This document shows, in pieces, positions 1 to 64,000 of a stretch of 64,000 bases of DNA (position 1 is its first letter; each line of letters opens with the position of its first letter). The notes beneath the pieces were generated by a model. It made no database searches and was not told the DNA's origin. It was given only the letters and a program-made list of their open reading frames with translations. Both the position numbers and the translations under genes were made by a program. Source of the DNA: Macrostomum lignano. Lineage: Eukaryota. The stretch spans positions 62,001 to 126,000 of the forward strand of contig NIVC01000092.1 in assembly GCA_002269645.1 (NCBI GenBank), given 5' to 3'.

Positions 1-85
1 GAATGTCTTGGTGTACTCTTCGGGAATGTCTTTTTGGACTCTTAGGGAATGTCTTGGTGGACTTTTCGGGAATGTCTTAGTCGAC
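1..85. repeat. ~24 bp degenerate tandem repeat (CAP gene intron)
   Basis: gaatgtcttggtggact(c/t)ttcgg-type units. Confidence 0.6.
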
Positions 86-212
86 TCTTAGTTTACGATT
101 ATTGGGTAATCAGGAAAGTTTATTGGGTTTTTCAGGATAGTTTATTTGATTATCTTGATATCTTATCCGTGATAATCCAGCGGATTATCGGGGCTGTGTG
201 CAGGCAGCTCAC

Positions 213-2550
213 TTTCGCAATAGGCCCCAGTACCGATGCCGGAGGCGCACTTGCAGTAGCAGTCGAGAGATCCTGGGATTGACTCGCTGACGCCGCAGTT
301 GGAGCAGTTCAGCTTGCACTCTGCGATCCGATGTCGGAGGAGTAATAATCATACGTGACGTGTGATTAATAATCATCTCGGAAGAATAACTCACTTGTAC
401 TTGAAACTTTGGCGCCAGGATTGTATGCCTGTACATCCGACTGGGAAACCATGCTGCTGTTCACGCACATGCCGTTCAGGCACAGGCCTCGGTATGAGGG
501 GCACCTGAGGGGATTTTTGGGGGTGTATGGTGATTCTTGTTGGTGTTTGGTGATTCTTGTTGGTGTTTGGTGATTCTTGTTGGTGTTTGGTGATTCTTGT
601 TGGTGTTTGGTGATTCTTGTTGGTGCTTGGTGATTCTTGTTTGTGTTTGGTGGTTCTTGGGGGTGTTTGGTGGTTCTTGGGGGTGTTTGGTGATTCTTAG
701 GGGTGTTTGGTGATTTTTTGGGGTGTTTGGTGATTCTTAGAGGTGTTTGGTGATTCTTAGGGGTGTTTGGTGATTCTTTGGGGTGTTTGGTGATTCTTAG
801 GGGTGTTTGGTGATTCTTAGGGGTGTTTGGTGATTCTTAGGGGTGTTTGGTGGTTCTTGGGGGTGTTTGGTGATTCTTTGGGGTGTTTGGTGGTTCTGGG
901 GTGTTTGGTGGTTCTGGGGTGTTTGGTGATTCTGGGGTGTTTGGTGATTCTTTGGGGTGTTTGGTGATTCTTTGGGGTGTTTGGTGGTTTTGGGGTGTTT
1001 GGTGATTCTTTGGGGTGTTTGGTGGTTCTGGGGTGTTTGGGGTCTTTTAAGGTTTCTGTGAATGTGAGGTTTCTGCGTAGCTTGTGACTCACTTGGAGCA
1101 GGCGGAGCCTCCCGATGTGTACACCTTGCTCCCGGAGCTGTACTCGCAGAACACCAAGTTGCTGCCCGAACAGACGTAATGACCGCAGCCAACCTCAAGC
1201 ACGCCGTCACTGATGAGCTGGACATAGTGGCCACAGGTGGTCAGCTTCCCTGCAGGGTTGCAGGAGGTCGTGTTGTAATTATAAATGGCCTTCTCAATGT
1301 GCCAGGCCAGAGTGATTTCGCTGACGTTGGTCCGGTAGCCCATGTAGATGTTCTCCCCCAGGCCCTCGTAGTCCCCGCCGTAATTGTGCTCAAATTTGCA
1401 CTTCTCCGATGCCGCCTGGGCCAGCGACTCCAGGCGAGTGTTCCACGTCTGCGCGCGGGGGTAGGAGGCAGGAATGCTACAACTGGCACAAGCTACAACA
1501 GAAACAAGCTACAAGTGACACAAGTTACAAGTGACACAAGCTACAAATGACACAAGCTACAAGTGACACAAGCTACAACAGATACAAGCTACAACTGACA
1601 CAAGCTAGAAGTGACACAAGCTACAACTGACACAAGCTAGAAGTGACACAAGCTACAAGTGACACAAGCTACAACTGACACAAGCTACAACTGACACAAG
1701 CTACAGCAGACACAAGCTACAAGTGACTCAAGCTACAAGTGACACAAATTAAAATTGACACAAGCTAAAAGTGACACAAGCTACAAGTGACACAAGCTAC
1801 AAGTGACACAAGCTACAAGTGACACAAGCTACAACAGACACAAGCTACAAGTGACACGAGCTACAACTGACACAAGCTACAACTGACACAAGCTAAAAGT
1901 GACACAAGCTACAAGTGACACAAGCTACAAGTGACACAAGCTACAAATGACACAAGCTACAAGTGACACAAGCTACAAGTGACACAAGCTACAAGTGACA
2001 CAAGCTACAAGTGACACAAGCTACAAGTGACACAAGCTACAAGTGACACAAGCTACAAGTGACACAAGCTACAAGTGACACAAGCTACAACAGACACAAG
2101 CTACAAGTGACACGAGCTACAACTGACACAAGCTACAAGTGACACAAGCTAAAAGTGACACAAGCTACAAGTGACACAAGCTACAAGTGACACAAGCTAC
2201 AAGTGACACAAGCTACAAGTGACACAAGCTACAAGTGACACAAGCTACAAGTGACACAAGCTACAAGTGACACAAGCTACAAGTGACACAAGCTACAAGT
2301 GGCACAAGCTACAAATCAAAAGTCTTTTAGTTGCAACAAATTCAGTAAGCTCTCTTGAAATTCACCCTGAAATTACCAAAAAGTTCATCTTGGTAGCCCT
2401 GGGATACACGGCCTCCCTCAGCCGGTTGTGGATGTTCACAAACTCTGTCTTCTGGCTCGCGCTCAGGGCGGCGTTGACATTCGCGGGCAGCAGCAGAAGA
2501 GGCAGCAGCAGCATCAGGAGCGGCAGCATTTGCAGAAACTTCAGCTGCAT
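213..2550 (-). CDS. Secreted CAP/SCP (CRISP/PR-1) domain protein with downstream Cys-rich EGF-like module; 3' part outside window
   Basis: Exons 2550-2377, 1448-1093, 504-395 and 320-213 join in phase with GT/AG ends. Signal peptide MQLKFLQMLPLLMLLL...NVNA. CAP motifs HNRLR, EHN, GLGENIY, WHIE, CGHYVQ, VGCG. Then CKLNCSNCG...CYCKCASGIGTGAYCE. Last donor GTGAGC at 212. Confidence 0.88.
518..1040. repeat. 20 bp minisatellite in CAP intron 2
   Basis: Unit ggggtgtttggtgattctta. Confidence 0.95.
1486..2315. repeat. 16 bp minisatellite in CAP intron 1
   Basis: Unit gctacaagtgacacaa. Confidence 0.95.
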
Positions 2551-3254
2551 TATGTCACGTGACATGCTCACTCTGAGTCTCGAAGGAAATCGAACGGCTG
2601 AGCTTTCGTACCTTCGCTGCGGCATCATCTAATCGAATTTATAGAGCTCACCCACCCACATTGGTCCCCCAGAGCCCTTGCTGTTTAATCACGAATGGCA
2701 AACACAATGGGCGTATAGCTTGCATTGCATGTAGATCGAGTCAGATAAAATTATTGGCAGACAAAAGTTCAAACTGCGAGCGCCATAGTTTTTAGTGCTT
2801 ATTTGCACAATTTGTCTGTTGAGGTGAGACATTCCTTTGTTTAAATAATTGTGTTTGTTACTCTTGCTGAGAGGCAAATTTTTTAGCAATTCGCCTTTGG
2901 CACGGAATCCGGCCAAATTTCATTGCTTGCTGCACTTTACAAATTCAACAGACGGAGTTGGTTGCGCTTGAAGCAACGAGAGAGCAAATTGCATTCCCCC
3001 AAGGTGACCAAAGCTAGTTTTGGTAAACCCTCAGCCACCAGCACTGATTCGGTATATTGACAAACGGACAGACCATCAAACACTTTCCGACACTGCAGTG
3101 CCACTCACTTTCCATCAAAGTTTTTTTCCGACAAAGGAGCCTCCAATGCTGATTTATTTTAACCTATTTTGAGCACTGACGGCTGCGCTCTATTTTTAGA
3201 GCGCAAAAATAAATATTTCGTTGTTTTCGTTGAAACTATCCCACCTGGAGGGAC

Positions 3255-3950
3255 CTACTTTCAACATGCACCTGACACCAGCATGACTTACCTCCAACAT
3301 TTACCTGACACCAGCATGACCCACTTCCAGACACCAGCATGACTTACCTCCAACATGTACCTGATACCAGCATGACTTATACCTCCAACATGTACCTGAC
3401 ACCAGCATGACTTACCTCCAACATGTACCTGACACCAGCATGACTTACCTCCAACATGTACCTGACACCAGCATGACTTACCTCCAACATGTACCTGACA
3501 CCAGCATGACTTACCTCCAACATGTACCTGACACCAGCATGACTTACCTCCAACATGTACCTGACACCAGCATGACCCACTTCCAGACACCAGCATGACT
3601 TACCTCCAACATGTACCTGATACCAGCATGAACCACCTCCAACATGTACCTGACACCAGCATGACCCACTTCCAACATGTACCTGACACCAGCATGACCC
3701 ACTTCCAGACACCAGCATGACTTACCTCCAACATGTACCTGATACCAGCATGAACCACCTCCAACATGTACCTGACACCAGCATGACCCACTTCCAACAT
3801 TTACCTGACACCAGCATGACCCACCTCCAACATGTACCTGACACCAGCATGACCCACTTCCTACCTGACCTCAGCATGACCCACTTGACCTCAGCATGAC
3901 CCACCTCCAACATGTACCTGACGTCAGCATGACCTACTTCCTACCTGACC
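3255..3950. repeat. 33 bp minisatellite
   Basis: Unit cctgacaccagcatgacttacctccaacatgta. Confidence 0.95.
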
Positions 3951-4594
3951 CATTGATCACCGCAACAATCAGAGACTATAAAAGTACAGACAAACAAAAT
4001 ATGATCAGTGAATCGTATTTCTATACGTGAACAAACGCGTCAAGAACAAGCAAGGCAAATGCATCAGTGAACCGGTGTATTTATGTGATATAGTTGAAAA
4101 AATAACAGAAAAAATACAATACCAAGCAACTAAAAAAATAGTAACGAAGCAGCGTTATCGCGAGAAAGCAGATCTCAACTGAATCAAGATACGAGCTAAG
4201 AACAATCATGAATCATTTGTCTCAAGAAACGATAAATATGCAGATTTTCTGTTACTTTGTTGTAAATAAAATGAAAGAAAATAAAAATAAAACACAAAAA
4301 AGGAAAGCACATCGTTAATAAAAGCAAACGCTTTCACAGAACAGGGAAAAACGAAACAAATATTGAAAATAAACCAAAGCTCTCGCTAGAGAGGGAAATT
4401 TAACAGCACAAGCAACATAAAACTGAATGCAAAACTAACTATAATTTCACAAAATTTCTAACAAAAAACAACGAAATCATTCAGCCCCTACTACTAGTAA
4501 TATACTCCTGAATTCCTGAATTGCTTATTGAGACATTCGCCTTGAGGAAGATAAAGTTGAACTGCTACCAGAAACTGTTCTACTAGAAGATGAA

Positions 4595-6370
4595 TCACTC
4601 CTTGGAGTGACGCCGCACATGCTTGCTGTAGGTGGACCGATCTGAGAACGCGCTACCGCACAGGCGACATTTGTAGGGCCTGGCGCCGCTGTGCGAGTTC
4701 AAATGAGCAGTTAGTTGAGTCTTCTGTACGAAGCCTTTGCCGCACAGGTGGCAGCGGTGCGGCCGGATGCCGGCGTGGATCAGTTCGTGCCTGTGCAAAT
4801 TCATACTGTTAGCGAACACCTTGCCGCAGGTGAGGCAGGTGCGATCTTCGCCTACTGCTTGTCGTCTGTAGCTGCCGCGGCCATTGGCCGAGCGAGGCTG
4901 CCGGCTGCCGGGCCGGCAACTGGCCGCCTTGGTGTGCAACTCGAAGCGCCAGGTGAGACGGAAGCCCCGGCCGCACACTTTGCACACGTGGCTGCCGCGT
5001 TTTGATTGGCTGGATGGAACGCCAAGCGCTTCGTTGATGACGGATGCTGGCGGCGCGGCCTGCAAGTTGCGATTGTCGCTGACCTCGATAGTGGCGGCCT
5101 GCGGCTGGTCTGGTAGGGCTGAAAACTGGAATGTGCACCGGATGGAGATGTACTGTAGGTTGTGGGTCAAGCTGAGGGTAGATTGTGGGTCAAGCTGAGG
5201 GTAGATTGTGGGTCAAGCTGAGGGTATAATGTGGGTCAAGCTGAGGGTAGATTGTGGGTCAAGCTGAGGGTAAAATGTGGGTCAAGCTGAGGGTAGATTG
5301 TGGGTCAATCTGAGGGTATATTGTGGGTCAAGCTGACGGTAGATTGTGGGTCAAGCTGACGGTAGATTGTGGGTCAATCTGAGGGTATATTGTGGGTCAA
5401 TCTGAGGGTATATTGTGGGTCAATCTGAGGGTATATTGTGGGTCAATCTGAGGGTATATTGTGGGTCAAGCTGAGGGTATATTGTGGGTCAATCTGTGGG
5501 TATATTGTGGGTCAAGCTGAGGGTAGATTGTGGGTCAAGCTGAGGGTAGATTTTAGGTCAAGCTGAGGGTAGATTGTGGGTCAATCTGAGGATATATTGT
5601 GGGTCAATCTGAGGGTAGATTGTGGGTCAAGCTGAGGGTATATTGTGGGTCAAGCTGAGGGTAGATTTTAGGTCAAGCTGAGGGTATATTGTGGGTCAAG
5701 CTGACGGTAGATTGTTGGTCAAGTTGAGGGTAGATTGTGGGTCAATGCTAAGGAGCTAGCAGATTTTCTGTCAGCACTCAGCACTGCTTGTGGCACAATG
5801 TCGCGCAAGGCTGCCCACAAATCTCTTGCGAATGATAATTATTTATGTGGATCTAAAGTCTAGACCTAAAGATAGTATCGCAAGGGACATTACATCAGTT
5901 ACGATTTAAGTAGGTCATTAAGGGAAGCATTGGCCAATTCCAACCATCGGCCTCACCAGTTCCCAATCAGTGAGCACAGGCGGCAAAACGTCTTCATCAA
6001 TTGACACAGACTCCACAGCCGCCGCCATAGCCAGAGCCTCGTCATCACCAGCCACTTCAGCTTCGTGAACAGATATGTAGTGCTCCAAGTAAGCCATAGA
6101 AGAGCTGAACAGAGTTAACCAAGGGCAGAGCAGACAGGCAAGTTGAGTTTTGGCAGATGGCTGTTCGAGCTGCGACATTGTCTGACAGGCGCCAAACTCA
6201 GTTAGGATATCGCAGATCTGCGGCCCAGTGCAAGCTTGGCATAGCATGACACCTGATAAGCTGCCGCAATTGAATGTTCCAATGGTTGTGAGACAGTCTA
6301 AACAGTTGGCACAGCAGTTGTCTTGCATAGTAGGCTCTGGCAAGCTTGTGTCAGGATAATTACACTCCAT
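4595..6370 (-). CDS. C2H2 zinc-finger protein (~314 aa) with Cys-rich N-terminus
   Basis: Exons 6370-5957 (donor GTGAGG) and 5125-4595 (acceptor ttccag), phase 0. One CxxC..HxxxxH finger in exon 1. Exon 2 has a C2HC finger plus three canonical C2H2 fingers with HAGIRP and HSGARP linkers. Confidence 0.85.
5155..5745. repeat. 23 bp minisatellite filling the ZF intron
   Basis: Unit tgtgggtcaagctgagggtagat. Confidence 0.95.
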
Positions 6371-7169
6371 CTCTTTGTAGTAAGTGCTAAAATGGTTAGC
6401 ATTATTAGTTATAGCATTTGTTATTTTGCTTATCTAAATCGCGATGCCATGGGATTTAACAAAACAATTCAATTCACTTCAAATTAAAAAAAATTATTTT
6501 ATTCAAAAATATAAGCACTAATAATATTGCATGTTATAAAGTTTTATGATATCAACATTTTAATTCCTTTGTATGCCTTTGAGAAATACATCTTGGCTAC
6601 CTGTGGATTTGGATAAAATAGATAATGTGGACAGCTACTTTATGTAGCTAAAAGAAATTAATAATATAATGTAAAATAGCAAAAAGTAATGGCTTTTTGT
6701 AAAATAGCAAAAAGTAATGGCTTTTTGCTAAAGAAATCACTAAAACTACACTATCAAGCCTAATTTATGTTTATATAAAGTAATCACATTTAAAAAGTAT
6801 AACAAAGCTTAAAACTAAGAGCTTTCAATTCTGCTTAAATTACAAAAAGTGGATTTGGAATTCTAACATAATGCCACTGCTTTAAAAATCAATCTAGATA
6901 TAATGTTATGCAATTGTATTGCACACTACAAACGTTATAATTAACATCAATCTAAAAAAACGATGTCCAGTGCATACAGTCCTTTTAATATAGCAATTTA
7001 ACTCACTCTTCAAAATCTTTCACTCACATCATAACTATTAAAACATCTATTTACATCACAAAAATTCACATCAAATACTTTATTTTATCTAACTCAATGA
7101 TTTTAGATTTCCATGAAAATTTATTGTCGATACAAAAATCTTAGCTGCTAAACAACCAGCTCACACTGT

Positions 7170-7520
7170 GTTTTTACGAGGGAAATGAGAAGATGTACAG
7201 TGCGGCTGCTGGTGGTCCTCCTGTTGTCAAAGTCGAGCGCGCGAAAAATTTTTAAATTATTTCCACTGTACTAAAGTGAAACAAATAGTAAATAAACTCT
7301 ACTACAGAGAACACTTCAATTTAATTCTGAATTCTAAAAATACTTTAAAAAATACTAAATATTTGTTTAGTTCAAAGCAACGGTGCCCCCGCATTGTGTG
7401 ATTTTTGCAGAGTATACAGTTTTAAAGTGTTATTTTTCTACGAAAAAACGAAAGCATATTGTCGTATAAAATATCGTATTATTAGATTTCCGGCGGCAAG
7501 TAATTCTGATGATCGTATTG
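7170..7520. promoter_or_regulatory. Candidate bidirectional promoter between ZF gene and WDFY gene
   Basis: CpG-containing patches in AT-rich DNA between divergent ATGs (6370 - and 7638 +). E2F-like TTTCGCGC on the - strand at ~7237-7248, TTCCGG at ~7488. Possible 5'UTR intron 7500-7632 (GTAATT...ctctag). Confidence 0.35.
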
Positions 7521-7637
7521 TCTGATAATTTATATAATATTCTGATATAAGTGGATAAATCCGTTCTAGTTTAAAGCAACTTGGTGATTGTCATTTAATC
7601 AATTGAACCTTCTCTAATTGACTCCACTCTAGGTTTA

Positions 7638-10600
7638 ATGAAAAGTATGTCCACTGCAGTTCAAAGAAACACAAGTCAAGCATCGAATTCAAAGTTTCGT
7701 AAACCGGAGCTTATTTTTCGCATTGAGAAATTAGTTTCTGGTGATCCACTAAATGACTTTGCTATTTTACCAAAAGAAACAGGAATAATTGCGGTCTATG
7801 AAGACAGGCAAGTTGACATTTTTGCTATTTGACAATTTATGGAATATAACTAGCCTAGGGCTAGGCCCTAATCCCTAACAATACAATAATTGTCTTGCAT
7901 ACTTAGACCTATGAATTTTTTTCTAGTTTGACCAATAAAATTTTTATATATAAAGAAAACTCATCAATTATATACCACATTTGAAATCATGTAAGATTCA
8001 TAACATAGGAACTCTAGATTATTAGTCTATAGTAAGTTAGCCATTACATTAGTATTAGTATACAGGTACAGCCATAGTCCAAAGGTGGCCTTTATGCTGG
8101 AATTTTCTGGCATATTTTTGCTCTTGCTAACAATCTTCGTGTACACTTGGCATATAGAATTTTCAGGTTCAACATGAAGTGTACACAGTCGGCATACAAA
8201 AAATAGCCAAGTTCAAGGCTAATGTAATTGTGTAGTTAAATATCAACCAATGTCAAAAGCTCTTTAAAAATAATTGGAAACTAAAATAGAAAATATTAAC
8301 ACAAACATGAGAAGATAAAAATTAAAACAAAGAATATTAGTTTTTAGCAATAAAATAGCTATTTTAAAGTTTAGTAAAAGTTTTGAACTCCTAAAAATAT
8401 ATATTCATTAAAAAATGGCATATAAACAATTTTTGTTTTAGCATAAAAATTTCCTAATTTTACATCAGGATAAATTTGAATTTAATTTTGGATAAATTTT
8501 ACATAAGCATAAATTTTCCTTCGGGCATACACTTGCCATGATCTAGACTATGGGTATAAAGTTTGTTGTTATTTTGGTATATATAGCTATAGGGTCTATT
8601 TATTTCCATAAATTATAATCTATTAAATTGTCTAAATTTTAAGTATACAGTGGTGCAAATCATTAAAGAAAAACTTATTGAGTTAAAAAAATTGAATTAA
8701 AAACTAAAGGTAAATGAGATACTATTATAAATAATAAGTTAAACTATTATTATAAGATTTAACATTATTATATTAAAATGTTATTTACTAAAAGTTGTAG
8801 AAAATAAATAAGCTATATATATATGCAATGTATATAGGTTTTGATATATTATAAAAACATAATAAAGTATAGTTATAACTATAGAAACAATGTATTTTTG
8901 TTAAAAAGAACTCTAAAAGGGTTTTCAGACTTGGTAAGCCTACTATAGCAAAGACCACATTGGCAAGAGATATATGGCTATTTTAGCAAAGTATAATTTT
9001 ATTACATTTCAATTTTTTCATTAGATCTATTTAATATAACATTTTAGAGTATAAAACCATAAAAACTAATAATAAAATTAATAACAAAAGTCATAAAGTA
9101 GTTAAAATTATCAAGTAATAAGGTACTTATTATTTTCAGGTACTATATAAATTAGTAAAAAAGTTCTCAATAGCTAGATGATTTGAAAAATTAGGTCCTA
9201 TTACAATTTTTGCTTGTCAAAAAATTAAATTCCAAAAAAAGTTTAAAAAATCTCTGTTAGAGCCTTTAAAATACAAAAAGTCAAAAATATCTATTTTAAC
9301 TCTTATATCTAAGATAATACAACATATCAGATAATTTTTAATTAATAACTACTAGCAAGTTATATAATTAAGTCACTATAAAATTGCTTGTTAGACATTT
9401 TCAATGCACTTATTGGTGAACATTTTTGCATAGAATTCCATGCTAAAGCATTTATGTACTAACTGACCATCATGGATGAGTCTAATTAAGAAATATTTCT
9501 TAGTATTCATAATTCAAAGTGATACCACACCATAGAGTGAGCAATCAAGAGACTATAGTCTGCAAATCAGTTAAATGACTTTTTGAAAGAAAAAGAGGTT
9601 TAAGAATTTTCACTATCTTCCAAAACTGCAGGTCAGTTCGGGTGTTACTTCGCCGTGATAATGGACAGTTCTGGCCCAGTGTGTGCCAATTTCTTTCTAG
9701 TAAGTTCTTTATGTGTATATAATTTAAGCTTTTATTTGTTCTAAAGATATTCTAACTTTGAAGCATGCTAATTTCTGTAGATTTTTTTGTTTTTCAAATT
9801 CAAATTGATGTCACTTTCACTAAAAACATTTTATTCTATACCGATTTTTATTTTCCATGTCTACGAGCTAGTTTTCGAAAGATTATCTTTTTAATTGCAG
9901 CATAACGAGTACAATCATATAGGTATATCCCTGGATGTCTTTTAGAAGCACAATTCGCTGCTAATGACGTCAATAAATTGCAGATAATCATAGGCCTTGT
10001 ATACACGGGGTATGAAGTTGATCCATAAATATCTATTTTTAGCAACACAATTTAATGCTAATGACGTCAATAAGTTGCAGCCAATCAATGGCGTTTTATA
10101 CACAGGAGTATGAAATCAACCCATATAAATATCTATTTTTAGCAACACAATTTGGTTGATGATGTCAGTTAACTTGCAGCTAATCAGATGCATTCTAGAT
10201 AGAAATAGGTTCCAGGATAAGCACTTTTTAATATCTATTTTTCACAGTACATTTCTCTATGACCAAAGCGCCATGTCACGAACTTTGGATTCAAAAATAA
10301 TTCCCAGGCCCCTGCAGCAGTCTGGCCTATTCAGAGGAATCGCGCAGCCTGTTCGTCGGCTGCGACTCCGGTCTGGTGTCCGAATTCAGCCTGGCCGAGG
10401 ACTACAATAGCGTTGAATTGCGCCGGGAATATCAGGCTCACAATGGCCGCGTGACCGCCTGCATTCACGCTATTCACCAAGAGTGGGTCATCACCTGCGC
10501 CAAGGACCGCTATCTGGTGTGGCATAGCGTCCAGACTGGAAGGCGATGCGGCAGCTACTTGGCTGGGGCGCCTTGCACAGCCCTGCAGTATGACCATCCA

Positions 10601-13600
10601 ACCAGGTTAGCCTTGGTGGATTGTGGGGCACTGGCTGAAACATCATGAGATCGCTGAAGCATCATGGGGGTCACTGAAGCATCATGGGGGTCACTGAAGC
10701 ATCATGGGGGTCACTGAAGCATCATGGGGGGTCACTGAAACATCATGGGGGTCACTGAAGCATCATGGGGGTCACTGAAGCATCATGGGGGTCACTGAAG
10801 CATCGTGAGGTCACTGGAGCATCATGGGGGTCATGATGGAGCATCATGGGTTCATTGGAGCATCATGAGGTCACTGAAGCATCATGGGGGTCACTGAAAC
10901 ATTATGGGGGTCACTGAAGCATCATGGGGGTCACTGAAGCATCATGGGGGTCACTGAAGCATCATTGGGGTCATGATGGAGCATCATGGGCTCATTGGAG
11001 CATCATGAGGTCACTGAAGCATCATTGGGTCACTGAAGTATCATGGGGGTACTGAAGCATCATTGGGGTCACTGGAGCATCATGGGGGTCACTGAAGCAT
11101 CGTGAGGTCACTGGAGCATCATGGGGTCACTGAAGTATCATGGGGGTACTGAAGCATCATTGGGGTCACTGGAGCATCATGGGGGTCACTGAAGCATCGT
11201 GAGGTCACTGGAGCATCATGGGGTCACTGAAGCATCATTGGGGTCATGATGGAGCATCATGGGTTCATTGGAGCATCATGAGGTCACTGAAGCATCATTG
11301 GGTCACTGAAGTATCATGGGGGTACTGAAGCATCATTGGGGTCACTGGAGCATCATGGGTTCATTGGAGCAGGGTGCACGACAATTGACTGCCACAATTT
11401 GACTGCCGACAAAGCACTTGCTTTCATATACGGCAGTCTTTTTAGCGGTTATGAAATTTCGCGTTCAAAAAGGCATGCTTTGGAAATTGAGGTACATTGA
11501 GGTAAATGTTTTTTTTTACATAAAACAAAGACTTATCTTAGCACTATGTTTTTAATTGTATTATAAAGGTAATGTATTCTGTTCTGCATCATTCTAAATA
11601 CAATATTTCACTTACATGCATGGACTTAAAAAGGGTGACAGAGTGCTAAACTTTAGGAGCATCATTTTGCTGGCAGTCATATTGCCGCAGTCATCTTGTC
11701 GGCAGTCAAATTGTCGGCAGTCATATTGTCGGCAGTCATATTGCCGCAGTCATATTGTCGGCAGTCAAATTGTCGGCAGTCATATTGTCGGCAGTCATAT
11801 TGTCGGCAGTCATCTTGTCGGCAGTCAAATTGTCGGCAGTCATATTGTCGGCAGTCATATTGCCGCAGTCATATTGTCGGCAGTCAAATTGTCGGCAGTC
11901 ATATTGTCGGCAGTCATATTGCCGCAGTCATCTTGTCGGCAGTCAAATTGTCGGCAGTCATATTGTCGGCAGTCATATTGTCGCAGTCATCTTGTCGGCA
12001 GTCAAATTGTCGGCAGTCAAATTGTCGGCAGTCATATTGCCGCAGTCATATTGTCGGCAGTCATATTGTCGGCAGTCATATTGTCGGCAGTCATATTGCC
12101 GCAGTCATATTGTCGGCAGTCATATTGTCGGCAGTCATATTGTCGGCAGTCATTTTGTCGGCAGTCATATTGTCGGCAGTCATATTGTCGGCAGTCATAT
12201 TGTCGGCAGTCATTTTGTCGGCAGTCATTTTGTCGGCAGTCATTTTGTCGGCAGTCATATTGTCGCAGTCATCTTGTCGGCAGTCAAATTGTCGGCAGTC
12301 AAATTGTCGGCAGTCATATTGCCGCAGTCATATTGTCGGCAGTCATATTGTCGGCAGTCATATTGCCGCAGTCATATTGTCGGCAGTCATATTGTCGGCA
12401 GTCATATTGTCGGCAGTCATTTTGTCCGCAGTCATATTGTCGGCAGTCATTTTGTCGGCAGTCATTTTGTCGGCAGTCATATTGCCGCAGTCATCTTGTC
12501 GGCAGTCAAATTTTCGGCAGTCATATTGTCGGCAGTCATATTGCCGCAGTCATCTTGTCTGCATTCAAATTGTCGGCAGTCATATTGTCGGCAGTCATAT
12601 TGTCGGCAGTCAATTGTCGTGAGGTCATGAGGTCACTGAAGCATCATGGGGTCACTGGAGTATCAACCCTGCCACCCGATCTCTCTCCTTCCCAGGTACG
12701 CCTTCCTCTCCGACCAGTCGGGCGTGGTGACCATTCTCCGCCTCACCGAGAACTCACTGGAGCTCATCAACGTGCTCAAGGGTCACTCGGCTGCGGTGAC
12801 AGACTTGGCTTGGGATGCCAGAAGGAACCAGCTGTACTCGGCGTCTCAGGACAACGCCGTCATCATGTGGGACATCGGAGGCGGCGAGGGCAAGGCCTAC
12901 GAGCTGCAGGCGCACCGAGGCTCCGTGAACAGCCTGGTGTTCGCGGCCACGTCCAGGGAGTGCATCTCTGCTGGCTCCGATGGCAATCTGGTTCGCGCTT
13001 ACTGACTGACTGCTTCTGGGGGTCTGGGGTAGTCTGCTTTGGGGTATGTAGGGGTTTTGAGATTGTAGAGAGTCTTGGGGATCGGAATTTGACTCGTGGA
13101 ACTCATAGGAATGTAATTTGAGGGGAATTAGTGACGTAAATTGAGGGGGGAATTAGTGATGTAAATTGATGGGGAATTAGAGATGTAAATTGATGGGGAA
13201 TTAGTGATGTAAATTGAAGGGGAATTAGTGATGTAAATTGAAGGGGAATTAGAGATGTAAATTAGTGGGAATTATAGATATAGGCCTGTATATCCGTGGA
13301 AGCCAGGCCAACATCCCCGCCCGTTGCTCCCCGAGGCCAGGTGTTCTGGTGCATGTCGGTGCCGCGCCGCGAGACCCCCAGCTGGTCAGAGTCGGACGTG
13401 TGCTCCAAATGTGGCGTGCCGTTCTTTTGGAACCTGCGCAAGATGTGGTCGGACAAGCGCGTCGGCACCAGGCAGCACCACTGCAGGCGGTGCGGCGCCG
13501 CCGTGTGCGACGCCTGCTCTCAGCGCCGCACCGCCCTGCCGCCGATGGGCTTCGAATACTCGGTTAGGGTCTGCGACGATTGCCACGCCGAGGTGACGCC

Positions 13601-13757
13601 AGACGATCTGACACCCCTGGCCGCTGTGTTCGAGGCCAAGCAGGATGTTCAGAAGATGGCCCTGTGCGAGACCCGGCGCTGGCTGCTCAGCCTGGGCAAG
13701 GAGGGCACCGTGAAGGTGTGGGACCTCGCTTCCGTGCTGCTGCCCAGGGCGGATTGA
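7638..13757 (+). CDS. WDFY2: WD repeat and FYVE domain-containing protein, WDFY1/WDFY2 orthologue (~415 aa)
   Basis: Exons 7638-7807 (GC donor), 9632-9699, 10308-10605, 12696-12990 and 13341-13757 total 1248 nt in frame. RKPELIFRIE..PKETGIIAVYEDR|SVRVLLRRDNGQFWPSV matches the WDFY N-terminus as I recall it. FYVE domain WSESD...FFWNLRKMW...RQHHCRRCG...RVC. Confidence 0.92.
10640..11371. repeat. 20 bp minisatellite in WDFY intron 3 (resumes at 12622-12660)
   Basis: Unit gggtcactgaagcatcatgg. Confidence 0.9.
11372..12621. mobile_element. Foldback/MITE-like element with modular inverted arms; right arm amplified into a 15 bp array
   Basis: CACGACAATTGACTGCC at 11377-11393 is the exact reverse complement of 12605-12621. 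The left arm has ~2 units of the motif and the right arm ~63 units (ggcagtcatattgtc, 11672-12621). It interrupts another minisatellite. Confidence 0.75.
13122..13275. repeat. ~23 bp tandem repeat in WDFY intron 4
   Basis: Unit gaggggaattagtgatgtaaatt. Confidence 0.85.
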
Positions 13758-13894
13758 GTGTGACTTGGATTTACAAGCGTTTGGTTGATTGACAGTCTTT
13801 GGTTGGGTTGTGGAATCGTGCTGTTGAAGCTGCCGACTGCAGTAAGACCATCACTATGACAATTTTCGTTTCTGGGTTGGGTCTGGATTGGGGT

Positions 13895-13955
13895 TAGTTA
13901 GTTAATTAATTACTTAGTTAGTTAGTTTGTTTGTTAGTCAGTTAGTCAGTTAGTC

Positions 13956-13986
<31 letters not shown>

Positions 13987-14049
13987 CAGTCAGTTAGTTA
14001 GTTAGTTAGTTAGTTTGTTAGTTAGTTAGTCAGTTAGTCAGTTATTCAC

Positions 14050-14106
<57 letters not shown>

Positions 14107-14280
14107 CAGTTAATTAGTCAGTTAGTTAGTTAATTAGTCAGTTAATTAGTCAGTTAGTCAGTTAATTAGTCAGTTAATTAGTCAGTTAATTAGACAGTTA
14201 GTCAGTTAATTAGTCAGTTAGTCAGTTAATTAGTCAGTTAATTAATCAGTTAGTTAGTTAATTAGTCAGTTAGTCAGTCA
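13895..14280. repeat. (GTTA/GTCA)n microsatellite
   Basis: Direct reading. Confidence 0.95.
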
Positions 14281-14789
14281 AAGCGACAGTCAGTGAGAAT
14301 TCTACCGCCAAGAATGTTAGTGTCTCTACTATTAGTAATATCCGAGCGTATGCGCGAGTTCAGTCAGAGGTATATATAATGGTGATTGCGATCTCCTTAA
14401 TTAAATTTCGCGTCATCCTCATCGTGTCCTTGCGAATATGTTGCCAACTTCTAAGAGTTCGTGTATGCTACTTTTTAACAGTAGTACGAGTCTTGTTTAT
14501 GCGCAGCGGCAACCGACTCTGTGCTGATATACTCGTAAATTCTGCTTTTGATTAGTCGGTTAAAAGCCACTTACAACGAACAAAAAAACAATATTTCATT
14601 TGTCCGTTTTTCCGCGTTGTGGCGCACCTGATTTTTGCTTGCGTGAGCTGATGCGCGTGTACCGCTCATATTCATTCTAGTAGTATGTAGCCAATATTGT
14701 GCGTCTTTTTCAGTACACTGTCTTTTTATGATGAGGCTTCATTTTGCTGCTCTTTGGTTTATCACTTTTGGAGCTTCCGGTGGCGCCTT

Positions 14790-15470
14790 TTCAGTTACTG
14801 GGCCAGCCTCCCAGATCCTCAGTTGCTGGGCCAGCCTCCCAGATCCTCAGTTGCTGGGCCAGCCTCCCAGATCCTCAGTTGCTGGGCCCACCAGCCTCCC
14901 AGATCCTCAGTTGCTGGGCCCACCAGCCTCCCAGATCCTCAGTTGCTGGGCCAGCCTCCCAGATCCTCAGTTGCTGGGCCAGCCTCCCAGATCCTCAGTT
15001 GCTGGGCCAGCCTCCCAGATCTCAGTTGCTGGGCCAGCCTCCCAGATCTCAGTTGCTGGGCCAGCCTCCCAGATCTCAGTTGCTGGGCCAGCCTCCCAGA
15101 TCCTCAGTTGCTGGGCCCACCAGCCTCCCAGATCCTCAGTTGCTGGGCCAGCCTCCCAGATCCTCAGTTGCTGGGCCAGCCTCCCAGATCCTCAGTTGCT
15201 GGGCCAGCCTCCTAGATCCTCAGTTGCTGGGCCAGCCTCCCAGATCCTCAGTTGCTGGGCCAGCCTCCTAGATCCTCAGTTGCTGCGCCAGCCTCCCAGA
15301 TCCTCAGTTGCTGGGCCAGCCTCCTAGATCCTCAGTTGCTGCGCCAGCCTCCCAGTTCCTCAGTTACTGGGCTATCAGCCTCCAAGATCCTCAGTTGCTG
15401 GGCCACCAGCCTCCCAGATCCTCAGTTGCTGGGCCACCAGCCTCCCAGATCCTCAATTGCTGGGCCACCA
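14790..15470. repeat. 28 bp minisatellite
   Basis: Unit gggccagcctcccagatcctcagttgct. Confidence 0.95.
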
Positions 15471-15931
15471 GATCCCAGTATATCATTGTACTACTTGGTG
15501 ACCGCATGAAAGTGTCAATTTTACAGCAGAGTCTCCCTCTTGTACTCTTCAATTTGTTAATACAGTCGTATGTTTTTTTCTGTAGACATTTCAAGATAAC
15601 TTTATTTGTGTTCGGAACTTTTATTACACATAATCATCAAGGTTACTAATTTTTGTTTTGCATATTTCCTTGTAGCCTTGTGCTGTCTGCTGTTTAACTA
15701 TACTGTGAAGAAATGTTTATTTTTATTGTAAACAGTTATTATATCTATTATTAAAATAAGTCAATTCTAACTACGCGTGTTTTGTTAAAATGGCCTCCAA
15801 TGCTATTCCGAATCTTGAATGCAGCAATACCGCGCTTATTCAGTGTTGTAATTTCATATCATCTTTATACTGGTCTGGATTGCTGTTAGATGGCGGTGTC
15901 TAGGCAATATTATGAATTAAATTCTAATTCA

Positions 15932-17280
15932 CTGAAATCCCAATTGCCAATTTACCTGAAAGTACAATTCACACCTGAAATCCCAATTCACACTTGAAAT
16001 CCCAATTCACACCTGAAATCCCAATTCACACTTGAAATCCCAATTCACACCTGAAATCCCAATTCACACCTGAAATCACAATTCACACCTGAAATCCCAA
16101 TTCACACTTGAAATCCCAATTCACACCTGAAATCCCAATTCACACCTGAAATCCCAATTCACACTTGAAATCCCAATTCACACTTGAAATCCCAATTCAC
16201 ACCTGAAATCCCAATTCACACTTGAAATCCCAATTCACACTTGAAATCCCAATTCACACCTGAAATCCCAATTCACACCTGAAATCCCAATTCACACCTG
16301 AAATCCCAATTCACACTTGAAATCCCAATTCACACCTGAAATCCCAATTCACACTTGAAATCCCAATTCACACCTGAAATCACAATTCACACTTGAAATC
16401 CCAATTCACAATTGAAATCCCAATTCACACTTGAAATCCCAATTCACACTTGAAATCCCAATTCACAATTGAAATCCCAATTCACACTTGAAATCCCAAT
16501 TCACACTTGAAATCCCAATTCACACTTGAAATCCCAATTCACAATTGAAATCCCAATTCACACCTGAAATCCCAACTCACACCAGAAATCCCAACTAACA
16601 CCAGAAATCCCAATTCACACCAGAAATCCCAATTCACACTAGAAACCCCAATTCACACTTGAAATCCCAACTCACACCAGAAATCCCAACTCACACCAGA
16701 AATCCCAATTCACACTAGAAACCCCAATTCACACTTGAAATCCCAACTCACACCAGAAATCCCAATTCACACCAGAAATCCCAATTCACACTAGAAACCC
16801 CAATTCACACTTGAAATCCCAACTCACACCAGAAATCCCAACTCACACCAGAAATCCCAATTCACACTAGAAACCCCAATTCACACTTGAAATCCCAACT
16901 CACACCAGAAATCCCAACTCACACCAGAAATCCCAACTCACACCAGAAATCCCAACTCACACCAGAAATCCCAACTCACACCAGAAATCCCAACTCACAT
17001 TAGAAATCCCAACTCACACCAGAAATCCCAACTCACACCAGAAATCCCAACTCACATTAGAAATCCCAACTCACACCAGAAATCCCAACTCACACCAGAA
17101 ATCCCAACTCACACCAGAAATACAAATTCACACCAGAAATCCCAACTCACACCAGAAATCCCAACTCACACCAGAAATCCCAACTCACACCAGAAATCCC
17201 AACTCACACCAGAAATCCCAACTCACACCAGAAATCCCAACTCACACCAAAAATCCCAATTCACCTGAAATCACAAATCA
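15932..17280. repeat. 19 bp minisatellite with variant gradient
   Basis: tgaaatcccaattcacac(c/t) units on the left give way to agaaatcccaactcacacc units on the right. Confidence 0.95.
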
Positions 17281-17762
17281 CGCCAGAGATTGCACTTCTT
17301 TAAGTGATTACACTTGGACATTGTTTCAGTTGCCTGGTCAGGCCATATCTCTAATAATTAATAATGCTTTCTATTGTGAATTTTGTAAAATTGTCGTCAC
17401 AGATGTCGCACAGCTATTGAATTATTAATTCAGTTTAATTTTGATTGAAATAGCTTTGCCCTATATATTAATCTTTATATGTTGGATTATTGTAGTATAT
17501 AAATATATTATAATATTGGTTATTATCAATCAGAGTTCGCCAACGGTCACCGTTTCTTATTAAAACTTCATTTTTATCTTGCGCGTTCGTCAGTCAAGTG
17601 AAGATCAAACGTGTACAAATTAGTGCCAAATTAGTGCCAAAAAAATTAAAAGCTCCTGTCTTTTTGGTGCAAGTTTTGCGCAGTTGCCAGCCTGCAGGAA
17701 GACGACAGGTGCTCAACTTTTGTCACCTCGGGCGTGGCAGATCCGGCATCTACCGGCCTAGG

Positions 17763-18100
17763 AGCCAGGAGCGCCCACCGAGAGCCAGGGGGCGCTTACC
17801 GAGAGCCAGGGGGCGCTCACCGAGAGCCAGGGGGCGCTCACCGAGAGCCAGGAGCGCTCACCGAGAGCCAGGGGCGCCCACCGAGAGCCAGGGGCGCTCA
17901 CAGAGAGACAGGGGGGGGGGGCGCTCACCGAGAGACAGGGGGCGCTCACCAAGAGACAGGGCCGCCCACCAGGAGAAAAGGGCGCCCAACAAGAGCCCGA
18001 GGCACCCAACAAGAAACCGGGGCAACCACCAAGAGACAGGGGTGCCCACCAAGAGACAGGGGTGCCCAGCAAGAGACAGGGGCGACCACCAAGAGACGGT
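17763..18100. repeat. 21 bp GC-rich minisatellite
   Basis: Unit ccgagagccagggggcgctca. Confidence 0.9.
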
Positions 18101-18774
18101 TGTGTTGCGCCTACAAAAAGGCGTGTACACTGGTATAGTAAATGTACAGTTCTGACCTTTACTTTTAAGTTTAGGATTAACTGTTAAAACTGATTGCATC
18201 CGACCAACAACATGTAACGATGCAGTCTGCGGCTTGGGGATCTGGCTGGCTCTGCACAGACGCATGCCGCCAAATTTAATCCAGTCAATCAGTCTCCCTA
18301 GCTTCGTACTCCCCCAACATCTCACAGCCAATTTCTCTCTTTATGTTTTCTGTTTACCTTGGACAAACCTGCCGTGTGGCCTTGGGGGGCCCCTGCTCCG
18401 CTAAGTCTGCCGCAATTAATTTGAATGAATTTGAGCATGAGCACACTTTCTCTCTTCCCCAAGCAGCGTGTTGGGCAAACAGCTAGCTGCCTCAGTCGGT
18501 CTGGAGCTGCTTAATCCGCTGGGCTTCCAGCTGCTCAGGCTCGACATCAATTTGCCACCCCCTGCGCAAGCGGTCTGTCTGTGCGCCGCTGGAATCGATT
18601 GCGAAGCAAATTTTTGTTAATAGCAACTTTTCTCAAAGACCATCTGTGAGTTTTCTCAATCCTTGGGATTGGAATTGGTGCCTTGGCTTTGGGACTTGGC
18701 AGTGACATATTTCTCTGGGCACACAGCTTGCTCTGGCAGTGCGGCTGGCAAGGAAAATTTTCTTGGACACGATT

Positions 18775-19015
18775 CAGGAGCGTCGCCATGGATTTTATGG
18801 TGGGGGGCGAAGTCAAGAATTCAACATGTACATGACTAAATTTTAGTACTCATTTTGGCGCCGCATGTACTCATTTTAGCGCCGCAGGCACTCATTTTGG
18901 CGCCGCAGGTACTCATTTTGGCGTCGCAGGTACTCATTTTAGCGCCGCAGGCACTCATTTTAGCGCCGCAGGCACTCATTTTAGCGCCGCAGGCACTCAT
19001 TTTAGCGCCACAGGC
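18775..19015. mobile_element. Truncated hAT-like MITE end carrying a 21 bp repeat
   Basis: Starts caggagcgtcgcca...gtggggggcg. The repeat gcgccgcaggcactcatttta recurs inside the hAT MITE at ~61830-61900. No second TIR found. Confidence 0.4.
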
Positions 19016-19629
19016 ATTTTAATTAACGCCACTAGGGGAATTTTCCTAGAAATGTAGGGCTACCAAGAGGGAAATTTTCCTATATTTTGGCCTAGGGATA
19101 TTTTGGCCTATCAAAGTGGGAATTTTCTTAGAAATGTATGGCTACGGAAAAGAAATTTTTCCTAGATAACTTCTACGAAATACTTCGGAATAGCCGGGAA
19201 TTATCCTCCCCAGGTTATATCAACCCAAGGTGAATTTTCCCTGACATGAACACGAGCTGAGAATCTTCCAGTTTATTCAAGCTTGTTAGCAAAGAATTTT
19301 GAAACGTTAGTAAGATATACTTGCAGACGCACTACTTACTTGATTAAGTAGTTTTTAAGCAAGTTATTTTATTAGGTCGATCAACTTAAGACATCATGCA
19401 AGCGTTTTTATTGGAGGCCGGCAACTGCAGCCAATGATACTGAGTGTGGGTGATGAAGGGCGAATGCCTCCCATTTGATATTTATCTGGCTAGAGTGGTC
19501 TGGGGCCATTCTCTGGCAAGCAATAAGCAATTATCGCTTCGGAGGCATCAAACCTGCAAAGGTGAGCCGTGTTTTCTGGTTCTGCTTTAGGGCAATTTTA
19601 TATTTTATATTTTTACAAGCGGCCTTATG

Positions 19630-20050
19630 GATCCTGTACAGAATACTTGATCAATCTTGCACAATATTCCATGAATCCTGTAAAGAATGCTTGATCAATC
19701 TTGTACAATATTCCATGAATCCTGTAAAGAATGCTTGATCAATCTTGTACAATATTCCATGGATCCTGTAAAGAATGCTTGATCAATCTTGTACAATATT
19801 CCATGGATCCTGTACAGAATGCTTGATCAATCTTGTACAATATTCCATGGATCCTGTACAGAATGCTTGATCAATCTTGTACAATATTCTATGGATCCTG
19901 TACAGAAGGCTTGATCAATCTTTTACAATATTCCATGGATCCTGTACAGAATGCTTGATCAATCTTGCACAATATTCTATGGATCCTGTACAGAATGCTT
20001 GATCAATCTTGCACAATATTCTATGGATCCTGTACAGAATGCTTGATCTT
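19630..20050. repeat. 44 bp minisatellite
   Basis: Unit tgatcaatcttgtacaatattccatggatcctgtacagaatgct. Confidence 0.95.
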
Positions 20051-20586
20051 GTTCCAGAATTCAGTCGTCAACCTGGAACCTGTTTCTTCATATTTCAAAT
20101 TCAGCAAAGTTCGATTCAACTCATCACTCAAATTAGTCTTTTGCTAAAAAATCCCCTACACAGGCGCAGCTGTTTACCTTGAAGGTTTTGTTGACTTTTT
20201 TTCTGTCTGTTCACACTTTAAATGGTCACCCCTAGTAAAGAAAAGTCGAACTTCAATCGAGCTGTTTGACCTCTCGAACTGGCATGCCAGTCCCTGAGCA
20301 TCAATAATTTCCCAACTCATTCGCTCCCCCCGAGCCGCCCGCAGGCGCTCCTGCCTCAAACATCAAACGAAAGCCGCCAGTTGAGACTGGAGTACCCTAA
20401 GGAGTATTCAGCTGCCTTGTTGGGGTGACGAGTTTCGGGTCCACGAGGGAATTTCCTGACGCTCCCGCGTGTTCCTTGAGTAGCGCTGCGTTTCGGTCAT
20501 CGAATATGGGTCATTTTTTAGTGCGAAGATAATTGTCAGGATGAGCCTGGCGGCTGGCCGCGTGCAGAAATAGCTCAGGACCTATA

Positions 20587-21970
20587 GAGATGGAATACAG
20601 ATGGGATTGAGACTTGAATAGAGACTGGATAGAGATGGAATACAGATGGGATTGAGACTTGAATAGAGACTGGATAGAGATGGGATACAGATGGGATTGA
20701 GACTTGAATAGAGACTGGATAGAGATGGGATACAGATGGGATTGAGACTTGAATAGAGACTGGATAGAGATGGGATACAGATGGGATTGAGACTTGAATA
20801 GAGACTGGATAGAGATGGAATACAGATGGGATTGAGACTTGAATAGAGACTGGATAGAGATGGAATACAGATGGGATTGAGACTTGAATAGAGACTGGAT
20901 AGAGATGGGATACAGATGGGATTGAGACTTGAATAGAGACTGGATAGAGATGGAATACAGATGGGATTGAGACTTGAATAGAGACTGGATAGAGATGGGA
21001 TACAGATGGGATTGAGACTTGAATAGAGACTGGATAGAGATGGGATACAGATGGGATTGAGACTTGAATAGAGACTGGATAGAGATGGGATACAGATGGG
21101 ATTGAGACTTGAATAGAGACTGGATAGAGATGGGATACAGATGGGATTGAGACTTGAATCGAGACTGGATAGAGATGGGATACAGATGGGATTGAGACTT
21201 GAATAGAGACTGGATAGAGATGGGATACAGATGGGATTGAGACTTGAATAGAGACTGGATAGAGATGGGATACAGATGGGATTGAGACTTGAATAGAGAC
21301 TGGATAGAGATGGGATACAGATGGGATTGAGACTTGAATAGAGACTGGATAGAGATGGGATACAGATGGGATTGAGACTTGAATAGAGACTGGATAGAGA
21401 TGGGATACAGATGGGATTGAGACTTGAATAGAGACTGGATAGAGATGGGATACAGATGGGATTGAGACTTGAATAGAGACTGGATAGAGATGGGATACAG
21501 ATGGGATTGAGTTGGGATGGAGATGGGGTAGAGATGGGGTATTGGTGGGACGGAGATAGGGTAGAGATAGGGTAGAGATGGGGTAGAGATTGGATATAGA
21601 CTTGGATAGAGATGGGATAGATGTGGGATAGATGTGGAATAGGAATGGGATAGATGTGGGATAGAGATGGGATAGAGAGAGATTGGGATAAAAATAGGAT
21701 AGAGAGATAGAGATAAGATAAAGATGGGATTGAGACTGGGATAGTGATGAGATAGATGTGGGATAAAGATGGGATTGAGACTGGGATAGTGATGAGATAG
21801 ATGTGGGATAAAGATGGGATTGAGACTGGGATAGTGATGAGATAGATGTGGGATAAAGATGGGATTGAGACTGGGATAGTGATGAGATAGATGTGGGATA
21901 AAGATGGGATTGAAACAGGGGTAAAAATAGGATAGAGACAGGATAGAGATAAGAGATCAGAATGGGATAG
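20587..21970. repeat. 45 bp minisatellite followed by degenerate GA-rich repeats
   Basis: Unit gatacagatgggattgagacttgaatagagactggatagagatgg, ~20 copies to ~21510. Confidence 0.95.
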
Positions 21971-22374
21971 GACAGTTGTGGTGGACAGTGAACATTGGAG
22001 CTTAGGAGCAGTTGCAGAAGTTGAACAAAATGAATTGCTGGTTCATCCCGGCTGGCATGCTCAAACCAGATCGATTTCCATTATAGTATGATACATGTTT
22101 GGGGTGCCCAGCGCTTCGCCCCCAAATCAGTGATTGTGGTGAGCGGCAGTCGTTTCCAGATAGGCGAGTGGGGGCAGGTATCGGTGGGGCTGGCTATGCA
22201 TGCATTGAGCGCTGCTCACTCTGCTGGAAACGAACCAGCTGCCTTCTCATCAGCTCCCTCTGATCCGCTGAAAATCTGCGCAGAGGCTGCCAGAGAAAAA
22301 CTGAAAACATTTTAGCTTGGGTATTGTATCGATTGGATTCAGCTTGTAGGAGAGGTCAGCCAAATAGAGTTCGG

Positions 22375-23400
22375 GAGAGGGTGAGAGAGGAAGAGGAGAG
22401 GGAGAGGGAGGAAGAGGAGAGGGAGAGGGAGGAAGAGGAGGGGGAGAGGGAGGAAGAGGAGAGGGAGGAAGAGGAGAGGGAGGAAGAGGAGAGGGAGGAA
22501 GAGGAGAGGGAGGAAGAGGAGAGGGAGAAAGAGGAGAGGGAGGAAGAGGAGAGGGAGGAAGAGGAGAGAGAGGAAGAGGAGAGGGAGGAAGAGGAGAGGG
22601 AGGAAGAGGAGAGGGAGGAAGAGGAGAGGGAGGAAGAGGAGAGGGAGGAAGAGGAGAGGGAGGAAGAGGAGAGGGAGGAAGAGGAGAGGGAGGAAGAGGA
22701 GAGGGAGGAAGAGGAGAGGGAGGAAGAGGAGAGGGAGGAAGAGGAGAGGGAGGAAGAGGAGAGGGAGGAAGAGGAGAGGGAGAAAGAGGAGAGGGAGGAA
22801 GAGGAGAGGGAGGAAGAGGAGAGAGAGGAAGAGGAGAGGGAGGAAGAGGAGAGGGAGGAAGAGGAGAGGGAGGAAGAGGAGAGGGAGGAAGAGGAGAGGG
22901 AGGAAGAGGAGAGGGAGGAAGAGGAGAGGGAGGAAGAGGAGAGGGAGGAAGAGGAGAGGGAGGAAGAGGAGAGGGAGGAAGAGGAGAGGGAGGAAGAGGA
23001 GAGGGAGGAAGAGGAGAGGGAGGAAGAGGAGAGGGAGGAAGAGGAGAGGGAGGAAGAGGAGAGGGAGGAAGAGGAGAGGGAGGAAGAGGAGAGGGAGGAA
23101 GAGGAGAGGGAGGAAGAGGAGAGGGAGGAAGAGGAGAGGGAGGAAGAGGAGAGGGAGGAAGAGGAGAGGGAGGAAGAGGAGAGGGAGGAAGAGGAGATGG
23201 AGGAAGAGGAGAGGGAGGAAGAGGAGAGGGAGGAAGAGGAGAGGGAGGAAGAGGAGAGGGAGGAAGAGGAGAGGGAGGAAGAGGAGAGGGAGGAAGAGGA
23301 GAGGGAGGAAGAGGAGAGGGAGGAAGAGGAGTGGGAGGAAGAGGAGAGGGAGGAAGAGGAGAGGGAGAGGGAGAAAGAAGGAGATGGGATAGAAGAGGGA
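22375..23400. repeat. 15 bp nearly purine-only array
   Basis: (GAGGAAGAGGAGAGG)n, ~1 kb. Confidence 0.95.
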
Positions 23401-24109
23401 TAGACAGAATGGGTTTTGAAAAGTAAAGTTGTACGCTCGTAGTTTTGTTTTAAAGTATGAAAAATGCCGGAAAAACACTGTCTCCAATAATCTCATGGAT
23501 CTCTCTGTTTAATTTCTCTCCACTCCCCAGTTTCGCAGTTATTGGAATATAACGGCGCGCCCGCTTCTTAATATTTCTGTTGCTCAGCTCTTGGCCCTGT
23601 CTTTTCTGCGGTCGATAAAATGAAAAAAGTCGCAATTGTGAGGGGAACAGCTGGCTGTCAGGCAGGCAGGCGCATCCTGTACTATACCGGTGTGGCTATC
23701 CCGGCCGCTTGTCCGAGTGTGATAAGAAATCGAAGGAAATAATGCAGCAGTGAGTGGAAGGGGAATTGCTTGGCAGCGGCCCCCAAGGTTTCCGCGCGCG
23801 CGCTCGCGTATAAGCAAGCGAAGTTCGAAGTTTCTTCTTCTCTTCTCCCTCTTCTCCGCCGTGGCAGCCATACTCTTATAGTTGAGTAGCCAGAGTGCCC
23901 GAGGCAACAGAGAGTCAGATTGAAATTGGGAAGGCGTGAGGCGAATGCCAGCAGAGCAGCCGCAGCGGCAGTGAGTAAGTGAAAGTGATCGGGTGGGAGA
24001 GTTTCTGGCAGTAAATGAATATGATGAAGAGTGAGACTGGCTTCCTGCTTGTACAATCAGCAGGTGGGTGAGGCTTGTGAGGGATGCCTATTTTATTTTA
24101 AGGTCGAGA

Positions 24110-24605
<496 letters not shown>

Positions 24606-25204
24606 GAGGCGGAGCGGCAGACGGACAGTCCAGCAGAAGGTGCAGAGCTCATCACCCTGAGCTGGCAACTCAGTCCATGCCAGGCGGATAAATATAGCTC
24701 ATAGAAAGCGGCCCACAGCTGGCGGCATTCCTGCACTCCGCACCCGGGCTGCCCCCCCCCCCCAAAAAGAAGTTGAGCATCTTGTTGCCCCATGCAGAAG
24801 GGTTAGGGGGGGGGGCAGAAAAGATGAAATTTCCTTCATCCCGAAGCCGGATTCTGTTCTTCTGTTGCCTGGCGCCTTGCCGGGCAATAAAATCAAGTCC
24901 GGAGAAAAAATTGAAAACATCGCCCGTCTGTCGCTGATTGAAAATTCCTTCGCCAGATGGCGTCGGAGCTGTTTGAAACTGAAACGACTCGTACAACCCA
25001 GCAGCGCAGGAACAAGTTGCTGCATGCGGACTGGACTTCATTTACGAACTACTGCTGCTGCTGAGGCAGGGGGGGGGGGCAGAGTTGCGGATGACATTTC
25101 TGGCTAATTGAAGCATTGCAAGCAGACTGAGGCAGTTAGCGGCTGGGCTGCTGGCTGAGCTGGTCTGGCGTTGTGCCTTGAAATTGGCTGCTTGTTTCTT
25201 TTCT

Positions 25205-25715
25205 TGAAAATGGCACATTTGAACAACAAAAATGGCAACAAAAAACTACAAAAAAGAACTTTATAACTACAAAATGGCACATTAGAACTACAAAATGGCA
25301 CATTAGAACTACAAAATGGCACATTATAACTACAAAATGGCACATTAGAACTACAAAATGGCACATTAGAACTACAAAATGGCACATTAGAACTACAAAA
25401 TGGCACATTAGAACTACAAAATGGCACATTAGAACTACAAAATGGCACATTAGAACTACAAAATGGCACATTAGAACTACAAAATGGCACATTAGAACTA
25501 CAAAATGGCACATTAGAACTACAAAATGGCACATTAGAACTACAAAATGGCACATTATAACTACAAAATGGCACATTAGAACTACAAAATGGCACATTAG
25601 AACTACAAAATGGCACATTATAACTACAAAATGGCAACAAAAAACTACAAAATGGCACATTAGAACTACAAAATGGCACATTAGAACTACAAAATGGTAC
25701 ATTAGAACTACAATA
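25205..25715. repeat. 21 bp minisatellite
   Basis: Unit ctacaaaatggcacattagaa. Confidence 0.95.
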
Positions 25716-26319
25716 AACGAGCCAGTTTTGAGTCATACAAATGGCACTTTAAGAGTTAAAATATGCCATGCCACCACTTTGAACACCGACAAGCCATTTT
25801 CAGCGGGCAAACTCAAAAACGCTTCAAATTTGCAAGCAAAATGTAGGCAAATATTGCTTCAAGCCAGCCTCAAATGGATTTCTATTGTTTTCTCTGCAGG
25901 ACTACCCAGAAAAACATGAAACGCGTATTTTCTCATCAAATCCTTTTTCATGTCCTATCAGACAACTTCGAATTCTCAAACCTTGTCGAAGTCCTTTTTC
26001 TAGAATTTTACTGAACCGAATATCAACTGCTCAACCAGTTGTTAATATTAAATATAGCTCTATTATTGTAGCCCTATAAACCTTACTTCATTTCAATTAG
26101 TTAGCTCATAAATTATTAACATAGCTGGGCTAATTCTCCGGCAGGTAAAATGCTGCACCCAAATGCGTGATTGCGTGATCGGTGTCTCCGGTGTTTCTAG
26201 GAAAGTTTATAGGAAAACCGCGGTTTATTAGGTTGATTGGAATTGCACTGAAATTCTAGAGGATTCATGTAATCAAACACTGGAACAGAGATGGGTTTTT
26301 TAACACCTTTTTGCGAGAT

Positions 26320-26790
26320 GACAATGTTCTTCGTGACCTGACAATGTTGTTAGTGGACTGACAATGTTGTTAGTGAGTTGACAATGTTGTTAGTGAGATG
26401 ACAATGTTGTTAGTGAGATGACAATGTTGTTAGTGAGATGACAATGTTGTTAGTGAGATGACAATGTTGTTGGTGAGCTGACAATGTTGTTAGTGAGCTG
26501 ACAATGTTGTTGATGAGCTGACAATGTTGTTAGTGAGCTGACAATGTTGTTGATGAGCTGAAATTGTTGTTAGTGAGTTGAAAATGTTGTTAGTGAGCAG
26601 ACAATGTTTTTAGTGAGCTGACAATGTTGTTGGTGAGCTGATATTGTTGTTAGTGAGCTGACAATGTTGTTAGTGAGCTGACAATGTTGTTAGTGAGCTG
26701 ACAATGTTGTTGGTGAGCTGACATTGTTGTTAGTGAGCTGACATTGTTGTTGGTGAGCTGACAATGTTGTTAGTGAGCTGACATTGTTGT
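26320..26790. repeat. 20 bp minisatellite
   Basis: Unit gacaatgttgttagtgagct. Confidence 0.95.
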
Positions 26791-27229
26791 TGGTGAGCTA
26801 AAAATATGAGTACACAAGTTCGGTTCGTAAGGTCACAATTTCTGATAATTAAAAAAGATCATCAAATTGTCGATCACAGCAAGTCACGTGATAACTGCTA
26901 CCAACATCAAACAATCATCACCCAAAAGGTTCAGGGAAGGCGAGTCCGCACCCACAACATCCAATGAGAGCACACGGAAGCAATCAGATGGGATGCGTGC
27001 GCTGATATGCAAATCTGGTGCCTTCCTGCCCTAGCACTGATTCCCGCTGCGCATCCCATCTGTCACTGGGGAGATGACGAGAGGCCTAATGCTTGAATGG
27101 TGTCATCAATCAACTTCTGACGTTGTCATGGAAATGGCGGGGCCTAGAAATGCAGTTCAAATGAGTGCAGTTTTAGAGGCCGGGGTCAAGGGGGGAGAAT
27201 AGTTCTGGCTCCCCATCACCCCACCTCTC

Positions 27230-27520
27230 AATCTTTCTCATCCCATCTCTAAATCTACCTCACTCCATCTCTAAATCTATCTCACTCCATCTCTAAATCT
27301 GTCTCACCCATCTTTAAAACTATCTCACTCCATCTCTAAATCTATCTCACTCCATCTCTAAATCTATCTCACTCCATCTCTAAATCTATCTCACTCCATC
27401 TCTAAATCTGTCTCACTCCATCTCTAAATCTGTCTCACTCCATCTCTAAATCCCTCTCACCCCGTCTCTATATCTATCTCACTCTATCTCCCAATCTATC
27501 TCACCCCATCTCCCTTATCT
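27230..27520. repeat. 22 bp pyrimidine-rich minisatellite
   Basis: Unit aaatctatctcactccatctct. Confidence 0.9.
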
Positions 27521-28299
27521 AAGTTCTCCCTACTCTTCACTATCAATCTCTTTCAGCCAAAATATCAGTCCTTTGTCTGCTCATATGCTACCTCATGTGG
27601 AGTCGCATCGATTTTCACAGAAATCTCTCAGTCACCTGTTTTGTGTCCAGTGCCTTCTGCGCAGAATGAATGACAAAAATGTGTTTCTACCCTGGTCAAC
27701 TTATTCCGGCCATTCTTTTCTGCTGCTTTTGTTTTGCTTTAGCCAAGACACCGGCTAGCTGGTGCGTTCCAGCATCCTCCCTCACCCATCATCCTTCAGC
27801 GTTTGAACTTTCTGGGCCAGGCGCTGGGGCAAGCATTAACAGCTCTCTGTCCTGGAGCCTACATTTCTTAGAAAGCAAAGCCGGCGGCGCGGAGTTTGCT
27901 GGGTCATAAACTATCGCTTTCGGACGGCGTCTACCTCTTTCCGCAACTGTGTTTTTTACCTTGGCCGCGCGTCCTCGGCCCTTTGTCGTCGTGTGCGCGC
28001 GGCCGAGACTCTTTTGACTGGCTGGGGGATAGCTGGTAGGTTGTAACTCTCGTTTTTTAGGGCCAGCGCCCCGGGCTGTTGCCACATGAACAAAGTAGCT
28101 GGGCTATTTGGCTGCAAAATGGCTGTTTACAGACTGTGGAGTCCCGGATGCATTTTGCGATTTTGCGATTTGCAGACTCCCTGGTGGTTAAGAGCTTTGG
28201 GTGTGCAAATCTATTGGAAATGCGGTGGCAGAATAAGGGATAAGTTGACTCTTGTCTCTTGATATATCTCATTCCATCTCTAGAGCTACCCTATTTTAC

Positions 28300-28510
28300 C
28301 CATAGATCAATCTAAGTTTATCTCAATATCTGTCTTACCTAATCTCTAGATATGTCTTAACTTATCTCTAGATCTGTCGTCCCTTCATCTCTAGATATGT
28401 CTTACTTCATCTCTAGATCTGTAGTACCTTAATCTCTAGATCTGTTTTACCTTCATCTCTAGATCTGTCTTACTTCATCTATAGATCTGTTTTACCTTCA
28501 TCTATAGATC
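28300..28510. repeat. ~23 bp degenerate tandem repeat
   Basis: tctagatctgtcttacttcatc-like units. Confidence 0.8.
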
Positions 28511-28647
28511 TGTGGACTCAACCTTGACCTGAATTGACCCGGAGCGTGTTTTGACCTGGAGTATCCTGAGTGACCTTGGCCTTAATCTTATGACCTGAAG
28601 CAACCTGGACGATCATCAACCTGATTGCAACCTTAATTGAGCCATTC

Positions 28648-31600
28648 ATGGCCTGGCTGAGTCGGTTTCTGCTACTCCTGCTGCTGCATCACCTGCTGCT
28701 CAAAGCGACATCGGAGGCTGCGCCGAGCTCCGCTGAGAATGCGTGAGTTGCTAATTAATTGAAGATAAATTTATTATCAATAAAATACCACTGAATTATT
28801 TCTGTGCATGCTTAATCCTGAGGCAGAAGGTTGATAGCACTTAGTACGAATCTGCAATTTGTTTTACTGAGAGGTTTCTGGTCTTGCACCGGGGCCTTGC
28901 ACCTGGGCCTTGCACCTGGGCCTCGCACCGGTTACTTGCTCAAATATTTTAGTTATTATTAGTTATTGCTTGCCTACTGAGACTGGGAATTGGTTTGAAA
29001 TTTAGTCAGTCAGTCACCCACTGGCCTAGGGAATGAGCTGGAGTGATTAAGGATGTCTTTTCTGTCTAATTGCTTTGTTGGTATCCCATACTGTAGTGAG
29101 AGGTGTTACTGGAGTGAGAGGGGCTACTGTAGTGAGAGGGGTTACTGGAGTGAGAGGGGCTACTGTAGTGAGAGGGGTTACTGGAGTGAGAGGGGTTACT
29201 GGAATGATAGGGGCTATACTCGAGTGAGAGGGGGTTACTGGAGTGAGAGGGGTTACTGGAATGAGAGGGGCTATACTCGAGTGAGAGGGGGTTACTGGAA
29301 TGAGAGGGGGTTACTGGAGTGAGAGGGGGTTACTGGAGTGAGAGGGGGTTACTGGAGTGAGAGGGGGTTACTGGAGTGAGAGGGGTTACTGGAGTGAGAG
29401 GGGTTACTGGAGTGAGAGGGGGTTACTGGAGTGAGAGGGGGTTACTGGAGTGAGAGGGGGTTACTGGAGTGAGAGGGGGTTACTGGAGTGAGAGGGGGTT
29501 ACTGGAGTGAGAGGGGGTTACTGGAGTGAGAGGGGGTTACTGGAGTGAGAGGGGGTTACTGGAGTGAGAGGGGTTACTGGAGTGAGAGGGGGTTACTGGA
29601 GTGAGAGGGGGTTACTGGAGTGAGAGGGGGTTACTGGAGTGAGAGGGGTTACTGGAGTGAGAGGGGGTTGCTGGAGTGAGAGGGGGTTGCTGGAGTGAGA
29701 GGGGTTGCTGGAGTGAGAGGGGTTGCTGGAGTGAGAGGGGTTGCTGGAGTGAGAGAGGGTTACTGCAGCGATAGAGGGTTACAGCAGTGAGAGAGGGTTA
29801 CTACAGAGTCACTGATACTAAATATAGGATCACTAAGCTAGAAATTACCCCAGCATCCATTGCACTTATTCAGAAATTTTAGTTTAACTTCGCACATTCG
29901 AGTCTCTATAGGAAAATGGTTTTTGCTGTTGTGCACCCCCTAACCCCAGCATTTGGCACAAGTTAATCCAAATGCCAAAGTACAAAATGCACCTTCACTT
30001 CCTGCGCGCCATATAGTGATGCAAAAGTTTAATACGCAAGCGTTCTTGCTCTCATGTTTGTTCGAACTGTGATTTTTTAATTCCCTAATTTCAGTCGAAA
30101 AAGTGACGGCCTCATGTGAGCAGCTGGGCAGTCGGCAGAGCAGTTGCTCGAAAAAAAATTTTTTTTTGCCGTGAAAAGTTTAAATGCGAATGGCTGAGAT
30201 TATGAATTCAATATACTTTAACCGCTAAATTCTTCTCTAACTAATACGGCATTATTCATATCAGTTTCTGCACTAGCTCTTCAGATCTTTGTTTCAACTC
30301 TTTGTTTTCAGTTTTTTAAGCTAATGGCCCAGTAACAGTTTTTTTTGTTAAAATAGCCACTTTAGACAAGTTTGGACAATAGCTTAGTTTGTTATATTTT
30401 GATAAGCATAATTTGTTAATATAAACTTCTGCTAACTGGCTTTTGCGGTTGTAAATTTTGCTTACCCGATCCAGTTTTTAAAACAGTTGAATTGCCGTTG
30501 CTATGCGATGGCGCCTGCCAGATCTATTACTGACGTTTGCGCTGTAATGCGGAGCTTTTGCCTGCCCCCGCGTGTGAGACCAGGGAGTGATTCAGTAACT
30601 GTCTTTTGTGTCCTAATTCCTGATTGTGGACAGTTTTGGGTCATGGACAGTTTTACATGTATGTCATAGACAGTTTTGGGTCATCGACAGTTTTGGGTCA
30701 TAGATAGTTTTGGGTCATAGATAGTTTTGGGTCATAGATAGTTTTGGGTCATAGATAGTTTTGGGTCATAGATAGTTTTGGGTCATAGACAGTTTCGTGT
30801 CATAGACAGTTTTGGGTCATAGACAGTTTTGTTCATAAACAGTTTTGGGTCATACAGTTTTGGGTCATAGACAGTTTTGGGTCATATACAGTTTTTGGTC
30901 ATAGATAGTTTTGGGTCATAGATAGTTTTGGGTCATAGATAGTTTTGGGTCATAGATAGTTTTGTTCATAAACAGTTTTGGGTCATAGACAGTTTTTGGT
31001 CATAGATAGTTTTTGGTCATAGACAGTTTTGGGTCATAGACAGTTTTTGGTCATAGACAGTTTTGGGTCATAGATAGTTTTGGGTCATAGATAGTTTTGG
31101 GTCATAGACAGTTTTGGGTCATAGACAGTTTTGGGTCATAGACAGTTTAGGCTCATAGACAGTTTAGGCTCATAGACAGCTTTGGGTCATAGACAGTTTA
31201 GGCTCATAGACAATTTCGGATCGGAGTCAGTTTTATGTCATAGGCAGTTTTGGGCCATATACAAAATTTCTGGCCATAGACAGTTAGTGTCATTAAAGTA
31301 TTTGGGTCATAATCATAACCAGTTTTAGGTTGCAGACAGTTTTGGGCCATTGGCAGTTTTAGGTCATAGAGTCATAGAAAGTTAGGGTCAAATCCCATTA
31401 TGCATTGCAGCATTTTTCGTGCTAGGACAGTATTCAAATATTGTATGTCATACATCACTGCTATATCAGTCTGTCTGTATAACATTCCGGTGTCCCTAAG
31501 GACTTATCTTCAGTCCGGTAAAGCTTTGTTTGTAAAGCTACCCCAGTTCTGACTAACATGAACAACGGCAGCGCCTACATGGAACTACAAGACCCGTTCG

Positions 31601-34600
31601 CCCTTATTTGACCCGGCACAATTTCAGAATAAGTCTGAAGCGGTTCCGCTGTTATCTTTATTGCTTGCCGGCTCGGAACATGCTTGAAAAGGGTTATAAA
31701 AGTGTAACATTAGGACTTGCATCTGCCTGATCATGATTCGCCATTTGCAATGCCGAATTTCAGAAAGCGCGTAGTGGACAAAATGCTGAAGAACTACACG
31801 AGGCAAAACAGCCCGAATGGAGGTGAGACTGAGAGGCTGCATCATTTTATATAATACTGGTTTGTTAATAAAGGGGATACAGGGGAATTTTCTGCTGAGT
31901 GGTCTATCTCTGTTGACTCTTTTGTGCTTAAGGACCCGGGTTCGATTCCCCGCGTTGTTACCAAATCTATAAATCAATTTATTCGTTAATTTGATTTGAT
32001 AATTTTTTACAGATTCTACAACTACAGTGTATATAGGAATCTACGTGATCGGTTTCTATTCTATTAGTGAGGCTACCATGGTAAGTTATCTGCAGATTTC
32101 GATACATATCGGCCTATCGGGTTAACACAAGATTTCGATACATATCGGCCTATCGGTTTTATACAAGATTTCGATACATATCGGGTTTATACAAGATTTC
32201 GATACATATCGGGTTTATACAAGATTTCGATACATATCGGGTTTATACAAGATTTCGATACATATCGGGTTAACACAAGATTTCGATACATATCGGTTTT
32301 ATACAAGATTTCGATACATATCGGGTTAACACAAGATTTCGATACATATCGGGTCCATGCAATACTTAAATACAAATCGCCATCCCCACACGATTGCAGG
32401 ACTACTCGCTAACCATCTACCTCCGGCTGCAGTGGACGGATCCCAGGCTGAGCTACAACAGCAGCGAAGTTGGCGGCAAGGCGCAAATCAAGCTGGAAGA
32501 CAACATCTGGGAGAAGATCTGGGTGCCCGACGTGTTTCTCAGGTGCGCGGTCTGCTTCAAATATTTTTTAACGGTGTAAACTATCCATCGGCGAAAGTTT
32601 TTGGTCTGGTCTGAGGGGTCTCTGGATATATAGTGCATCTGGAAGTAGTAAAGCTGGAATGGAGACGCGGGCAGGCACTCTTATGCTGGGCCATTCGTGC
32701 GTGACCGAGAGCGGCCACCGGGGGATGGCGAGCTTTAATTAAACGGCTGCAGTTGCGGCTCTGGCAGTCTGGCTTGTTCGAGACGCAGCAAATTGTATTT
32801 GTACTTTCTAATGCCTGCTATTAGAGTGTTTAGCTGCAGATATAAATATACAAATGTGTTGTCTGGTTTGATAAAAATCAAAAAACTTATAGCAACTATA
32901 TAGTCACTTATTTTGGTCCTCCATTTTGATAAATGTAAGAGGCTACACTAAGTTCTAATCTTATCATTGTTGAAGGCGGATACCCGGTTCTAATCTTATC
33001 ATTGTTGAAGGCCGATACCCGGTTCTAATCTTATCATTGTTGAAGGCCGATACCCGGTTCTAATCTTATCATTTTGAAGGCCGATAACCAGTTCTAATCT
33101 TATCATTTTGAAGGCCGATAACCAGTTCTATTATGATCCTCATAAAAAATTGAGACTTCTTTACAAACCACAGAAACGAGAAGAAGGCAGCCTTCCACTC
33201 GGTCACAATACCCAACCGGTTTATGAATCTTGAGCCCAACGGACGAATTTGGTACGTCATCAAGTAAGTTAATTTCATTCTCGCGCGTTACTACTAATAA
33301 GTCCAATTCAAAGTAGTATTAAATGACTACTATCATTAAATTATTTGTTTAATTGGCAGATTGTCAATCACGTTATCCTGCGAGATGAATTTGAAAAAAT
33401 ACCCGCTGGACACCCAGATGTGCCCTATGATGTTCGAGAGCTGTGAGTCTGCTTGTTCCTTAGATCACTTTCCTATCTAACAGGATAACATCCTATCTAA
33501 CAGGTTCCCATCCTATCTAACAGGTTCCCATCCTATCTAACAGGATACCATCCTATCTAACAGGTTCCCATCCTATCTAACAGGTTCCCATCCTATCTAA
33601 CAGGTTCCCATTCTATCTAACAGGTTCCCATTCTATCTAACAGGTTCCCATTCTATCTAACAGGTTCCTATTCTATCTAACGTAATGTGACTCATCCTCT
33701 CTAACTGGTTCCCATCCTCTCTAACTGGTTCCCATCCTATCTAACAGGTTCCCATTCTATCTAACAGGTTCCTATTCTATCTAACAGGTTCTCATCTTAT
33801 CTAACAGGTTCCTATTCTATCTAACAGGTTCCCATCTTATCTAACAGGTTCCTATTCTATCTAACAGGTTCCCATCTTATCTAACAGGTTCCCATCTAAC
33901 TTGACCGTTCAAAAAGATTTTTAATAAATTTTTATCAATTCTTTTAAATAACCATTTAACAAATGGTCATTGGTCATTGCTTGCCGGACTCCAGTCGGCC
34001 ACACCATGGACACCGTGGCCTTCAAGTGGTTGCAGCCGCCACGCCGGCCAGACGACATACCAGAGGACCTGACCATGCCACAGTTCGATTTAAAGAATGT
34101 CCACCTGAAATCCTGCGACCTCAATTACACAACTGGAGCCTATCCGTGCCTGCAGATGACCTTCGAGTTGAAGAGGGACTTTGGCTACTTCCTCATTCAG
34201 GTTTGTGACAGCTCAACTCAAATTATGATGGATAGTAGGGCTAGTATGTGACCCATATCATGACCCATTATGTGACTCAAATAATGACCCATTTTGTGAC
34301 TCATATCACCCATTATGTGACTCAAATCATGACACATTATGTGACTAATATCATGACCCACTACGTGACTCAAATCATAACCAATTATGTGACTCATATC
34401 ATGACCCATTATGTGACTCAAATCATGACACATTATGTGACTCAAATCATGACCCATTATGTGACTCATATCATGACACATTATGTGACTCAAATCATGA
34501 CCCATTATGTGACTCAAATCATGACCCACTATGTGACTCATATCATGATACATTATGTGACTCAAATCAAATCATGACACATTATGTGACTCAAATCATG

Positions 34601-35939
34601 ACCCATTATGTGACTCAAATAATGACCCATTTTGTGACTCATATCACCCATTATGTGACTCAAATCATGACACATTATGTGACTCATATCATGACCCATT
34701 TTGTGACTCAAATCATAACCAATTATGACTCATATCATGACCAATTATGACTCAAATCATGACACATTATGTGACTCAAATCATGACCGAACCATCATCT
34801 GACTCATATCAAGTCCCATTATACGATGAATGATATCAAAATAACATTTCTTCACTGCCTGATTGTAAATTTCCAGATCTACATACCCACAATTCTGATA
34901 GTAATTCTAAGCTGGTTCTCGTTTTGGCTTAACATCGACTCTGTACCTGGCCGAGTGAGTCTGGGACTGCTCACAGGTGAGATGATGATGATCTTGCTGA
35001 ATATACATGTACATGGTGATAATCATGTGACGTCTATGTGATAATCATGTGACGTCTATGTAATAATCATGTGATGACTATTTGCTAATCATGTGATATC
35101 TATATGGTAGGCATGTGATGTCTATGTGATAATCATATGATATTTATGTGATAAAATCATGTGATGTCTATGTGATAATCATGTGATGTTTATGTGATAA
35201 CCATGTCATGTCTATGTGCGAATCATGTGACGTCTATGTAATAATCATGTGATGACTATGTACTAATCATGTGATATCTATGTGATAAAATCATTTGATG
35301 TTTATGTGATAATCTATGTGACGTCTATGGGAAATCCTACGATAACCATCCGATAATCATGTGATAAAGTCTGCAATAACCATTCCCTCCCCAGTGCTGA
35401 CCATCACCACTCAGGCGTCCAGCGCCAAGTCCTCCCTGCCCAAGGTGTCCTATATCAAAGCCATCGACGTTTGGATGAGCGTCTGCCTCGGTTTCGTGTT
35501 CGCCTCACTGCTAGAGTTTGCAATCGTCAATGTGTACAGCAGAGAGGAGTCGTCTGGAGCCGCCGCCAAGAGGCAGCAGCAGCAGCTCCGCAGCCGCAAC
35601 AGGCGCTCCGGCGGCAGCGGCGGCGGCGGGCTTCTTCGACGCGTCGGTCGAAAACGCGGCGGCATCGGAGGAGGCGGCGGCGGCGGCGGCGGTTCGAGCG
35701 GCCTGCGGATCAGGACGGACAGCAACTCGCCTGTCTTCATGCGCGACACCGTCCTGATGCTCGAGGAGGCGCCGCCGCCGTCACCGGCGCAGGCTCAGTC
35801 GGCGGCTCCTCCGATGCCGAAGCAGAGGCCGAATATGCCGACGGCAAAAAAAATTGATAAATTTTCGAGAAGATTTTTTCCGCTATCGTTTGCACTGTTT
35901 AACGTGGTCTACTGGGTTTACTACCTGATCATTGCTTGA
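28648..35939 (+). CDS. Cys-loop ligand-gated chloride channel subunit (GluCl/GlyR-like), ~462 aa
   Basis: Nine in-phase exons: 28648-28742, 31764-31822, 32013-32080, 32400-32542, 33174-33263, 33360-33442, 33995-34200, 34877-34976, 35395-35939 (1389 nt). Signal peptide, [18 protein letters not shown], Cys-loop [15 protein letters not shown], loop-C disulfide [13 protein letters not shown]2 preceded by PGR, M3 and M4 present. Confidence 0.93.
29090..29790. repeat. 19-20 bp minisatellite, channel intron 1
   Basis: Unit gagagggggttactggagt. Confidence 0.95.
30625..31210. repeat. 17 bp minisatellite, channel intron 1
   Basis: Unit gggtcatagacagtttt. Confidence 0.95.
32092..32353. repeat. 28-29 bp minisatellite, channel intron 3
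   Basis: Unit acaagatttcgatacatatcgggtttat, containing a CGATA/TATCG hairpin. Confidence 0.9.
32950..33130. repeat. 34-35 bp tandem repeat, channel intron 4
   Basis: Unit ccggttctaatcttatcattgttgaaggccgatac. Confidence 0.9.
33470..33900. repeat. 20 bp minisatellite, channel intron 6
   Basis: Unit tcctatctaacaggttccca. Confidence 0.95.
34245..34790. repeat. 24 bp minisatellite, channel intron 7
   Basis: Unit catgacccattatgtgactcaaat. Confidence 0.95.
35020..35365. repeat. 22 bp degenerate minisatellite, channel intron 8
   Basis: Unit gtgataatcatgtgacgtctat. Confidence 0.85.
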
Positions 35940-35999
35940 GCCCGCCTTGAGGCAGGGCTCCGTGGACAACTGGAGCGGAGCCTCTGGACAGTAGTTTTC

Positions 36000-36600
36000 T
36001 GGGTTATCATTGAGAGATCTGGGTAGTCGTTGAGAGATCTGGGGTTACCATTAAGAGATCTGAGGTAATCATTGAGAGATCTGGGTAATCATTGAGAGAT
36101 CTGGGTAATCATTGAGAGATCTGGGGTAATCATTGAGAGATCTGGGGTAATCATTGAGAGATCTGGGGTAATCATTGAGAGATCTGGGTAATCATTGAGA
36201 GATCTGGGTAATCATTGAGAGATCTGGGCAATCATTGAGAGATCTGGGTAATCATTGAGAGATCTGGGTAATCATTGAGAGATCTGGGGTAATCATTGAG
36301 AGATCTGGGGTAATCATTGAAAGATCTGGGTAATCATTGAGAGATCTGAGGTAATCATTTAGAGATTTGAGGTAATCATTGAGAGATCTGAGGTAATCAT
36401 TTAGAGATTTGAGGTAATCATTGAGAGATCTGGGGTAATCATTGAGAGATCTGGGGTTATCATTGAGAGATCTGGGTAATCATTGAGAGATCTGGGTAAT
36501 CATTGAGAGATCTGGGGTTATCATTGAGAGATCTGGGTAATCATTGAGAGATCTGGGTAATCATTGAGAGATCTGGGTAATCATTGAGAGATCTGGGTAG
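36000..36600. repeat. 19-20 bp minisatellite in or after the channel 3'UTR
   Basis: Unit gagagatctgggtaatcatt; AATAAA follows at 36648. Confidence 0.9.
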
Positions 36601-37490
36601 TCGTTGTGGGACTTCAGAAAAGTTACCTATAATGCAGGGTTGTGATAAATAAATATATATGTTTGATTTTGAACCAATGAAACTTCTCCTATTTTCTGTT
36701 TTACTCGTGGCAATCGCAGCTTTCTGTTTGATTGATTAGAAAAGTCATAGTCAGTTAATTTTTTGTGATTTCTATTATATTCAGTAATTCTTTCGAACCA
36801 TTCTATTCTATTGCGAATCTAAAATGCTTATCTACTCGCCTCGACGCTGACACGAAAACAGGTTGTAATAATTTATACGTAATAATTAGTGATTACTTTG
36901 TATTTTCATTGGCAAAAAATTTTTATTTTATACAAATATGTTTAAAACAAGTATTTTGTGTTTTTAATGATACGCTATTAAACGTCATTTTTTTAAAATA
37001 CGCGTTTGTTTATCTGCTTTTAATTGATTTGTTATTGTGCTTCAGAAATTAAAACGCGAATTTTACTCACAAATTGCATGTCAATATAAAACTATACAGC
37101 ATGCTGACTGACCAAATTAAATTACCAGCATGAGGAGTCAATATTTTAAACTTTTGTCTGTTTTTTCAAGTCCGCAAGTTAATCAAATATTGCTGCTAGG
37201 CCAGAATACGATGGATGTTCCATAAGTCCTTTCACTATTGAGTATTGCTCAGGCTGAGCTATAGACGTTTTATTGCAAAGTGGTTCTTTGAAAGCTGGTA
37301 GAACTTATACATACTTCTTTTGACGCCAATATCACTTGAAAATACCTCTTTTGAGCAAAATGCCATGTGTTCTGCAGTGAAAGTGTCTGCCATAGAGTTA
37401 CGAAAACATAAGACAACGCTCAATTGCCACGAGTGACGCGTGAACGCGTGACAATTAGAAGCATTGACATATGGCCAAGCATTCTTAAAT

Positions 37491-37895
37491 GGATTTACTG
37501 CACGGCTTGGGATTTACTGCACAGTCGCGTTATCTATCTATGTCTATGGCTAAAACCAGAAGAATGCTTTGCTCAAAAATCAATGAATCTATCACTAGGT
37601 TCCTTCGTGCGTAAATAGTCTATGGCACGAGTGCGCGCACTCGAAACCTAGAGATAAATCTACCATTGACATATGGCCAAGCATTCTTAAATTGCTGACA
37701 CTATTCATTGTCTATGGCCAAAAAGCAATCCTTCACCAATAACGCGACTGTGCAGTAAATCCCAAGCCGTGCTGTAAATTCCAACCACCGTGCTGTAAAT
37801 TCCAACCACCGTGCTGTAAATTCCAACCACCGTGCTGTAAATTCCAACCACCGTGCTGTAAATTCCAACCACCGTGCTGTAAATTCCCGCACGTA
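37491..37895. mobile_element. Small foldback/MITE-like element with asymmetrically amplified right arm
   Basis: 37493-37532 is the reverse complement of 37740-37779 (1 mismatch in 40 bp). The right arm continues as ~6 units of ccgtgctgtaaattccaacca. Confidence 0.65.
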
Positions 37896-37919
37896 TTCAA
37901 CTTATTAAATTTATTTAAG

Positions 37920-39735
37920 TCTACCTGAGCTACTGGTCTAATTCTACCTGAGCTACTGGTCTAATTCTACCTGAGCTACTGGTCTAATTCTACCTGAGCT
38001 AATGAGCTAATCCTGCCTAAGCTACTGTCTCAGTACCTGAGCTACTGACCCAATTCTACCTGAGCTACTGGTTTAATTCTATCTGAGCTACTGAGAAAAT
38101 TCTACCTGAGCTACTGAACCAATTCTACCTGAGCTAGTGAACCAATTCTACCTGAGCTACTGGTTTAATTCTATCTGAGCTACTGAGAAAATTCTACCTG
38201 AGCTACTGATCCAATTCTACCTGAGCTACTGGTCTAATTCTACCTGAGCTACTGAGAAAATTCTACCTGAGCTACTGACCCAATTCTACATGAGCTACTG
38301 ACCCAATTCTACCTGAGCTAGTGAACCAATTCTACCTGAGCTACTGACCCAATTCTACCTGAGCTACTGACCCAATTCTACCTGAGCTACTGACCCAATT
38401 CTACCTGAGCTAGTGAACCAATTCTACCTGAGCTACTGAACCAATTCTACCTGAGCTACTGACCCAATTCTACCTGAGCTACTGACCCAATTCTACCTGA
38501 GCTAGTGAACCAATTCTACCTGAGCTAGTGAACCAATTCTACCTGAGCTACTGACCCAATTCTACCTGAGCTACTGACCCAATTCTACCTGAGCTACTGA
38601 CCCAATTCTACCTGAGCTAGTGAACCAATTCTACCTGAGCTACTGACCCAATTCTACCTGAGCTAGTGAACCAATTCTACCTGAGCTACTGACCCAATTC
38701 TACCTGAGCTACTGACCCAATTCTACCTGAGCTAGTGAACCAATTCTACCTGAGCTACTGACCCAATTCTACCTGAGCTACTGACCCAATTCTACCTGAG
38801 CTACTGACCCAATTCTACCTGAGCTACTGAACCAATTCTACCTGAGCTAGTGAACCAATTCTACCTGAGCTACTGGTTTAATTCTATCTGAGCTACTGAG
38901 AAAATTCTACCTGAGCTACTGATCCAATTCTACCTGAGCTACTGGTCTAATTCTACCTGAGCTACTGAGAAAATTCTACCTGAGCTACTGACCCAATTCT
39001 ACATGAGCTACTGACCCAATTCTACCTGAGCTAGTGAACCAATTCTACCTGAGCTACTGACCCAATTCTACCTGAGCTACTGACCCAATTCTACCTGAGC
39101 TACTGACCCAATTCTACCTGAGCTAGTGAACCAATTCTACCTGAGCTACTGAACCAATTCTACCTGAGCTACTGACCCAATTCTACCTGAGCTACTGACC
39201 CAATTCTACCTGAGCTAGTGAACCAATTCTACCTGAGCTAGTGAACCAATTCTACCTGAGCTACTGACCCAATTCTACCTGAGCTACTGACCCAATTCTA
39301 CCTGAGCTACTGACCCAATTCTACCTGAGCTAGTGAACCAATTCTACCTGAGCTACTGACCCAATTCTACCTGAGCTAGTGAACCAATTCTACCTGAGCT
39401 ACTGACCCAATTCTACCTGAGCTACTGACCAATTCTACCTGAGCTAGTGAACCAATTCTACCTGAGCTACTGACCCAATTCTACCTGAGCTACTGACCCA
39501 ATTCTACCTGAGCTACTGACCCAATTCTACCTGAGCTACTGACCCAATTCTACCTGAGCTAGTGAACCAATTCTACCTGAGCTACTGACCCAATTCTACC
39601 TGAGCTACTGACCCAATTCTACCTGAGCTACTGACCCAATTCTACCTGAGCTACTGACCCAATTCTACCTGAGCTACTGACCCAATTCTACCTGAGCTAG
39701 TGAACCAATTCTACCTGAGCTACTGAACCAATTCT
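37920..39735. repeat. 23 bp minisatellite (~1.8 kb)
   Basis: Unit ctacctgagctactgacccaatt, with agtgaa variants. Confidence 0.95.
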
Positions 39736-39857
39736 ATCAGCCGAGGTACCGAAATTTAGGACTGAAACTTGCATGTTCGCAGGCAAAAATATTTTCCATT
39801 GCTGTTGTCACTTAATTAAAATAAATTATAAAGCCCTCTTATCCCTCTTATAGTCCA

Positions 39858-40000
39858 TGCGTGCGGTAAATTCCAATCTATCTATGTCTATGGCTAAAAC
39901 CAGAAGAATGCTTTGCCCATAAATCAATGAATCTATCACTAGGTTCCTTCGTGCGTGAATAGTCTATGGCACTCGAAACCTAGAGATAAATCTACCATTG
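39858..40000. repeat. Second, partial copy of the 37.5 kb element
   Basis: 39876-40000 matches 37532-37668 apart from a 12 bp indel and a few substitutions. Confidence 0.85.
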
Positions 40001-41015
40001 CCAGTAGGCTTTGTCTATGTGACAATGGATAAACAATCAGCGGTCCCAGTGCGTGACATCGTTGTCACGTGCTGCGACCGCTGATTCCTTGCATTGTTTT
40101 TTCTGTTTGACGATCCTACAAACAGTGCATTCTGCATAAAATGTGCGAACAACGATCGTCAAATTGCTAAACAATGCCTCAGCGCTGCAGAAATGCATGA
40201 TGGCAATAAAATGAAGTTGTCAACAAAGACAGCACAAAGTACTTTAAAAGTAATTTAAGATTGTGAGAAACCTTTCCTTTTCTTCCACTTCCGAGGTCTG
40301 ATTGCAAAGCGGGTTTCGACTGAGAACTTTCATCCCTGCTTCTTTTGACACCAAAGCTATATCAAAGTTTTAAGCCAGCTCTGAGCTATAAGAGTTTATT
40401 CATCGACACCTACCACTGCTTGTCGGGTAACATTTTTGAGCTGTGTGTGGCCAAATCGGGTATTGCCACAGGCAAATTCAGCCAAAATCTGAACGATTGT
40501 CCTTGCATAAACTTTGCTCTCTATAGTCTAGAGATATCGATCGGTAGTAAAAAAACCCAGCCAAAAAGACACCTTTGAACATCAGCTGTTCACAACTTAA
40601 ACTTTTAAAAAATCTTTTCATCTGGTACACAATATAATTAGAAGCATGCTTATAATTAGATAGTTGTCCATGCCTCATGCTGTCCTACAACAGGCATTCA
40701 GCATCAGAGAGTCGTATTCAAGCCCACTATACAAGCTTGGCAAACAAACTGAAGGTTAAGTATATGAAAAGCACAAAAAGGACAGACGTCAGCGCCTCTT
40801 TGGAGCTGGGAAGTTAATTAATCGATTACTAATACTCTCGTATCAAAAGTAAGTGTCAGTGAGTGTTGAAACACAGTTCGTTTTCGCAAACTGAAAAAAT
40901 AAAATAAACAAAGGATTAGACATTTGTTTTAAAGCAGTTTTCAAGTACGGAATACGGTGGGTATACGTGTACATATGGCACATCGATAGCAGTTCCTGGA
41001 GTTGGCCGATTCCGG

Positions 41016-41472
41016 TCAGTTCTCAGCCAGCCGTCGCCACATTAGCCGGTACCACTGGTCGCCGCTGTCGCTGTCCCCGCCGTACAGCTGCTGCCGTCCG
41101 AAGCCGTGATTTTGCTGCGGCTCATACTCGTGCACCGAGTTGCTGGTCATGTCGAATCGGACGCCGCGTCGTGGCCCGGCAGACTGGCTGCGAGTAAGCC
41201 GACTTCTGGGACCCGGATGTGACTGCTTCTGCAGCTGCTGCAGCTGCTGTGGTGGCTGAACCACAGGAGTGGCTGCCGCAGGACCACCGTTGCCGTTGCT
41301 TGTAGATTTATCAGCTGCGGCGGGTTCTTCATCGGTGGATGCTGGCGTGGCTGCTGCTTTCAGCTGCATCTGCTGCTGCTGTTGCTGCTGTTGCTGCTGG
41401 AGGAGCGCGACTCTCTGAGAGCCGCCAGCTGTGTGAGGCCGCTGTGCTGAGGTTGCGGATACACGAAGCTGC

Positions 41473-41510
<38 letters not shown>

Positions 41511-41748
41511 AGGCTGCTTCGGAGCCATGGGAGGCTTCTTTAGTATCGACTTGATTGGATAGATCTCGGTGGTGCAGCTGCCTTCGGTCACTGAGACCAG
41601 CGGCTTGTCTGGTGTGACCTGGACAACAGTGGATGCCGCTGTTGCTGCTGTTGAGTTTGTTGTTACTGTTGTGGCTTCCGACGAAGCCTGAGAATAGGAT
41701 GGAGGCGGTTTGGATCGGGGCGATGGAGGAGGTAGTGATGTAGAAGAT

Positions 41749-41799
<51 letters not shown>

Positions 41800-43118
41800 G
41801 GTCGTTGCTCCTGCGGTTGCTGTTGTGGTTGCTGCTGCGGCTGCGTCTGCTTTTGTAGAGTTGGTTGCTGTTGTTGTTGCTGAGTCTGCTTTTGTAGAGT
41901 TGGTTGTTGTTGTTGTTGTTGCTGCTGCTCTTGAAGTCTGTTAAGAAAGTTCATATAGGAAAAGCTGGTTACGTTGCCACTGGTGCTGGTTGCCGAGTGG
42001 GCAAAACTGAGGGCCGGAGTTGGCTGCGGCGGCGCCTGCGGCTGAGGCTGCTGCGGTTGAGAAGTGGAAGTTGGAACCACTTGCTTTGGCGTGTTCGCTG
42101 CCAGACCAGATCGCGATACCATTGACAACGGTTGCTGCTGTTGCTGCGGCTGCTGCTGCTGCTGCTGCTGAGGCTGACGGGCAACCGAGTTTGCCTGTCC
42201 AGCTGTTATTGTTGTCGCTGTCGGCGTCACCATCGTGGTCGAGGCTGTTGCTACCGCCGGCTTAGCCGTTGTTGCTGTTGTCGTTGTTGTCGGCATTTCA
42301 GTGACCGCAGGTGCCGTCTGGCCGCCACCCTTGTCGCCCGACTCGGCGGCCGTCTTTGCCAGAGTTGTCTCCGTAGCCGCCGGCTTCAGCCCGATCGTTG
42401 GCGCCTCGACCCCGGCGCTCGGCAAGGCAGACGACGACGAAACGGAAGCCGCGGCGGCGGTAGGACGGTTAAGCCTACGACCGGTGCTCACAGTGTGGTG
42501 ATTGTGCTGCGGCTGGGCCCCTGCATCCGGTCCGTTGGGAGCCGCCGCTGCGGCCGCCGCTGCGATGCTCGCCGTAGTCAGAGGCGTGGCCGCTCGTCCG
42601 CGCAGAGCCGACGGCGGCAGGTAGCCTCCCTGGCCGGCTGGCGGCTCTGGCGTCGGCGAACGGTGACGGCCCGCAACTCCGCCATAGCCGCCCCGAGCAC
42701 TCCGGGCACGTCGGCGGCCTCCGGCGGCGCTGAAAACCGCGCTACTGGCCCGGGTTGTGCCGAGCGGTCGCTGCTGCTGGTGCGGCTGCTGTTGCTGCTG
42801 GTGCGGGTAGCGCAGCTGCTGGTGCATGCTGCGGTAGATTCCATAACCACTGGCTGGCCGGTAGCTCGACTGGTACTGAAGGCCGTCCGAGTTTGCCGCC
42901 ACCGGCGCCGATGAAGTGGAGTTTTGCGGTTTAACGGCGTAGCTACCGTCGCGAAAGACGGCCAAGCTGAGCCAGGGGTGCGGCGACGCCTGGCGGGCTT
43001 CGATTTTTGCTTTCCAAGCGTTGTACCAGTGAGAGCCAGCGCCTGCGAGCTGCTGCTGCTGCTGCTGCGGCTGTTGCTGGGACTGCTGCTGCTGCTGGTG
43101 CTGCTGGTGATTGTACAT
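41016..43118 (-). CDS. 700 aa Gln/Ala/Thr/Pro-rich disordered protein with SILK and RVxF motifs
   Basis: Single 2.1 kb ORF starting at ATG, with an acceptor-like ttctag 11 nt upstream. CAG/CAA tracts are in frame. KSILKK at 41535-41552, RRGVRF at 41154-41171. Confidence 0.8.
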
Positions 43119-44459
43119 GTCTGCTGTGTCTAGAAGTTACCTCGGTATATTGTCGCACAAGTAAGTTAGTTGATCAGTCGGTTGCTACAGACGCTTTGCC
43201 ATTGTGTTCCTTGGCGACCCGCAGTCTTCCAGTCTCGGATTGACGGCAGTCGAGAGTTCTCTCTTATTCGAGGCCAGCTTCTGCCTGCCTGACCCGAGGA
43301 GCGGACGGACGCTGGTTCGAGTCAGGTGTTAAATCGATTCGATAGAATCCGATAGATAAGCCAAGCTAGAATATGCAGCTCTGTTTTTTGGCTGTGTTGC
43401 TAGGGCAGAGTCCTCTGGCGTGTCTCTCTTTCTCCTGCCCTCCCCCGACCAAAGCGGGTATTGTTAGAGGAGGTTGGCAAGCAGCTTCGCTCAAAGTTTT
43501 GGTGTCAGTGTCTCAGCGTTTGCAGAGATGCAGGCGCTGTATAGTTTAGCAAAATAAGAAGCTTATATCAGCCTGAGCAGCAGCACAGCGGCAGGGCTCG
43601 ACTAGAAAATGAGACGCGAATTTCTTTCTCTTAATTTCTCTTCTCTCGAGCTGCTGATATAGTGGCGCTGGACCCGCGGCCTTGTCTTACCCAGCGTTTC
43701 TGTCTTCTATTGTGCTGCTGCCACAGTCGCCCCCCAGAGCTGCACTCGTCGGGCACTTTCGGCGCATTGATGAAGCTCGCCGGAGACGGGGCTGGGTTGG
43801 AAGAGAGAGTAAACGGAAAGAGAAGGTTAGATAGGCGGCCTACTTAGAGTCTTGCAATGCCTCGAGTACAGTGAGCTGGGCCTGAGCCCTTGCTGGACTC
43901 CGCTCCGTCAGAGATAGGGGCGCTCTGGGCGCTAGGGAGAGACAGCAGGTTAGAAGTTGTGGAAGCTCCTTTCGCAGCTTTCCTTTTTCGGCTGCTGCGC
44001 ACAGTCCAAACTTTGAGTATAGTGCTGGAGTTTCATACTTGTGTGCGCGCTCAAGCAATCAAGCAAGCAAATTTTTATTTAATCAGACATTAAGCTCGTA
44101 AACTGTTGGCCAACACGAACAGAACCTTTGGGGCAGGACTTCTTCTTTTCGGGTATACATTATACTTCAGGGCCCCTCTCTCTTTTATTGTGCGTATCTC
44201 AACGCTTTATACGGCCCGCTGCACTGCTGGCCACTTTAAAGCAGCAACAGCTTTTTTCTGCTCCTAGTGGCCGGCCGGCCTTTGGCTCAAACTATCTGCA
44301 TTTCGAGCTTTTTCATCCTATAATTATTTTAGCCTTTGAGCGAGTTTGGTGAAGCATGCAGTTATAACTATGCGTATTGCGGTACCGATACCTTCGTTCA
44401 ATGTATGCGGAATTTCAAGAAACCGTTCTTACATATTAATTATCTTTTTATCTGATTTC

Positions 44460-44790
44460 GTGTTTAAGTCACCAATTCGTCCCTTATCTTTGACGGATTC
44501 TCATTGGCTGTTTAAGGCACCAATTCGTCCCTTATCTTTGACGGATTCTCATTGGCTGTTTAAGTCACCAATTCGACCCTTATCTTTGACGGATTCCCAT
44601 TGGCTGTTTAAGGCACCAATTCGTCCCTTATCCTACATGCCTCATTGGCTGTTTAAGGCACCAATTTGTCCCCTATCATTGACGGATTCTCATTGGCTGT
44701 TAAAGGCACCAATTCGTCACTTATCTTTGACGTATTCTCATTGGCAGTTTAAGGCACCAATTTGACCTTTATAATTGACGGCTTCTGATT
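44460..44790. repeat. 48 bp minisatellite (~7 copies)
   Basis: Unit ggctgtttaaggcaccaattcgtcccttatctttgacggattctcatt. Confidence 0.9.
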
Positions 44791-45914
44791 GGCTGGCTGT
44801 CCCTTCTCCCCACAAAATGCTTACAATGCCCCCTTTTTAAGTATAACACATATTATCGTTTAATAAGTAACCAAAACAAAACAAACCAAAACAAAACAAT
44901 TAAAGAATTTTTACTTCAAGAAAACTTCATTTTTAACAAATAGTTAAAATATGATGTAGGTATATTAAATAGTTAAAAAGCAACATTGGAAAAAATATTC
45001 TTTTGAAGCTTTTCATCTGTATTATCTGTCAAAAATGTGCCAAAAATTTACGCAATCAAAACGCTTAAAAAAGTCTACTTGGCATTGCTATCAGATACGA
45101 GCTTTCGAAAGGCCGTTTTTGGTTCAGGAGGCAAAAGTTGAATTTACAGAGGAATAGCAATCATATTTCCCATAAGGGTTAGCTCAAATTAAGATAAAAA
45201 CGGTAGCATCTGTTGCTAATATTTCATATTTGATATGTAGCCCTACAAGTAAACGTGACGCACCTGTGTACAAGATGGTAAATGTTTGGTTATCTCGATG
45301 ACACAAATCTATCATCATAGATGTTTTCAAAATGATGCCGTTGAGGTTGAGCGACATAAAAACGAGCAGGAATGTTGACATTTGCTGTTCTAGAGTAAAA
45401 TGGTGTTTGATAAAAATAGATGCGCCTACATGACTGAGTAGTCATTACTGGTTACTGGTTCGATTCAGAGCACGTCTCAATTCTCAGCCATGAGTGCCAA
45501 GGCACAGAGAATGTACATGCCTGACGATTAGAACATCAGGACCTGATGTACACCCTGTGTGAGCGTGTGTATGAGTGCGTGCAGTTTTGGCGCGCTTTGT
45601 ATGTGCTCAGGAGCACAATATCGCCGAAGGCGTTGCGCCAGGGTGCCTGCAGCTCTCCTACAGACAATAATTAAATTAACCCCATATTAGGCTTGGTCCC
45701 TTCCAGGTTACGTATAAAAGAACACATAGAATTAAAAAGATAAATCAAACAGTTTTTCTATTTAAAAAACTTCTGAAAGCATACGTCGTTCAAAATTCCT
45801 AGAAACAAAGAGTCAAATTCCGATACTTCTGTTGCTCATGGCTCATGGGTTCCCTAAACTCTTGGATATTTTTGTGAGTATCTCTGCAAGCCTCAACAGT
45901 GCAATCAGAAAACT

Positions 45915-49491
<3,577 letters not shown>

Positions 49492-50336
49492 CTCAACAGG
49501 AAGCCAATAGAATTTTATAAATTGTATTTATACGTCTGTAAGGCTTCCTTAAGTCTAGTAAAAGGCTTCCTAATTTTGAAACCCCGCTATTCAGCTATAC
49601 AATTCATAAGCTTGCAAATATAAAGATGATAAATCTTTGAAGTTAAAAAATTAGTTAGCTTCCGCAATACTTGTCAAGAAAAGAATGATACATAAAGATT
49701 TTATTTTAAACTTTTAATTAAAATATATTTTTTACTAAAAAATTTTAGTTAAGGTTTTAACGAAAATATCAATTTCTACTATTTTGTTATGATGGCCTAA
49801 AGCGTCTTAAAACATTGCATGGGCCCTCCAATTCAAAATTATCGTGCAAGTGGTTTATTTATCAGTTATACTGTATGCAGTCTGTCATGTATAAGAATGA
49901 ATTTAAGCGCTGGGTGACTCGCTTTACAAGCTTACTAAAGGGGATAAGGCTTTAAAGATTCGTGAATGATGTAGGAGGCTGCTAGAGCCAGTTAATCTAC
50001 TACTATTATAAACAATATTTACTGAGTAAATCATAAAAAGTATAAGAAAAGGTATATTTTCTACATACGAAGTTTGTGATTTTATTTTAGGCTTGTTTAG
50101 TTAATGAATATTTTTCATTTGACGATAGCGCTCATGGAATTTACTAAAATTTAATTTCCTAATTAAGAATGTTAATAGAGCGTCTGATATATGCAGACTA
50201 AGGCTTTTAGTTTTTAGGCTTTAGCAATGCTTATTGCCATTGTTGTTTTCTTTATATATTTAAGCCTAATATTCTTTTAATTTCACAAAAATGTATAGGT
50301 CTAACTTAAAAAAAACTAAATAAAAACAAAAAATTT

Positions 50337-51945
50337 GGCCTCCTGCTGCCGACGACGCCCGTGACAACCTCACCCGCACCTACTCTTACTCTAATCGCAC
50401 GAGACACTTCGTCGAGGAGACTGTCCTGGAAATCAGGGACGCGGCTGCTAACTTCAGGCACACAGCCGCCTGGAGAGCTATCAATAACCTGACTGGCCGG
50501 AAACCGAGGCAGTGCACTGTCGTCGGTGCCAACTCTGTCGAGGACAGGAAGGCTAAGCTCGTGGAGCACTGCGGCGTGTGCTCAACACCCCTGCTCCAAT
50601 CTCGGCGCTCCTGCCTATGGCTGGCTTCTCCCCTGCTCGTAGTGAGGACTTCAACACCAGTCCTATCACAAACTACGAGGTTCGCACCGCCCTCAAAAGC
50701 ATGAAGCCTGATGCTGCTCCTGGCATCGATGGAGTCTTTCCCAGGGTCCTCAGACTCTCAGAGCTCAATTCGACCATCATTACGCTCTTCAATAAATATT
50801 CCTTTCTTGGAGGCGATGCCGGTGCCAAAGCCCCATCCATCTGGCGCACCTCCAAGATTATCTCAATCCCGAAAAAGTACCCTTTCCACCAGCTTGGACA
50901 ACCAGAGGTATCGCTCTGGAATGTACGCTCCCTACATGTAAGCTCCTCAATTCGATCCTGAGGTACAGTCTGCTGCCGATCATCAACTTCTTCTGCTGGA
51001 CGCTCAGAGTGATTTCCGCCCAGGCAGATCTACCGTCGAACAGATCGCTACCGTCCGCAGCATCATCGAGTCCTGCGTGACGCGGCAGAAGTCGGTGACC
51101 CTTGTGTTCATTGAATTCCGCAAAGCCTTCGACTCGAGACGATGGCTTCGTTGTCGTTTGGCGCCGCAGCTCGCGCTACCGTGAGATCACGCTGGCTGCC
51201 CTCGCTTTTGCCGACGACATTGCCCTGGTGTGCAGAGACCCTTCGGCCGCTCAATCACGTCTCAACAGGATCTGTGAGGAAGGCGCCAGAGTCGGCCCCG
51301 AAGTGAACGCTCGCAAGACCGAGGTGTTCCACGTCGGCATCAGGGACCCACCTGCTCTCACCCTCCCAAACGGCGAAGAAATCTCTTCCTGCTCGGACTT
51401 CCGCTACCTCGGCTCGCTTGTGGTCTCTCTGGACGACATCGTCACCGTCCGTCGCGCGCAAGCCTGGAGAGCTGCTCGGCAACTGAGCCCCATCTTTAGT
51501 TCGCCCGTGCCTGACCAAATCGAAATCAGGATTTTCCGAGCTGCCGTGGAGCCGAAATTCCTTTACGGTCTCGAAGCTCTGCCGGACACGTAATCTCGCA
51601 ATCAGGCTTTCGACACCACCTTCAGAGCTTTGCTGCGGTTTGCTCTCGACCTCCGCTACCCTGAAAGGCTGTCGAATCGCGCGCTCGCTGCTCGCTCCGG
51701 CGTCCCTCCAGTGAGCTCCATCCTTAGAGCGCGGAAATGATCCCACTTGCAGTCGTCGTGCTCAATCCGCCATGCGACCCATATCGTCGCGGACATGCGC
51801 GCACTGAGACGCTTCTAAAGGCCTTTTCTAGTGACCTTCAGGCTATCCACCTCACCCCGCTTGAGGCCACTTCCTGTCCCTCTGAGTGTGAGCGCTAAGA
51901 GTCTTTGACTCTTCAGTGTCTTTCTATCTATCTATCTATCTATAG
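50337..51945 (+). mobile_element. 5'-truncated, decayed non-LTR retrotransposon (RTE-like RT)
   Basis: Fragments ALKSMKPDAAPGIDG, KIISIPKK, FRPGRSTVEQI, VFIEFRKAF, AFADDIAL, FRYLGS, FLYGLEAL. Frameshifts and an internal deletion are present. 3' tail (CTAT)n at 51924-51943. Confidence 0.85.
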
Positions 51946-52254
51946 CATAAACTTTATTTTCAAATCATTTAGTAATTTTAGTTAGTCAAGTCAAAGGAAA
52001 TACACTTAGTAAAAAATGTAATGGGTTCCCCATCAGTCAAAGTCAGTAATATAGTGTCAGTCATTGGCAACTGTGGCCAATAATTAAGTCAATGTGAATC
52101 TCCGTTGGAGCTGAGGCTTGCACTAGATAATGGCAGAAATGCCTGGTTTGAGAGAAAAGTTCGAGAGGAGGAAGAAGTCATTCAGATGATGATCACTTAG
52201 CTAAGACTGTAGGCAAAGCCTCATGATCTTTATCTGAGAGAGCAACTCCTTACT

Positions 52255-55200
52255 TGTTGTACTTTTCGTAGTAACGAAGACGAATGCAAGATGCCGAGTT
52301 AGGAAGAGATCGTAGATGCCTGCAGCGCGTATATTTTAGCAGCGAAGTAGCTGGCTGCTATACTTAAAATATGAATAAGGCTTCACCCATAAACCATAGA
52401 ACTTAAAGTTCATACACAACACCCCCACATTTTAGTAATTAACCTGGAGAGAAATAAATGACTGTTTTCTACGAGCTATTTTGTCTAACGATCAAATAAA
52501 TCAGGAATAGGTCAGCCGATCAGGGGCTTTTCGGAGCCTCTGACTTCGACGAGAAACTTGGTACTCGGGACTTTGATCGCTGGTTGTCTCCACTTCAGCA
52601 GGAGTCGTAGTTTCCATTTCCTTATCATTGCTGCTGCCAACATTGGCAGGTCCAGGCGAGGTAATCTCTTGTGAGTTCTCTGTAGTCCTTGGCGTTGCAT
52701 CAGATGCATGGACAACCCGTCCTTTGCTGTCCAAGTAGGTATTTGATCCATGAAGTCCTTGGATTTCTTCTGGGACCTTGTCTGACTTTCCTTCTACGTT
52801 GATGTAGACAGGAATTGGGGTAGTTAGCGGTTTGTCCCATTCTGTAAAGGTTGCAGTGAGGCGCGTTCTTGGGCGTTGCATAAACAGTTGTGCAGCAGGA
52901 ATCGCTCCTTCGGAATTCGGTGTAGTGTTCTTCGAAAGGCAGAATGATATCAACACCTTCTCACATTCGGAACCTATGTCATTACTGTTCTGCTTCAGAG
53001 TCACTTTCAACTCTTGGATAGCTCTTTCCACAATCCCATTTGACTGGTGATGACCAGGTGGTGTTAAGACATGGTTAATTCGATTCTTCTTGAGAAATTC
53101 TGCGAACTCTTTTGATCGAAAATTGGTTCCATTGTCAGTCACAATGCACGTTGGAAGTCCCATGTACTTAAATGTTCGTCTGCATGCTGGAATAAGAGAG
53201 TTGGCTGTGAGATTGGACAGCTGATGTACATCAATCCACCGAGAGAAGGAGTCGATGAGAACCAAGAAGTGTTTCTCCTTGAAATATGCTATGTCCAGAT
53301 GAACACGTTCGAAGAAGAACTTTGCATCTTCCCATGAATGCAGATTTGCATTTGTTCGCTTTCTCGAATTTAGTTGGCAGGAAGGACACCTTTGAACGAA
53401 GCTATTGATCTGGGCGTCAATGTAAGGCCACCAGAAGTACTCTCGAGCTAGTCTGATCATGCGCACAATGCCCGGATGATTCTCGTGAAGAATTTGAAGA
53501 ATTTCTCTGCGCATGGACTTTGGAGGCACGATTCGGATCCCTTTGAACAGAATCCCGTTTTGAATGGAGTATTCCGCCTTGGATTTGGTGTACGGAAGTA
53601 GCTGTTTAGAAATGTAGCTTGGCCAACCTTGAGTAACAAACTTCTTGATAATATCAATTTCAGGGTCTCTGGTGTTGGCGACACGCCGAAGAATTGTCCC
53701 AGAAGAAGAAAATTCTACGAGAGAGTTTACCTCCAGCAGATTGACATCAAAATTTGAAAACGAAGTAGAAGCGTTTGTTGAAGGAATTCTGGACAGAGTA
53801 TCTGCTGCGAGCATGGTGTCTCCTTTTGAGTAAGTGACAGTGTAGTCATAGGATCTGAGCAGCAATGCCCATCTCTGGAGTCTCGCAGAAACTCGGTCAG
53901 GAACTTTCGTTGTAGAGAAGATGTACTGCAAAGGTATGTGATCAGAGATGATTGTAAAATGACGGCCTGCCAGAAATTGATGAAAATATTTTACACCCTC
54001 GATAATTGCAAGAGCCTCCCGCTCAATGTTGGCGTAGTTGGCCTCAGCCTTGGTCAAAACTTCTTTTTGGTCCGTGTCGTGGGACAGCACAAATCCGACT
54101 CCACTCTGAGAAGCGTCGCAAGTTAGAAACAACGGCCTTTTTATATCATAAGAAACGATTCGACCTTCCGTTACAGCAGCTTTCAGTTGGGAGAACGCAC
54201 TTGAGTGAACGACAGTCCATTTCCACTGAACCCCTTTCTTTAGGAGGTAATAGAGCGGCTTGGCGATCATAGAGAAGTTCGGACAAAAAATCCCGTAGTG
54301 TCTTAAGGTGCATATAGCACTTCTCAATTGATCCCGGTCTTTTGGCTCTGACAAGTTGGATAGAGCTTCCACTCTTGCAGGATCAGGCAAAAGTTTCCCA
54401 TCTCGGAGGAGAAATCCCAGAAATGTGACTTCTTTCTTGCACTCCTGAGTCTTACGCTCATTGATCTTGAATCCATGCTTTTTCAGTTTTTCCTTGACTT
54501 GCACCAGGATCTGTCGATGCTGCTCCACTGTTTCAGTGCCTAGAATGATGTCGTCCTGATAAGAAGCAGTGCCTGGTATTCCTTTGAGCAAGATATCCAT
54601 AACTTCCTGAAATATCAGTGGTGCTGCCGATATCCCAAATTGTAACTTGCGGAAGGCAAAATGTCCTACGTGGGTGGAAATACACGTAAGATCTTGACTT
54701 TCTGGCGTTAGGGGAATCTGCAAGAATGCGTCTTCGAGGTCGAGCACTGAATACACTTTCGAATTTGGGATCTTTTGAAGGATTTCTTTCAAAGTTGGCA
54801 GTCGATATCGATCTCGGTCTATCAGTCTGTTGAGAGTGACTGAATAGTCTCCACACAGTCTAATGGGTCTCTTTGATCCTTCTGGTTTCAACACAGGAAC
54901 AATAGGGCACGATACCTTAGGCGAGTGAACTGGGTAGATGATACCTGCACTTTCCAGTCTTTTCAGCTCCAGTTCAACCAAAGTTTTAATTGAGAACGGA
55001 AGGGATCTGGCAGGAAAGCACATTCCATCGGTAGAGGCCCCGTCCTTCAGGCGAAAGCTGGCCTGGAATCTTGAATTTTTATCACACTGCACTGGATGGC
55101 ACAGAAATTCGTCTACCGTCAATAGGTTGAAGGCACGAATAAAATTCATTCCCAAAATGGCTTGACTAGATGGGTCCCCGACATATATGTCTCCGCATGC

Positions 55201-56508
55201 CGTTTTGCCGTTTCTCAGCTCAATCGTGACGTCCTTAGCCATGCCTCGTACGGAAACTGAAGCTCCCCCGAAAACTTTGAGTGATCGAATGTCCGCGTCA
55301 ACCATGTGCAATCCGGCTTGCTCTACGATGGTTACTGGCAAAATTGTTACCTGACTACCAGAGTCGACGCACATATGGACTGTGGAATCACCGATCGTGC
55401 AGACTATTTTCCAGAGTTCGTCGCATGGAGTAGCCTTGATCACCGAGTACACAGCTGAATCAGGTGGATCAGCGTCGGTTGCTTCAACTTCCGCGTACGT
55501 GACTTTCTTGCTGCCACCGATGTTGGACCTGCATGCTCTGGCAATGTGCCCGGTTTTTCCGCACTTGTGACATGTCGCATTACGGAACTTGCAGGTATTT
55601 CTAAGATGACCCGGGTTACCACAGGAATGGCAGCTAGACTTAGAATGATTCGGCGTTGTTGGCATTGGCCTGGATACCGTTGGATACTTTTGGTTGCTGC
55701 CGGTCTTCTTGTGAGTGGTTTTCTGCACTGCTGCGACGGTTTTGCTCGAATCAGTAGCTTGAGATACGGACTCCGATAAGAGACTATCCTTAACCGCAGT
55801 CTCTAGATCCAGCTTTTCCTTCACTAGTAATTTTTGCTTCAGAGAATTATCAGCCAGTCCGAAAATATACTGAGAAAGAATTAACTCTTCTCGCAGGTTG
55901 CCGAATTCGCATTTGTTGGCCTGTGTCTTCAGTCTCTCCAAAAACTTTGTCACCGACTCACCCTGTATTTGGATCATGGTACGAGCGTATGTAGCAGATG
56001 TCTGTCGTAGTGAAGAAGGCGCTTGGGTTTCAAGTGGCTCAGTACCGCTTCTTTGATGAAATCGAACGTACACTTTGTATCGTTTAAAATGTCTTCTGGC
56101 TGCACAAGTGTCTCAATCAGTGAAAATGCGGCATCTCCACATGTAGCAAGTAGAACGGCTTTGCTCTGGTCATTCTTTTCCGTTGCGCAAATGTAAAAAC
56201 CGAGGCGCTTGAAATACTGTTCGACATCGGGGTAGCACAGCGGCATCTCCCCCAGTCGGAAGTCGAGTCCGGAAGACATCGGGATGAAGATTTGGTGACT
56301 GCAGTATCGTCCCGCGGCGAATTAAATTTTCCTCGTCGCCATGTTGTACTTTTCGTAGTAACGAAGACGAATGCAAGATGCCGAGTTAGGAAGAGATCGT
56401 AGATGCCTGCAGCGCGTATATTTTAGCAGCGAAGTAGCTGGCTGCTATACTTAAAATATGAATAAGGCTTCACCCATAAACCATAGAACTTAAAGTTCAT
56501 ACACAACA
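52255..56508 (-). mobile_element. Full-length Ty3/gypsy LTR retrotransposon (Mag-like), 4254 bp
   Basis: Identical 167 bp TG..CA LTRs (52255-52421, 56342-56508) and 5 bp TSD TTACT. PBS TGGCGACGAGGA, complementary to the tRNA-Ser(GCU) 3' end as I recall it. PPT-like aaatgtggggg. Two CCHC knuckles, protease VDSGS, RT YQDD, RNase H, integrase HHCC and DDE. Confidence 0.97.
52501..56279 (-). CDS. Gag-Pol polyprotein with a frameshift in gag near 55980
   Basis: ORF 56279-55974 (gag N-terminus) continues in the -1 frame as ORF ..-52501. Confidence 0.85.
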
Positions 56509-56963
56509 TTACTGATGAGAATTCCATTTGCAGCTGGTTGTCAGGAGCTGAGTTGACCTCCATTGCAAATGGAGATGTCAGCAGCTGGAACTTGGGAGTG
56601 CACTTCTTCACATCCTTGAACGGCATTGCAAATTCTTTTTAAAGTTCCTGCACCATGCTGATGCACAAGCGGATGATTGATTTCCTCTGGCTTGTAGCAA
56701 GTGTCCATTAGGAAGAAGTGTGTGTACTTCTGTTGACCTATCTGGCTTTCCCACAGGGGCAAAGCTTCACCTACATGTAGGAGTGCTTATACATGTATGT
56801 CACGAGGACGTCCCTGACTTGGAGAGTGTGTGGTTCAGTGCATTTAGATTTTCTATAAAGTCAGTGAGGAATGCCAGCTTAGCAATCCAAAGATCATTAA
56901 AGAAAAGATTGGCATTGAGAAACTTCTTGTTCACCAGAAATTCAGCTCTTCATCTCTTTCCTC

Positions 56964-56964
<1 letters not shown>

Positions 56965-57027
<63 letters not shown>

Positions 57028-57030
57028 TTC
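56965..57030. repeat. (TC)n microsatellite
   Basis: Direct reading. Confidence 0.95.
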
Positions 57031-57079
57031 TTTCTTTTAGGTCTAATTCTTTTAGCTTTTTCATCCCTATAATTATTAA

Positions 57080-58106
57080 CCATTTGGAAGCCAAAGGCCT
57101 GCACTGCAGGCCATACCGAAACGGCCCAGAAACCCAGAGATTGAAAAATGTCTATGGCATCAAAAACCATCTCCCAATCACTAAAGCAAGTGCCCAGTAT
57201 GGCCTGCTGTGCAGGCCATGACTGATTTAAAGACGTCCATTGTGCATTTCTATTGTGTTTTCATTCAAATGAGAAATGTTAAAGGGGAAATAAAGCGTGG
57301 ATGAATTAGCATGGATCTGGACAGAGACCAGGATTTCCGGGACATTGGCCGCAGCAAAATACTGTCTTCTTAGCTGGAACGTCAGGTTTCAAATTCGGAA
57401 TCGTTTGCTTGGGCGAGTCTGGGCTTCCGTTGCAGGGAGTCGTCCGTGTATATGTGGTATCCTTCGCCCAGCACTTCGCGGCTAAGCTCAACAACAACTC
57501 TCGCTCTCTTCCTCGCCATTTTCTGCACTCTCCTGCTGGAACTCCCTGACTGCCAACCACATTCGCTCATTGGTCCATGTGACAAGACGGTGGTGAGAAA
57601 CTCTTCAGTCAGGAAGATTGATAAAAATTATTTCATACTTTCGTCTGGATTTTCTGGTAGACCAGTGCTTAGATTGATGGTCGAAAACCCTGGGAATTCC
57701 GGCACCCCGTCGTGGTCAAACGAGTTGTCATTTCCAGGGGTTACTTCAACCCATTCCGCGGTCGCCTCATCTTGGCTCTGATCAATTTCTGGATCCATGC
57801 CTTCCGACTCCGTTTCTGACTCAAAAACCGTCGAGTCATTGCTTGATAAAGCGTCTTTCGAATCGGAATCGAGTCCCAGTCTACGCAAGGCGTCACTTTT
57901 AGCTGTCCTATTCGGCCGCGTAAAAGCCATTTGTGGGTAGGAAGGTTTGAACAGGAGCTAGCTGAAAAACTATGTGATATACTTTACTTCTGGGCTTCTA
58001 GAGTGTGCACTCGATTCAGCAAAAAAGACAAATTTGTCTATGGACTGCTCTGCAGGCCTTTGGGCTTTTAAGCCATCTTATAGAACCAAGCTTGGGCGCG
58101 AAGTGG
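57080..58106 (-). mobile_element. Internally deleted piggyBac (PGBD4-like) element, 1027 bp
   Basis: TTAA on both sides (57076-79, 58107-10). Imperfect CCA.TT TIRs and subterminal inverted ccaaaggcctgca motifs. Transposase fragments: acidic N-terminus, GEGYHIYTD, and CRD KKTVFCCGQCPGNPGLCPDPC. The paralogous site at ~44325 is empty. Confidence 0.85.
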
Positions 58107-59237
58107 TTAAAGCTTTTGAGCGATTTTGGTAAATCATACAACTATTGCTATTGCAGTACCAATTGGACTGTAACTCAATGTATGCAGAATTTTAAGAAAC
58201 ATTTCTTGCATACCAGTTATCTTTTTGTCTGATTGGTTGTTGACACACTAATTAGTCATTTAGCTTTGGCGGCTTCTGATTGGCTGTTTAAGTCACCGAT
58301 TTGTCCCTTGTTTTTGACGGATCCTGATTGGCTGGCTACCCAAGTGTCCCTCCTCCCCAAAAAGGCTTCCAATGCAGATTTCTTAAAGTAAACATATTAT
58401 TGCTTAATAAATAACCAAAACAACTGAGTTACAATTGAAAATGATTATTAACAAAGTCGAGTTATAAATATTACGCGTATGTAGGTAAATTGAATATTGG
58501 AAACAGCAACATTGTGAGAAATTCTTAGGAAGCACAGTCAGATGATATTATCTGTCAAAATTTTAGCAATTAGCAAAAAGGTTTCCGCAATAAAAACGTT
58601 TAAAAAATCTTACTTGGCAAAGCTATTAATGAAAAAGGCGCTTTTGGTTCAAGAGAAAGAAATTTAATATACAATGAAAAAGAAATCATATGAACTAAAA
58701 AATAACCGTTGTTATTATCAAATAAGATAAAAAGATGTCAATCAGGTTGATACAGCAGTATTTCGTATCATGTATATAGTCATAATGTATGCTTGAAGTT
58801 AGTGTACAAGGAAAAATAAATATTTGGTTATCTTGATGACATTTTACTAATCATAAACATGACATTTTCAAAATAATGCCCTTGAGGTTGATTGAGATGA
58901 CAACGAATAAAACGTTTACATTGCAAATGATAATCATTAAATTAACCGTACATTAGGCTTGACCCCTTCCAATCCAGGGGTTATTTAAGTACCACTTGAA
59001 GTAAAAAAAGAACTTTCTTTCTTTCAAAAAACTTCTGAAGGCCTGCGGCATAAAAAACCCTAGAAACTAAGTGTTAAAAAAGTTTTTGATCCCTAAATGG
59101 TTGAATAGCTTAAATAGGTTCCCTAAAATATTGGATTTTTTGCGAATATCTCTGCAAGCCTCAACAGTGCAATCAGTTTCCAGCTAGCCAGGTAAAATCC
59201 CAAAATAGAACAGGAAACTTCAATGCTGGAAATCTTC

Positions 59238-59822
59238 ACCGATGAAAACGGTACCTAATGCCAAGAAGTGTTCCGGATTCACTTGCGTCACCCAAGAATA
59301 GTTGCATATGACATAGTTAAAATTGAAAAGAATTGAGTCTAAACGACTCTAAAGCGACGAGGTGTCAGTGTGTCACGGTAGAAGTCGCCAAAAAGTCGTC
59401 AAAAAATCACCTAAGAATTACTTTGAAGCGTTTTATTATCTGCGACTGTGGGGCGACGGTATAGCTCGTATAACGACTCTGGTGCCGTAGAGTCGTATTT
59501 GAGTCATGCTAAATTCGATTCTAAAGTAGAATCACTGAGTTGTGTTTGAAGCGCATTTGCGTCGCTTGATAAATTAGAGTCACATCTCTAGCAAAAGTTA
59601 AGCACCAACACAATGATTCCTGGGCGACACTTTCGGGACTTTTTACGATTCTATAACTCACGTGAGCAACAGTTGCCTCACACGTCACATTAGACGCGTT
59701 TGAGTCGTTAAAAAGTCGCAAGTTAATTGAGTTCCCCCCAGAGTCGCTAGCTAGAGTCACTAGAGAGTTGTTTGCAACGACTTTTTAGTCATTCTTCTTG
59801 TCCTGGTAACGTTTTCAACGGA
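59238..59822. mobile_element. 585 bp MITE inserted at the last codons of paralogue B
   Basis: Imperfect TIR CCGATGAAAACG / CGTTTTCAACGG, 3 bp duplication TTC (59235-37, 59823-25), internal (aaa)gtcg(c) motifs. Absent from paralogue A. Confidence 0.8.
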
Positions 59823-62800
59823 TTCGTATGCTGGCGGCGGATGCTGAGGCATCGGTGGAATCTGCTGGGTGGGTGGCGGGTAATGCGGGTACTGCGGCTG
59901 ATTTCCCCAGCTGCTGACGCCGCCGTTGCTACTGCCATTAACCTGGGGCGGGTAAAGCGGGTATTGCAGCTGATTTCGCCCAACCCTGACGCCGCCGTTG
60001 CTACTGCCATCAACCTGGGGCGGGTAAAGCGGGTACTGCGGCTGAGTTTTCCCGCCGATCGCAGTCGGATAGAGCGGGTACGGCGCTGGATTCGGATAGA
60101 GATTGTTGCTTTGGCTGCGGTTGTTGCTGCGACGACGTCCATGTAAGCCGGACGGAGTCACATGCGCGTCCTCCTCAGTCTTGGCCACTGGCCGAAATGT
60201 GACATCCTGTCTGGCTGTCCCAGAAAAACTGCTGCCGCCCATTTTACGGAAGACCGATCGAACCCTGTCGCGACACAAATAAATTGTAATGCCGCAACCA
60301 GAAGCGACGAATAAAACGCCAAACAGCAGCCCCATGCCAAGTCCCACAGAGCTGAATTTGCCAAGCTGCTCCTTGAAGTCCTCCTTGCTGCAGCACATCT
60401 GGTGGCCAGCCGGGCCGCAGCAGTAAATGTCCTCGGCGTCGTAGGCGTAGTTGAACAAATCGCTGGGGCACAAGAAGTACTGGTAGGTCACGATTGGAGA
60501 AGTCGTGCTGCTGTCTGTGCTGTTTTCACTCTCTGTCAGTCTTTGAGCAGTGCTCGAGGCGGGGGTGGTTGACATTTCGGTTGGAGTCAACGCGCTGCTC
60601 GTACTGGAGTCATTTAACTCCAGATGGTCGTACGCGTACCAGCCATACGTCGAATTTGAACGAGTGCGAACCAAGCCGACGCAGATGGCGAAATCTTCGG
60701 TGACTTTGTTGAACAGGCTGCCTTGGCTGTTGAATATCCTGGGCCGGACTCTGGTGGCGATGTACACGGAGCCGGCTAGAAGCAGCGCCTTTTTGTTGCT
60801 GGTGAGACCGCTGCGGGAGGGAAGATCAAAGTTTCTTATTTCTTATTTCTTATTTCAGATATTTCATGCAAATTTAAAGCTCTCAAATGGTTCTTTTAAT
60901 TGCTATGCATGGGCCGTAAACCGTCTGTCCCCGGTATCTACCTACCTGTGTCTGTCCTCAAAATCCAGTGTTGGGCAAAGTTCCGGCACTTCCGGCACTT
61001 TTAGTACCGGAAGTTACTTTTTTTAAAGCGGCACTTTTTTCTAGTTCTTTTTGTAGAATGCCGGACTTCGGTAACGGAAGTTACTTTTTGATAAGTCCGG
61101 ACCTCCGGTACTTTATAATGAAATTTTAGGTGCCAAACAGTCAATTTAGCACTAAATATTTTCCAGAAGCGCAAAACTTTCACCAAAATTACAAAAAGGT
61201 AAAAAAAGATTATCCTAGATCATGTGGTTTTTACTTTTTAAGTTAAAACACGTTTTAAGCATCATATATAGAATCATAGAATGAAGTAATTAAATTGGTA
61301 ACTACTATAAATGCTGAAACAAGACACATTAAAAAATAAACATCATTGTTTTAACAACCCCTTGGAAGTTTTATAACAAGCATAACTAGCAGTACATTAG
61401 GACGCCACACTCGCGATTCGTGGAACATTTTTTGAAGGCCGATTTCTTCATTTCGATGTTCGTGCAGGACGACATGAGTGATGCATTCTAAGAAGGTTTT
61501 GAGCATGGCTTTGAGTTTTAACTTTTTTTAGACTAATTTTCATTTTCTGATTACAGCCCAAAAACACTAATCAAGTTATTTTAAAGTCTTGTGCATTGGT
61601 CCATCTATCAAATTCCAGCCATTTGTTGTCCGGCATTTTTTTGTTCATAGGCGTAGGAAAGTTTCAAAAAGTGGGGGGAGGCAGGTTCAGTGACGGATTT
61701 AGGGGGGGGGGGGGGGGCACAGGGCGCACGCCCCCGTCGAGTCAGATTTTTTATATGGAAAATGCACATTATCATGTACCGATTATTTTCAGAGTCCGTC
61801 GCGTCTTGTCAGCACTCATTTTATAAAGTGCTGCAGGCACCCATTTTAGCGCCGCAGGCACCCATTTTAGCGACGCAGGCACCCATTTTGGCGCTGCAGG
61901 TGCTATGTTTTGTCGCCCTGCAGCAAAATGCATTCATGCAAAGCAGCAAAAACTAAAAATAAGCAAAAATTCTACATTTTAAATTTAAATTGTGAAGGGG
62001 CCAGATACCATTACTGCCCCCCCCACTTTTTACTGCCCCACTGCCCCCCCCCGTTCCTACGCCTATGTTTTTGTTAACTGTTAACTGGCATTTCTAAGGC
62101 TCCCGGAATATTATTATTTATTCTAAATGAGTCAGCAGTACAAAAGTATACATACGCTGCTGTAAAACTACAGCACAATACTATTGCAAAGTAGGGCGAC
62201 AAGAGAATGGCCCACACAAACTAAGAGTCGCCTGAAGTATTCTACACTGATCATTGTGACACATCTATTGGACAAAAATTATCTCCATACATACTTCTGA
62301 AGAGTCAGAATCAATGTTTGAAAATCAGCCTCCAATTTTTTTATTTGAATCGTCCTGATGAACTGCTAATCTTTGTTTTGTAAAGGTTTTATTAATTCGC
62401 TCAAATTTTGGATGTGTTGATAAAAAAACCTTATGTAGCATCTTTATTTGAGGAATAACATCGTGTTTAACTCGAGACTCGAGACTCGAGACATGTTTAA
62501 GTACTTTTTAATTGGCGGTTCTTTAAAGTTAGAAAGGACCGGTGACGGAAGTACCGGAAGTTACTTTTTTTTAAAGTACGGGTACCGGAACAAGTGCCGG
62601 AAGTTACTTTCCTTGGAACCGGAAGTTACTTAACCGGAACTTGAGTCTGTCCTCAACACTGTCAAAAGTTCCCTCGTGTCTGTCCCCGGTATCTACCTGT
62701 GTCTGCCCCCAATATCTCCCCCATGTCTGTCCCCAGTATCTACCCGTGTCTGTCCCCGGTATCTACCTGTGTCTGTCCCCAATATCTCCCCCATGTCTGT

Positions 62801-63426
62801 CCCCAGTATCTACCTGTGTTTGTCCTCAATATCTCCCCAGTGTCTGTCCCCGGTATCTATACATGTACCTACCTGTGTCTGTCCTCAATATCTCCCCTGT
62901 GTCTGTCCCCGGTATCTACCTGTGTCTGCCCCCATCTCCCCCGTGTCTGTCCCCGGTATCTACCTGTGTCTGCCCCCAATATCTCTCCTGTGTCTGTCCC
63001 CGGTATCTACCTGTGTCTGTTACCTCGACAGTACTATGCTCTAGGGGACAAGTAATTTGCTTGTGTTGAATCCTTATACTTTGCAGGTTTGCACCAAAGC
63101 TCGATCTTTATCTCTCTGATTTCACGAGAGTATGTTTTCCCAAATCTAATACACCTTTTAAAAAGGATCTAAGAAGCTCGAAGTGGCTCACCCCATTTTG
63201 GTTGCCGAAACTTTTACCCGCGAGCTTTGTCGATAAACCAAGGGATAGACGCCCGACCGCATGGAATATCGGCGATAGTAACGTCTATATGTCCGGGAGG
63301 ATGAGCTGGGCCTGTACCTGAGGCTTCTGTACCTGTAGTGTCTGTATGATGACGAGTACTTGTAGCCCCTTGAACGAAAGCCACCAAATCTGCCTCCAAA
63401 GCCGCCTCGCCTTGCATCAGCTGGAT
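59760..63426 (-). CDS. Shisa/CX-like protein, paralogue B (signal-peptide exon expected just beyond 64000)
   Basis: Exons 63426-63192 and 60810-59760 have the same phases as paralogue A. One extra 24-aa YPLYPP unit. The last 20 aa are encoded by the MITE. Confidence 0.8.
60966..62661. mobile_element. Non-autonomous hAT-like element (1696 bp) in paralogue B intron 2
   Basis: Ends CAGTGTTGGGCAAAGTTCCGG and CCGGAACTT..CAACACTG. Imperfect 8 bp TSD tcaaaatc/tcaaaagt. Subterminal ccggaagttact repeats at both ends. Confidence 0.8.
61646..62067. mobile_element. 422 bp hAT MITE nested in the element above
   Basis: Perfect TIR CATAGGCGTAGGAA / TTCCTACGCCTATG and perfect 8 bp TSD TTTTTGTT. Confidence 0.92.
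62675..63020. repeat. Degenerate 22-24 bp minisatellite homologous to 47260-48430 (also 60922-60965)
   Basis: tgtctgtccccggtatctacctg-type units. Confidence 0.9.
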
Positions 63427-64000
63427 CTGCAAATTTATAGTTTTTTATTACATTTTTCAATTCTCACGACAAACAATAGGCAGGTTTATTGATATTATGG
63501 CCACAAACTCGGCCTAATTCATAGACATCTATTAGGTTTTTCTAAATACTGGTAGCCTGTTAGACGGCGACGATCTTTGCTGCGATCTTTCTTTCGTAGA
63601 GCTCACGTACGGGTATGCATACATAGCAATTTTTATGGTATAGACTGACTGGCAGATTACTTTTGTCTGAAATTATATCCGACTATCCAATATCTGTACC
63701 AATAAGAGAGTTCATACATATGTATGCTTAACTTAGAATACACACAGGAACTATACACGAAAATAAATATACGGATGGCTGTTGGATCTTTAACGTAAAT
63801 TTTACTTCAAATAGCTATTGACATTTTGCATAAAATACCGGCCGATCTCAGCCTAGAAACAGCAATTGAGATCTCTAAGAAAACCAAATGTCAGATATGC
63901 GTGACCATCAGGCTTAGCTTAGCTGCAAAAGAAAAAGTATTACCACTAGGAATTGGCGAAACGTTATTGAATAAACGGATAAAGCGTTTTTGTTTGTTTG

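What the first reader, a model, noticed from the sequence alone, without database searches (positions are those of the whole stretch)
59220..59830. MITE insertion rewrote a protein C-terminus and created a PDZ-type ending
Paralogue A ends [10 protein letters not shown]-stop. In paralogue B a 585 bp element with a TTC duplication inserted at the Glu codon. The old tail EDFQH-stop is stranded at 59220-59237 and the frame now reads PPPAYE-SVENVTRTRRMTKKSLQTTL-stop from MITE sequence. The PPxY motif is preserved and the new end T-T-L fits the class I PDZ ligand consensus (S/T-x-hydrophobic). Some Shisa proteins use PDZ-binding tails. This is a possible TE exaptation giving one duplicate a new interaction, though a chance match is quite possible.
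Basis: partly seen in the sequence, partly recalled or inferred. Interest (0 to 1): 0.72.

Follow-up and report, generated by a model that had tools for sequence, protein, structure and literature searches.

The report
Transposon insertion rewrote a flatworm protein tail
A small mobile DNA element landed in the last codons of one copy of a duplicated Shisa-like membrane-protein gene of the flatworm Macrostomum lignano and replaced its last four amino acids with twenty element-encoded ones; this is real and old, but it is an ordinary kind of event and nothing shows that the new ending is a working PDZ-binding signal.

Summary
The window is Macrostomum lignano contig NIVC01000092.1. A 585-bp element (59238-59822) sits after the Glu codon that follows PPPAY in paralogue B. 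It has 17-nt terminal inverted repeats and a TTC duplication. Paralogue A and its homeologue have a clean empty site.

The element is non-coding and folds back on itself. A diverged partial copy lies at an unrelated site, so it belongs to a dispersed MITE-like family.

A second genomic copy of B, on contig NIVC01002188.1, carries the same insertion at the same site. It encodes the same tail with one amino-acid change. The insertion therefore came after the A/B duplication and before the B/B' split.

GenBank already annotates both proteins with the QTTL ending. Those gene models come from RNA-seq transcripts.

The exaptation reading is unsupported. The tail (1 difference in 63 nt) is no more conserved than the introns (3.2%). 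The motif [ST]x[VLI]-stop closes 2.5% of random reading frames in this window.

The most likely reading is a tolerated replacement of the C-terminus and 3' UTR that keeps the ancestral near-terminal PPxY. Interest is low to moderate.

The parts
59238..59822 (.). 585-bp non-autonomous TIR element (MITE-like), absent from paralogue A and A'
   Evidence: Four-way alignment with the empty sites. No protein match in any of six frames. RNA fold z = -5.1 with the termini paired. Matches itself in inverse orientation. Enriched 10-35x for AACGACTC and AAAAAGTCG motifs in both orientations.
59235..59237 (.). Target-site duplication TTC, left copy (GAA; first codon of the stranded old tail)
   Evidence: A and A' have one GAA.
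59823..59825 (.). Target-site duplication TTC, right copy (GAA = the Glu codon after PPPAY, still translated)
59239..59255 (+). Terminal inverted repeat arm CCGATGAAAACGGTACC
   Evidence: I1, 17 nt, 88% complementary. The same terminus begins the related copy in L003-L005.
59805..59821 (-). Terminal inverted repeat arm CCGTTGAAAACGTTACC; translated as (S)VENVT
59760..59822 (-). Element-derived coding tail SVENVTRTRRMTKKSLQTTL plus stop codon TAG (59760-59762)
   Evidence: Identical to the end of GenBank PAA91257.1. 62/63 nt identical in B'.
59220..59237 (-). Stranded ancestral tail EDFQH-stop, now beyond the element
59823..60810 (-). Host-derived part of the last exon of paralogue B (Cys-rich module, TM segment, Pro-rich tail, PPAY)
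63192..63426 (-). Exon 2 of paralogue B (Arg/Ser/Tyr-rich region). Exon 1 lies just outside the window.
59432..59437 (-). AATAAA hexamer inside the element, about 320 nt after the new stop and kept in B'; candidate poly(A) signal (inference only)
45915..46866 (-). Last exon of paralogue A with the empty site (GAA at 45930-45932), ending [10 protein letters not shown]-stop

Best explanation
A non-autonomous cut-and-paste DNA transposon (MITE-like, 585 bp, 17-nt TIRs, 3-bp TSD) inserted into the coding strand right after the Glu codon that follows the near-terminal PPPAY motif of one of two tandem Shisa-like genes of Macrostomum lignano. This happened after the A/B tandem duplication (dS about 0.2) and before the split of the two present-day copies B and B'. 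Translation now runs from the host exon into the element's TIR and subterminal sequence. It reads 20 element-encoded residues and stops at an element TAG. The old last four residues, the old stop and the old 3' UTR are pushed 585 bp downstream. The element thus supplies the C-terminus, the stop codon and the start of the 3' UTR, and possibly a poly(A) signal. The gene stayed intact and expressed, and the ancestral PPxY (WW-domain-type) motif is kept. The new tail is most probably a tolerated passenger. Its T-T-L ending matches the class I PDZ pattern, but nothing indicates that this is more than chance. Shown: the insertion, its TE nature, its age relative to the duplications, the intact ORF in two copies, and the transcript-based annotation. 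Inferred: translation of the tail in vivo, the 3'-end role, and neutrality of the tail.
For: Anatomy: insertion, TSD, TIR and empty sites. TE family: a second, partial copy in intron 1 of a distant paralogue gene. Its homology starts exactly at the AC[C/T]GATGAAAA terminus, its flanks are unrelated and it lies in the opposite orientation; nhmmer E = 5e-12 to 2e-9. The element is non-coding and folds back. Age: the shared insertion in B' has the same site and the same TSD. dS(A,B) is 0.19-0.21 against dS(B,B') of 0.077. Gene still under some constraint: dN/dS is 0.54 for B-B' (Fisher P = 0.04) and 0.48 for A-B (P = 0.001). Expression: GenBank models BOX15_Mlig015544g1 and BOX15_Mlig032636g1 both end in QTTL, and that annotation was built from StringTie/TACO RNA-seq transcripts with TransDecoder ORFs (PMC5730564). 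Ancestral design: the distant paralogues end ...PPPAYPGPM and A ends ...[10 protein letters not shown], so PPPAY lies 4-5 residues from the end. No sign of selection specific to the tail: the tail has 1/57 aligned nt different, against intron 2 at 3.2% (P = 1.0). The PDZ pattern has a 2.5% chance rate.
Against: The tail is far less diverged than the rest of the element: 1/57 against 65/411 aligned positions, Fisher P = 0.002. Indels and substitutions start right after the new stop codon. One could read that as coding constraint on the tail. No RNA reads, poly(A) sites or peptides could be inspected here, so read-through rests on the provenance of the annotation. Only one extra family member was found, and it is partial, so copy number, TSD rule and superfamily are open.
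Confidence: 0.72

Rival explanations
1. Exaptation. The element-derived tail was retained because its free T-T-L carboxy-terminus is a class I PDZ ligand. It would give paralogue B a scaffold interaction that A lacks, which is neofunctionalisation after duplication.
For: TTL fits [ST]-x-[VLI]-COOH, the pattern cited for Shisa PDZ-binding ends (PMC10531659). The tail should be cytoplasmic, because it follows the single TM segment of a signal-peptide protein (inference). The last 12 residues are identical in B and B'. Divergence rises steeply just after the stop.
Against: 2.5% of random stop-terminated frames in this window fit the pattern. Tail conservation equals the intron background (P = 1.0). 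The single change is non-synonymous. The basic tail also fits other short motifs (RxRxxT, RRxT) by eye, which shows how cheap such matches are. Shisa membership is only sub-threshold. No binding or expression data exist.
Confidence: 0.07
2. The main consequence is regulatory rather than on the protein. The element replaced the 3' UTR, giving a new stop, a structured foldback RNA and an internal AATAAA. That would change the mRNA stability, localisation or polyadenylation of B relative to A. The peptide tail would be a by-product.
For: AATAAA about 320 nt after the new stop is conserved in B and B' within an otherwise diverged stretch, while A and A' have no AATAAA or ATTAAA within 900 nt of their stop. 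The element RNA folds with z = -5.1. In B' the old 3' UTR has decayed: 13 lineage-specific changes against 1 in B over 77 four-way aligned columns.
Against: In B the old 3' UTR is almost unchanged, so it may still be used. No poly(A)-site data could be examined. The poly(A) signal usage of M. lignano was not checked.
Confidence: 0.15
3. The QTTL protein is an annotation product only. Mature mRNA would avoid the element (cryptic splicing or an upstream poly(A) site), or paralogue B would be a decaying, barely expressed duplicate.
For: The CDS was called by TransDecoder on genome-guided transcripts. Reads may multi-map between B and B'. The gene IDs were absent from the supplementary expression tables that could be searched. 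dN/dS of about 0.5 is only modest constraint.
Against: Two independent loci keep the whole ORF, including the tail, open and without indels. The junction has no good splice donor (read by eye). dN/dS is below 1. Both loci passed the filtered 'coregenes' transcript set submitted to GenBank.
Confidence: 0.06

Closest known systems
MITEs / non-autonomous TIR DNA transposons inserted in coding exons (TE exonisation that creates new C-termini)
   Same: Small size, TIRs, a TSD, subterminal short repeats, foldback potential and no ORF. The insertion in a terminal exon supplies new codons, a stop and 3' UTR sequence. This is a well-known class of event (own knowledge).
   Different: The superfamily is unassigned. 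A 3-bp TSD of TTC is not the TWA typical of PIF/Harbinger, and the termini are not CACTA-like (own knowledge, not tested against Repbase or Dfam). Only two independent sites were seen here. The M. lignano GenBank annotation pipeline excluded transcripts overlapping its repeat annotation, so the retained gene models suggest the element was not annotated as a repeat there (inference).
Shisa / Shisa-like single-pass transmembrane adaptors (STMC6 group of Pei & Grishin 2012, as cited in PMC10531659)
   Same: Signal peptide, Cys-rich extracellular module with CC pairs, one TM segment, and a Pro-rich cytoplasmic tail with [LP]PxY. UniRef names the proteins 'CX domain-containing' and names a distant paralogue 'Shisa N-terminal domain-containing'.
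   Different: The Pfam Shisa_N score is 18.9 bits against a cut-off of 22. There is a long Arg/Ser/Tyr-rich N-terminal region. No homologue was detected outside M. lignano in 1.8-5.8 billion proteins.
[quoted passage not shown]
   Same: T at -2 and an aliphatic residue at the carboxy-terminus of a cytoplasmic tail.
   Different: Those ends are described as a subfamily motif in the source paper. This one is TE-derived, restricted to one paralogue of one species, and untested.

Membership tests
MITE (miniature inverted-repeat transposable element) | Terminal inverted repeats at the exact ends of the inserted block | tested here: met
   17-nt arms, 88% complementary, at 59239-59255 and 59805-59821. 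They coincide with the boundaries defined independently by the empty site.
MITE (miniature inverted-repeat transposable element) | Target-site duplication, with an unoccupied homologous site carrying one copy of the target | tested here: met
   TTC on both sides of the block; a single TTC/GAA in A and A'.
MITE (miniature inverted-repeat transposable element) | Small size and no transposase coding capacity | tested here: met
   585 bp. The six-frame translation found nothing among 5.8 billion proteins at E <= 10. The longest internal ORF is 79 aa.
MITE (miniature inverted-repeat transposable element) | Many dispersed copies forming a family | tested here: inconclusive
   One further independent site was found, present in three homeologous loci (L003-L005), partial and 70-83% identical. 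It starts at the same terminus. No whole-genome search was possible, so copy number is unknown.
MITE (miniature inverted-repeat transposable element) | Relationship to an autonomous element or superfamily | not testable with these tools
   No Repbase or Dfam library and no full M. lignano genome were available.
Shisa-like transmembrane adaptors | Shisa_N / CX cysteine-rich module recognised by the family profile | tested here: inconclusive
   PF13908 scores 18.6-18.9 bits, below the cut-off of 22, and covers profile positions 16-41 of 50.
Shisa-like transmembrane adaptors | Signal peptide, single TM segment, Pro-rich cytoplasmic tail with a PY motif | tested here: met
   Read directly from P0002 and P0004: the MKAAVFCIAAVFLTIIFS leader, the [24 protein letters not shown] segment, and YP-rich repeats ending in PPPAY. 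No dedicated TM or signal-peptide predictor was run.
Class I PDZ-binding C-terminus | [ST]-x-[VLI] at the free carboxy-terminus | tested here: met
   T-T-L-stop. The chance rate is 2.5%.
Class I PDZ-binding C-terminus | Evolutionary constraint on the terminal residues beyond background | tested here: inconclusive
   B and B' differ at 1 of 63 nt in the tail, which equals the intron and exon background of 3.2-3.9%. No other species was available.
Class I PDZ-binding C-terminus | Demonstrated binding to a PDZ domain | not testable with these tools
   Needs an experiment.

The most novel reading that the evidence does not exclude
The element-encoded tail is a selected gain. It would give paralogue B, in both homeologous copies, a PDZ-scaffold or basophilic-kinase-regulated interaction next to the retained PPxY. 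A MITE terminus would then have turned a WW-only adaptor into a dual WW/PDZ adaptor soon after tandem duplication. The sharp rise in divergence immediately after the new stop codon would then mark the end of the constrained region.
Probability: 0.07. Interest if true: 0.5.

Novelty: new member of a known kind. Interest (0 to 1): 0.25.

Why it matters
This is a clean, datable example of a DNA transposon rewriting the C-terminus and 3' end of one member of a young gene pair in a flatworm model. The empty site is preserved in the sister gene, and the filled site is preserved in two homeologous copies. If the tail proved functional, it would be a tidy case of TE-driven divergence of duplicates. 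As the evidence stands, it documents ordinary, probably neutral, TE exonisation. The resulting protein is already in the public annotation, although its transposon origin is not noted there.

Tried and rejected
1. I searched for other copies of the element in the window by blastn and TIR pattern. None was found.

2. I searched the six-frame translation of the element against 5.8 billion proteins, looking for exonised or ORF-called copies elsewhere. There was no hit. The search is blind to pieces as short as the 20-aa tail, because even P0002 and P0003 did not score.

3. I looked for expression data by gene ID (Mlig015544, Mlig032636, Mlig002360) in full texts and in the supplements of four M. 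lignano papers. Nothing was found.

4. I tried to sample more of the genome through the LTR-retrotransposon Pol ORF. That protein is not on record.

5. Rfam and tRNA scans of the element and of the related copy found nothing above noise. A tRNA-derived SINE origin is therefore not supported.

6. A four-way MAFFT alignment of 700 nt of 3' flank misplaced B' and was discarded. The counts from alignment A1 were used instead.

7. I first took the low divergence of the tail against the rest of the element (P = 0.002) as a sign of purifying selection. I rejected that as decisive after seeing that introns, exons and the 5' flank share the same low rate.

8. I considered precise excision from A instead of insertion into B. 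I rejected it because A, A' and the distant paralogues all have PPPAY 4-5 residues from the end with no footprint.

9. I considered that splicing removes the element. No plausible donor follows the GAA codon, and both annotated transcripts read through.

10. I left the third protein-database search unused. The likely gain, a few more element copies, did not justify the cost.
Full report
**Source of the window.** A search with the last exon of the gene in question returned only four proteins, all from the flatworm Macrostomum lignano. One of them, PAA91257.1 (BOX15_Mlig015544g1, 446 aa), is 100% identical to the query. It is encoded on contig NIVC01000092.1 of assembly GCA_002269645.1. Window coordinate + 62000 gives the contig coordinate (derived).

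**The observation.**
- The minus strand of 59760-60810 is the last exon of a three-exon gene, here called paralogue B. Exon 2 is at 63192-63426, and exon 1 lies just beyond the window.
- B ends ...[29 protein letters not shown]-stop.
- A tandem paralogue A, about 13 kb downstream on the same strand (last exon 45915-46866), is 72% identical. It ends ...[13 protein letters not shown]-stop.
- The alignment shows that B carries exactly 585 extra bases (59238-59822). They are flanked by TTC on both sides, where A has one TTC (the GAA Glu codon).
- After the extra block, B continues with GAA GAT TTC CAG CAT TGA (EDFQH-stop, 59220-59237) and with sequence homologous to A's 3' UTR.

**Is the block a transposable element?**
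- Its ends are 17-nt inverted repeats (CCGATGAAAACGGTACC and CCGTTGAAAACGTTACC, 88% complementary). They lie precisely at the boundaries defined by the empty site.
- The interior is packed with short motifs (AACGACTC, AGAGTCG, AAAAAGTCG) in both orientations. They occur at 10-35 times the window's frequency. From general knowledge, this is the usual look of subterminal transposase-binding repeats.
- The element matches itself in inverse orientation (nhmmer E = 1e-7). As RNA it folds far better than shuffled controls, with the termini paired (z = -5.1).
- It has no coding capacity. A six-frame translation hit nothing in 5.8 billion proteins, and Rfam and tRNA scans were empty.
- No second copy exists in the window.
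- I fetched the loci of a distant paralogue of the host gene for another reason. A diverged partial copy of the same element turned up in that gene's intron 1, in all three homeologous loci.
- In that copy, homology begins exactly at the terminus AC[C/T]GATGAAAA[C/T]G[G/A]TACC. It covers 53 nt at about 83% identity plus a central block (nhmmer E = 5e-12 to 2e-9). Its flanks are unrelated, and it lies in the opposite orientation relative to its host gene.
- The block is therefore a member of a dispersed family of non-autonomous TIR elements, and 'MITE' is a fair name.
- Copy number, the generality of the 3-bp TSD and the superfamily could not be established here.

**Age of the insertion.**
- A second M. 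lignano contig (NIVC01002188.1, locus L001) carries a collinear copy of the whole region, B' followed by A'.
- B' (PAA60154.1, BOX15_Mlig032636g1) has the same element at the same site with the same TSD. There it is shortened to about 485 bp by internal deletions. A' has the empty site.
- B' ends PPPAYESVENVTRPRRMTKKSLQTTL. It differs from B by one non-synonymous change (Thr to Pro) in 63 nt.
- With dS(A,B) about 0.2, dS(B,B') 0.077 and dS(A,A') 0.02, the order of events is: tandem duplication, then insertion into B, then duplication of the whole segment.
- The segment duplication fits the known redundancy of this assembly, described as 180-312 Mb of duplicated blocks (PMC5730564).

**Is the tail expressed?**
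- I could not inspect reads.
- The GenBank annotation of this genome was built from genome-guided RNA-seq transcript assemblies (StringTie, TACO and TBONE), with ORFs called by TransDecoder. [quoted passage not shown]
- Both B and B' are in that set, with a CDS that runs into the element and ends at its TAG.
- That is indirect but real evidence that transcripts read through the junction.
- The gene is not obviously decaying. dN/dS is 0.54 for B-B' (P = 0.04 against neutrality) and about 0.5 for A-B (P = 0.001).

- Between B and B' the tail differs at 1 of 57 aligned positions. The remainder of the element differs at 65 of 411 (15.8%), rising from 7% just after the stop to 22% at the far end, with 14 indel events. 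Taken alone, this looks like constraint (Fisher P = 0.002).
- However, the whole gene body shows only 3.2-4.0% divergence. That holds for introns, exons and the 5' flank alike, so the tail is indistinguishable from intron 2 (P = 1.0).
- What is unusual is the high divergence of the stretch from the new stop codon to about window 58364, not the conservation of the tail.
- An outgroup exists for the old tail and old 3' UTR, in the form of A and A'. There the excess lies on the B' lineage: 13 specific changes against 1 in B over 77 columns.
- I cannot explain this step. A gene-conversion or recombination boundary between homeologous copies is my best guess.
- The conclusion is that the available comparison has no power to show selection on the tail.

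**The PDZ idea.**
- T-T-L-COOH does fit [ST]-x-[VLI], the pattern quoted for Shisa PDZ-binding ends. PY motifs are a feature of the Shisa family (PMC10531659).
- The host protein has the Shisa-like layout: a signal peptide, a Cys-rich module, one TM segment and a Pro-rich tail with PPAY.
- Its Pfam Shisa_N score is below threshold, 18.9 against 22 bits.
- An exhaustive HMMER search found relatives only in M. lignano.
- Those distant paralogues end ...PPPAYPGPM. A PPPAY 4-5 residues from the C-terminus is therefore the ancestral design. In B it now lies 21 residues from the end.
- In this window, 137 of 5464 stop-terminated reading frames (2.5%) end in [ST]x[VLI].
- Of the six ways the element could be read, one gives such an ending.
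- The same basic peptide also fits other short motifs by eye, such as RxRxxT. The match carries little weight.

**Verdict.** The exaptation and PDZ part is neither supported nor excluded. I give it about 7%, and about 15% to a mainly regulatory (3'-end) consequence. The most likely reading is a tolerated replacement of the C-terminus and 3' UTR. This is a new member of a well-known kind of event, and interest is about 0.25.

Noticed in passing
window 58364-59759 versus L001 14653-15700: There is a step in divergence between the two homeologous copies. The gene body, with its introns and 5' flank, differs by 3-4%. From just after the new stop codon through the element and the old 3' UTR, divergence is 7% rising to 22%, with many indels. 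Where A and A' serve as outgroup, the changes lie on the B' lineage (13 against 1). It may be a gene-conversion or recombination boundary; it remains unexplained.
   Followed up: partly
window 51566-58333 (LTRs 52255-52421 and 56342-56508): About 6.8 kb is present here but absent from the homeologous locus L001. It contains a Ty3/gypsy-type gag-pol reading frame (52501-56279) between two 167-nt direct repeats that are 100% identical, so it is probably a very recent LTR-retrotransposon insertion.
   Followed up: partly
L005 16049-16340 (also L004 14539-14830 and L003 17385-17675): A partial, diverged copy of the same element family sits in intron 1 of a distant Shisa-like paralogue. The second terminus was not found. 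The sequence that follows looks tRNA-like by eye, but ARAGORN calls nothing.
   Followed up: partly
window 47258-48419 and 62670-63020: There are minisatellites in intron 2 of both paralogues. A has 48.5 copies of a 24-nt unit at 90% match. B has a related, more degenerate 23/47-nt array. Array length differs between the homeologous loci.
   Followed up: no
window 59875-60053 (and the matching part of A, A' and B'): The Pro-rich cytoplasmic tail is built from a 72-nt coding repeat ([12 protein letters not shown][DN]GSSN[GR]GVS...). Its copy number varies among the four genes, which accounts for A at 420 aa against A' at 468 aa.
   Followed up: no
window 59432-59437: AATAAA lies inside the element about 320 nt after the new stop and is kept in B' although the surrounding sequence has diverged. 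A and A' have no AATAAA or ATTAAA within 900 nt of their stop.
   Followed up: partly
protein P0001 (UniRef A0A1I8GV03): This 565-aa model, known here only from UniRef, fuses the front of a B'-like gene to a whole A-like last exon. It is evidently a chimeric gene prediction across the tandem pair. Its B-like part differs from both B and B', which hints at a third copy or allele.
   Followed up: no
window 59238-59822: CpG observed/expected is 1.33 in the element against 0.66 for the whole window.
   Followed up: no
window 44461-44795: A 48-nt tandem repeat with 7 copies at 85% match lies downstream of paralogue A.
   Followed up: no
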